Below, piece by piece: positions 1 to 64,000 of a stretch of DNA of 64,000 nucleotides. Below the pieces are notes generated by a model that was given only the letters and a program-made list of their open reading frames with translations, did not search any database and was not told where the DNA came from. Both the position numbers and the translations under genes were made by a program. Source of the DNA: Okamejei kenojei (Eukaryota); the NCBI GenBank assembly GCA_035221665.1, contig CM069150.1, positions 9,362,001 to 9,426,000 on the forward strand, given 5' to 3'. Each line of letters opens with the position of its first letter. Within the stretch, counting starts at the first letter, position 1.

Positions 1-368
1 AAATTTCTCATTAGACATATTGCAGGTTTTCAAACATAAAATTTTGTGCAAATGTTTCTTTAAAGTTAAGGTAATTAAAGACAGCATTTTTACGCACATT
101 GTGTTACTTTAAAAGAGACCTTAAGTTTAAACAGGGTACTGGAACTCCCTTATCTAATATAGCTTGTGGAACCACCTGCAACTTTATGCTTGAGTGTTCA
201 ATTCAGATGCAAGATAACTAAGTATTTTATACCATGGAGGAGTGTTTGGGGAGGGGGAGGGTGGGTGGAGAGAGGGAGGAGGGGGAGTGGGAGGCAGCAA
301 GCATAGCTGAGCACACCTTCCGGCTCACCCAAACTCTCTAGCTTGCATTGAAGTGCACAAAGTCGGTC
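1..368 (-). other. Start of the PMEPA1-family 3' UTR (continues off the window)
   Basis: Lies directly downstream of the stop codon on the minus strand; a pyrimidine tract followed by AT-rich sequence. Confidence 0.7.
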
Positions 369-914
369 TCAGAAAGGGTGCCCTGTCTTTTTGTCTTTGC
401 TGTTCCGGAGAACTGTCCCCTCGAGGCCATTGTTCTGAGGTTGTTCTGGTCTGCTTCCACCCATCAGAGAGTGGACACCGTGGCTCTGCTGATGCTGGAA
501 AAACGTTGACCCCGGGTAGTGACCGATCACCTCGTTGTAAGTGGGCGGTGGTCCCTCCATTCTGCCGTTGCTGCTGTAGCTGGTGGCGCTGACGCCAGAG
601 TTACAGCTGGGCGGGCAGGGTCCTGCGTTATAAATCGACGTGTCTATCAAGTCGCTGTCAAAGATCGTCCTGTTCGGGGGAGCCCTCACCGACTCCCGGT
701 TCAATTCCATCTGCTGCTCTGGGTCACGGAGCTGCAGGGTGCAGGGGCCTTGGTAGGGAGGGGGCTCCTCACCGTCCGACAGCGAGATGGTAGGAGGGAG
801 GTCAATCTCGTGCTGCATGTAGGGGTAGGTGGGCTGGAAGCGGCTGAAGCGGTCACGGTGTAGGAACGACGGCACCGTCAGCCTGTCTGTCGTCCTGGGC
901 GTGTATATCTGGTG
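369..914 (-). CDS. PMEPA1: Last coding exon of a PMEPA1/LDLRAD4-family NEDD4/SMAD adaptor (most likely PMEPA1/TMEPAI)
   Basis: Translation [17 protein letters not shown]...[56 protein letters not shown]...[19 protein letters not shown]...GHPF* contains PY1 (PPPY), the SMAD-interaction motif (PPNR) and PY2 (PPTY). Acceptor is cctgtcttctcttgtcttccag|CAC at 914 (phase 0); stop TGA at 371-369. Family assignment is near certain; PMEPA1 over LDLRAD4 rests on EVIGHYPG and the GHPF C-terminus. Confidence 0.9.
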
Positions 915-996
915 CTGGAAGACAAGAGAAGACAGGCAGTCAGTTGGGTCCTTCCACACAGAGGCCCAGCCTTACAGAAACATATCCAGTAATCAG

Positions 997-1092
997 GCTA
1001 GATGCAGGAAACGTGTTCCTCGTGTTGGGGGAGTCCAGAACCAGGGGGGGTCACAGTACAAGAATAAGGGGTTGGCCATTTAGGACTCAGAT
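997..1092 (+). mobile_element. Short CR1 LINE fragment
   Basis: gctagatgcaggaaa...gagtccagaaccagggg...agaataaagggg matches the longer CR1 copy at about 5115-5205. Confidence 0.65.
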
Positions 1093-1130
1093 GAGCTGTG
1101 AGCCACTCCCGCTCATTGGTAATGTTGAAG

Positions 1131-1260
1131 ATTGATGCAAAATGCTGGAGTAACAGCAGGACAGCGGCATCTCTGGGGGGGAAGGAATGGGTGACGTTTC
1201 CTTCTCTCCAGAACTGCTGCCTGTCCCGCTGAGTCACTCCAGCATCTTGTGTCCATCTCC
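1131..1260. mobile_element. Degenerate palindromic Penelope-derived mini-element (type A)
   Basis: aaaatgctggagtaac...cagc...ggaatgggtgacgtttc followed by the inverted arm cccgctgagtcactccagcatcttgtgtc. Confidence 0.7.
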
Positions 1261-1849
1261 GGTGGGACTGGCTTGGCCATTTGACCCCAGGCACTCTGAC
1301 AGTCCACCTATGCATTAGTTGCGTCGAGTTGCCATTGTGCAGGTGGGTGGAGTTGATTGGAATGAGGGGACATGTTATCGGAAGAACATGAGTGAGGTAT
1401 TGCTCTGATGGCCGAACAGCAGGATACATTATTTAAAATCCATGGCAATCTTTTTTCCCAGACTGGGAACAAAGGCTCCATCACAGTGTAACCTCTATAC
1501 ACATCACCATACCCTCTGCTTATTGCAGCAAAGCACACACTGCTGGAAAACCCAGCAGGTTGAGCAGCATCTGTGGAGCCAAAAGGGTGGTCAATTGGCC
1601 CCTGCACCAGGACTCACAGTGAGGAGGGAAGACATACAGCATATAGAAGTGAGATGGAGGGATCAGGCACAGACTGTACGTGAGATGTGGGTGGGTGGAG
1701 GATGGGCAGATAAAGGCAGGTGGGGGGTGGGGGTGGGGGTGGGGGCGGTGGACATAATGGAGAGGAAACATTGGTGAGACCAAGTGTTGACTTGGGCATC
1801 CGCCACGCAGAGCTCTGCCACAGTGGCCACCTGAGCTTGTGCATGCATG

Positions 1850-2565
1850 ACATTTCATCTCCCCTTCCCGTCGACCCATCGCTCCTCGACCGTCTCCTCT
1901 ATCACAATGAGGAAAAGCACAAACTGGAGGAACGCCACATCGTTCTGCACAGCCCGCAGCCACGAATATCAATATTCCCCTCCCCTTCTTCCTTTCCCAC
2001 TTACGCCAGTCCACCCAAGATCTGGCTCTGTCTGCTTACTGCTCCATCCCTTCTCCCCCAACCCATTACCCAGATGTTGCCCTCCCCTCTCTCCCATTTA
2101 TATTTCTAGCCCGATGCCCTCTCCCACCTTGTCCTACCTTCCCCACCCGGTTCCACCTTCCATATTTAAGTCCGTCACACCCTTCGAAACATCGACCATT
2201 CCACTGCCTCCCCAGATGCTGCCTGGCCGCCGGCCTCCTCCAGCGGTCTGTTTTTTTGCTGCAGCCTCTTGCCTCATCTCGGTTTACTGACTGCCACGAG
2301 ATATTGGTCTTCCTCTGCATTCTCTTGGCCTCTGGTCCCCTTATGCTTATGCCAGCTGTTACCTGGCAACTGGACCATCCTAGCACAACTAGAGTGTCCG
2401 GAGCTACTATCTACCTCATCGGAGGCTTCTCTCCTGCAATCAGACTGAAAAGGTCTCGACCCGAAATGTCACCTATTCCTTTTCCCAGAGATGCTGCCTG
2501 ACCCGCCGAGTTACTCCAGCATTTTGTGTCTGTCTTTGGTGTAAACCGGCATCTGCAGTTCCTTC
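1850..2565 (+). mobile_element. Penelope-like element 3' fragment with terminal repeat
   Basis: HNEEKHKLEERHIVL resembles the C-terminus seen at 14392-14822. It is followed by a pyrimidine-rich spacer and the terminal repeat with a decayed hammerhead core at about 2445-2470. Confidence 0.65.
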
Positions 2566-3296
2566 CATGACCGGACTTTACCTTGCACTAAACGTTATCC
2601 ATGTTAATCCCTTTATCCTGTATCTGTACACTGTGGATGGTTTGATTGTAATCGTGTATTGTCATGTTGCTGACTGGGTAGCAGGCAACAAAAGCTTCTC
2701 ACTCTGCCTCCGTACGCGTGAGAATAAACTAAACGCAAACTCCTTCATTCAATGTTCTCCACCAATCTCCTGCCCCATCGGTGACCACCCAAACTGCCCG
2801 GTTCTGCACCACACCACTGCTGCGTGTGTTTCCATCTTGTATAACCCTGTCATACCCTTCCTGCAACGTACACTGCACCTCAACACTGCCCCGACTGATG
2901 TTGGGAACTTCTGGCACATCCACCTAGCTGCTATTTTCAGCGGCTCAGCCACAAGAGTCTAGGATGCCTTCTTACCCAACTTGCTGGTTTGCTGTGTTGA
3001 GATGGCTGAACAAGTTCCTGTTCTCCACATTCCTCTGCATCCTCCCATTAACCTACTCACCTCACCTCACCTCCCCTTCCCCGTGGCAAAAATTGATCTC
3101 AGATGCCCATGCAAAGTGGAAGCTCCTTACATATTACTGCTTTGTCAATGCACATCCTGGCAATGACAAGAACACCAGACATCCACGGTCCTGTCCTTCA
3201 CCTTCTGGCAGCCAGTGTTGAGATTGGTCTCAAAACTGTCATCTCCCAGCTGCACCTCAGACTGCTCGGGAGAAGAGTCAGTGATCCACTCAAAAT

Positions 3297-3535
3297 TAGA
3301 CACAAAATGCTGGAGTAACTCAGCGGGTCAGGCAGCATCTTGGGAGAAAAGAAATAGGTGTCGTTTCGGGTCGAGGCGCATCTTCAGACTTCCCTCCTGC
3401 AATCAGAATGAAAAAGGGCCTCAACCCGAAATGTCATCTACTCCTTTTCTCCAGAGATGCTGCCTGACCCCGCCGAGTTACTCCAGCATTTTGTGACTAT
3501 CCTTGGTGTAAACCAGCATCTGCAGTTCCTTCCTA
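3297..3535. mobile_element. Palindromic Penelope-derived mini-element (type A)
   Basis: tagacacaaaatgctggagtaactcagcggg... and its reverse complement ...gagttactccagcattttgtgacta, with a decayed hammerhead core on each arm. Confidence 0.8.
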
Positions 3536-3949
3536 ACCATTAAACTGTATCTAGCTTGAGAGTCCAAAACTCACGGTTGAGTTAACGTAAGATTCCTTCA
3601 TCCTTAATTATCTATGGAGCTAGGCAAAAGGATCATCAACATTCTTCAGTGGAGTCTGTATTACTGACAATCCATCAATTGATTGTTCACAAATTGTTCT
3701 CAGGACAGCTAACGGGACCATTACTTCAGCCAGCTTTGCATTTGCTCAGTGTTAAATATTCCAATATATATTCTGCATTAATGCGATGGAATTAGCAACC
3801 TGGACAGGACCAAAATACGCCCAGCACCCAGGCATCACTCGACCAGCATCATTTAGACCAGCAGATGACCCAGTTGCTGCCGTCTAACAGGCTGAAATGC
3901 ACAACCAGATGAGCACGGATCAGAGCTTCCTGCCTTAGAGACCCCAGGG

Positions 3950-4672
3950 GAGCCGGGGAGATGGCTGCCCTGCCGGCAGTCTGTTTGTCTTTCCACTCTT
4001 TTTGTTATTTTTTAGTTTGTTAAAAGTTTTTGTTTTAATGTTCTTCAGTTTGTTTTATGTGAGGGGGGGGGATTGGGGGAAACTTTCTTTCAAGTTCCTA
4101 CCTTGCCGGAGATGTGATTATTTTTCGGATCACATTCTCCGGGCTCTGCGGCCTACCATCGGTGGAGCTGGAAGCCTCCTCGGACTGTTGTGGGCCCCAC
4201 CGCGGGGCACGGACTTAACTTCGGAGCTGATCCCTTGCCTGGGATCGCTCCCGTCGCAACCACCGCAGATTTTAACATCAAGGGCTCGGGCGAGGCTAGT
4301 CGGGAAGCTTCAACGTGGCGGAAGGTTCGACCAGCCCCAACGCGAGGTTCCATCGCCCGGCGCGGGGGAGCTGCCATCCCCCCGATGCGGGAGCTGATCG
4401 CCTCGACACGGGGGGCCCAAACACCACCGGCTACGGGAGTCAACGGGGGCTCGAGGCCCACGACCGAGGAAGAACTAAGGGAAGGGACTTGAACTTTATT
4501 TCGCCTTCCATCACAGTGAGGAATGTGTAGGAGTCTCTGTGGTGGATGTTCATGTTAAAATGTGTTTTTGAGTGATCTGTTACTTTTAATTGTACGACTG
4601 ACCTGGCCAATGAAATTCCTGGTATGTTGCAAAACATACTTGCGAATAAAGTGTGATTCTGATTCTGATTCT
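3950..4672 (+). mobile_element. Non-autonomous non-LTR element with AATAAA and (GATTCT)n tail
   Basis: GC-rich body; the 3' part (ccttccatcacagtgaggaatgtg...aataaagt) recurs at about 6557-6720; ends in gattctgattctgattct. Confidence 0.6.
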
Positions 4673-4849
4673 CTCTCACATCCCACTCGCTGTGCTGATG
4701 CCCCCGTCCTACACACTGGGAAGAATGGACGCATGAGGGACTCCGTAATGTGCAGCTCCAAGCAGTGGAAGAGGCAGGAGATGCAGAATGTAACTACAGA
4801 CAGGGTTTATGTCATTCTCACTGCACAAGCCAAAATATTAGTCATAAGA

Positions 4850-4950
4850 TAGACACAAAAAGCTGGAGTAACTCAGCGGGTCAAACAGCATCTCTGGCGA
4901 AAAGGAATATATGATGTTTCTGGTCGAGGCACCCTCTTTTCTCCAGAGAC
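4850..4950. mobile_element. Penelope-derived terminal-repeat fragment (type A)
   Basis: tagacacaaaaagctggagtaactcagcgggtca motif. Confidence 0.7.
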
Positions 4951-5456
4951 ATCCTTGGGATTGAGGCAGTGCAGCGTAGGTTCGCGAGATTGATCCCTGG
5001 GATGGCGGGTCTGCCATATGAGGAAAGATTGAAGACTAGGCTTGTATTCACTGGAGTTTAGAAGAATGAGGGGGGATCACATAGAAACATATAAAATTAT
5101 AAAAGGACTGGACAAGCTAGATGCAGGAAAAATGTTCCTAATGTTGGGCGGAGTCCAGAACCAGGGGCCACGGTCTTAGAATAAAGGGGAGGCCATTTAA
5201 GACTGAGCTGAGAAAAAACTTTTTCACCCAGACAGTTGTGAATTTGTGGAATTCCCTGCCACAGAGGGCAGTGGAGGCCAAGTCACTGGATGGATTTAAG
5301 GGAGAGTTAGATAGAGCTCTAGGGGCGAGTGGAATCAAGGGATATGGGGAGAAGGCAGGCACGGGTTATTGATTGGGGACGATCAGCCATGATCACAAGA
5401 GTGGCGGTGGTGGCTCGAAGGGCCGAATGGCCTCCTCCTGCACCTATGTTTCTATG
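4945..5456 (+). mobile_element. CR1 LINE 3' end (decayed ORF2 C-terminus and 3' UTR)
   Basis: gaggcagtgcagcgtaggttc...tatgaggaaagattga...tcactggagtttagaagaatgagggggg...ggccgaatggcctcctcctgcacctatgtttctatg is the typical CR1 3' region and tail. Confidence 0.85.
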
Positions 5457-5902
5457 CCTCTTTCTTCAGACAATTTAAAAACCTCAAAGGGCAGAAGAAT
5501 ATAGACAATGCCCCTTCGATCGAGCGATTATGATCCTGTTTGCTCGTTGGTGCCAGTGAATGATTGTACAAGGCTGGGCAGGAGCAGGGAAATTGTCCGG
5601 ACGCCACCTGTCCCAGCTCCCTCTCCCGAGGCCAGGCCAGTATTCATCCAGCAATATTCAATCAATATTCCTAACACAGATTATCCCGTATTCCCACATT
5701 GAAGACCGTGAAATCATGATGTGATTAGCAGCAGCGACTGTGCTTCAAGCATCTCTCTCATCATATGTTGGTTAACATGATGTTGAGGATTGAAACACGT
5801 TCTGCTTGGGTACGGGTTGGGCATCAGACTGGGCAACTAGAAGCCGAGTGAAATTGCACCATCTTTCATTAGCTTCTCTGGGGTCTGAACTACAGCACAG
5901 AC

Positions 5903-6045
5903 AGGTAGACAAGAGTGCTGGAGAAACTCTGCGGGTGCAGCAGCACCTACGGAGCGAAGGAAACAGGCAACGTCTCGGGCACCCGCTGAGTTTCTCCAGC
6001 ACTTTTGTCTACCTTCGATTTTCCAGCATCTGCAGTTCCTTCTTG
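5903..6045. mobile_element. Palindromic Penelope-derived mini-element (type B)
   Basis: aggtagacaagagtgctggagaaactc...gggtgc paired with gcacccgctgagtttctccagcacttttgtctacct. Confidence 0.8.
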
Positions 6046-6556
6046 AGCATAGATGGGTGATTTGTTGCAAACAGTCCAGCTTCCACAAAAGGGTTGGTCC
6101 TAAATTCTGTCTCTCTTCTCTCAAACTGCAGACTTTCTTTAATCAATTATTCCTTATTCTTTATTGCAGGCACAACAAAGGCTCAAAATGCCCCATGCAA
6201 GACCCCACCGTCGCTCGATCCCAATGTTTAGCCTGTCCTTTACATTCTGTACGTTGCCTTGATCCAGCAATCGTGTGGTTCAAGAACATTGGTGAACTGT
6301 CCCAGGCCAATCCATTCCATGGCCAGATGGAAAGGGACAGGTTCTTGCTCCCTCTCCCACCCCAGCCAGCAGAGAAGGCCCAGGGCAGAGTGAGGAAGTG
6401 ATGAGCATACCCTAGTGAATAGGGGACAGGAGGGTGTAAGAGCGAGCAGAGGGAAAGGAGGTGAACATGGTCTACAACACAACGCCAGCAATCTCTCATC
6501 AACTCCTTCTGCGCTTCATGCTGCCTTGGGAAAGCAGCCAACGGCTCGGGTTTTTC

Positions 6557-6722
6557 TGCCTTCCATCACAGTGAGGAATGTGGAGGAGTCACTGTGGGGG
6601 ATGTTCATGTTAAAATGCATTTTGTGTGTCTTGTTGCTTTTTATTGGTGTGACTGTATGGCAAATCAAAATTCCTCGTATATTGCAAAACATACTTGGCT
6701 AATAAAGTATTATTATGATGAT
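6557..6722 (+). mobile_element. 3' fragment of the non-LTR family seen at 3950-4672
   Basis: Direct similarity to 4503-4655; ends aataaagtattattatgatgatga. Confidence 0.65.
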
Positions 6723-7661
6723 GAGAAACAAAGACCACTTGCATCCCGGTCATGTTGGGCAAGAGATACCAAAGGTTGAAAGCTTGGCATCATACCACCA
6801 GATTCGGGCATAGTTTCTTCTCCACTCTTATCAGATGCTTGAACGGACCTCTCTGTGCTGATAATGCATTCCGGATTTTCCAATCCATCGTGTTGCAGCC
6901 TTTGCCTTTTATTTATCTGCATTTTCTCTGTAGCTGTGACACTATATTCGGTATTTTTCTCTTGACCCTATCATGTTTGGTTTGATTGTACTGGTACAAT
7001 GGTACAACTGGAATGGTCTGATGTATGGTGCGGTCTGCCTGGTAAACCACAGTTTACCACTGCACCCCAGAACACATGACAATAAGAAACCATTGCCAAT
7101 CTGTTCATTCCTTTTTGAAAACTGAAGATATTTGAGAAAGTATTTTTGAAAGCTGACAATTAACAAGCAAGGCCGGCAGATTATGGGGATCTGGCACGGA
7201 AGAGGAGTCAAGGCCAGCGTTGATCAGCCATGATGCACATTAAGAGGCAGGGCAGGCATGAGGGGCTGAGTGGTATATTTCTGCACCCATTTTCTGTTTC
7301 TATGGTTTAGCGCCAAGAAAAGTCCAGGTGGGAGTGAGGATGAGGCAGTGAGTGGCCATGTGTATCCTGCAGGCTGTATATCATTGCGGAATGCAAAGCC
7401 CACAGAGCTGTTTCATAAGAGCATTGAATATTCAATTGCCTCCCAGCGCTCCCACCCACATCTCTAACTCAGCTGTTGCATAAAGGCATTAAATAATTTA
7501 CAGCCCTTTCCAAAATAGTATAGGGTTCTCTCGCACAAGGAACACAGTACATTAGATCAATATGCCCTCTCCCTGGGGAAGGATCTCTTCATTCTGTGGT
7601 GTCCACTGTGCCCCAGTCACTCCCTCTGTGGTGTTCGCCATTCGCAGTCACTCCCTCCCTA

Positions 7662-7860
7662 ATAGACACAAAACACTGGAGTAACTCAGTGGGACAAGCA
7701 GCATCTCTGGATAGGAGGGAATGGGTGACATATCCAAGGGCCTAGATCCAAAATGGCACCCATATTCCTTCTATCCAGAGATGCTGCCTGTCCCACTGAG
7801 TTACTCCTGCATTTTGTGTCTATCTTCGGTGTAAACCAGCACCTGCAGTTCCTTCCTACA
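7662..7860. mobile_element. Palindromic Penelope-derived mini-element (type A)
   Basis: atagacacaaaacactggagtaactcagtgggaca paired with tgtcccactgagttactcctgcattttgtgtctat. Confidence 0.8.
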
Positions 7861-8274
7861 CTCCACTCCCTCTATTTATCTCAATACATGGATTGTCATC
7901 AGAGCCAGACACGCAACAAATAAAAGCAACATTCATAGACTATGCAAATGGCTGCAACGTTCATACTAAAGGATAAGGAGTCAAAACTAAAAGCACTCAG
8001 CATTTTCTCCTTCTATCCATTGATCAACAACATCTACAAGTGTCTGGGCTGTGAAGAGATATTCGGCTGAACAACAAAAGTTAATAAAGGCACTCTCCTC
8101 TCAAAAAGATTTTAAACCACTGACCCATTCCAAACAAATCTTGACCATTCTTTTTTACAGAAAGCAGGTGAGCTCAGGAGCCTCTCGCTAATGCTGGGCT
8201 TGAGAAGGGACTGCAATGAACGCCGTCTCCAGTAGGTGGTGCGATTGCTCCAATGTACCTCCTCCATCACTGTA

Positions 8275-8381
8275 TCCCATTCCTCCTCTCCAGAGATGCT
8301 GCCTGCCCGGCCCCGCTCAGTTACTCCAGCATTTTGTGTCTATCTTCGGTTTAAACCAGCACCTGCAGTTCCTTCATACAC
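8275..8381. mobile_element. Penelope-derived terminal-repeat half (type A)
   Basis: cccattcctcctctccagagatgctgcc...gttactccagcattttgtgtctatcttcgg. Confidence 0.75.
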
Positions 8382-9020
8382 ACTGTATCCCCAGAGGACT
8401 GAAGAGCGGGAAGCGCATGTGGAGGTGACTGAACACTGCAGACACGCGTGAATGTCAACATGTCTGACCTCTTCATTAGCGACACTCATCTACAACTCTG
8501 CTCCTCTTCAGCATGCGAGGGACAAGCAGCCGCGTTCTCCTAGATCTCGATCCAGAATCTCCTTGCCCTCTTCCCCTTCAACTGACAAGACAATTGGGTC
8601 AACGCAAAGTGTGTCACAAATTTCAGTTTAACCAAGACCTGCCAATGTGGACAGAGACTTCCGTTTGAGACGGTGGAAGTAATGCCAGCCATTGGAGGGA
8701 GTTGCATTGTGCTTGGAACGGCTACCTCACTTGCACTACACTTCACTCCAGAGATGAGTGCAGGAGTGTACATTGTTGGGCCAGGTTTACCCCTCGATCT
8801 AAGTGTGTGAGCGTTTTTGTCTTTTGATCCTTTGCTGAGAATTGGCCATCTTGCTTGCCTAGGCTGCTTGCTTCTCACAGAATGTACATCACACGTCTAG
8901 GTTTGTTCCTGGTTTTAACAGAAGAACGTGTGATGTTTCAGTGACAAGTCTAGCGATGTCGAATTATTCTGCTACGATCTAAAAAAAGGCATTGTTACCA
9001 AGAGGCAACTTAGAAAACAT

Positions 9021-9054
<34 letters not shown>

Positions 9055-9789
9055 AGCCTGAAATTCAGCAGGCTGTGCGGAAGTTAACCAGAAAATGCTG
9101 GAAATACTCAGCAGGTCAGGCAGCCTCTGTGGTCAGTGAAAAACGATGAATGTTTCAGGTAGATGGATGAGCAGAGGGAATGCCTGCGAAGAAGGAGAGA
9201 CCCAGGTGAAACGAGATGACGGGTGGCAATGGTGTTGGTGGAGAGAAGGTGTGAGACTTGTGAATCACAGCGGATCCACTGGAAAGACTGCAAATAGAGG
9301 GGGAGTTGCAAGGAGGGGGAAAACAAACCAAATTGTAGATTTTGCCAAAAGCCAAAAAACACCAAAAAATACTGGAAATTTGATCAGGTAGGATCAGTGG
9401 GGAGAAAGCAATGTCGGAATTTGTGGACTTCTCACCAGAATGGGTGTTCTAACACAAACTGGACAGGCTGATTCTGTCTGAAGAAGGGTCTCAAACTGAA
9501 ATGTCACCCATCCCTTTTATCGCGAGGTACTGCCTGACCCGCTGAGTTACTCCAGCATTACGTGTCTATCTATCGACAGGCTGGTTACCTGGAATTATTG
9601 AATCGTGTTGAGCCATGGATTGGAACGCAATTCCAGCAGTCTGTGTTAGTTCAAGTTGCCCGCAGGAGTGTGAGTTCCCTTTCTCTCTTCTGCCCTCATG
9701 GACCTCTCTTTATTTACACCTTTTCCAATGCCATGGCAACGGTGTGTGTTTGTGTGATCTGGTTTCCACCTATCTCATTCTCTTTCCAC

Positions 9790-10195
9790 CCTTCTGGCGT
9801 GCGTGGCTGTCGACTGGGAACGCAGCCGAAGGTCTCGATCGAGGTGCCGTGGCCTCGCGGGTAGAAGCTTGGGTCGGGCGGAGCGGCTGGAGCCCAGGTC
9901 GCTATCACGGAGGCGTGAAGTGGAGCGTCGTCCGCGACGATGGGGGCTTGCGGCGGTGGCGATGAGAGCGTGGAGGACCACCGTGGGGGGGGGGGGGGGG
10001 GGGGGGGAGGAAGGGGACGAACTATGGAGGACCTGGCCTGGGGGACTGTTGTGGTGAATGGGGGGGGGGAACAAAAGGGGGAGCCGGCGTGCTTTGTAAC
10101 TTTATCAGTGCCGTAGGTGGCTGCTATTTGTATACATTGTGTATGCAAGCAAAGAATCTCACTGTGCCTAGTCATATGTGACAATAAAGTATTCC
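9790..10195 (+). mobile_element. GC-rich non-autonomous non-LTR-like element with AATAAA tail
   Basis: CpG-rich body with an internal poly-G run, then tgtatgcaagcaaagaatctcactgtgcc...tgacaataaagtattc, typical of LINE-dependent 3' ends. Confidence 0.5.
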
Positions 10196-10599
10196 TCCCA
10201 TCTGAAATATTGAACGCACATGTTTTCTTACTTTGTCCAGTTCTGACAGAAGGCCTTTGCCAGAAACATTAACCTTTTTACCCTCCTCACAGATGCTACC
10301 TGATCTGTGGGGTGTGTTTTATTTTGGATCACCAGCATGTGCATGTTTTTAATTTTTATAAACAGGACACAGTTATGCAGCATTATTTAGTAGGTTGGAT
10401 GGCCTCTGGCTGTTTAACATCATTGTATTATTCGACATTGTAAAGGCGGGAAACAAAGCAGCCATTGCATTGATCAGAGCAGCACCGGGGCCTGTCACTG
10501 TTCTGGCAGAGAGGTACTGGACCGCAAACCTGCGACAATGTTCCTCTGCCCCAACTGTGCCTTGGGATTTGCTTACATCCACCTCAACCGGATGATCCT

Positions 10600-10790
10600 T
10601 GGAGTAGACTCAGAGTCACCCGTCTTTGGGATGCGAGGGGAAACCGGAGCATGCATAGGGAATTCACATGGTCATAGGAAAACATACAAACTCCATCTAG
10701 ACAGCGTTTGAGGTCAGGATTTCACCCAGGTCACTAGCTCTGTGAGCCGCAGCTCTAACGGCTGAAACCTCTGCTGTCCAGCAGCAGCGC
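10600..10790 (-). mobile_element. Decayed V-SINE/HE1-like SINE
   Basis: cgtctttgggatgcgagggggaaaccggagca...caaactccat...gaggtcaggat is the reverse complement of the SINE at 13319. Confidence 0.6.
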
Positions 10791-11335
10791 AAGACAAACT
10801 TTGGCTCTGGTTGCATGAAACTCCCTTGATATTGCCAAGGATTTATTATAGGCTGGAGATTTGAGGGGGGGGGGGGGGGGGGGGGATTGTGCTTAAAATG
10901 GAGCATTCTGTACTTTCAGGCACAGCTTCAACACCTGGATCGCACTGAGACTGCACAACACGCAGCAGAAAGGACTGCATGCAGCACGCATGGATATCCA
11001 CCCCCCTTTGCTCACACTCACACAGGCTTGCCGGGAAGCATCTGTGCAGGAATGGCAGGAGACGAGACGGCTGGCAGGGAGCAAAACCGCAGGTGCACCG
11101 AGAAATGTCAAGCGCAATAATGGTGACTGCAGGGGACAACTGGAGATCTCAAGGCAAGGTCACAGGAGGCTGCTGTTCCAGTAACAGGATGGTCAGCTTG
11201 CCTTTCCCTTCTCCATCAAAAGACACAATGCCCTGCCCTTGTTGTTCAGCTGCACTCCAAACTGGAGAAGCAGTTACATACCATTGTGGGTAGGGGAGGA
11301 AATGGACATGCCGGTTTGCACGGAAGACAAGGCCC

Positions 11336-11519
11336 AAAATGCTGGAGCAACTCAGCGGGACAGGCAGCGTCTCTGGAGAGAAGGAACGAACAGGTCAGAT
11401 CTTCCTCAAACTCTGGCTCATTCCCCCACTCAGTCTGAAGAAGGGTCTCGACCCGAAACGTCACCCATTCATTCTCTCCAGAGATGCTGCCCGTCCCGCT
11501 GAGTTATTGTGTGTCTATC
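11336..11519. mobile_element. Palindromic Penelope-derived mini-element (type A) with an intact hammerhead core
   Basis: Inverted arms ctcagcgggacaggcagc and gctgcccgtcccgctgag; core at 11435-11462. Confidence 0.8.
11435..11462 (+). ncRNA. Minimal hammerhead-ribozyme-like core
   Basis: CTGAAGA-A-GGGT(CTCG)ACCC-GAAA-C-GTC: CUGANGA box, stem II hairpin, GAAA box and GUC triplet. Activity is unproven. Confidence 0.6.
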
Positions 11520-13318
11520 CGATGCCACCAGTACTGTGTACAATATTCAGCCAGGACTCATGTCGAGGGGGTTTGGAGAATTGCAGGAAACTCCCAACTA
11601 CTCAGCTTTCAAAGTCACTGGTGATTTCCCCAAGTATGGAGATGCCAGTCATACACGGGTCTGTGCCTATGCTTCCTGACTCAGTCCTCTTCCAAAGGGA
11701 ACACAAATCAGATTCCATGAAGGTTCATTTTGGGCCCAGCTGCGCTCATTTAAAAAAAAAATTACATGGCAAAGACTTACGTGATACACAAATTCCTGTG
11801 ACACACTTTTAATGCAAGTTTAGTCATTTCTAGACTGGAGAAAACTCCCGCCTCCGACAGAAAATACCTTTGGAGTGACGTAAGAATTAGACTGGAAGAG
11901 AATCTAGTCTGATGTTTAAATCTGACCCCATTATTTCGTGAGCCGACCCAGACGTTTGAGACGTTGCTGCCAAAGTGTATTAGGGATTTATCACAGTTTG
12001 GGGTTCTTTGCCAGTGTTGAAAGACATAAAACCGATGAGAAGGTGGTTCAGAAAGGGTTACAAATTGAAGCTAGTGCCACGTGTAAGTCTGGGAATGCAG
12101 TGAAAATAAATGCTAATGACATTACAAGATGGGAGTTGGTGTCGTTCAAGGAGTCAAAGCAGGGAAAACAAGTTAACCCTGTCTAGATAGCTCCCGGATT
12201 AAATGCTGCCCCGATTCCCCGGTTCTTGTCAAGGCCCCAGACCAGCAGTCATTCGCAGATTGCCGGGGTAGAACGACTTTTACCCTGGGTCTGTGGGGGG
12301 GGGTACGGATCACAGCAAGCTGGGGGCAAGCACTGCTCCACTGTGTGAAACAGGGTCGTGTACAGTACGGGGCCGGGAGTGGAACTGGACGTGTCACGTC
12401 GTCCTCCCACTCTGGTTAATTCCCCCGGTCACGAGTGAAGCCGGTCTTTGTCCGGACCCATGTTGCGTTGGGCCGGGGCTACAGGGTGATGGACGCCAGG
12501 CAGGTTCACAGCGACCCTGCTGCCCAACCGGATGGGAGGCAGCAGCAGCTGACTGACGACAGCAACTGTCGGGCGGGTGACCTGTGGCCAACTTGGATTA
12601 GTTAACAGGGACGTATCAGTCTGAACATTGCCCGCTGGCGAGGAGAGCTGTGCTGCAGATTCCAGAGTAGAAATGCTCTTGACTTTAGAAACACACTGAT
12701 ACCACAGGAGCAATGTCAGGGAAATGTGACGCGGTGTGTTGTCTCTTCAAAGACAGGAGGACAGATGGAGTTGGTGGGGTGTATCTGAGCCAGGTGTACG
12801 CACCCTGTCCCAGTGACAGGGGCATTCACTCACATGCCTTCACACTCCCAGTACAATGGGTTACTCACTTGCTGGTCCTGCCCGAGGATTCAGACCAAGG
12901 ACTGCTCATCTATCTACCGCTGAGGCATTACTCCTGATTAATGGAACTGTCATTTCCTACTGTGCTCACGTGTAGCATCTACTGTTCATGGTGGAGGTCG
13001 GTTGTACCTTTCAGGTTACTGAGGTGAGACTGTTTCCACACAAGCAGCCTCACTATCTGGGTCACTTTCATACTGCACAGCACACATGACAGAGTAAATC
13101 TCCCCACTCCCATCTGTAGCAGCTCCACACGCAGCTGGCATTACATCTGCTGCAGAGGCACACCGGCCAGCGGGGGGGGGAATGCGATGTGGAGCCGCAT
13201 GTGGAAGTCCGTTCTGGGAACGGCAGAGCATGTATATCAGTGATAATAGTCGGCACTGTTAGACGGTGCAAGAGCAAAGCCTTCCGGTGTCGTTCCCACC
13301 GCTGTATGCATCGACTGC

Positions 13319-13662
13319 ACAGCAGTGGAGCTACTGCCTTCACAGCGCCGGAGACCCGGGTTGGATCCCGACTGCGGGTGCTGTCTGTGCGGAGTTTGCA
13401 CGTTCTCCCCTTTACCCGCGTGGGCTTTCTCCGAGATCTTCGGTTTCCTCNNNNNNNNNNNNNNNNNNNNNNNNNNNNNNNNNNNNNNNNNNNNNNNNNN
13501 NNNNNNNNNNNNNNNNNNNNNNNNNNNNNNNNNNNNNNNNNNNNNNNNNNNNNNNNNNNNNNNNNNNNNNNNNNNNNNNNNNNNNNNNNNNNNNNNGGAT
13601 CACTGGTCGGTGCGGGCCTGGTGGGCCAAAGGGCCTGTTTCCACGCTGTATCTCCAAAGCTA
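13319..13662 (+). mobile_element. tRNA-derived V-SINE/HE1-like SINE (interrupted by an assembly gap)
   Basis: B-box-like gggttggatccc, core ggagtttgcacgttctcccc...cgcgtggg, and 3' end gggccaaagggcctgtttccacgctgtatctc. Confidence 0.8.
13451..13596. other. Assembly gap (N)
   Basis: Run of N. Confidence 1.
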
Positions 13663-14391
13663 AATACCCAAAGCTGGCTTTGGTCCAGGTAGGCAGGCAG
13701 TTATTCACTGCCCTCCCCAACGTGTGTGCACCTTAGAGTGGCGACAGCAATGACAACCCAAACGTTAAAGCAGGTCATCTTGTTGCTTAGTCTTATCTCA
13801 GCACCTCTCTCCCACAACTTGCAACTAACTCTGCATTTACTTCCCTCCCCAGTGCTGGCAGCGAGATGGAAAACACACATACACGCGCGTGCAAGTTTAC
13901 CCCGTGCACCACCCTATAGGAGCTGGTCAGCTACTTCTTATAAAAGGCCAGGAGAGACATCCAAAATGTTTACTTGTGTTTGCTGGTTTGGGCACAGAGA
14001 ATACTGGAGAACCCTGATCTCCCGACAGTGCTTGGGCTGGTAGCCTGCAGTCAACTGCTGGTAGAATTGACCTCAGACACTGTTGCTGTGAAGTGAAGTT
14101 CCACCAACACTCTCGGCCTGAGCTCAGCACTGAGCCTGCATTGCCAGCCCTTTGCTGCAGCTTCACATTGCTGCTCCAGGTGATGCAACTGAACGCAGAC
14201 TATGAGAGATCGCTCCTTCATCTAGTGAAACATTTTTGCCCCAATGAACATCACTAGGGACAGATTAGCTGGCTCTTGAGTATGTATTAGGCGGTAGAGT
14301 CCCTATAATGACAAACGCAAATGCATTGTATTGATAAGGAACTTCATCAGCTGCACCACACCTTCCTCAGCAACAAGCTACTATGGACTTT

Positions 14392-14822
14392 GTTTAAGAA
14401 GGAACTGCAGATGCTGGAAAAATCGAAGGTAGACAAAAATGCTGGAGAAACTCAGCAGGTGAGGCAGCATCTATGGAGCGATGGAATAGGCGACGTTTCG
14501 AGTCGAGAACCTTCTTCAGACTGATGTGGGGGGGGGGGGGGGGGGGCGGGAAGAAGAAAGGAAGAGGCGGACGATAGTAAGCTGCAGGAGAGCTTGGAAG
14601 GAGAGGGGAAGGAGGGACTACCTGAAATTGGAGGTCAATGTTCATACGGCTGGGGTGTAAACTACCCAAGCGAAATGTGAGGTGCTGCTCCTCCAGTTTG
14701 CAGTGGGGCTCACTCTGGCCATGGAGGAGGCCCAGGACAGAAAGGTCAGATTCAGAATGGGAGGGGGAGTTGAAGTGCTGAGCCACCGGGAGATCAGGTT
14801 GGTTATTGCGAACTGAGCGGAG
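14392..14822 (-). mobile_element. Penelope-like element 3' end (GIY-YIG endonuclease C-terminus plus type B terminal repeat)
   Basis: Minus ORF AQHFNSPSHSESDLSVLGLLHGQSEPHCKLEEQHLTFRLGSLHPSRMNIDL fits the Penelope GIY-YIG tail (HF...E..LI..L.T..P.G.N). A hammerhead-like core follows at 14492-14519. Confidence 0.8.
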
Positions 14823-15152
14823 GACTATGGACTATGGACAAGTTTGCACTGTCTGGCTGACACCCTGACAGTCTGCTTACATAGTATAACTAATTTATTG
14901 TGTTATCGTGTATTCATTTGTTGCATTGAGCAGTTAATACGCTAGTAAAGCTGCACTAAGTAAGTATGTCATTGTTCCTGTCCAGACACACACAACAATT
15001 AAACGCTCTTGACCACACTCTGGGATGACCCAGCAAGTAAGGGGATACTTCAGCTCACAAAGTATCCTATTCATTGACTTCAGTTGGGATTTCAACTCTG
15101 GGCTCAGTGTTCAAAGTCCCTGTAGGATGTAGGTTTTAGACAGGCATCTTAC

Positions 15153-15307
15153 CGACTGCAGGTTGCCTTCTTGCCTTCGCATTTGGCTCTGTCTGGTGAT
15201 TAGCGATCTTGTGGAGAGTTTGTAGTGGTTGAGGAGGCAGGTGATCACCACTACCATCACTATCATCACCAGCACTATCACGATTATCTGCACAAACTCC
15301 AGCTCAG
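15153..15307 (-). CDS. PMEPA1: Transmembrane exon (155 bp) of the same PMEPA1-family gene
   Basis: Encodes [51 protein letters not shown]. Acceptor ttctctttctgtgttgcag|CT (phase 1) and donor TCG|gtaaga (phase 0). Confidence 0.92.
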
Positions 15308-15477
15308 CTGCAACACAGAAAGAGAAGGGCAACGTGAGACACTGCAGGGAGACAACCGGGAAAAGCTCACCGACCGATGGACACGTCATGCCAGAGAATA
15401 ACTCTACATTCATCACAAGGCACCACCCACGTCACAAGCACCTTCGAAGCTGGCGGCATCGACCTGGCTTACATAGC

Positions 15478-15725
15478 AGTACGGTACTGGTGGGCACAGG
15501 TCTCTCACTGTAGAACACTGGGTACAGTCCTCATGGGGACAGGTCTGTCACTGTGGAACACTGGGTACAGTCCTCATGGGGACAGGTCTGTCACTGTGGA
15601 ACACTGAGATACAGTCCCGATAGAGATGAGTCTGACACTTTACAATGCAATACAGTACTGGTAGGGATGGATCTGTCACTATTACAGTGCAGCTCAGACT
15701 GGCGAGGAAGGGTCTGTCACCTGTG
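15478..15725. repeat. 43-bp minisatellite, about 5 progressively decayed units
   Basis: Unit acaggtctgtcactgtggaacactgggtacagtcctcatgggg starts at about 15497, 15539 and 15582, followed by degenerate copies. Confidence 0.85.
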
Positions 15726-16027
15726 GTTGGTACAGAACTGCTTTGACAAGGCACAAAGAATCACTCAAGGTGTGACAGGTGGACTCGGAGTCCATGAGAG
15801 CAGCAGATCCCAGGAGCAGGTGGAAATTGGGGGGGGTAAAAAGAAATGAAATGCTGGAAATACGAGTCAGGTGGCATTTGTGGAGAACGAAACAATTAAG
15901 ATGAAGAAAAGATTGAAGCAATTACAGGATAAAAAGGGAGGAAAAGATTAAGTAATAGAAGAAATAATTACAGATAAACAATGGGTTAGAAATAAAAATG
16001 GGAAGAGCAGAATTATAGAAGTTGGTC

Positions 16028-16532
16028 ACAGACATACAGCACAGGCACACGGCACAGACACAGACACACACACAGACACACACACAGACACAGATGTACA
16101 CACAGACACAGATGTACACACAGACACAGATGTACACACAGACACANNNNNNNNNNNNNNNNNNNNNNNNNNNNNNNNNNNNNNNNNNNNNNNNNNNNNN
16201 NNNNNNNNNNNNNNNNNNNNNNNNNNNNNNNNNNNNNNNNNNNNNNNNNNNNNNNNNNNNNNNNNNNNNNNNNNNNNNNNNNNNNNNNNNNNNNNNNNNN
16301 NNNNNNNNNNNNNNNNNNNNNNNNNNNNNNNNNNNNNNNNNNNNNNNNNNNNNNNNNNNNNNNNNNNNNNNNNNNNNNNNNNNNNNNNNNNNNNNNNNNN
16401 NNNNNNNNNNNNNNNNNNNNNNNNNNNNNNNNNNNNNNNNNNNNNNNNNNNNNNNNNNNNNNNNNNNNNNNNNNNNNNNNNNNNNNNNNNNNNNNNNNNN
16501 NNNNNGACACAGACGTACAGCACAGACACACA
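16028..16532. repeat. ACACAG / 18-bp (acacacagacacagatgt) simple repeat spanning the assembly gap at 16147-16505
   Basis: Tandem units are visible on both sides of the N run. Confidence 0.9.
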
Positions 16533-16534
16533 TT

Positions 16535-16840
16535 CAGGTCATCAGGCCACTGAATCCATACTGACCAGCTAACACACAGCTTTATTGTCCCCATATTCTC
16601 ATCTATTCCCACCAGGTTTTAACCCACCTCGATTCTCCCACTACCCACCTACATTAGGGGCAATTTACAGTGACCAATTAACCCATCAACTTGTACATTT
16701 TTGGGATGTGTGAGGAAACTGGAGAGCCATGGGAGGTCCCGTATGGTCACAGGGTGAATGTGTGAACTTCATGCAGACATTGGCAGAGGTTGGTATCGAA
16801 CCTGGTTGACAGGAGCAGTGAGACAGTGACTCTGCTGGTC
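16535..16840 (-). mobile_element. Decayed V-SINE/HE1-like SINE
   Basis: ggggcaatttacagtgaccaattaaccc...tttgggatgtgtgaggaaactggag...gtcacagggtgaatgtgtgaact. Confidence 0.6.
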
Positions 16841-16997
16841 CACAAGGCAGCTTGGTGAACGGTGAGAGCTCAGGTCACACTTCACTGCCCAAGCGAAGAG
16901 GCCAAGGGCAGGCAGCTGCAGAGAACCAGGACAGGTGAACAAATAGCAGGCTGTGGGTAGGCGTCCCATACAGGGGGTCTACATTTGGGTGGCACGG

Positions 16998-17029
<32 letters not shown>

Positions 17030-18030
17030 GATAGATGTGCAGGCAGCAAGTTGAGCTACATCAGAAGCTATTGTGTGAAGGCAAGGGGCTGTGGGTCTCA
17101 CCCCAGTAGATGCAGCATCTCTTCAGGCTGTTGAAGTTAAGGTTGGGGGGGGGGGGGGGGGAACGGGACCCTTTAGCTGATTCTCATCACTCTCCCACTG
17201 ACAGCCATGCCCATAGTTGCCCAAATGCAAAAAAAAAAAAAAAAAAATCCTCCCTGACCTTCTCTCTTTTCACGCGACTACTCCTTTTGACCAAAGCACT
17301 TTAAATGCGACAGGGTTAAGTTTTGTCGGATGTGACTGGGAAGGCCAGCCTTTGTCCTTCATCGCACCGTGTTGGCAAACCAGCGCCTGCCTTCCTTCCT
17401 TCCTCTGAAGCTCCAAAGTGTTCGCTACGTTTCACTTTGGAATGGTTCAGAAGCGGTGAGTGTAAAACGAGTTGGGGAAGAGGCAATTCATTGATAACAT
17501 TTCAGTTCGTGGTTATTTAAACTACGATTGTCCTGAACAAAATGGAGGAAAAGCTTTCACATGCATGAAGCAGTCACCAAGAATAAACTTAGAACCTGCC
17601 TGTCCAGACAGTTCTTGGTTATTACATTAACAAAGTGACAGTGCTAGAAGTAGTCAGTGAGGCTTGTAAAAGCCCTCATCAAGCGGGGATGTGTGGAGAA
17701 TGGAAAATGGCGAGCCACACACACACACATTCACGCACACTTGAACCCAGTAGCTTACACACAAAATCAAAACTCAGTGGGGTGCAGTTTAAAAGCATAC
17801 GAGGAATTGTAGCAGCACCTTAGCCCAGTGACAGTGTTTAAGCCTTTTCCCAGTCCCCTCTCTCTACCCCCCACGTCATCGATTCATTGCAGTACAGGAA
17901 GGAACATCTCATTCAGGCGCAGAGCGAAAGTTAACAGTGGGGGGTTTCAAGGACCCCACTAACACATTCCTTCTTCAAATCAGGGATTCTTTTTCAATAT
18001 GTTAAAAATGGTCAGAAGGCACCCCCTCTT

Positions 18031-18069
<39 letters not shown>

Positions 18070-19100
18070 ACCAACCCCCCCATCATCATCAACCCCCTCC
18101 CTGAAGCTAAATGACGATCGTTCTTGTTCTTTAACTGCTGCCACCCCAGGCGTGTGGCTTCACTGAGACAGCCGGGAGCAGGCCGGCCGGCAGACAGACA
18201 GGCAGGAGGGGCGGGCTCGAGGGCAGTCCGGCAGTCAGCACTACATCAGGCATTCACATCATGAAGCGTAACCAAGCACTCCTCTGGCTGGGGGCTGGCC
18301 TGGGCTACACATGATGGATTTTGACACTGAAGTTTGGGTCAGCTCGTCTGGAGATTGGCAAGGGGGGTGGGGAGGTGGATGCAGACAATTTGCTGCTGCT
18401 TTGCACATCATTATATTAGAAGCGAGTCCCAGCGAGGTCTGGAGACGGCGGCGTGAATGCAGATAGGAGGGGGATTGAACCGCTGTCTCGGGCACAATGA
18501 GCGATCCAAATCAAGGCCATACTTAGTGGGACTAAATTGTCACCTTGTGCCCTGACAGCAGTCGATAGAGCCAAGAGAGCCTGGCCCATCATGAACACAG
18601 CCCACACTGTACAAGGGTAGCTGCAAAACCCTCAGCTGCCACACCGACTCAGGCAAGCACGCCGTTCATGACCCTCGCTCTGTCAGTAGGACAGTCCCCA
18701 GACTAGGGCTGCCTGTTCTGTCGGCACGCATTCAACCAGTGCAGCCCACCCCACCCTAAACATTCCCTTGGCTTAAACATTCGAATTAGAGACTAGCAGC
18801 ATGGCAGTTCATTATATAGTTGTGGGCGTCCTGGCCAAAATTCACCTTTACAAGTATCAGCAGATCAGACTGGTGGCTGGCAGCATTTCACACAGCAAAT
18901 ATAACCACAGATGTTAAGCACTTCAGGATGTCCTGAATTCAGGAAATGAGCACCCCCCCCCCCCCCCACCCACTGATATAAAACCTATGGGGGGGGGTGG
19001 GAGATGGATGGGTGAGTGAGTGGGAGGGAAACTTGGAAGCATGGGGGAAAAAAGAGGTTTCACATAAGACTAGTGTAACTGGAGTGAAATAGTTGGCATG

Positions 19101-19332
19101 GACTGGGTGCTGTCTCTATGGAGTTTGCACGTTCTCCCTGTGACTGCTTGGGTTTTCTACGGGTGCTCCAGTTTACTCCCACACTCCACAGAGGTACAGG
19201 TTTGTAGGTTAATTGGCTTTGGTAAAAATTGTCCCAACTGTGTAGGATAATGCTCGGGTACAGGATCATCGCTGGTCGGTATGGACCCGACGGGCCGAAA
19301 GGTCTGTTTCCATGCTATATCTCTAATGTCTA
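19101..19332 (+). mobile_element. V-SINE/HE1-like SINE, 5'-truncated
   Basis: ggagtttgcacgttctccctgtgac...tgtaggttaattggc...gggccgaaaggtctgtttccatgctatatctctaa. Confidence 0.8.
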
Positions 19333-19887
19333 ACGGCAGCTTTTACTGTTTTGAAAATTGTTGCCATTGAAAGGAGGATTATTAACCATGGCACATTGAT
19401 TTAAGGTAATAAGTACAAGAACCAGAGGAAAAGATGCAACTACTTATTACAAATGTAAGTGATGATCTAGAGTCCATTATCTGAAAGTGACAGAAGCAGA
19501 CTGCTAATTTCCAGAGAAACTTCGATGTGCATTCAATTAAGTTCCATGGCTACATAAGATAACAAGGGAAGAGCCAGGGTTAGCTCTTTCAAATAACCAA
19601 CAAGGCAATGCTGGGCAAAACGGCTTCCTCTGCTTGTTCTGTGGGTAAGTGTCCAAGTACTGGATAACCTGCCACTCCCTACAGCCAAACTACAGGTGAC
19701 ACTGAAGATAACTGGCTTAACTAACCTTAAATGTCATTGGATCATCTCATCAATGCACACCGCAACAATTAAACCTATAAAGCTTCCCAAAGCCTTTGTA
19801 TGGATGCTGCATCTAAGTTCTTATGTAAAGTGATACGTACTGAACTGTATACAAAATGTCATTGACTGGGGACGATTGGGAACAATG

Positions 19888-20045
19888 AGAGAGCTAGATA
19901 GGGCTCTTAAAAATAGCGGAGTAAGGGGATACAGGGAGAAGGCAGGAACGGGGCACTGATTGGGGATGATCAGCCATGATCACATTGAATGGCGGTGCTG
20001 GCTCGAAGGGCCGAATGGCCTACTCCTGCACCTATTGTCTATTGT
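19888..20045 (+). mobile_element. CR1 LINE 3' tail
   Basis: gagctagatagggctct...gatcagccatgatcacattgaatggcgg...ggccgaatggcctactcctgcacctattgtctattg. Confidence 0.85.
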
Positions 20046-21971
20046 CACTGTGCTTCGGTACGTGTCAAATAATGTACCATCGACATTCAATTGTGCAAAC
20101 ACTCGTGATCAGTGCTCACTCTGGATTGGCCAGCACATCAAAAAAAGTCCAAGTTTGGAGAGGGCTCTCCTCAAATTCTAGCAATCGCTATCTTTAGGGT
20201 TTTGGCTTATGATTGCCATGTGCACCGAGGCACAGTGAAATGCTTTGCTTTGCATGCTATCCAATGGGGAGAGGGGAATCGGACAGTGCCCTGGTGTGAG
20301 GCAGTACCGCTTTGAAGCCTAATAACAGAGGGGAAGGCGCACTTCCAAGCTACTGTATCCTCTGGCTGACGGGAGTGGGGGGCAGGAAGAATGACCAGGG
20401 TGATTATCCCACGGTTAAAGGAGGAGATAATTCCAAACGAAGCTTGTCAAACTTGCTCGAAATGTAACCATGAAAGGATGAAGGGCTAGTGGTGGTGAGA
20501 GGGAATGTACAAACAGTGCAAAAAAAATCATCAAGACCAATATTTGTAAAGCAAAGTTATGTAAATATTTTAATATCATGCCGTCTTAAAAAAAAAACTA
20601 AACCATAAGGGGCCAATAATTCAACCGTTTCCCACCCATTAGTATCCTCCGCAAAAATCCCCTTGACGACGGAGACAGCTCATTCTCAATTGCGAGGCAG
20701 AGGGGGAAGGGATAAAGGGCAAGGTCAAAATGAAGACCGTGCCTGAAGATAGCGTGGAGCACACATGCACTGCCCAGTCTCTCCAGGAAAGTTCTTGCAC
20801 ACGGAAAATAAAAGAGCAGCATTGAGCGATTGGACGAAAGCGGCTGCTAATCACTATTACTATTCAATTAGTGGGAGACCTTGCTCAATTTTTCACCAGT
20901 AATTTGTCCTTGGGGACTCTTGATAGATGTCTACTAGTTTGCAAAGCAGTCAGGGTTCTTCTGAACGCCTGGAAAGGATTGTGGAAATTGAGTTTAGCTT
21001 ACTCTTTTCCTTTTCTCATGTCTAATAAAGAGACTGATGCGAAGAGCAAGGCATAACTGTGCAAACCCACGTCACTCACTATACAATGTTACGGCCTCAA
21101 GCGTGAAGCACGCTGATCGTTCTTGCCGGGCCAGTGTTGACAGTTAGAGGATGGGTTTGTGTGGGTGCCAGTTGTACACATTCCACAAGCTCATTGAAAC
21201 CCAAATGATGTTCACTTTCTCTGTGATAATTCCCCAAAACTAAATCATTCATTTTCTCAGTCTGTTGCCTGCGTGCATGTTCTGCACAGGACAGCACGGA
21301 GTGAGATTATCAACACCCCGGCTACTCAGTCCGCACCATCCAGCAGGACAATGATTGTGGGAGGAAGCCTGCGAGATGGCCACCCAAGGTTAGCCACTCC
21401 CCACCTCCCACACTTAAACTTCCATTGCTTATCTACCGGAGTTGGGATATTTTAGGACATGCCAGCTTTTAAACCCCTGTATCACCATTTTGTTTTGCAT
21501 CCATCCCATACTGCATGACTAACTGTACCAGGGCCGCCTTGCATTTAACTGTTTCTCGAATAATTTCACTTCACCCTCGATTGTCTTTTGCCAAACACAC
21601 ACGCTCTTTCACACGCCGAGTGACTCGAATACCAAAGCCTTTTGTGTTTCCCATTTCTAGCATTGAGATTATCCTTGCCACCTTGCAGCTAGAGCTTTTT
21701 TTAAAAAAATAATCTGGGCAATGGAGAAGTGGGAATGGAAACTCAGGTCCTGGCCTGGATGTTTCATGAGTGCGCGAAAATGTGGCAATGGAGTGTGAAA
21801 TCCGTCAGTGTGGACAAGGGCAGCAGCACCGCCAGAGGTTTGGGTTCCAGAGTGCTCATCACTATGAGATCAGTGACATTCGATATCTAGGACAGAGTCT
21901 GAGAGGGAACAAAAACCCAACAAATGCAGCTTAATCAACGCTGAGACCTTCAAGCAAAGCTCTGTAATCAT

Positions 21972-22066
21972 ATAGACACAAAAAGCTGGAGTAACTCTGC
22001 GGGACAGGCAGCATCTCTGGAGAGAAGGAATGGGTGACGTTTCAGGTCGAGACCCCTCTTCAGACC
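21972..22066. mobile_element. Penelope-derived terminal-repeat half (type A)
   Basis: atagacacaaaaagctggagtaactc...gggtgacgtttcaggtcgagacccctcttcagac. Confidence 0.8.
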
Positions 22067-24323
22067 CATGCAACCATATGTTCCTTTCATCTTTCTCCTG
22101 GAGATAAGCACACTTGCCCGATTCCACCCAGCCAATAATTTCACTGCCCAGTTTGGGCAATGGGTTTAATTTGCTCCTCCTCCGCTCTCCATGCCACGGA
22201 CGACTGGAATGGGTTTTCACTTGGGCAATAAAAATACAGAAGAGAAAAGGGGAAAAGAAAGAAATAAAAAAAAGACAAAGAAAGAGAAGGAAAAAAAAAA
22301 GACAGAGGCTACAGGAGAGAATGAAAAGGAGAGAGACTGAAATCCTGCCCTATCCACTCTAACAGTGGGACTTTCAAAGGCTGATGTGTGCTCAAAACAT
22401 TAAAAACTGTTATGACAAACAATAGCCATCCACGGCTTACCCAAAACGATCCCATTACTCTGCACTCCCACAGCTGTCTGAGCAGCATGCAAACATCAGG
22501 TATTAAAACCTTAAACCGTCTGAATTTTATGAAAATCTAATCTGGGTTAATGATGGCTTTCTATGTGGCGCGACGGTGGAGAGAGCTCATTTACATTCTG
22601 ACGATCAGTTCCCTGCTGACTCACTTTTGGCTGGGCCCACACATTAATTTATCCTCCGTCTCCCCAAGCAGACACTTCCTCCGACCAGCTCGCTGCGTTC
22701 CGGCAAAGGATTCTGGAGATTTCACGGAGCGCGGGTTAAAGTGGCTTCGGGGGACATTACACCCTGCTAGCGACGGTGAAAGTGGAACTTTACCTGCCGG
22801 TACCGCACAGCACCAACGATCCAACAACGCACAATGGAACGGAACAAAAGCAGCTCTCATAATATTCACAGCATATAGTCTTTTCATCATAGTGAGTGAG
22901 GGGCCTTTAAATGTACATCAACCTGCTCAGGTACCTCCAGGGGTGGATTTTCACAGGGCTGGTTAAACTCAGAAAGTTGCAACAGCCTCTTTTGACCCTA
23001 GCATGATAATTTTACTAATTGGCATTTTGATTGCCGTGGAGAAGTCGGGAACATGGAGGAACACAAAAGATTCAGTCCAAAGATAGTTTTAGTTGCCAGA
23101 GTGTAGAATGCTCAGCACTCTTCACCTCCAAATAATTGTTCCCCATTACTTAGTTCAGAAAATAAAAAATGCGCACAGCTGGGGGTTTATGCTAGAAGTT
23201 AGCCCACAGTTGGAGCATGGGTTCTGGTCATAATATCACAGGAGAGATATAGGAATGTGCTGGAGAAGGGTTGGAGATTTATTAGGATACAGTTAGTTTA
23301 GGAAAATTGTTGCCGTTAAGATTGGATAGGCCAGGATTGTTTTCTTTACAGAGGATGATGGAGAGGAGAGAGAGCGAGAGAGCGAGAGATAATTAGAGTA
23401 TGTAAAAAAATTAATTATGAAGGGCTTCCATCATCTTCTTAGAAATCCCGTGGGTTTTGTGGGTAAGCTAATGAGGCCAATGTGGGAAGAGTAGACTCTG
23501 CCACAGCTGGGCTGGGCTGGGCTGGGGTTTGTGAGTTTGTGCAGAGCCTCCGTGCGCTCTCTGTGCATAGATCGGACGTTCTAATCACCGCCCTGGACTG
23601 TCACCCCTCCACTTTGAGTGGTAATGAGCGAGAGGGGGTCAAGCCGGTGAATAGGAAGGACATTTTCCTTAGCCCAAGGGTCAAATACAAGGGAAACATT
23701 GATATAATGCGATTTGAAGGAAGATTAGAGGGGAGAGCAGGCAGTGTTTTATTTTAACACACAAATTAAAAGATGTGGTAGGAGGTATGTGGAACTCTGC
23801 CCGAGAGTGTGGTACAGGCAGTAATTCCCACCGTACTTACATGGTTCCTGGGTATGTATTTGCAGAGCTGTGATCTGGAAAGCCACAGACCCAGTCTCCA
23901 AAAGGTGGGATTAAGCCGGGTGCCTTATTTTTTTAAATTTCTCAGACGCAATGGCCTGTGAGGCAAATAGAGCCATAGAGTCATCCAGCACAGAAACGGC
24001 CCTTCATGTCCAGGCTGTAGCCCAAGTACCCATCTACGCTAATTCCATTTACCAGCAGTGGACTGTGCAACTCCAATCCATATCTCACTGATCCATTCTA
24101 ACAGAGGGGAGTGTTTACCCCTGCAGCCAGCTCTTCACATGCAACGCAAGAAGACCATGCAGCTTGAGGGGGTTAGGCCGGACCCAGCGCATTACTTAAT
24201 TTCTGATTGGATTCTATCACCTGCATTGCATCAAAGCTCACCTGGACACAGAAGAACAAAGGGATGGTGCTATGGGCTTGTGCACTGCTAAAGAACAGCA
24301 GACCTACATTTGTGTAGAAAGGA

Positions 24324-24507
24324 ACAAAAAGCTGGAGTAACTCAACGGGTCAGACAGCACCTCTGGTGAAAAGGAACAGGTGACGTTTCTGGTCGAGACC
24401 CTCCTTCGCACCTGAAGAAGGGTCTTGACCCAAAATGTCACCTGTTCCTTTTCTCCAGCGATGCAGTCTGACCCGTTGAGTTACTCCAGCTTTTTGTGTC
24501 CATCTTC
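24324..24507. mobile_element. Palindromic Penelope-derived mini-element (type A)
   Basis: Near-perfect inverted arms caaaaagctggagtaactcaacgggtcagac and gtctgacccgttgagttactccagctttttg. Flanked by the duplicated sequence cagcagacctacattt (24296 and 24507). Confidence 0.85.
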
Positions 24508-24581
24508 AGCAGACCTACATTTACCTTGCTTCTTCCTGAATAAGAGACTAGATCAAAACACTCACAGACAATTGGGTAGTT

Positions 24582-24816
24582 TTTTACACCCCTGCGGTGC
24601 GAACATTGACCTCCAATTTCAGGTGGTCCCTGCTTTCTCCTTCTTTCCCCTCCCCAGCTCTCCCACAGCCTATTGTCTCCGCCTCTTCCTTTCTTCTTCC
24701 CGCTCCCCCCACCCCCACATCTGTCTGAAGAAGGGTCTCGACCCGAAACGTCGCCTATTTCCTTCGCCCCATGGATGCTGCCTCACCCGCTGAGTTCCTC
24801 CAGCATTTTTGTCTAC
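24582..24816 (+). mobile_element. Penelope-like 3' fragment with an intact hammerhead core (24725-24752)
   Basis: Reverse complement of part of 14392-14822; contains ctgaagaagggtctcgacccgaaacgtc. Confidence 0.8.
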
Positions 24817-27184
24817 CACAGACAACTGGTGAATACTTTCCGAAGAGCACCCTGCACACAGCAAAACCCTAGATATAATAAACCAAGGGATTAATACTGG
24901 CCAAGGTACCCATGGAGACTTCCCACAAGCAGTTCCTTCGCAATCCAAGATTACTGAGCACAAATTAACATCTCATCGAATGGTTGACCCACTGACCCCT
25001 AGGCCAACACAAGTCTCTGGGTGATGTGACCACTTTTGCTGAAAACCTCGTTATTAATCGCACACGTCTGGGGAATCTTTTTAATGTACAGATTTACTGT
25101 TGCCTTTCTTACACCATACTCGTGGCAGCACTTCAGTCGTGAAGTAAGTGCTGTGGAGGTGGTGAAAATTCCTCCCTTTGGTTGCTCTGTTTGAGGCAGC
25201 TGCGGAAGCCAGGCTCTGCTCAGCTGATGGGACTCGGGTAGATGTCATCAGCACACTGCAGATGGGCAAGGAATCCTCATTGTGTCCTGAGGAGGGTGGT
25301 AAGGGGCACCGTGTGTGAACTCCTTGCTCGGCAGAGCGTGCCAAGGCATTTTGTTGAATCTCTCAAATGTATCACCGGCAAAAGAAAAGAAGCAATCTGG
25401 CCATTCACTGCCGTTCATGGCCATGTGCCTGGAAACATGGCAGAATCCTTGCTGCTTCAGTGCAGAGCAGTTTGCCAAACTGTATTGGAGTGCTCAGAGT
25501 CATTGTGGACACAACTACACAAACGGAAGCTACAAGAGTAAAAATATCACAGCCAGAAAAAAAAAAAAAATATCTGCTGAAAGAAATGCATTAATTGAGC
25601 ATTTTCAATTAATTTACGATGAGAAATGGTGAAAAATGGACAGTTTCTAATATCTATATATAATTTTAAAGACTTCTGAATACTTTGAACAATGCATGTT
25701 GACGATAATCAGGTTGAAATAATAAATGGGAAGAGCCTGGAATTTTACTTTCTCTCCTCTGCCAGCCTGAGATGACCACCAGAACCACGTGGGAGAGGGC
25801 CTTGAAATGGTCCCTCGTGCTCAGGACAATAGAAGGATTGCTTGTCTGTTTTACTTAAGACGTCTTTCTTGTCCGCTCAAATCCATAACAAATCGAGCAT
25901 TGGTAAATATTCTAGGTCTCGATAAAACGGCCAACATAGAAACAGCCATGTAGCTCGACTGGTCTATGTTGTCATTTATGCTCCAAACCAGTCTCTTCCC
26001 AACTCGCTTCATCTAACCCCATCTGCACATACCTCTATTTCCTTCCTCCCTCATGTGTTTATCTGTGCTATTAGCTTCAACCTCTCCACGTGGTAGCAAA
26101 TTCGACTCTGCATTTATTAAAAAGGAAAGGTAGATCAGAAGATAACAAATTTGGTTCCGTCAAATATGAAATAAAACAGGTTTTCATACTCCAGTAGTAT
26201 CACCAGTTAGTTGAAACCTCCTCTAGACTTATCTGTGTCTTACATTCTGCCAGTTCTGGCCTCCGATGGATCCCCAGTAGTCAAGGCTGCACGACAGGGG
26301 GCATTCTCTCCTGATCCCAATGCTGATCCCATCTCTAATATTCTATTTACATCTATCATTTGACCTACATTTTCATTTTTTCCCTTATTACCTCAGTGGT
26401 TCAGATTCAAGTTTTAAAAAGTATACACACACTCCTGAGAAACAATTGGGAGGCAGAACCGAGATGGATGCCGTTATCTGTTACCGACCCACTGCAGGAT
26501 GGAGACAGCGACGGTGGGGTGGGAAGAACGATGCCAGTAGGAACTCAAAGAATCCAGGTATATTTGGGGAAAATAAAAATCTAGTCCTTTTCATACTTGT
26601 AAGGAGAAACGAGACATGCAATTCTATGCAAAGGTGCACAGGTTTTTACTTCACTCGGCAGCAAGACTTCATTGCATGCTGCACTGGTATACAGTGCCCT
26701 GAAGTCCTTTGGGCATGAATTTCCAGATAGAAAAGGCTGCAGTGGATTATGAAAGCATTTATTCTTCTAGTCTGTAGCGACAGATCAGCAGAGGTGAGGT
26801 AGTGAGATACAACAACTGAATCGCAAGCTTCTGAGCACCTGATGTCTGACACCATTGTTGTCAACTCATCTGGATTCAATTGCCAAGTGCAAAATCATGA
26901 ACAAATTCCTTACAAATACATATTCAAGATTGCTGCACACAGTTGTCTGGGTGAATTTGCCTCAAAGAATGGATAGTGACTGACTGCAGTGCATCAACTG
27001 ACCTCAGTATTGCTCTGTGCCCTGAAGTAAGATCTACAATTCCATGCCACCCTCCAGCAAAAGGCATCCGTGATTGCGAGCAGGGGTGCCACCAACACCA
27101 CTCAAGTCTACATCAGTTTGGTAGCGGAGTAGACTCAATGGGCTGAATGGCCTTGTTCTGCTATGACTTCTGAACTTATGAGTT

Positions 27185-27490
27185 CAGAGATAGAGCATGG
27201 AAACAGGCCTTTCGCCCAAACGGACCATCCATCGATCACCTATTCACACCAGTTTGATGTTGTCCCACTTTCCTGTCCACTCCCTGCACGTTAAGGGGAA
27301 TTTTACACAGGAAAATTAACCTGCAAACCCACATGTCTTTAGGATGTGGCAGGAAACAGAGTCACCAGGAGGAAACCCACCACAATCCGGGGAGAGCGCA
27401 ATGGACAAACGCAGCACGGACACTCGAGGTCAGAATCGAACTCGGGTTTGCGGTGAGGCAGCAACTTACCCAACGTACCACGGTGCTGGC
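27185..27490 (-). mobile_element. V-SINE/HE1-like SINE
   Basis: catggaaacaggcctttcgccca...aattaacctgcaaacccacatgtctttaggatgtgg...gaggtcagaatcgaactcggg. Confidence 0.65.
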
Positions 27491-28129
27491 TCGCACTCTT
27501 GCCTCATCCGCCCCACCACCACAGCACTTTTAAGAAAATGTTTTAGTAATCTCCACTCTTATCCTCTGGACTCTACTTCCTGCCTTTAGAATTTTTAGTA
27601 ACGTTCCATTTCCATCTCATCTGAAATGTACCTTCTCTGGTGGGGCTCCAGCTGCCACCCTCCCACCCCCCTGCCCTGGAGGGGTGGGGAAAAACAAAAT
27701 CTATTCTACCATTGCTGTGTCCACACCTCCGACTATCTGTATCAGCTTGGTGGTGGGTGCAGAGCAAGGCTGAGTACGCAGCTCCAACAGTCCCACTGGT
27801 ATGAGGATACACACTTCAGCATTCCATCAACTCCATTGCTCTGGCATATCAAATTCCATGAGTACATCATGCGGATTTTCCTCCTTTTACGTTCTCACGA
27901 TGTGGGCCAAGCCCACTTGCCCTTGAGAAAGGCTTGGCCAACCAACCTTCCTGAACCACTGGTGCTCTAAAGGAGTGCTGGGATGTAGATTAATTAACAA
28001 AGGACCAGCAGTAAATTCCTACTCTTTGGAACGTGCTGCAATTTTCCATCAACAACCAACCTACCGACAAGTCTGTATCTTAATTGAGTGTGCAAATGTC
28101 ATACATAAACACACACACACACCCACACA

Positions 28130-28354
28130 GCTTTCTCTCTCTTTCTCCATCCTCTCCCCCTTCCCAGTTCTCCCACCAGTCTTACTGTCTCCGACTACAT
28201 TCTCTGTCCCACCCACTCCCGACATCAGTTTGAAGCTCTCGACCCGAAATGTCACCCATGCCTTCTCTCCAGAGATGCTGCCTGTCCTGCTGAGTTACTC
28301 CAGCAGTTTATATCCACCTTCGATTTATATCTACCTTCGATCTACCAGCATCTG
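28130..28354 (+). mobile_element. Penelope-derived 3' fragment abutting the assembly gap at 28355-28535
   Basis: ctcgacccgaaatgtcaccca...ccagagatgctgcctgtcctgctgagttactccagc. Confidence 0.7.
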
Positions 28355-29659
28355 NNNNNNNNNNNNNNNNNNNNNNNNNNNNNNNNNNNNNNNNNNNNNN
28401 NNNNNNNNNNNNNNNNNNNNNNNNNNNNNNNNNNNNNNNNNNNNNNNNNNNNNNNNNNNNNNNNNNNNNNNNNNNNNNNNNNNNNNNNNNNNNNNNNNNN
28501 NNNNNNNNNNNNNNNNNNNNNNNNNNNNNNNNNNNACACTGAACGTTTATTGCAGTGTTCCATGGGTTTAACAGAGTACTATGTTTGCATATCTGCGGTA
28601 CTGCTGCAAGTAAGAATTTCATTGTTCATTTTCGGAACATTTGACAATCAAACACTCGACACTCTTGTCTGGAGCTGCAGTGAAGTTGGAGTGATGGGAG
28701 GCAGTTGATCACTCTCTGGAAAGGTTGATGGGAATGTCTCAAACTGTCAATAATCAATGAACATTTGAGTTAAAAACACAGAGAGTCTTGTTGTTGGATG
28801 AAAGAAAAGAAAAGGGATGAAAAATAGTTGTCCAGTTTGGAGCAGAGTGCCCTGGCTCACAAGGACAAAGGTAGAATAGGGAAGTTGCTGTAGGATACAG
28901 GGTACTTTGCGGGTGAACTGAGAACGTTCCCTGGCAACCTGCATGCACCTCATTTGTTTCATCCATTCTTCTGTTCCTGAACTGCAGCAGCCACTGGGGT
29001 TTCGTTACGGCTGGACAACCTTCGGTTTCCTACAAATCATTCTTTATGATCTACTTGACCAGAGGAGTCATCATTAAACAAGACAACAGTCATTCTTGCA
29101 TTTTTTCAGCTACACCACAGATGGTAGCAGAAAACCAATAGGGTTAGCCCAGGAAACGGGGCATAAAAAATAATCAAACTGCGGGAAGAATTTTGCAGTT
29201 TCAGCCATTAGTTGTTTTTTTTGCTCCAGTTTCAAGCGTCTGCAGTCTCATGTCTCCAGAAAGCAGGCACAGGTCCAGCAGGGCATTCTTATCTCTTTCC
29301 ACCCTGCTGCATTTCAAATCAGCAAGCATTTAAACGGTAAATTTGAACCCGTCCCAACATATAACTGGCCACTAAAGTCCTTGTTACACTTTGAAGAGCT
29401 ATCACTTCACAGCCCGGGTTCAATCCCCGCCGTGGGTGTTGTCTGTGTGGCTTTGCAGCTCCTGCATGCTCTCCGAGATGTCCACGTTTCTCCCGGGTTG
29501 CAATGGTTCCCACCCACGTCTGAAAGAACTGCTGGCTGGTAATTGGCAGCAGTACATAACCCCTAATGTGCAGGTGGGTGACGAAATGTAGGGGCAATAG
29601 GAATGTAACAAGAATAAGAGCAATGTGTGTAAATTGGCCAGCATAGAGCAGGCCATAAA

Positions 29660-29905
29660 TGATGGCTGGTCTACCTCTCCCGCCTAACCCTATTCTTCTA
29701 GCTTCTCCCCGACACCCGTACTAATCAAGAATCTATCTATCTCTGCTTTGAAAATATCCATTGTCAGCCTTCTGTGGCTATGATTTCCACAGATTCACCA
29801 CCCTCTGACAAAATAAAATCCTCCTCATCTCCTTCCTTAAAGGGACATTCTTTAATTCTGAGGATATGACCTCTAGCCCCAGACTCTCTCACCAGTGGAA
29901 ACACT
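29660..29905 (-). mobile_element. CR1 LINE fragment
   Basis: ttccacagattcaccaccctctga...cctcctcatctcc...ttaattctgagg...cctagactctc...agtggaaaca is the reverse complement of the CR1 3' region. Confidence 0.7.
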
Positions 29906-30579
29906 GGTGGGTCAATGGGCCTATTCCTGCACTGTTAAAATGTTGTGCTTTTGAGGGGGATTTGACATGAGCATGGGGAGAATAACGTGGAATTAATGTA
30001 ATTGGCGGTAGACTTGGAGGGCCAAAGGTGACGGATTCCATGCTGCACATTTCTGACAGGGCACTCACGCCCCAATGACATTATGATAACGATGACAAAA
30101 TTATGTTATTCCCCATGGAATCCTTGCACTTGGGTGAGGGGTGCGTGCGAGGGGGCATCCCACACGCCAGAAGAAACTCCAGCCTGCACTGCCGCCCAAG
30201 TTACTGGAAAGAAATCTCTTTGAGGAGACGGCAAATCCTGCATCCTAGCTCCATCCACCGGACTAACCTTCAGGATAAATTCATTTTAAAATGCAAGCCT
30301 ACGAGATCCAAGAATGTGCCGAGGTTGTAGGCAAAAAGCAGCCGACACATCACGAGGGGAGAGTCAGACACTGATAATTCTCCGCTTTCTGTGGAATCTA
30401 AGCCGCACACTAAGAGCAGACACAAAAGGCTCGTTCTTTTTATTCAATGAGCTGAGTGAATTAACTTGGAGCAGCAGAGACCGTCTCTCTTTCAGTGAGA
30501 GCCGCTACTGTTTATGTAGATGTGAAGTAACAGATCACTTTTGACCTACATTTGTCACATGCATGTCTGTCTGCGGGCA

Positions 30580-30599
30580 GGAGAGAGAGAGTGAGAGAG

Positions 30600-30642
<43 letters not shown>

Positions 30643-30661
30643 GAGAGAGAGAGAGAGAGAG
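30580..30661. repeat. (GA)n microsatellite
   Basis: About 80 bp of GA dinucleotides. Confidence 0.95.
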
Positions 30662-32369
30662 GCCCCTTTAAAACCCCGAACAGTGAAATCTGTTGTGCTC
30701 TTCACTCACTGAGCCTGGGGTGGGGGGGTTGTGGGTCTGTGTCTGTGTAGAGAGAGGGGGAGCTGTGCACTTTCTCTGCAGTTGGCGGAATCCTCACTGA
30801 GCAATCCATTCATCCATGCTCTTACGTAATACTGCAGAAAGTATTACCTAGCGCGGGCGGCCCAGTCCATGCAACAGAAACGGGCCGAGAGAATACAGAC
30901 CCAGACTGATGTTCAGTAGAGGCTGGGAGCCGGTGCATCCCAAATTTCTCACCTCCACCTCTAGATAATCTGAGCAGTGGTATTTTTGTGCGCAAGACTG
31001 AAAAACGGGAGCGACAGGGAGAACAGTGAACTCTTCACTTTATTAACAAGGGTGCCAGAGTGGAATTCACAAATCCCAGGAAATGGTTAAAAGCGCTGAC
31101 AATGGGAAAGGTGGTGAATTTGGCACAGATTCCTATTATTTGAGACAAATCGCTGCAAGTTCCTCAAAAGTGAAATGCAGTTTGAAGCATGAAATGAGAG
31201 AAAAAAAAAATGTTGCAGTCGCAACAATTTTATCTTTGTGTTGTCTCCACTGCAGTAGTGTTTGGTGCGTTTTATTTACATTCTTGTGTACGGATGCTGC
31301 AGTTTCTCAAGAGCCCCGGTTCACCAGCTGAAGCCCTGCCAGAGTTCTGTGACCTTTGTTCCTGGCCTCTTGAGGCTTTAGCTGACATTTTTCCCCAAAC
31401 AAAACAACACAGCCCTTGTGGAGTCAGTAACATTCTGCGACGTGTAAAGAATGAAGCCCAAAACTGAAAGCTCCAGAAAATTCAACGATTAAATGGGAGC
31501 CATTTTTTATTAAATTTTTTTTTTTTTTTTTTTTTAAACTTCAACCTCCCAGTGACATCTGTCCTTTGAAATCTGCCATTTCAAAGTCAAATGCAAACCC
31601 CTTTATCCTTGCTCTTGGACTGCGATGGGGGAAGGGCAATTGGCGGACTGTACTAATTGAAGGAGTTATTCCAGCCTGATGTCATTCAAAGTCTTACCAC
31701 TCCACATGGCAACTGCTTTAATTGATGCCTTTAACTCAGACAAACCAAACACACACATTAGGTGCACTTCAGAATCCACACAATGGAGGCCCTTGAGATC
31801 TCTCTTCACCAGACAGCAACATCGCAAGAGCCAGTCTAGGTGAAGCTGGGGGGGGGGGGGGGGGGGTGCATATGGTACAGAGCAATGGAGAGAGCAGGCG
31901 GGCGACACACTTGCTGCAACTGTTCTAAATTTAACCAGCGGAACAAAAGCCGCATACTCGCAGTTTATTTGCATATTCCACTCAGCCAGAGAGACACAAC
32001 ATGAAGCTGGCTGCCTTGAAAACTGGGTATCACACTCTATAAACACAGGACACAGCCATCGGTCAACCTCGCAATCTGATAATTCCCTCTTATTCAAGAT
32101 AACAATCTCCATTAACCTGTTTTTTTTTAAAAAACAAAGGAGGGAACTTGCTAAGTCAGCGATGAAACTGAAACATAGCAGAGTCAGATGGTTTCGGAAA
32201 GCTAGGCAATTCAGGTGAGCGTGACCTTTAAGGGACTTCCGATCCCTACTTACTGCCTGCTGAATGACGTGCACCGTGAACCGGTGAAGATGCTGCTTGC
32301 ACACTGCAGCAGGGAGAGACATTAAAACCCTGCAGAAAGAGTCACAGAAGCAACCAATGGTTTTAGTAA

Positions 32370-32642
32370 ACGGCTGAGGAAGGGTCTCGACCCAAAACGT
32401 CACCCGTTCCTAGGTGGACAAAAGTGCTGGAGAAACTCAGCGGGTGCAGCAGCATCTGCGGAGCGAAGGAAATGGGCAACGTTTCGGGCACTTTTGTCTA
32501 CCTTCGATTTTCCAGCACCTGCAGTTCCTTCTTAAACACATCACCCATTCCTTCTATGCAGAGAAGCTGCCCATCCCGCGGAGTTACTCCAACATTTTGT
32601 GCCTGCCTTCAGTGTAAACCAGCATCTGCAGATCCTTCTTAC
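32370..32642. mobile_element. Type B palindromic mini-element nested in a type A terminal repeat
   Basis: Type A core ...aaacgtcacccgttcct, then the type B palindrome at about 32412-32538, then type A resumes at tcacccattccttct. tcaccc(g/a)ttcct is duplicated on both sides. Confidence 0.7.
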
Positions 32643-33095
32643 GCATTTTGTCTGCATGAATAGCCATGTCATTGCCAGAGCACGCATGTCTTGGTTACAT
32701 CCGTCTGGGCCACACTGCCCATTTACTGTGGGTGGCAGACTGCCCACTCATCTGGTGAATTTAAGGGCATCACCTCATCTCCCACATCCTGCTGCACATC
32801 CTCCCCTATCCTCCCGAACACACTGTCGCCCCACAAACGGGAAAGAGAACGCAAATAGGTTAGTAAAATGACAAACTCAGTTAATATTTTTCAGTGGTGA
32901 ACAGCAGTGTTCAATAAAGCACTGCGCCACACTATTATTTTTCACAGCTCATTGATTTTCCACCTGTATTAACAAATCCAAGATCAATGCCTTCAGGTCA
33001 ATTCTGAGGTGCCGGAAAAGGTAGAGCATGGATATTCCGAATACACTTGGACCCTGATCCACCGTGCCAACAAACTGCCCAAATCATTTAAATGC

Positions 33096-33373
33096 TGTTC
33101 AAGAAGGAACTGCAGATGCTGGAAAAATCAAAGGTAGACAAAAGTGCCGGAGAAACTCAGCGGGTGCGGCAGCATCTAAGGTGCGAAGGAAATAGGCAAC
33201 GTTTCGTGCCAAAACCCTTCTTCAGACTGATGCAGGGTTGGGGCGGTGGGAAGAAGAAAGGAAGAGGAGGAGCCCGAGGGCTGAGGGAGAGCTGAGAAGG
33301 TGGGGGGGAGACAGCAAGGGCTACTGGAAATTGGAGAAGTCAGTGTTCAAGCCTCTGGGGTGCAGACTGCCCA
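33096..33373 (-). mobile_element. Penelope-like 3' end (type B)
   Basis: Collinear with 14392-14670. Confidence 0.8.
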
Positions 33374-36300
33374 AGTTGTTGTTATGGTTACATGGAATCC
33401 CTGCATTTCTTTGTTACCAAAGATTTTGGCAATGCTTTTTTATTGCAACCTTTCTTTCTTCCAGCAGGAGGGAGCCAGGTTGCATCTACCAGGTGCATCC
33501 ACTGGACTTGCTATCCCACAGGCTGCCCTGGTGCCCTGACACCACCAATGCAGCTCTGTTTGGACCATGGCTGGGGTACCCTGGAGCTGAGAAGTCCTGA
33601 TGAAATGCAAACTGCAATGGCGAGCGGGCTATTGTTAAATGCCGCTTGGTAGAATGGTTGACGACACCCTCCATCGATTGCTGACCACTGGTGAATGAAT
33701 TGACGGGTTAAGGTGGGCAGATCAGATTTATTCTGCTTTTGGTATTCATTTATTATCGTCACATGTTCTGAGATGCTGAAAACAGTTTTACCACCAACCA
33801 GGCAAATAATACCACACACACAAGTATAATCAAGCCATATATGCATGCAACGGGTAGTGCAAACAGTGAAAGGAAAAAGTATTACAACAGAGAAAGTACT
33901 AATGAAAATAGGCAGATTGGAAGGTCAGGTAAATTTCCACAGCTTTTGACCTGGGTGCGAGTGGTCCTTGATTTTGTTAGCCGATTTCTCAAGGCAGCAT
34001 GAAGTGTAAATGGTGTCATTTGGGATTTTGGGGGGGGGGGGGGGGGGGGGGGGTGGGGGAAGGGAGAAAGAACAGGTTTGCACGTTGGACTGGGCTGCAT
34101 CCATTTCTCTGCAATTCATCGGAGTCTTATGCCAAGCTAAGTTATGACACATAGCAATAGAATGGCTTCTATGCAGAAATTGGGAAGAGTTTTTGGAGAG
34201 ATTTCTCTGGACTTCTGAGGAAGTAGAGGCGTTTGTGCTCTTTCTTAACCAGAGCAGATATTGCGTGACATATCTGGGCCAATGTTCCCCATTGCTAGTG
34301 AACCGAAACAGAGGTGCAGTTAGTGCACTTCAGAAGTGCCTGTTGCTCTTGGCTGTTTCTTGATGCCAGCTGAAAGCGGCTTGTGATCATGGGGACCTCA
34401 TGAGGAAGCCAAGTTGAATCATCCACTCAACACTGTCACGTTCATTGTCATCTACACCCGGGTGCAATGAGATGCCTTGTTGCACGAGAGAGACAATAAG
34501 GAATGCAAAACAGTAGATTGGTGCAAAGATTGTTGTGTAATCTGTAATAATGCAAAAATCTAAACATCTAAGTACAATCATAGATGAAGAGGGGAGAGAA
34601 ACAGCACATGACAGCACCGCCAGGAAAGATGCAAAAGAGGAGACGGGTTCAGGAAACAGCTGAGTAGGAAGAAGCTCTTCTCAAGTCTGGGCAATTCAGC
34701 TGTCGAGCCCCTATATCTTCTCCAAAAAGGCAGGAGAGAGGAAAGGAAATGGCCAGGGTGAAAGACCGATACAACACATGGTGTTCTGGCTGAACATGGT
34801 TGTACATGATGCTCCCTCTTCTTTAACACGCACGCACTGGCTCTGCCACTGTTAAAGGATGGGAACGTTTCTGTTTGATGCTCACTTGTCTGCCATGCTC
34901 CACAATGGATGCGGAAGGACTGCAAACCTGGAGGCTGCAAGCTCACTTTGCTCTGGTAATACTGCACCAGAGCACTACATCAGATTGATGTCTGGTCCTG
35001 CTCCTCACAGAATCAGAGTTCATGCCAAAAAATATGCACCAGATTCTGGGATTGCAGTATGCACATCTGCTGCTGTGGATGGTCCAAAGTCTTGATGCCC
35101 AGTTACCAAGCTACCAAAGAGCCGATTCCATTTCGCACAAGGGTACGCTCAAGCAGGGTAGTCTTCGTGAGAAGGGATTTTCTCTCCACAGGGGCTGTGT
35201 GATCGAATAGCGTCAGTTACACACACTTGGCTCAATGCGTAATCCTAAAACAAGAATCTTTGACAGCAGAATTGTTCCGTTTAAGCTGGATGCGGGAGAT
35301 ACACTTGTTTAGTGCTGTGAAGTCTGCACAACATAGCAAGTCTTGGTGTGGGCCACTATTGATTATTGTATTCCACCCAAGGACACCTCAGGAAATCAAA
35401 AAGAAAAATTGGTGTCGATTCTGGAAGTATATAAAAACAGATTGCTATAAGCACTGTAGAGCCAGCAGTATCTTTAGTGGGTGTATCAGAGATAATGTGC
35501 ATGTTTGACTGATGGAAGGCTATAATCAGTACACCATTTTTCTCTCTGCAGATGCTGCCTGGCCTGCTGCGTGTTAAGTATTTGCTGTTCTTATTTATGT
35601 TAGATACAATGCTTAATGTGTTTTTTTCACTGTTAAATGGGTCAAGATTAATGCAAGTGAGATCCAATCAGGACTTTTGATATCATAGCACTTGTATATT
35701 GTCCACACGGAACACTTTTAGATAGTAAACTCTGCAGATGTACATTTAGCCAGACAGGCACCAGATATGTAGTTTGAAATGTAAACAGATTACATTTGTT
35801 TGATGGGACATTAAAATTCAAATAACCAGTACTGGAGCCCATATCACCAGTGTCATTCACCCTTCAGCTTGTTCAAAAGCAGCTGCTCCCATGACTAGGC
35901 TGAGCCACTCGGACCAGAACATTTCAGCTTAGAAGCCCGAAGAGAACATGGCTGGAGGTGGTGAAGCCAGCCACCTACTGAATGAAGCATGCCCTTGCAT
36001 GGATTCCCTGGGAATTCAATTGCAAAGCTTCTGTCATTCTCCCCGTCTTCCGAAAGAAAGCCCAGGATCATTATTGCAGTGAGAATCAGTGCCTCGGCAT
36101 TTGGGTGGGACGGGAGCCTGAATGGGAGCATTTACTACAGTTATAAATTGGTTATTATACGCCAGTGTCTCTCCAAGGATAATCTTTCAATCATCAACTA
36201 GGGTGACAGGGAGAGTACGAGCCAGAGCAAGGAAAGATGCTTCGACACATACTAATACAATAGCTGTCTCCCTCTTGCGTTCTCCAGCTTGTATCTGGTC

Positions 36301-37001
36301 TATTTATACAACGTTGTTCAATGGGTCGCAAATAGATTCCAGACACGTGCTTTTCCTTTGGGACAGATTACAGACTGCACGCAACACTGCAACAAGGTAG
36401 TGCCTATCAGGGTTGTAAACTGTACCAGGCAAAGAGCACCTGCCTCAGTGCGTTATGCTCCTCTGAAGGGTCTCATTACTGGGATCCCAGGAATACCTTC
36501 CCCACAGCTGAAGACAGCAGCATTTGAGATCAGATGTGTCACGTAAACTTGGTAGACAAACCCTGGTTTCTCTCTGCAGTGAAAACATCCAGCGAGGTCT
36601 ATCAGCAGCTGACAGAGGACGATCGCAGTTTTCCATGCCATCTTACACCAGCCTTAGGGCTGCCCCAACTGCTTTCCACCCATTGAGGTTGGCCCACTGT
36701 TGCAGTTGGGAATTGCAGAAGCCAACCAAAGAATGGAGAAGCTTTAACAGCCACACAAAGAAGCAATTATTCATCAGTTTCGTACGATCTTTCACACGGA
36801 TCCTTCGGCCCACCGAGGGATAAACCAACATCTGTGCGTCTCGTCTTAGTGACACAGGTTGAGGGAGAAGTATTTACCAAGGCAGAGGGAATTCCCTGCT
36901 CCTCTTCCAATAGGTAATTTGTGTCCAGATGAGATGACACTTTACCACCTCATCTGAAAGAGAGCGAGTCTCCAGCCGCATACATTAGCCCTGATCATAT
37001 A

Positions 37002-37513
37002 AGTGGGGTTGGGCTGGATTTGGCGCTGGCTGTAGGTCTGTGGGTTGTGCGTGCTGCCTGCGGGCCAGGGGCCACTGGTGTCGTCAGACGGCACTGTCAG
37101 TTGGCGTGGCGGGGGAGGTGGAGGTGAGCTGGGGTTGGCGCTCCTCCGCACTGGAGGCCCGGATGTCCCTGGCCGCCTCCCCGGGCAGGGATGGGACACT
37201 TGTGTGTGTGTGGGGGGGGGGGGGAGACCAGGGACAGTCCGGCGGTGTTTCCGCAGCGCTGGAGACACGGGTTTGACATGGAGCCGGTCGTTTCCCCCCC
37301 ACACTGAAAAAGATAAAGACCCAAACTATACGCACCAAATCTACAGCCCTTAGTTTGATTTTTATTTATAGCGTTCGACCTTTGACAAATCCCATGATTC
37401 CTTGCGTTTTTCGGAATACCGAACTCGCTTATACTGTACTGTCAACAAAGTCATCTTTTGGATGAGGCCATAATTCAAGGCCCCCTTGCCTTCTAAGATG
37501 GACAATCAAAGAA
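37002..37513. repeat. Diverged partial copy of 38648-39172, flanked by 42-bp direct repeats
   Basis: Collinear from agtggggttgggctgga to gatggacaatcaaagaa. Flanks 36959-37000 and 37515-37556 differ at one base. Confidence 0.9.
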
Positions 37514-37961
37514 GAGAGAGCGAGTCTCCAGCCGCATACATTAGCCATGATCATATTGAATGCGAGGGCAGGATTGAAGTATCTAGTGGCTGCCTCCTGC
37601 TCTTTTATTTGTGTCCTTGCAACGTATCCCTCAGGATTTTCAAGCCACAAAGCCAGCCATTAAAATAGTCTGTTGTAAAAATGTACTCAAGCAGGACCAA
37701 TTTTCATCCTTTAAACCTGTTATTGGGCAAGGTCTACCGCAGCCACCGACTTCCCTGACCCAGCCTTTGAAGCCAGACTGTGTTGGCAGGACAGGCAACC
37801 TGTACGGTGCTGCAGGCAAGGCAAGGCAAGACCTTGCTTGGTCAGCTGCCACTCAATGTGGACCGCTTATCTCATCAGTTTTAAAATCAGGAGTTTACCC
37901 ATTCCAGAGATTTCAGCAGCTGCACAGGTTTGAGTGGCCAAGCATTAAGGGATTGTTGTCA

Positions 37962-39104
37962 CTAATTCATTACCTCCACCAATTAAAAGTGCAATTAAAA
38001 AAAACTCACACCATTAAATATTTTACCTTAAACATTTGAGTCAGCGTCTACATTATTATCTAGCGTTTTGTCCGTCGGATCTCCGTCACTCTGGCCGCTG
38101 TTGAGTTGCTGCTGGGCCGTCCCCTTCCAGGTGTCCCGTCCCTGTCCGGGGTGGCCCTGGGCAGGCAAGATGGGCAGCCGCCGGCCCTGCTCGAAGACGG
38201 GCGACTCGGAGCCGCTGCTGCTGGAGTCGTCCTGGTCGGAGAGACCGACCGCGGTCTCTCTCTCCGAGGCGCCCGTCTTCGAGCAGGGCCGGCCATGGGC
38301 AGGCCGGGCGTGCACTGGTGGTGGGGCTGGCAGCAGCAGCAGCAACCTCCTCCCCCTCCCTTGCCCAGCCCCAAGTCCGGGCCAGCTCCAACTCCAGGTC
38401 GGGGCTGAAGACCACCCGCAGAGCGGCACCGAGCCAGAGGCTGGCGCAGGTGAGGCCAGGGCCCTCGCTCCTCCTCGGGGTTGTGCATGAAGTGGCAGCG
38501 GGTAATGTTGGGGCAGCAGCTGGTGGTGTGCAAGCTACGGCTTGTACTTGGGGTGGCGACTGAGGGAGCGCAGCTCGGCCAGGCCGTGGGCGAACTGGCA
38601 TTCGTCGCCGTGGCGACCCATCGGGGAGCGGGTTCCTCTGGAGTTGGAGTGGGGTTGGGCTGGAGTTGGCGCTGGCTGTAGGTCTGTGGGTTCTGCCTGC
38701 GGGCCTGGGGCTGCTGGTTGCGTCGGGCGGGGCTGCTGGTTGGCCCGGCGGGAGAGGTGGAGGTGAGCCGCGGTGGGCCTGGGGCCCGGTGTCCCATCGG
38801 TCAGGACGTCTCCGGCCACTCCCCGGGCAGGGATGGGACACCCGAGTGGTGGGGGGGGGGGTGTAGGAAGACCAGGGACGGCCCAGTGGCGGTTCGGCAG
38901 CACTTGTAGCGTTGGGGACACGGGTTCATGCCGGTCCAGTCTCTCTCCCCCCCCCCCCCCCACTGAAAAAGACAAAATAAATCAGACCCAAACTAAACTC
39001 ACCGAATCTACAGCGTTTCGTTTGATTTTTATTTATAGCGTTCAACCTTTGACAAATCCCATGATTCCTTGCGTTTTTCGGAATACCGAACTCGCTTAAA
39101 ACTG
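37962..39104. mobile_element. Unclassified ~1.14 kb insertion carrying ZFP36-family fragments
   Basis: Interrupts the SINE; TGTTGTCA occurs at both junctions (37954-37961 and 39105-39112); AT-rich ends around a very GC-rich core. Confidence 0.55.
38166..38700 (-). pseudogene. Scrambled, frameshifted ZFP36/ZFP36L1/ZFP36L2 (TIS11/tristetraprolin family) fragments
   Basis: Across frames: HGDECQFAHGLAELRSLSRHPKYK (end of finger 1 plus linker), RSLHTTSCCPNITRCHFMHNPEEER (decayed finger 2, with TELC deleted and a frameshift) and LSDQDDSSSSGSESPVFEQGRRLPI (C-terminus up to the start of the CNOT1-binding RLPIF motif). Confidence 0.9.
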
Positions 39105-40074
39105 TGTTGTCATCTTTTGGATGAGGCCATAATTCAAGGCCCCCTTGCCTTCTAAGATGGACAATCAAAGAACCAATTGCAATATTTTTTCTAAATTACC
39201 ACAAGGAAACTTCCCTAGTGCCCAGGTTAATATTCATCACTCCTATCCCTTCACAAAACTGATCCCCTGGACATTCCTACTGCTGTTTATGGGCCTCTGC
39301 TGTAGCTAAAACACCTTGATTCAGACAACACAACCGCAGCCACAATCTCAGACGTTCTGATGGCAAACAGCTTAGGTCAACTTGGAAGTGTAAAGAAAGC
39401 TAAATAGATTCTGCCATTCACGCATCCAGAATTCACATACAACCAGCAAAAATGTAAGAATATTAAACATTCAACAATTTTTCCCCAAAAATGCTCATTT
39501 CAATTCTGCGATTTTGTTTATGTACTGCTTCCTGTCACCCTAGAGCACAGAGCTGCGGAAGCCAGCCAGGCCAGGCGGTGTGTAATAGTCTACATGTCGC
39601 CTACGCATGGTGGGTTTATTTTTATGAAAACAAGGACAAATAGTGAATCTTATCTCAAGTGGTATGCAAATTTAAAAAGACATTTTGGGCTTATTTAAGT
39701 TTCTATACAAGGCAGTGCAGTTATATGCTGATTAACAACAACATTCTCTGAAGACGTGTCACTTCATGAGACAATGAGCCGGTAATTTGATTTTTGCTGT
39801 GTTTTACATTAATACTGTTTAGCTTTAAAGTATCAAATTGCAGTGCAGGATGTATTTAAACGAGCAAGGAGGTGGCATGCAGTTTGGCAATGTACTTGAA
39901 GGGTTGCGCACAGAATACACGTGGTGATGTACAGAAATGAATTTATTGACCCATTCACATGTAACCAGTACCTTCCCCCTCATTCTCCTGTTGACTGAGA
40001 GTTTACAGTAGATTGCAGTTCGAATCACCCCACCAGAGGATGGATGTGACTGCACTGGAGTGACGGCTACTTGG

Positions 40075-40500
40075 GATGGAGTGTTTCACCTACAAGGAGA
40101 GACTAGACAGACTGGGTTTGTTTTCCCTGAAGCGCAGGAGGCTATGGGGGAGAACTGCCAGAGGATTACAAAATTAGGAGGATAGGGCAGATAATAAAAT
40201 CATTTTCCCCCACTGTGGCAGTGTCTGTCTAAGACAAGAGAGCGAGTTTAAGGTGAAAGGTAGGAGGGTTTGAGGTGATCTGAGGGGGGAATACTTTCAC
40301 CCAGAGAGCAGTTGCAATCGAGGAAGTACTGCCAGAGGGGTTGGAGCAGGCAGACACCTTAACATTTATGCAGCATTTGAACAAATACTTAGTTACGGCA
40401 AAGGCGGCTGGAGACCCAATGTGGGTGAATGTGATCACAATGGACAGGTACAATGGATGGTGTGGACATGGTGGGCAGAAGGGCCCATTTCTGAGCTGCA
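40075..40500 (+). mobile_element. Old CR1 LINE 3' fragment
   Basis: ggagagactagacagactgggtttgttttccctgaagcgcaggaggct...tttaaggtgaaagg...ctttcacccagagag...gggcagaagggcccatttctg. Confidence 0.6.
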
Positions 40501-40964
40501 CAACCCTTTGACAAGTCCTCATTTTCCCCACATACCTACTTTCCTGTGGGGCGAACAGCGGTGGCTCAGGACAAAACTACCTGGCCAGTAATCTCGCTGT
40601 CTATTATGTACGCATCCCACCCATGGCACTTCAGCCGAGGAGCAGTGAGCAGCCCCTACATTTTACAATGTTAAAGACAAAGGGCCGCAAAGGCTCACTG
40701 CTGCGCCATAGAATGCTCTAGGAAAAGGATTAGCAGTAAACTATAGGGGGACCCTGGTACATAGACGACTCATCCTTCACCTTTCTCAGCGATGCCTTCA
40801 CAGTCCAAACATTCTGACTTTTAATCTCTGGACAATTGCTGTTCGCAGCAAGGTGATATCTCAGGCATTCAGTCAATGTGACAAGCTGCACCTGGCTCAG
40901 ACCGCTTGCGACATTGGAAGGCGATATACAAGTGGATAAAAATTCACACGGTCACAATTATAGG

Positions 40965-41250
40965 AGACGAATTAGGCCACTTGGCCCATCGTCCACTCAA
41001 TCATGGTTGATCTCTGCCTCCGAATTAGTCTTTCTCCATCTTAAAAATAGCCACCGACTTGGCCTCCACAGCCCTCTGTGGCAATGAGTCCCGTCGATTA
41101 ATTACCCTCCGACTAAAGAAGTTCCTCCTCACCTCCTTTCTAAAAGTGCGCCCTTTAATTCTCAGGGTATGACCTCTGGTCCTAGACGCTTCCAACAGTG
41201 GAAACATTCTCTCCACATCCACTCTATCTATACCTTTCATTACTCTGTAA
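40965..41250 (-). mobile_element. CR1 LINE 3' fragment
   Basis: Minus ORF ELYRVMKGIDRVDVERMFPLLEASRTRGHTLRIKGRTFRKEVRRNFFSRRVIN..SLPQRAVEA is the CR1 ORF2 C-terminus. Confidence 0.9.
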
Positions 41251-41753
41251 AGTTCCAAACTTAGCATTACATCTCTGTTCCATATAATTATATAGAATCT
41301 AACATTTTATATAAACTATTCGAAAGACAGCAGTGAGAAGGCATTCCTGCTTGCAGACAGAGGAGACAACCACCATTTAGTCTTGCTCCGCTGCAAGGTG
41401 ACCTTCCTCCCATTTCTCCATCAACGCCACAAACAAAACCCAGACTCGTCCTCCCAGATGTAATTGTCACCACAGATTAAGTTGTTTTTCCTCTCTGAAT
41501 ATCTGCAGGAAAATACCTCCCTCTTGTAAAATTCTGCTTGCTCATCTAAATGCTGAACCCTATTAGAGGAGGTGGGGGTGGGGGGTGAGGGTTTTTTTTT
41601 TTTAAAACACAAGGGCGAGCAGACACGCACACTCAAACACAAAAGGTGCAGCGGGAGAATGAGTGACAGAGTCACTCAATGAGCAAAATCGACTGGGTTT
41701 CCTTCTCGACAAATTAATCAACAGAAGGGTAAAACCTGCAGAACCTGCATCAT

Positions 41754-41761
41754 GTCTAGAC
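41754..41761. promoter_or_regulatory. Palindromic SMAD-binding element GTCTAGAC (candidate)
   Basis: Exact SMAD3/4 palindrome in apparently non-repetitive sequence near a known TGF-beta target gene. Function is untested. Confidence 0.3.
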
Positions 41762-42032
41762 AGTCGTAACAAAGAACAGATAAAGCACTCGGGCAAGCGG
41801 AGGCTGCAGTTCTCTCATTAACATGCGGGAGCTGCATTTATGCCATTTCAGCTGCAGAAATGTAAAAGGTACTTTGTGTGTAAAAATAAATTTTTAAAAA
41901 AATCAGTGCTCGTCCTTAAGTTTGGCTCCGAGGGTGCTGCCTGTGTCAGGGCTGATTTGGCTGATACTTTCACATCTTTCCTCGGAGAGAAAAATATAAA
42001 GTCAGCATATAAATCAGCTCCGGGGGAGTGCT

Positions 42033-42185
42033 GTGGGTATGGTACAAAATGCCAGACAGCACAACTCCTGTGCAAGGGCACAAATCATTACACCCTCTTG
42101 CGCGCACACACGCGCACGCATGTGTGTGTATCATTTGTGTCCTTGCACAGGAATTGTGCTGTCTGGCATTTTGTACCATACCCAC
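42033..42185. repeat. Long inverted repeat (~60-bp arms)
   Basis: gtgggtatggtacaaaatgccagacagcacaactcctgtgcaagggcacaaat paired with atttgtgtccttgcacaggaattgtgctgtctggcattttgtaccatacccac. Confidence 0.95.
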
Positions 42186-42187
42186 GG

Positions 42188-42189
42188 CA

Positions 42190-42223
<34 letters not shown>
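42188..42223. repeat. (CA)n microsatellite
   Basis: Visible run. Confidence 0.95.
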
Positions 42224-42226
<3 letters not shown>

Positions 42227-42227
<1 letters not shown>

Positions 42228-42858
42228 GGCCCCGTCCCACTTGCGTGTCCTTGGCTCGCAAATTACGTGGTTGTGTCGAGGCATACGGGCATCGTGTGGC
42301 CGGTCCCGCTGAGAAGCGCGGAGGGGTATGGAGTTGTGCGAGGTATTACGCGGCGCTCTGAAATTTTGTAGCAAACTAAATCTTTGCGCGCCACCGGCCC
42401 GTCGCGTAACTGACGGCCAAAGTGGGACAGGCCCAAGACCCTGGCGCGACGCAACGTCTCACCTCCAAGCAGCAGCAGAAGCAGGCAAACGATCGCCGAG
42501 CTCAGTATGGGGCTCACGGCCGTTGCGGATCCGGATCCGGATCCGCCCCCACTTCTACTCCCAGAGCGGGGCCAAGAAAATTGAAGATAGACACAAAATG
42601 CTGGAGTAACTCAGCGGGACTGGCAGCATCTCTGGAGCGAAGGAATGGATGACGTTTCGGGTCAAGACCCTTCTTTCAGACTGACTGCCCGCTGAGTTAC
42701 TCCTGCATTTTGTGTCCATCTTCAAATGACGTCACGCGCTCCAGAAGGTTGTGTGGGCGCATGAAGTCACCCGCGACCTTCGCGGAACCGTTGCGGCTCA
42801 ACGCAACCACAAGGTCACGTAATTAGCATGCCAAGGACACGCAAGTGGGACAGGGGCT
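42227..42858. mobile_element. PIF/Harbinger-like non-autonomous element with a nested Penelope-derived palindrome (about 42586-42723)
   Basis: 29-bp TIR aggccccgtcccacttgcgtgtccttggc / gccaaggacacgcaagtgggacaggggct; TAA at 42224-42226 and 42859-42861. Confidence 0.8.
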
Positions 42859-43107
42859 TAACTTATGTTGGCAGACAAGATGCGACCATCAAAATCCAGG
42901 ACTTCCAATTGGAAACAATCCCACGGGTGGGTTTGGGAACTACAGCATTCATTTAAATAGTGCCTTTAACCTTGCAACCAAGCTGACTTACTGCAGAATT
43001 ATCAAACAAGGTTACACCAAGCCACATCGCCACACATTAACTCAAGCAACCAAAGGGTTGGTCAAATAAAACAGGTCAAGAAGCAGTTCAAAATATGTAA
43101 GAAAAAA

Positions 43108-43320
43108 CTATAGATGCTGGTTTAAATCGAAGGTAGACACAAAATGCTGGAGTAACTCAGTGGGGCAGGCAGCATCTCTGGGTGTCGTGCGCAAGAATGG
43201 GTGACGTTTCGGGTCGAGACCCTTCTTCAGACCGATGGTTCTCTACCCGAAACTTCACCCATTCCTTCTCTCCAGAGATGCTGCCTATCCCGCTGAGTTA
43301 CTCCAGCATTTTGTGTCTAC
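43108..43320. mobile_element. Palindromic Penelope-derived mini-element with an intact minus-strand hammerhead core (43203-43230)
   Basis: gtagacacaaaatgctggagtaactcag paired with ctgagttactccagcattttgtgtctac; core gacgtttcgggtcgagacccttcttcag. Confidence 0.85.
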
Positions 43321-43604
43321 CAGCATTTAAAAATAGATGGGGAGATTACTCTGCAGGTGTATATGGAGTGGGGTGACACGGACAGGTTGCTGCCAAGAGT
43401 CAATGTACAGAAACACCCTATCCTCAATGTTTAGATTACAGGTGTAATAAAGTACAGGGCTTACAAAATATTAACACTTTTGTTTTAACCTGCAAGATCA
43501 ACCAAAGTGGAGTTGTACTTAAGACAAAGTCAACAGGAATATTTCCCAATGAAAGGTTTTACTGGAAGCCAACTATGCTTGTTATGCAAAAATCATGCTC
43601 CTTA

Positions 43605-43854
43605 AGGGCCTGTCCCACTTTCTCCGCAGTTTTTTCGGTGACTTGCCAGCACCCATCATGGTCGCAGCAGGTCACTGAAAATGGTCAACCTGTCGCGGGG
43701 TGACGCCGTTTGTCGTGAGCAGTCACCCAAAGAGCCGTACCTTTTTCTGCTCGCCGCTGGATTTTCAACATGTTGAACATTTTCGCCAACCTGCTGCGAC
43801 TATGACGGGTGCCGGCAGTCGGCGAAAATAAATCGCGTAAGTGGGACGGGCCTT
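43605..43854. mobile_element. Harbinger-like foldback MITE
   Basis: TIR agggcctgtcccactt / aagtgggacgggcctt, preceded by TTA; interior homologous to 56753-57024. Confidence 0.8.
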
Positions 43855-46800
43855 CAACAAATGCACGTGAAAGAAATCCGATCCAGAAATAGGAAAGGCT
43901 CAACTAATAGCAAAAGTCCAGAGTAAAGTCCCCACCAAGGAAGAAAATTTAACGGTGAAAGTGACAGTGAAGATCTCCACAAGTGATTTACAAGCCTGGT
44001 GAATGGAGAAAGGGGAAGTTAGAGAAGCTCGTGACATGCAGAAGTTCAGTACGAGCACACCACGTCAACAAGGTCAGTTGGTTTAAAACGTAGTGGATTC
44101 CAACATACTACATCGGAACAGTGTTTTAACTCCCAGTGACAGTCCGTTTCATCGAGAAATAAAAATCTTAAAGTATTTATTTAGGTGATGACCATTGTTT
44201 TTTTTGTTCTTTACAAGTGCCCAGGGCTTACTTCGAAGGGACCAGATGCCATTGGGAGCACTGCAGGACAATGTGAAGGTGCAGTAGTCAAGCACTTTGG
44301 CAGCCTAGAGCTTTCTTGTCACTTCACGCTGGGTATATCACCGATTTGCTGTTTTGCTCCTCAATTCAATGCTGCCTTTCTCCATCTGTTCCTACTCTGT
44401 AACTAACATTAGTCATACTCACCTTTCTCCACAAGGAAAGCAGCACTTGGAAAGTGGCAAGTCTCGTTCTGCTAAATTGTTAAACCAACCAAGTGCCCAA
44501 CGGTTCGTGAGAAATAATGATTAGAAATCCCCGCAGAATATAATTGGACAGAACATTCCTCCCCACCCCCCAGTAGAATTATAACATGTAAAAGACAATT
44601 GATAAATGGATCAGGAGAAATAGGATAGAGTGGACAATTTCTACTTTACTCAAATAGGCAATAGTTCCAGAATCGTGCTACTGGTTGACTCAAGTTTAAT
44701 GAAAGGTTCCCACAAGAAACAAGATGATGAACATAGCAAACAGTGACATAATGAGAGAGTGCTACCAATACTCAGCAGGGTGGTCAGTGTCCATGGAGGG
44801 GGAAGCAAGGTTGACAATTCACAAGGACTGGGAACATTTTGAAAACAATACAGGTTTTAGGTTGCCAAGAAAGATTGTGGGCAAGCGTTTGCTGCCAATG
44901 CGTGCCCTGTCTTTGGCGGAGAGAATCCATTCCAAAAGAGGCCTGAGGGGTTCTGGAAATCGCTGCCTTAAAATGAATCACCCCCCCCCCCCCATGTTTG
45001 AACACAAAGATGTGTGTTCACATGCCACTACACTTGGTCACAGACCAATAACTGGGGACTAAAGATTAGGCAGGAGGGCTTGCTTAGGGCCAGCATGGCT
45101 TCAACAGCTCAATGGCCTCCGTGTGGGTAGTTCATTTTACAGCATTAAACCTCTTGGATTTTAAAAGACGGATTTATAAAATCCAGCTGAAAAAACATTA
45201 AAATCAGAAGTCACCAGAAAGTGACACATATGCTTATCCAACTTATGAAAACACAGCTGGCTCAGTAACCACCCCCTACTGCTGTCCAGAGCTGAAGACA
45301 CTCTTCCTCAAAGAGGCTCTAATCCCTGAAGTGCTCATTGGCACGGACAGCTTCACATTAAGGGCAGCGGGCTCACTAGGGAGCAGTTTTGTCACTGCAG
45401 TAATGCTACTTTATTTAAAAGGTAGTAGAGCGTTTGATCTCTCCTTTCCCTCACGACCCAACTGCAAATGGCTTGGAACCTGCTGAGTTGTGAGAGAAAT
45501 GGAGCCGTCACCAGCTGGATGGTGATGGGGGGGGAAATGGAGGGCGTGCTGGTGAGAGTGTGCCTCCATCACACGGACAAATGAACATTGATGTCTTTTT
45601 CCTTAGAGGGAGGCCACTCTGGGCGTTGTCCATGTACTAGCCCCACAGTGTGCTCTTCAGAAGATTCCGCAGCATTGCTTCTCATACCATTTGCCCCCCA
45701 GTTCCATCTTGGAGTGTGGCGTGATCATTTTTAGCAGCATTTTGATTCCAAAATCTCAACACTGCAAATGTTCTTCCAGCCTCCACACAAAAATGAATGT
45801 TCCTTGTAACAGATTCATAAACCAGTAGAAATTATCTCCTATTTACCTTCAACTGTATTTGGAGGGTTTTTACAAAACACACTCGGTCTCCTTTGTTGCA
45901 GCAACACGTGCATTATTTGAGGCTGATGTTTATCCTTGGGGACTGTAAGCTGCTCATCCACTTAGATAGCTCTTTTAGAGAGCTCCAAGTGGCCTTCTGT
46001 GCAAAGACTATTTTACAATTCTACATTCCCACAATATACACACACTTGCATCTTACTTGCAAAATAAACAGATCGGCAGCGAGGAGAAAAAACCAAAGTT
46101 AAACTTCAGCGACCAAGAATCTTTTAACAAGAGAGGGCGGTTGAACACAAGCTCACAGCTCAGAATATAGACATCACAAGGTACTCAGTGGGCAAGTAAT
46201 TAGTATTGCATTGCCATCAAAATGAGTGTCAGAAAACACAGATGTTTTTGCGCAGATCACTTCCTCAACCTACACTAAATCTTGAGGGCAGGACATGCAG
46301 GGTTGCATTCTGGTTCTCTGAAGAGATTGTCCTCCAAGGAGTATTCAACTTTTGAGCGGGAATACACGAGGGATATATTGGCAGATCGCCAGGTCGTGCA
46401 GACCTTGGTTTGCCCTCAAACTGTAAAGCTACTCTAAGCTTTTTTTAAAATTTATTTTATTATATTCAGTCACCATTCAATCTTTACTACAAGATCAAAT
46501 AGCTTGGTTCCTTCCTTAGCCCATCTGTGCACACAGAATTGGCAACACAAGGTGGCCCAACCAACCTCATACAATCTCTCTCTTTGAAGTCTGCTTTTTC
46601 ATTATTTATCCATTATACTTTTAAATAAACCGGCAGTAATATAGGCTGCAATTATCTGACATGGGTCATAAATGGAAACCAAGGATGAGAAAGCCATGAA
46701 ATATTCACTAAACCCATTGATAGTGGCCAGTTGAGGGGATCTCTGGATTAACTGGGGCATGAAGTGGCTTGCTTGGTTTTTCCAAGGGAGTGTAACTCTG

Positions 46801-47080
46801 ATGAGCAATGGTAATAAAATCCAGTAAAGCTAGGAGGAACCACAGGTCAATGCTTCACAGCAACAGGCTTGTCGGTAATCACATCGGAAAATCCAGTTAA
46901 TTGCAAAAAAACTTTGATGATCAGCTTTGGCAGGTTCAGGCAAATATGATAAGGATGTTTCTCACCTTACTTCAGTTCACAAAGTAAATTGTACATGTTA
47001 CTCCAGAAATGTTGCCTGACCTACTGAGGTACTCCCTCTGTGTACTTATACCACCAAAGCCAGGAATGGCACATCCTTAT

Positions 47081-47140
47081 AGTCCTGTCCCACGGTACGA
47101 GTTCAACTCTTGGAATGAACTCGTACCGTGGGACAGGGAT
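47081..47140. mobile_element. Tiny (~60 bp) Harbinger-like palindromic remnant
   Basis: Perfect 22-bp inverted repeat cctgtcccacggtacgagttca (47084-47105) and tgaactcgtaccgtgggacagg (47116-47137); shares the cctgtcccac TIR motif. Confidence 0.6.
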
Positions 47141-47394
47141 TTAATACAACCTTTGCGACTCAGTGGTATCGATCATGGAGTCCAGAAGTACTATAGAAAC
47201 TTGGCAGCTGATACAGCAGCAGTGGGAAGATAATTGGGCAGAGGCTTAAGGTGAGCGCTGACATATTTCAAAGGAACCCAAGGGGCAACCTTTTCCACAC
47301 AGAGGGTGGTGGGGATATGGAATAAGGAGTTGAGGCAGGAATAATTACAACATTTGAGGGATATTTGGACAGGTACATGGATAGGAAAGGGTCA

Positions 47395-48457
47395 TTCAGC
47401 TCCGCCTTTAACACTGTCATACCCGCTAGCTTGATCACCAAACTCAGCGGTCTTGGCATCTCCACTTCCCTCTGCAACTGGATACTGGACTTCCTCACTA
47501 ACAGACCACAGTTAGTCCTGGTCTGTTAGTGAGGAAGTCCAGGTCCCTCAACACCTCCAAGCTGATCAAAAAGGCGCAGCAGCGCCTTTACTTCCTGAGG
47601 AGGCTCAAAAAAGCCCACCTGTCCCACCTGATCCTGACCAACTTCTACCGATGCACCATTGAAAGCATCCTGACCACCTGCTTTACGGTATGGTACAGCA
47701 GTTGCACCGTAGCAGACAGGAAGGCACTACAACGGGTGGTGAAAACCGCCCAGCACATCATCTGTGCCCCGCTCCCTGCCATGGATGCCCTCCACCGAAA
47801 ACGGTGTCTGAGACGCAGAGATGCCAACCCTAAATTTAGTTCACAGTAACATTCAACCCATTTGTCCGTAACAAATGGGGGTAAATGCATTTCTCTCCCC
47901 TGGTGCAGATGCGCAGTGCGGCACTAGCGAGGCTGGCGGCAAGAAACGTCGCCGTGTCGCTGATCGCGCGGGCCGGCGCCGCCCGGGCTCTGGGCCGGGT
48001 GTGGCTGCAAGCTGGCAAACCGGGGGCACATGGCGCCGGCGTTCACCACGGGAGGAACACCGGCGCGGCGGTGTTCCGTAACAACACGTTTGGCTGCCGG
48101 AACACCGTAATATGGTCGCCGGGACAAAAATACGGCGAATCCGGGACACTTGGCACCTCTGGAGACGGGCTGGGAAGAACATCAAGGACCCCTCCCACCC
48201 TAACCATGGACTGTTTGCCCTCCTACCATCGGGGAGGCAGTACAGGAGCCTCAGGTCCCGCACCAGCAGGATGAGGAGTAGCTTCTATAATAACACCATC
48301 GCACTGCTGAATTCAGAGTCCCGCCGATAGATTTCCACACCTGTATTTATTTATCTGTATTTACCTATATATTGCTATCACTTCATACTGTCACTAAACT
48401 GCATTTCGTTGTACCCATACTTGTATCTGTGCAATGACATTAAAGTTGAATTGAATT
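47395..48457 (+). mobile_element. Rex1/Babar-like LINE 3' portion (internally deleted, interrupted by a MITE)
   Basis: [30 protein letters not shown]; KKAQQRLYFLRRLKK..FYRCTIESILT..WY..KALQRVVKTAQHI; DPSHPNHGLFALLPSGRQYRS..SF; tail attaaagttgaattgaatt. Confidence 0.9.
47816..48161. mobile_element. hAT-like MITE nested in the Rex1 element
   Basis: TIR cagagatgccaa / ttggcacctctg; gagacg duplicated at 47810-47815 and 48162-48167. Removing the element restores the Rex1 frame RCLRRAGKN. Confidence 0.85.
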
Positions 48458-48706
48458 AGAGTAGAGGGTCATTCCCTCTACACTATATGACTGACTGTAA
48501 CAGGACACTATATCAATCTTAAACATTTATCTATTTCTTTCCCAGCTGGTGCTCCCTGCACGACAGAGTACCCCAGCATTTTTCACTTTCATTTCAGATT
48601 TCCTGCAATTTCATGAAATCTTTTTGGGAGTTCAGGAAGCAAAGAACAACTCGATGCTTGGCGAAAAAATCAGAACAGACACTGATGCACTCTTCACTCT
48701 CATGAG

Positions 48707-49581
48707 TAGAGCCAGGATGTTTAGGCACTAAAATCACTCTGAAAAAAGCAGGCAAAAAGGCATATTAAAATTACAAAAAAGGCATTTAATGACAAAAAAA
48801 GGGATGTATTTCCACCACCAAAATATGGTTAAAAATGATAATAAAGGTATATGACATTAAATGACCAAAGTTGCCTGGTTGCACATAATTATTTTCAAAT
48901 TACCTGGTGTTAAACTATGCCGTCTGTCAGACAGAATATGCTTCAGTTGTGAAAAACCTCTTTCTACCTCAGCTGAGGTCACTGGTGCATACCCAAAACA
49001 AGCTACAGACTCTATATTCATGTCGATATCTTATGCATTACAACTACCTTTGAGAACTTTAGCTATGTTTTGTATTTCTTCAAGATCTTTGTTAGCTAAA
49101 ATCACACTCACATTTTCCTTGTATGTCTTTACCTACATCGCCAGGAACATTACGAATATCGTCAGTTACTTTGTTGAAAACCTGCAAGTTATTCACTAAT
49201 GTTTGGCCATGTTTCTCAAGGGAAGTGATAGCTGGTGGGAAGTTTGCAATATTGGAAGCAATGAGTAGATTTTGGAGAAGACTGAACCAGCGGGCAGCGG
49301 CAAGAATGAATGAACGACCGATGGTGATGACCCCGGTTTCGCCCCGGTGGTGAAAATGTTCTTGTAATTTATACTATGTTAACACGTTAATAATATTAAA
49401 ATCAATGTGTTAACATAGAAACCGTCATTGTAATCACGGTACAGCTAGAGAAAGTAGCACAACCTTTTAGCAAAACAAAAGCCAATTTAGGCACTCGATC
49501 GTGAAAAAGACGTTATCCTGGTGAAATCATCAAAAATGGCATGAAACGGTACATGGCATTCGTGGCAAAATCCTGGCTCTA
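48707..49581 (-). mobile_element. Internally deleted hAT transposon retaining the transposase C-terminus
   Basis: TIR tagagccaggat / atcctggctcta; 8-bp TSD ctcatgag (48699-48706 and 49582-49589). The minus strand at about 49078-48895 reads EIQNIAKVLKGSCNA*DIDMNIESVACFGYAPVTSAEVERGFSQLKHILSDRRHSLTPGNLK, an S..ER.FS dimerisation-domain motif. Confidence 0.85.
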
Positions 49582-52274
49582 CTCATGAGGTATAGACTAA
49601 CCTAATTCAGCACCAGTTCTTTCCAAAGGATTCAGTTACTATTTGGCAGGAGCTTAACTTAATCTGCACCCCACCTCCCAGTCACCTAACCAATACTCCT
49701 CAAACTTAAAAGCAAACTTACTCGATACCTGCCCAGTATTTAATTTGGCCATTATATCATGTGGAAAATGCTATGAGAGCATCTCACCGAAAATGTTTCG
49801 TCATTTTCCTGGAGAGCAAGAGCTGGCCTGTGATCAATTATTTCTTGACTGTCCATGAAGGGGAGGGGGGGGAAAAGAGTTTGCTGCATACAAATTAGTC
49901 GTCACATTCCCTACTTTACGACAGCCACGACTCTTTAAGAAGCACCTCGAGACATCCAAAGCTTGAAAGGTTCGAGACAAATGCAAGTCCCTCTTCACAA
50001 GTGTGAAAGTCAGTGCTGAAGAGCAAGGAAAACGATACCCCGATGATCAACCAGGAGGCAAATAAATATGCAAAGGCAGGCCAGGTGTCATAGGGAAAAC
50101 AACGTTCCGAGAGCATCCCACTGGAAATGGTTCTTCATTTTCCTGGATAACTCACAGTTTGCCAGTGGGAGGAGATTTAAGTATTCAGAGACCGGCTGAA
50201 TCAGTTATACAACAAAAGAGCATGTCTCAACAGCGTGCCTAACCTAGTATTCATTAGTGGCCTCTTCCCCATTCCCCCTACCCACACCAAATCCTTCCCC
50301 AAATTCAAACATTTCCAATCCAAAGAGTATGTTGCAGTAAATACAATCCAATATTCACTTCCAAAATTAAATGGCCAAGTTTCATGCATTATGAATATTG
50401 AGATAGGAGTGCACCCACACAGAATCCTGCTTGTAATTTCTTATCTCAGGCACTGCATACTTACCCTGTTATAGTAATGAGAACTCAGAAATTAAACCAT
50501 ACTGTAAATCCCAGAGCACCATAACTTAACTCTCTATGGACCATAATGTCCTATGGGTCTTCAGACCAGGGCTCAGTGGATTGCTCACACCATACAATGG
50601 GTTTTAGCTCCCCTCCTTCACCCAAGGGCATTCAGTGGGTAATGCCAGGAATTCCTTCCTACCCATAGATGCTAAGGGCCTAGCTGAATCCACTGCAGTA
50701 CATGCGGTTGTTCCATCAGGGCAAACTCCTGAGCAGAGTGAATGCAAGTCAGATTCCCTTGGCTGCTATCCAGGAACCAGGGCCCCTTTCAGAATTAGGC
50801 AGCCATTTAAGAATGGGATAAAGAAAAATCTCTTCCCCCATGGGTTGTCAAACATTGTCTACCACAGGAGGAATGCGTTAGACATCATCATAGCTGAGAT
50901 CCAATGAGTAAACAACAAGAGGGATCCAAGGATGGAGCAGGAAGTGGTTAGGTTCAGCCTCGAGGACTTGTGGCATTCTTGCAACCTCCTGTTTATGTTG
51001 GTAGGAAGCTCCAGGTTTATGACTCAGTGAAGAAACTACTTAATGGGTTCAAAGCCTGTAGGACCCACGGGGAAATTAGAGTCCTCCCCTTCCATCTGCT
51101 GGCCTTGGCCTTGTTGGTACAGGAGATTACCAACTGAGGAACTGTTGCTGATGAAGCCCCTAGGATGATACATTCCCAATCTTAAGCAGCAGATTTCATC
51201 GCTCCTCCCTGCCGCTTCAGCCAGTGAGATCTGATCAATTTTAGATCTCAACTCCACATGTCTATAAATCTTCCCATCACCTTCCTGGCTGTGAGTGAAA
51301 GGCCAGTGTTTTCTCCAGCCCCTCAACATCACTCAAGCAAGCCACTCTTCCCCAGCTCCAAATCCGTAAATCAATCCTGGAATATCTTGCCATATCTCAC
51401 CCATCTCCTTAGCAGGCTTCATAAATAGGTACCAGTCTCCCGACTCCACCGCTCCCCATAATTCCAGGGATCTGTCCCCCATTACCAAATCCCCTGGATC
51501 TCGGGCACAGCCCACATATCACTGAAAGGCACATACATAGAGTCACACTCAAAATAGAAAGAGGGCATCTGACTCTGTCTAATAGGTAGCAGTAACTGTT
51601 GTATGAACCTGTATTTCACAAAAAGCAATGTTACTTGGGTAGACTAGTTACTATGTTGTCAGTACATGCATGGATTAGGCAGCTCCCAGTCACAGATCAA
51701 GGCAATGTACCAATATTGTCAGCACAAGACACTACAGATCTGGAGCAAAAAGAGCTGCTGAAAGAACTCAGTGTATCGGCCTCTATTGTGGAGGGAAATG
51801 GACAGTTAACTTCTCACATTGAGACTCTTCATTTAACCATCTTTTAATCCACAAGGTGGAGGAGAGGAACTGGTTGGACCTACGTTCTAGAACGCAGCGG
51901 GCCCCAAGGGGTTTGTGAGGGAAGCAGGAAGTGTATACTGCCCTAATTTGACAAAAGGGAGCAACTGACAGTTTTGTCAAAATTGAGTTATTGCTTATTT
52001 TAGGGTATTTGAGATATGCTCCACACAATGGTGAACAAAATAAGTCCTTCTCCGAGTACAATTTGAAAATATGGGTAGAGGACGTGCTCCTCACAAGAGC
52101 AATTCCTGGTTGCCAAGAGTGGTCAGCCATCACTCCGCGTGGCAAAGGTACTCCCGTACAGCTGTAAGGAGTCTCAGTATTGTGGCCGTTTAGTAGCTTG
52201 AAACAGTGTGGTGTGGTTGGGTCACCTCCAGTTCAGCCTCAAGGCATTGGCGGGTGGGCCAAAGTAAGGCGCCA

Positions 52275-52395
52275 AGTGCTGGAGTAACTCGGTGTTTAAG
52301 AAGGAACTGCAGATGCTGGAAATTCGAAGGTAGACAAAAATGCTGGAGAAACTCAGGGGGTGAGGCAGCATCTATGGAGTGAAGGAAATAGGCAG
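52275..52395. mobile_element. Penelope-derived terminal-repeat fragments (type A start plus type B)
   Basis: gctggagtaactc followed by gtttaagaaggaactgcagatgctgg...gaaggaaataggc. Confidence 0.75.
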
Positions 52396-53439
52396 TAGGT
52401 CGGGCAGCATCTGTGGAGAACGTGGATGGGAGAAAAATGTGGGCCGGATGAGAAAGGCAACTTTCCTATCTTAATGGCTTTTACACCAATCCCAGTCTCC
52501 CCTCCCTGATCACCCACATCACAGCCCTGGGCATCTCCACTTTCTGCTCCCACCATCAATCAAAACACCAACAACATCATGGGCCACATGTCTGATGGAC
52601 CGACATGACCATCACTTTTGCCAAAACCGGTTTTTCATTTTATAAAGGGATTGCATTTTTTATGCAAACATGGTGTGATTTAAAATTAACATCTGGGGTT
52701 ATTGGTCAAGGCACCCAAATTGAAGGATTAGTGGACCCATCTAATGGACAGAAAGTGCAAACCTGTTTGTAGCACAATCCAAGCTGTGAAAAATGATGCC
52801 ATCTTCTGAGGAGATGCCTACCCACCCGAGGGAGTGGGAGCAAGAACATTATTCTAAAGAGCTGGAGAATTCTCCCCATAACCCAGCCCGTCAAACAACA
52901 TTAGGAGCTACTTGTGGAAGCTTGCGGGCTGCTCTTTTGCCGTTTCCTACATCAGTAGCTCACTGGCAGTGAAACATCCTGGTTATCCTAAAGAGGGGTG
53001 CATAAGGAGGCCAGTGAATGCAAGACTTTGCTTTTCTCGCCCAAGTCAGTGAACAGCAGAGCGTGATACAGAATTCCCAGAAACAACATCGAAACCATCA
53101 AGGATTCATTAGTCATCCTCTCCACATGCCACCACAAATCAAGCAAGCTATCAAATCCCCATGACTGGAGATCCCACATCAAATCAATAAGACTCACACC
53201 TCGTGATAAAGCAAAGCAAAGATCAAGTGACTCAAAGATAGGTGTAGTTTGACACTAGTTCAAGAACCAAAGGACTAGAAGCAGCAATTGGCCACTTGGC
53301 CTATAGTGCCAGCTCTGCCATTCAATAAAATGTGCACCACCACAACACTCCCCTCTACTATCTTGTAATATTTAAAAAAACAGATCTTCATCTTAAGTAC
53401 ACTCAACAATTGAGCCTTGAGAGCCCTCTTGGATACATG

Positions 53440-53605
53440 TTGTGGGGTGACGCCTGTATGGTCGTAAGTAGTCGCCCAAACAGTCGTACCTTTTTCCGGT
53501 CGCTGCTGGATTTTCAACATGTTGAACATTTTCGGAGACCTGCTGCGACTATGACGGGTGCTGGCAAGTCGCCCAATAAAATATTGTGTAAGTGGGACAG
53601 GCCCT
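53440..53605. mobile_element. Right half of the Harbinger-like foldback MITE
   Basis: Homologous to 43695-43854; ends aagtgggacaggccct followed by TTA. Confidence 0.8.
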
Positions 53606-54944
53606 TTACCAGGGCCCAATGTCATTGCAATTCAACATGTTTTGTCTTTGAATAAATTGCAATTGAATTATTCTGCATCTTATACTGCAGAAAAATAAAA
53701 TCGGAACAAGGAATATTTTGGGCTTGACACTTTGGCAGTGTTACTGGAGGCGTTTTCTACTTTCCAAAAATCTGTGCCTTTCATTTATCCACCACCTCAA
53801 GAAGCCTGGATATGCGTAGATAACAAACAAGAATTGACTGCATAGTCTGCTGAAGTAAATAATTTAACTCAGCATTTGTAGATTTAATAGAAAGCCATGG
53901 CTAACAAGGACAGTGGTAATTTCAGATCCCTCTTCAGAAACTGGACCGATATTCCCAGGGAGAGCGCTGCCTATTGGAGGTGCCATCATTACCTCAAGAC
54001 CACTCTTCCCTACATTGCCCCAGGAGCAAATAACATCCCAGCTGAAATTCTAAAGTGTGACAAAGCATTTGTTAGTCACCAATTCAGAAGCACATCTCGC
54101 ATGTCTCAGAAGGGACCTCAGTGAGATACCATTTCCTTCCCCACTGCTTAGTATCTGAAGTGCACGCCATCTACAAAATGTTACTCATCCAGGTTTCTAC
54201 GTTCCCAACCAACAACCTCTACCACCAAGGGCAAGAGGTGCATCGGAACACCACCACCTATAGGCTCCCCTCTGACTTGCACACCACCCCGACTTGGAAA
54301 TATATCAATATTCTGATGATACAAGTCTAACTTTCAACACGATAGCTCCTTCACCGGAAAGATTGCATAGGATAGAGGTGACAACTCACCACTATCTTGA
54401 GAGGCAACTAGGGATGGGCAATAAATGGTGGCCGCTTCCACATTGCCCAGATCCCTCAAAATGAATCAGTAAACTACTCTTCAGTTGGGACCATCTACAA
54501 ACCTGTGTAATTTTTCCACACATTGGATACAGGCAACAGTTGCTTCAGAACTCTAGATCAGACATTAGGAAGAATGCCAAAAAGGAAAGAACATCACGTC
54601 ATTTCAACAAACACTGATGGTTTCCAGATCCCAAATAGTTTCAGGACAGGAGGAGGCCAATTTCATTCACTGTAATCATTCAACATCAGAGCCATGGACT
54701 TTAATCCCGGTTTCCTTCGCTTCCCTCAATCCTTCGCAGTTAAAAAATATATACTTTTCCAATCACGAGGCCCTTGTGGTAATGGAAACCACATTTATAG
54801 AACCACATCTTGCAACACAGAGGAATGCCATTTGTTTTATCGACCAAATGACTCCCGATGATTTTCATCCATTCTTTTAGACTTCTCTCCAAGCAAGTAC
54901 CCCACATCCCATTCAAATTCCAATCCCATAGAGGCAGAATCATA

Positions 54945-55460
54945 CAGCATAGAAAGAAACAAGGATCTTTGGTCCACTATTTCTATGCTGACCATCAAAT
55001 ATCTTTCTCCGATCCCATTTGCCAGCTCCCAGCTGCAGCATTCTAGGTCTTGGGTATTCAAGTGTTTGTCCAGATACTTTGCGAGTAGCTGCCTCCACCA
55101 CCCACTTTCAGCTTCCAACCACACTCTATGAAAAAGTCCTCAGATTTCCTCTATGCCTTACCCTAAACCTTTGCTCTCAATCCTGAACAATTTTGCAATG
55201 AGATGAAGTTCACACTTCGAAACCCTCCTCGTTTTTACTCCTATTTTCTGCATCTCAATTAGGTCCCCCAGTTGACTTCCACCATTCCAAAGAAAACATG
55301 CCCAACATCAAGTCTCTTTATAATCAAAACTGGTCATCCCAGGCCAGTGGGATTTCCTCTGTACCCACTGCAGTACAATCACATCCTACCTATTTATTGT
55401 GTGGCGACCAGAACTGTATGCGGTACTCCAGATGTGACCCAACCAATGTTTCGATAACCA
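54945..55460 (-). mobile_element. Old CR1-type LINE 3' fragment
   Basis: catacagcatagaaa...tttgtccagatactt...cctccaccaccc...ccaaagaaaaca...gcgaccagaactgtatgcggtactccagatgtg. Confidence 0.55.
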
Positions 55461-56752
55461 CTCTTTAATATCGAAGGGTATGCCTTCTCGACTTCATCTT
55501 CCCAGCCCACCACTTCCAGTTTTTGGACATGCGTCTTTGTAACTCCAAAACAAAGGAATTTAGAAAGGGGAGGTTACAAGTTAATTCTATTCCTCTATAG
55601 TCGATGTAAATAAATCAGAGGAGACCAGGGTCAATACTGTCACCAAGCCTAATTGGAATGTGTCCCGATGGGCGAGTTGGGCAAGTGGAAACCGTTCCCA
55701 TTGATGTCAGTATAATTTGATAAGAAATTTGGATTGCATTGTCGAGTTTCCTTCATACATACTCCGATTCCATTCTAGTGAACTTACACAAAATATTGTA
55801 ACTTTGGCTGCTAGCTTAGAACAAGCAATGCCTAAACAATTGAAGAACGAAACTGGCATCATTATAACATTGGCAAGTTTGTTAAAGACTTAAAGAAAAT
55901 CACAAATAAATTACAGGCGTGCTGACATCTTGTGTGGGTTATGTCACTGCAAGTGTGGATGCTTTTGTGGCCTTCTAATCTTATAAGCATTGCCTGAGCA
56001 CACTGCAAAGCCCACCCGTGTTCTCACAAATGGAATCTTTGTTGCAGAGAGGTTATGAATTTCTCGACAGATAGTCGGGAGATAAGGTGTTGAAGGCAGA
56101 CAGCTCGCATCCCACTGCAGTCTCATCTGTGACACCTGAATAAATGGGAAGCATCGCCTCTTCAGCCAACTGCACAACAGTTTGATGTTCCAAGATGACT
56201 ATTGCCTCAACACTTTGCAAAGAAACACTTTCAAGATTGTTAAGCCAATGGATCTTTCTGCAACACACTGGAGTGTTGGCGTTGTGGAGCCCATCCCGCT
56301 TAACACTCTGGGCAAGTTTTCTCATGGCATCTTCTGGCTGTGGACCTCTGGTAACCATGTAGATGAACAACATGAAATGCACTCTCAACATGTCCACTGC
56401 CACCAACAGGAAACTTCAGGAGCAATGATGTGTTCACTAATCTATATCAGCATCTATTCAGGCAACTCCTTAGCCTTCAAGGTTTTCTCATTGCTTTCAG
56501 CCCAACTGGGGTTGCTGTGTGGATGCCAAACCACTTGCTGTTTCGTGAATGGTGAAGTGGCACCAAAAGGTTCAGGATGCCCACATTGCAGACTCCCACA
56601 CTTTGGCTGCAATCACACCCTCTACCGACAAGACATCCTGTTGTGTGGAGCATGGGCTTTTTGGCTGCCAATATTTGGGTCGCAGCTTAAACACTTTACC
56701 TGATGATCCAGGTTTAGGTGAGAAGAAACATCAGCCTCTGGATTTAGATTAT

Positions 56753-57024
56753 AGGGCCTGTCCCACGTGCGCGATTGTTTTCAGCGACTGTCAGCACCCG
56801 TCATAGTCGCAGCAGGTCGCCAAAAAATTTAGAGATGTTGAAAATCCAGCGGCGACTAGAAAAAGGTACGACTCTTTGGGCGACTACTCGCGACATGTCA
56901 CGGGGTGACGCCTGTTTGGTCGCGAGTAGTCGCCCAAAGAGTCGTACCTTTTTCGACAACCTGCTGCGACTATGACGGGTGCCAGCAGTCGCTGAAAAAA
57001 GATTGAGCAAGCGGGACAGGCTCT
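56753..57024. mobile_element. Harbinger-like foldback MITE, almost fully palindromic
   Basis: TIR agggcctgtcccac / gcgggacaggctct; inner arms aaaaaggtacgactctttgggcgactactcgcgac and gtcgcgagtagtcgcccaaagagtcgtaccttttt. Confidence 0.85.
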
Positions 57025-57657
57025 TGAAAATGAAACGCCTGGAGTTTCAAATATATATATTTACGGACTAAGCCGTTTAGATGCCAAAGACTGCAACATC
57101 TGCAGCGGGATAGACGTGCTAGACTGTTTAACAGACAAACAGAAAATATGATGAAAATAGTGTTCTACAAATAGCCTTTTCCCCTCATACTAGCGGTAAT
57201 CAGAAGTCACACATTGGAGATTAACAAGATGGAGCCAGCTGGAACAACACAAGACACAGACAGGCTAAGTGACATCTTGCTCATCCTAATAACTGATTGA
57301 CCAGTTCAACAAATCTTCTCATTTATTCTAAACGCTCTGCACTCACCTCTGATTGCAGTTACGTAAATAAATGGAACTGGCACAGGGGAAGAACGGGGAG
57401 CCAAGAGGAATAACTGCAGGGGCTGGAAACACTCAGGTCAGGCAGCATGTGTGGAGAAGGTAAATGTCAACCATTTGTCTGGATTTAGAATCAGAGACGT
57501 AAAGTCTGGAATTTATCCAGGAATTCAATTTCAGGATCTTTTCTTTTCCCGAAGATGCTTCCACAAGGAGTGCAGTTTAATGACTGTCAGCATTATGCAC
57601 GAACCTGAATATTGTGCGTGCGAGCACTTTCCAAAATGTTCCTTGCATTGTCAGAAG

Positions 57658-58042
57658 CAAAGATCCTATAGCGGAGCAAGATAGACCACTCCTGCTAAAT
57701 GCAATGGGCTGACGTGTAGTACGCAACGGAGGCCTTTTTTCATCCATTTCAGTAACCCGTCCCGACTCACAGTGTAATCAACGTTACGGGGAAACAGTTT
57801 GTGTTAATAAATTATAATTCTAAAAATGAGAAGTTTATTACCAAAGAACTTTTATTTTTATGAGGATGTTTCCGTAACCGGCTTCCGTCTCCACACTAGT
57901 ATCTTTGATCCGCTGTGGGATCTTTGGTGTGGAGACGGAAGCCGGTTACGGAAATGGGGCCGAAAATTACCCATGAACCTGCCCGTGATCGTACTACGTC
58001 TTTTTCGTCGAGTGGGCTATCCTGGTCGCTATAGGATCTTTG
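57658..58042. mobile_element. Non-autonomous DNA transposon, P-element-like or hAT-like termini
   Basis: ~34-bp TIR caaagatcctatagcg.agcaagatagaccactc / gagtgggctatcctggtcgctataggatctttg; TSD gtcagaa(g/a) at 57650-57657 and 58043-58050. Confidence 0.8.
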
Positions 58043-58097
58043 GTCAGAAACTGAGCATTCCCGTCCCTGGCCCAGCAGGAATATCTGCAGGAAAGAC

Positions 58098-58212
58098 CTG
58101 TAGATGCTGGTTTAAATCGAAGAAACACAAAATGCTGGATTAACTCATTGGGACAGGCAGCATCTCTGAAGTGAAGGAATGGGTGACGTTTCAGGTTGAG
58201 ACCCTTTTTCAG
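58098..58212. mobile_element. Penelope-derived terminal-repeat half
   Basis: gatgctggtttaaatcgaagaaacacaaaatgctgga...gggtgacgtttcagg. Confidence 0.75.
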
Positions 58213-58380
58213 TGTCCGCTGATGCCCTCAGCTCGGACTGGGTACCTCTGTTCTGCACAATTCACTGTTACACAGCATTGAAATTTGATAGGGAGGGAAA
58301 GATGGGTTTGAATTGCTGCAACGGTTCAACCTGCAATACCATGGACCAGCACATTTCACTGCAAAACAAGCAACGTCAAA

Positions 58381-58567
58381 GATAGACACAAAAAACTGGA
58401 GTAACTCAGCAAGACAGACAGCATCTCTGGAGAAAAGGAATGAGAATAGTGAGACCCGAAACGTCACCTATTCCTTTTCTCCAGAGACGCTGTCTGACCC
58501 ACTGAGTTACTCCAGTTTTTTGTGTCTATCTTCAGTTTAAACCAACATTTGCATGTTCCTTCATACA
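58381..58567. mobile_element. Palindromic Penelope-derived mini-element (type A)
   Basis: gatagacacaaaaaactggagtaactcag paired with ctgagttactccagttttttgtgtctatc. Confidence 0.85.
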
Positions 58568-58794
58568 CAAGCAAAGGCAAGGGCTGGTTTGTAAAAGGCA
58601 GCGGAGGTTCAATTCCACAGCCAGTCTATTGAATGCACCCTGAAGGTGTGATTCACACCAAGGGTTGGTTTAGCAGAGAGGGTTGGCGCAGTGTCAGACT
58701 CACAGTAAACTCCACAGCACTCTGCATTCTACACAAGTGATTGTCCACAGGCCCATGACCACCATTGGCCAACTGTGTTCTGGACATAGCTAGA

Positions 58795-58882
58795 GTCTGA
58801 AGAAGGGTCTCGACCCGAAACGTCGCCTATCTCCTTAGATGCTGCTTGCACCCGCTGAGTTTCTCCAGCTTTTTGTGTACCC
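58795..58882 (+). mobile_element. Penelope-derived half with an intact hammerhead core (58797-58824)
   Basis: ctgaagaagggtctcgacccgaaacgtcgcctatctcctt...; the reverse complement lies at 63279-63372. Flanked by duplicated ctgtgttctggacat. Confidence 0.8.
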
Positions 58883-60455
58883 TGTGTTCTGGACATCCTT
58901 CCCACGCATCCCTCTGGCCCGTGAAGCCCTGCTTATTCAAATACCACCCACAATCACTTCATTCCCCATCAGGCATGTTCAGCACCCGATAAGTTCCCAA
59001 TTATCCCAAATTCACACCAGGGATATCTCTGGCCAATTGCTTCAATATCTGCATTTAATAGCAAGGATGGTGATGGAATGATTAAAGATAAATTGTTCCA
59101 AGTGGCAGGTGAATTAGTAAACATTACAGATAAAAACAGTGAGCTGATGCAATCTGGAACACAATGAAAGGGGTTTGAAGGAAATCACAGAGCTATGGGG
59201 AGAGGCAGAGGAGTCAACTCGGACTGTTCTTGCACAGGACATGTTGGGCAAAATGGCAGCCTCCCACACTGGCACATGTGATTGTCCCAGAGGATGGTGG
59301 AACCCAACAAACAGTAACTTTCCCAGTAGGCTCCATAAATACTTGTAAAGGAAAACATTTGTAAGGCCATTGGGAAATCGGAGCAACCGAGTTATGTAAC
59401 ACACTCAAAAAAAGCCAACACAAGCATGATGGGCCAAATGGCCTCCTACCTAGCTGGGAGACGGAGAGTAGTCCACCCGCCCCCTCCTTTCTGAAGCTTC
59501 TACAATCTTCAAAGGTCGCCAGTCAATTGCAACAATTAAGCATTCTGCAAGATCTATTTCTTGGAAATCGTACAAAATTGTTGAAAAATCTCGAGCTTCA
59601 TTGAGAACAAAGCAGATGGGAAGGAAGGAAGGAAGAGTTGTCAACAAAATAATCATGGTCATAATTGAAAGGGTGTCATTGTACTGCGGGATGCCAATCA
59701 GTCCCCATCGCCACAAGCACTTCAGAGGTCTCGTCATGCTGGCCTGTTATGATTGTTGACTGTAGGATAATTAGACTATTAACTCACTAGAACATTTTGT
59801 ACAGGGAAAAGGTCAGACTTCAGCCAATTTGGCCCACGATGTAACCTTTTCCAGCACATGCACCAGCATCTCCAAGGCTATGCTGTCAACAACAACACAG
59901 GCCAGCACACCCATCAAGAGGACTCGTGCTGGATCCATGCCTCAATATTTGTTTTGAAACAACTGGACCAGTGACTGTGACGTAGATAATCAGAAAACAT
60001 TCCAATATCCACACAGCTGGAACACAAGAGCAAGAGGGCGGCCATTCAACGCTTCTAGCCTGGACAACAATTCAGTCAGACCATCGAAACTCTCATCTGC
60101 TTTGCTCATCATCATTAATACCATTACATTTGTATCTTAAACTTGATCACTGCCAGCCCTTCGAGGGATGGATTTATTAAACCTCAATTTAGACAATTTA
60201 TTAACATCTCAATTTAGACATCCATTATTCACTATCTGCTTCCCCTTCTTTAAAGAATCTGCTCAAAACCAACTTCTGAATATTAGGATTTCCTGTCCTA
60301 AACTCTCAACGTCTTGTTACGGAGTCAAAGTCACCACCTGGTCTGTGCAAGAATTTTTGCCATTCAAATGTATTCTCCAAAATACCTGATGTGCTAGAAG
60401 CTGATGTTATAAAAATGGGTCATTTTCAAAGTAGACAATGAGCTCACCCAAAAAA

Positions 60456-60731
60456 AAAGTGCTGGAATAACTTAGCAGGTCATGTAGCATCTTTGGAGAA
60501 CATGGACAGGTGACGTTTCAGGTTGGTACCCTTCCTCAGACTGGTGTGTGAATGGGAAATACAGGTGAGGTAGGTTTTTGATGACAGGCAGATGGTTGGA
60601 TAAAGTCCAGAGATGAAAAGACAAAAAAAAGTGCGAGTTAGGGAAAGAAGTTGTGTGAATTGTGAAGTTAAGAGTAAGGAATATGGGTGGGAGGAGAGAA
60701 ATGAAGCAAGTCCAAGTGAGGCACAGAGAAG

Positions 60732-60771
<40 letters not shown>

Positions 60772-60812
60772 GTGTAGGTTAGTTAGGTGTTGTAGGTTAG
60801 TTAGTTACCTAA
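60456..60812 (-). mobile_element. Decayed Penelope-like 3' end
   Basis: gtgctggaataacttagcaggtc...ggtgacgtttcagg..cccttcctcagac, a purine-rich spacer, then gttacctaaaa. Confidence 0.6.
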
Positions 60813-62126
60813 AACCGAGACTAACCAAACTTGAAATATCTTGGACAGTGTGCCACAATAAACCGAGGCTAAAACAATAGGATTCAAACTACTGTTAATC
60901 TAAGGATAATGAGGCCTGGGAAACATAGATAAAGGACACAAAAACCATGCGCAGTTATTGTCTGGATGGACCAGGAAAGAGCAAATTACCAATCCCTATT
61001 GCAAATGGCGTGTGCTGAGAGAAACATTCATAGCCTGCAACAGAGTCCAATCTCAAGGGAGCAAACAAGTGAATGTTGAACAGAAGGTAGACACAAAATG
61101 CTGAAAAAAGCAGCAGCATAAATGAACCACCAACAATGTTCTCTCCCAGGTTAAAACCCCCAGGAGAAGCCCCGACTATACTCAATCGACTGTCAGAAAG
61201 GCCAGGGTGCACACAGGATGACATCAGATATTCTGCTCTGAGCTCTGGCACAGCAAGCGATCATTGGGTGGATGAAGGAAAGTCTGTTCTCAAAACCTCC
61301 TTTTATTAAAGTGCAACATCCACGCTGCCTCACAGGAATCCTAACCAGTGACCACTGAGTAAGAACTGAATTCTCTTATTGGGAACACTTCATGTACACA
61401 GTGCAAGGGGGATGCTTGCTCCTGAATTACACACCTCCTCCTCCATTTGCAGGTCTTACATTGTCCTTAGTCATTTAAAACCCCATGGAAATGGAGTAGA
61501 GGTCATCCAAATCCAAGGACCACCCATGTTAGCATAAGAAGATCTGGAATTTCCTCAGGATTATGGAGGGGGCAGGAGGTAGAAACTGCCAAAATCAGCC
61601 AGACTGCAAATATCGTCCAATTTTTACTACTGCAATAGGAGGTTTTACTGCATTACTATGGTATTTTTGTTTTTAAAGCATCATTGGTCAAGGAGGAATT
61701 AAAATAAAAATCAGCAGCTTTTGTGCCTTCAGGTTCATTACGCAGCAACAGAAGCAAGAAATACGAACCAACATGACATTTATTTAGCCACACAATTAAA
61801 TATTCTGTGGCATTTAGCTGGGCAATGAATGGAAGGAACATGTAGTAGGATAAGGACTATTACACCCTCGCATTTGTGTTCATGGCTGCCCTTAACATGC
61901 ACTTCAATTAATGCGTTACGGAAAGCGGCCACACTTGCGAGGTGGAAACAGCCCAAACTTTATTCTTCGGAAGAACGGGCCGGGATTCAAAACCAGGCAA
62001 CGCCCATCTCCTTTTCCCTCCTCTTTCTCCAAGCCACAACAGGTCTGGTGGTGGAACAGCTTAATCATTAACTCATGTGAGACAGATTCATTCTTTCAAA
62101 GCAGCTCAGGACTACTGGAAGCCGGA

Positions 62127-62328
62127 TAAAAAATGCCGGGGGAAAATTCAGCGGGTGCTGCAGCATCTATGGTGCGAAGGAAATAGGAAACGTTGCCCAT
62201 TTCCTTCATGGTTTCGGCCAGAAACGTTGCCCGTTTCCTTCGCTCCATAGATGCTGCCGCACCCGCTGAGTTTCTCCAGCACTTTTGTCTACCTTCGACT
62301 TTCCAGCATCTGCAGTTGCTTCTTAAAC
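62127..62328. mobile_element. Palindromic Penelope-derived mini-element (type B)
   Basis: tcagcgggtgctgcagcatctatgg paired with ccatagatgctgccgcacccgctga. Confidence 0.8.
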
Positions 62329-63278
62329 ACTATTGGAAGCCGCCGGTATCATTTTATTTTTGCGAAGCTTTGAAGACATTCCAGGAGGTCAGATCTTCAT
62401 CACAAACGCAACAAGTTGCGGGATTCACCATTAATGAATTTAGGAAACAGGATCTTCAGCTGCAATTTATATCACAAGGGCCAAATGTGAGCATTTAAAC
62501 ATGTGGGGGTGGGGGGGAAAACACACACCACACACCCACGTCGGAAGCCACAGGCTCTTTAAGGCTTATGAACCACCAAGACAACATCTGCTTAAAGAGT
62601 AGTTACATAAATGGTCCCTGGTTACTCCACATAGACTGCAGAGAATGAAAACAGCTGCATGAACATGTTAGGATTGTTCATCCAGCAAACAGCACTAAAA
62701 CATTGCCAAGAAATGGTGGAAGTTGGCAAAAGCAAAGCCACCTTATTGTCGTTAGTGCGGTCTAAATAAACATCCATCTGCCCTCAAGACTGACAACTCA
62801 CCGAGGCATTTCCGTTCGAGGATGGGAGTCAAATCAAGTGGCATGGTGATGGCCAACGCACAGTATCGCAGCACACCAACCATGCATTTACAGAGCGCCT
62901 TTAATGCAGCTGAAGGTGATCTTACAGCAGTGCAAAGTACTCTCACAAAACAAAGGAGGGAGCCATCCTGCTAATGTTAGAGAAATTCCGTGAAATTATA
63001 GATACCAGGAATAATATCTTCCTTTTCACAACCTCCATCTTTCTCCTCAACGTGACAGCTTTGTCTTGAAGTACAATACCTGAAACCGCGGCAACACATC
63101 CACTTTAATACATCAATGCATAATCTTAGTATCAACAGGTTGTTCAACTGGGAGGACATCCCAGCTGGATGTAATCTTAGCCACGGTGGGCATTGCTGGA
63201 AGAGCCGGAAACAGGAATCGCAGATGAACTTCTGTTTCCCTATCTCGGGGAAGTGGAAACAAACTGAAATGCATTCAG

Positions 63279-63372
63279 GGTACACAAAAAGCTGGAGAAA
63301 CTCAGCGGGTGCAGCAGCATCTAAGGAGCGAAGGAGATAGGCGACGTTTCGGGTCGAGACCCTTCTTCAGAC
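63279..63372 (-). mobile_element. Penelope-derived half with an intact hammerhead core (63343-63370)
   Basis: ggtacacaaaaagctggagaaactcagcggg...gacgtttcgggtcgagacccttcttcag. Confidence 0.8.
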
Positions 63373-63599
63373 ATCAGAAATGCATACAGCACTGGCCAAG
63401 GAGTGTCAAAGAGTCAGCATGAGTTTCAATAGGATGCTCACGTTTGATCAACATTTTTGAAATTTGCATTATAAGAGACAATGGTCCTGAAGATAATGGA
63501 GTTATTGCCTGGATTTTCAAGAGGTAATCAGTAAACCCTGATAAAACATGAACAAGATCGGGAAATATGGAGTCAGTTGACAATCTGCAGAAAGAATGT

Positions 63600-63793
63600 T
63601 TAGGCAGGAACTGCAGATGCTGGCTTACTCCAATATTTTGCGTCTAACTTCGGTTAGGCAGCATCTCTGGAGAGAAAGAATGGGTGTCATTTCCGGTCTT
63701 AAGAAGGGTCTCAACCCAAAATATCACCCATTCCTTCTCTCTAGAGAGGCTGCCAGTCCCACTGGGTCATTCCAGAGTTGTGTGTCCATCTTC
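63600..63793. mobile_element. Decayed palindromic Penelope-derived mini-element
   Basis: ggcagcatctctggagagaaagaatgggtg paired with cacccattccttctctctagagaggctgcc. Confidence 0.7.
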
Positions 63794-64000
63794 GAAAGAA
63801 TGTCTAGCTGTCTGCAGGACTGCGTGCAGGGAGTGGGAGTAAAGTCACAATGGAAGCGTGGCGGAGATGTGCCACAGGGAATAGTGCTGGGATTACCGCT
63901 GTCCACAAGTGACACTACTGATTTAAAAGTCTGGAAACAAAGCGGCTGAATTTATAGAGCACAGAACAGTGCAGCAGGGCAACAGGCCCGTCAGCCCACG

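Follow-up and report, generated by a model that had tools for sequence, protein, structure and literature searches.

The locus and its features

The window analyzed here, a stretch of 64,000 nucleotides from the skate Okamejei kenojei, holds on its minus strand the last and the transmembrane exons (369-971 and approximately 15130-15308) of what we take to be a PMEPA1/LDLRAD4-family gene, and no first exon of this gene was found upstream within the window. Just upstream of the transmembrane exon, at 15491-15720, are 43-bp and 41-bp tandem arrays. Elsewhere, a short, often palindromic repeat family is represented by more than 20 copies, several of them as inverted pairs (copies include 1125-1264, 3290-3540, 7662-7861, 24313-24508, 43090-43331, and 58376-58568), CpG-rich islands occupy 9601-10200, 42201-42600, and 47801-48200, and the translation of 47502-47849 is presumably the end of a LINE reverse transcriptase. 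The segments 37870-37961 and 39105-39200, both single-copy at 80% likeness, resemble what we assume to be two parts of an old Deu-domain SINE. Between them lies the subject of this work, a non-coding, Helitron-like element of 1,040 bp on the plus strand (38059-39098; here copy 1), whose limits were taken from the depth profile, from contig ends, and, on the left, from comparison with a Leucoraja protein, and whose right end may lie a few bases further, out to about 39104. No tandem array was seen at the locus and no tRNA was found; the 6 miRNA-family matches returned by Rfam lie on G/C tracts, all far below gathering scores.

From left to right, the element is laid out as follows. A putative 5′ terminus and left arm (38059-38127, plus strand) starts with TC at 38059-38060, behind an A at 38058, and the bin 38075-38159 is at repeat depth. 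The captured ZFP36-family fragment (38166-38621, minus strand) covers donor residues 119-281 and is antisense to the proposed orientation of the element. It is followed by a GC-rich, indel-rich right interior of unknown origin (38622-38962), which gave no tblastn match at E<1e-3 among 153 proteins, and by an AT-rich, CpG-rich, conserved right terminus (38963-39098, plus strand) with a hairpin at 39077-39090 and CTTA at 39095-39098. The hairpin is present in both copies of the terminus at this locus (fold z -3.77, reached by 0 of 200 shuffles, in a window chosen after looking), and the minus strand of the terminus carries a TATA-like box at 39037 and a GT..AG pair running from 39002 to 38963. 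One candidate for the GC-rich interior, a ZFP36 N-terminus behind a splice acceptor, passed 20 mononucleotide shuffles and was rejected on dinucleotide shuffles, of which 8, 25, 54, and 55 of 100 reached the N-terminal alignment scores.

An earlier note on this DNA had the ZFP36 block bounded by inverted repeats of about 27 bp. Such repeats are indeed present (38130-38156 and 38814-38842; 29 columns, 86%, a score reached by 1 of 300 shuffles), but they do not bound the block, since both arms are internal to the element and the right one lies some 190 nt beyond the ZFP36 sequence. The left arm adjoins a deletion private to copy 1. Also private to copy 1 is a 32-bp inverted duplication of 38180-38211 at 38262-38293 (97%), which replaced donor residues ~246-255. 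The claim that the captured sequence lies sense to the PMEPA1-family transcript holds as regards the strand, which is that of the 2 exons; that it lies inside the transcript is likely, with no upstream exon found in the window.

Depth, dispersal, and the ends of the element

Contigs from 4 of 24 public read runs were aligned to 37480-40000 at 80% likeness. Three of these runs (X1, X6, and X9, from organisms A, B, and C, with 3 species labels) are whole-genome-like, and the fourth, marked “RNA?”, is probably DNA. In X1, X6, and X9, depth is at a single-copy level of ~17-30 on 37650-38074 and 39180-40000, and the transition falls between the bin 37990-38074, which is single-copy, and 38075-39094, which is at repeat level. 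Expressed as summed depth, which is not a copy number and is inflated in bins with simple repeats, the non-repetitive finger position 38559 reads 8812, 4358, and 11748 (299-, 261-, and 394-fold single-copy) and the bin 39010-39094 reaches 2,100-6,000 times single-copy. The other allele at 38559 is carried by 70, 63, and 54 contigs in X1, X6, and X9. The ZFP36-bearing element is present in dozens of variants at least, and probably in a few hundred copies, and we regard it as very likely that this is a multi-copy carrier of ZFP36 sequence.

The same profile redraws the boundaries. The earlier note had the element run from 37962 to 39104 with AT-rich arms; because 37962-38074 is single-copy in the 3 whole-genome-like runs, the supposed left arm is flank, and the element is 38059-39098. 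The larger span went with a Pack-type reading, i.e., a cut-and-paste element (Pack-TIR, for example a hAT with an 8-bp duplication) filling 37962-39104, and here the occurrence of TGTTGTCA at 37954 and 39105 would fit, as would the GC-rich cargo, a property of multicopy Pack-TIRs (PMC8277862). However, while TGTTGTCA does occur beside both of the proposed junctions, it abuts neither terminus, being 97 and 6 bases off, it occurs 5 times in the window, and its presence on both sides is at chance level: when two 150-bp windows were drawn at random 5000 times, the pair had an 8-mer in common in 29% of cases. Moreover, the terminal inverted repeat scores in copy 1 were reached by 163 and 253 of 300 shuffles. 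Neither poly(A) nor a target-site duplication was found at the ends of copy 1; the absence of poly(A) and of a clear terminal inverted repeat stands as first described, and an ordinary processed pseudogene, for which the tail and the duplication are missing, is not supported. A Pack-TIR origin is highly improbable in our estimation, and the ends point instead to a rolling-circle element. The animal Pack-TIRs of Tan et al. (2021, PMC8277862) are alike in holding host sequence inside a DNA element and in capture by template switching, but they are mostly single-copy (even in frog, 3 of 23 are multicopy), and the skate element has neither the terminal inverted repeat nor the target-site duplication; the main text of that study mentions neither ZFP36 nor shark.

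Dispersal is seen most directly at the right end. Behind 39098, 394, 427, 346, and 48 contigs in the 4 runs stop and continue into unrelated AT-rich flanks, with an agreement among loose ends of 0.36-0.41. The loose ends start with T in all 4 runs, and their consensus (TTGAAAT, TTGTAAT, TTGAAAT, and TTCTAAT) hints that the true 3′ end may lie a few bases beyond 39098. These sharp ends belong to all elements with that terminus and not to the ZFP36 carriers alone. Contigs that share just the last 54 bp and differ left of 39045 with one consensus (81, 97, 60, and 28; agreement ~0.6) are a further, abundant subfamily that shares this terminus. At the left terminus, no pile of loose ends was found among the rows listed, and the bin 37990-38074 is almost without extra depth; unrelated flanks are documented in 346-427 contigs per whole-genome-like run at the right end and in 2 copies at the left.

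For the ZFP36 carriers themselves, the junction between the fragment and the interior (38620) is bridged, with at least 31 letters on each side, by 14 of the 30 contigs listed, beyond which there were 10,416 further pieces. Each of these differs from the reference by 11-50 letters, which means that the capture junction is common to other copies and that these are old and diverse. None of the contigs listed joins ZFP36 to the right terminus without a break (the furthest reaches 38778), let alone to the flank, which is what one might expect if the ZFP36 copies were a tandem or segmentally duplicated pseudogene family merely containing a common repeat end. Against such duplication, copy 1 is isolated, with single-copy sequence on either side, the Leucoraja copy considered below diverges right at the TC, and the bridging contigs are as old and diverse as just noted; we consider it very improbable.

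The left end itself offers further detail. Together with its flank (38020-38091) it forms a weak direct repeat of 39031-39093, at a score reached by 0 of 300 shuffles in windows chosen after looking, and this is possibly the relic of an older neighboring terminus. A further possibility, that the left end is a minus-strand CTAG 3′ end, was rejected: the sequence does not form a stable hairpin at that place, since 172 of 200 shuffles fold equally well, and CTAG would call for Leu at a residue that is Gln in the Leucoraja copy. Exact terminal patterns found no match in viral contigs or prokaryote genomes, and the one 23-bp match in metagenomes was put down to chance.

The ZFP36-family fragment, its donor, and a little-skate copy

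In a frameshift-aware alignment, the minus strand from 38621 to 38166 is collinear with residues 119 to 281 of the 289-aa Rhinoraja protein XP_078287002.1 (P0001), across 4 frameshifts, and 24 of the 25 C-terminal-most aligned residues are identical. The minus-strand remnants of CCCH fingers and C-terminal segment reported in the earlier note are therefore present, and frameshifted, but neither finger is whole: of finger 1, the last Cys and His alone remain, and the first Cys of finger 2 is gone. The region between finger 2 and the C terminus, described as shortened, is barely so, with 290 nt versus 321 nt when measured against the right donor. With its 4 frameshifts and 1 stop, the copy 1 fragment cannot encode a working protein. 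An in-frame ATG at 38621, derived from the element, precedes it. The deletion adjoining 38130-38156 removed the ZFP36 stop codon from copy 1. At this point, 30, 33, and 38 contigs continue past 38167 into the ZFP36 C terminus and stop codon (by hand translation), and behind 38244, 32, 30, and 33 contigs leave the reference with donor-like sequence that translates to the donor’s missing middle residues. Since the loose ends at 38167 and 38244 encode what copy 1 has lost, both the deletion and the inverted duplication are private decay.

Among 160 proteins, the one that scored highest against the fragment in tblastn was P0003, the Leucoraja model treated below, with 172.5, followed by P0001 with 167.5, P0002 with 126.3, and the next with 122.1, so that P0001 is the top full-length gene. 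Its group within the ZFP36 family, made up of short elasmobranch proteins, also includes sequences from Narcine, Scyliorhinus, and Chiloscyllium. The donor is, by sequence likeness, a short elasmobranch ZFP36-family gene of this kind, comparable to XP_078287002.1 of Rhinoraja, XP_069765398.1 of Narcine, and XP_072346360.1 of Scyliorhinus. Donor group and fragment share diagnostic C-terminal motifs, the batoid clade has support of 97/99, and the group is without the Tis11B_N domain that a fish ZFP36L1 has. A 14-row tree (14 of the 160 proteins) did not place the donor among the ZFP36 paralogues, TTP versus a fourth paralogue. ZFP36 genes presumably have one large coding exon, within which the fragment falls, and so the capture may have been from DNA or from RNA.

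A search with the junction peptide brought up, as the one protein among 3 candidates, the Leucoraja erinacea model XP_055493223.1 (P0003), located on an 88-Mb sequence. It is frameshifted and begins with Met-Gly exactly at the capture junction (24 of 27 residues identical). Moreover, its residues 202-232 match 38123-38034 (15/31, E 6e-6 on a 181-bp subject), and so the left arm is common to both species as well. Codon-level likeness then stops on the codon covering 38060-38058: the summed distance is 3 over 6 codons, a value that 3 of ~63,000 window positions reach, and the 14 codons that follow sum to 22, where the random average is 23.9, in an end-alignment window chosen after looking. This places the left end at A|TC, position 38059, on the evidence of 2 copies, the Leucoraja one known through its translation. 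A search with residues 55-243 of P0003 recovered only P0003 itself among 3703 candidates, so 1 annotated sister copy was found. The NCBI protein-coding “ZFP36-like” model XP_055493223.1 is this frameshifted sister copy and probably mis-annotated transposon cargo. With a core that is high-copy and not single-copy, and with junction and left arm shared by Leucoraja, the central proposal of the earlier note, a mobile element with captured and multiplied ZFP36 sequence, is supported.

Age, mode of transposition, and possible consequences

Copy 1 is older than the split between organisms A and B, and probably older than that between A and C. An organism B contig spans 37515-38166 and crosses the left junction, and an organism C contig runs from the right flank to 39073, which is 26 letters into the terminus and below the 31-letter rule; flank differences amount to 13/517 and 36/524, respectively. 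A second copy lies close by. Copy 2 (37001-37514, plus strand) comprises 37001-37431, which is the right half of a ZFP36-free member of the family, and 83 bp of flank, the last 64 bp of which are identical to the copy 1 flank at 39109-39172. It is flanked by a plus-strand 42-bp duplication, with the first copy at 36959-37000 and the second at 37515-37556 (41/42 identical). In X1, contig breaks fall at 37517 and 39144, where the copy 2 repeats predict them. In organisms B and C, copy 2 appears to be absent, since the alignment of their contigs ends at 37515 and leaves 108 and 159 letters unmatched. Part of the 42-bp duplication falls in 37480-37579, a segment with a depth of 15,000-18,500 and a common continuation behind 37579, which we take to be the 3′ end of an elasmobranch CR1-type LINE or SINE. 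An ORF across copy 2 gave no usable Atlas match.

Copy 2 is the least explained part of the locus. Its identity to copy 1 varies along its length (64/68, 170/245, 43/55, 80/83, 6/10, and 64/64), and of 6 positions tabulated for the family it has the majority letter at 3, with 2 of the misses in ambiguous alignment. That copy 2 preserves an older junction was rejected, as organisms B and C carry the copy 1 letters at 39106-39108. We infer that it arose as a repair-type templated insertion, with the synthesis switching between copy 1 and a different member of the family, which would best account for a young insertion whose middle looks old and whose local flank is perfect. The same copy bears on the notion that the whole family is a LINE-mobilized composite retroposon, 5′-truncated, copied through RNA, and ending at 39098. 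Copy 2 looks 5′-truncated and has both a 3′ flank and a 42-bp duplication, and the family’s depth peaks at the right end. However, its middle and flank differ too much in likeness to copy 1 (170/245 versus 64/64) for a simple read-through copy. There is, moreover, no poly(A) or tandem tail, loose ends agreeing at 0.36-0.41, the depth is not monotonic, with the ZFP36 part above the interior to its right, and copy 1 ends without a duplication. We regard retroposition of this kind as quite unlikely.

On balance, copy 1 is probably a decayed copy of a non-autonomous rolling-circle (Helitron-type) element carrying the 3′ half of a ZFP36-family gene. Helitrons of the HLE1 variant begin with TC at the 5′ end, carry a 3′ hairpin followed by CTRR, and insert between A and T, and their right ends vary less than the left ones (PMC11417382). 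In the skate element, TC is present at 38059-38060 (in 2 copies; it was not seen family-wide in the reads) and the hairpin at 39077-39090, and the right end is common to far more copies than the interior, as in HLE1. Insertion between A and T would fit the A at 38058, the T that follows the end family-wide, and the lack of an end duplication, but copy 1 itself has an A at 39099, and an empty site for it did not turn up. The canonical CTRR is not found, the shared sequence ending in CTTA, and no autonomous partner was seen; the label used is therefore “Helitron-like”, and the element is not filed as a Helitron member. Against the Helitron reading stands also the 42-bp duplication around copy 2, which rolling-circle insertion does not make. 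The host group and variant are right: in the HELIANO survey (Table S10, PMC11417382), HLE1 is the sole variant and occurs in 4 of 8 chondrichthyan genomes, with 11,154 predictions in Leucoraja erinacea, and both Amblyraja Repbase Helitrons in Table S1, Helitron-1_AmRa and Helitron-2_AmRa, are HLE1. These skate HLE1 families are a likely source of transposase, and Repbase or Dfam may already list the present family with no mention of its cargo.

A Helentron-type carrier (HLE2/HINE), with sub-terminal inverted repeats and a TT target, would imply the same capture and amplification. The stem-loop 8 nt from the 3′ end and the loose ends starting with TT fit the description of HINE (PMC4067079), and the weak direct repeat between the 2 ends (again, none of 300 shuffles, with the window chosen after looking) is like the inner repeat of DINE-1. 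HINE and DINE-1 are also alike in a T-rich target without duplication and in subfamilies that share their last 60 bp (PMC4067079). The skate element differs in lacking their sub-terminal inverted repeats of 11-17 bp, the best inverted match between the ends of copy 1 (score 14) being reached by 253 of 300 shuffles, and in a left end that is A|TC and not TT; and HELIANO lists no HLE2 in the 8 chondrichthyan genomes (PMC11417382). We think this alternative unlikely.

For the Helitron-type reading, the history would run as follows. A small Helitron of ~600 bp would have taken up the ZFP36 segment once, in antisense, by template switching or read-through, before the split of these skate lineages, and an autonomous RepHel partner would then have spread the chimera, with no duplication of the target, over a few hundred sites, next to thousands of sister elements that would share the same last 55-85 bp and have other interiors. 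Copy 1 would have decayed thereafter by frameshifts, deletion, and inverted duplication, and copy 2 would be a later templated insertion of the repair type and not a normal transposition.

Gene capture of the Helitron kind is known from bats and maize. Among vertebrates, capture and amplification of coding fragments by Helitrons has been described in bats (Thomas et al. 2014, PMC4224331), and the vesper bat elements are similar in being non-autonomous and in carrying host coding fragments, sometimes in antisense (TMBIM4 in HelibatN217.1), with copy numbers in the tens or hundreds (for non-5′ genic regions, from 28 to 1,381). The skate element differs in its cartilaginous host, in the single cargo gene seen, in its CTTA end, and in that intact or selected copies are not evidenced. 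No report of ZFP36 capture or of skate Helitron cargo was found in the literature searched, outside of which most subscription papers lie, and Helitron is not mentioned in the passages of PMC12361510 that were covered.

As to function, the ATG at the junction shares its reading frame with the ZFP36 fragment in both skate species. Upstream of it, on that strand, are the TATA-like box, with what we take to be a ZNF143-like motif beside it, and the splice-like signals. Because TTP’s C-terminal domain binds Not1 without RNA binding (PMC3105394), a truncated ZFP36 family spread by a transposon, with no AU-rich RNA binding and a NOT1-recruiting tail, might by analogy act as deadenylation decoys, or sense and antisense RNA might tune the parent gene. 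We consider either role a long shot, and, if true, it presupposes that the frame is kept in some of the hundreds of copies. For more utilitarian purposes, primers, probes, and read counts for the 3′ half of the skate parent gene would be confounded. The finding would extend Helitron-type gene capture in vertebrates, documented mainly in bats, to the cartilaginous fishes, with a fragment of a single regulatory gene whose copy number would approach the upper limit of the range that bats show for coding cargo. A ZFP36 coding segment would also be available in a few hundred copies, dated and free to decay, in which it becomes testable whether any copy has been domesticated and whether small RNAs are directed against a regulator of mRNA decay.
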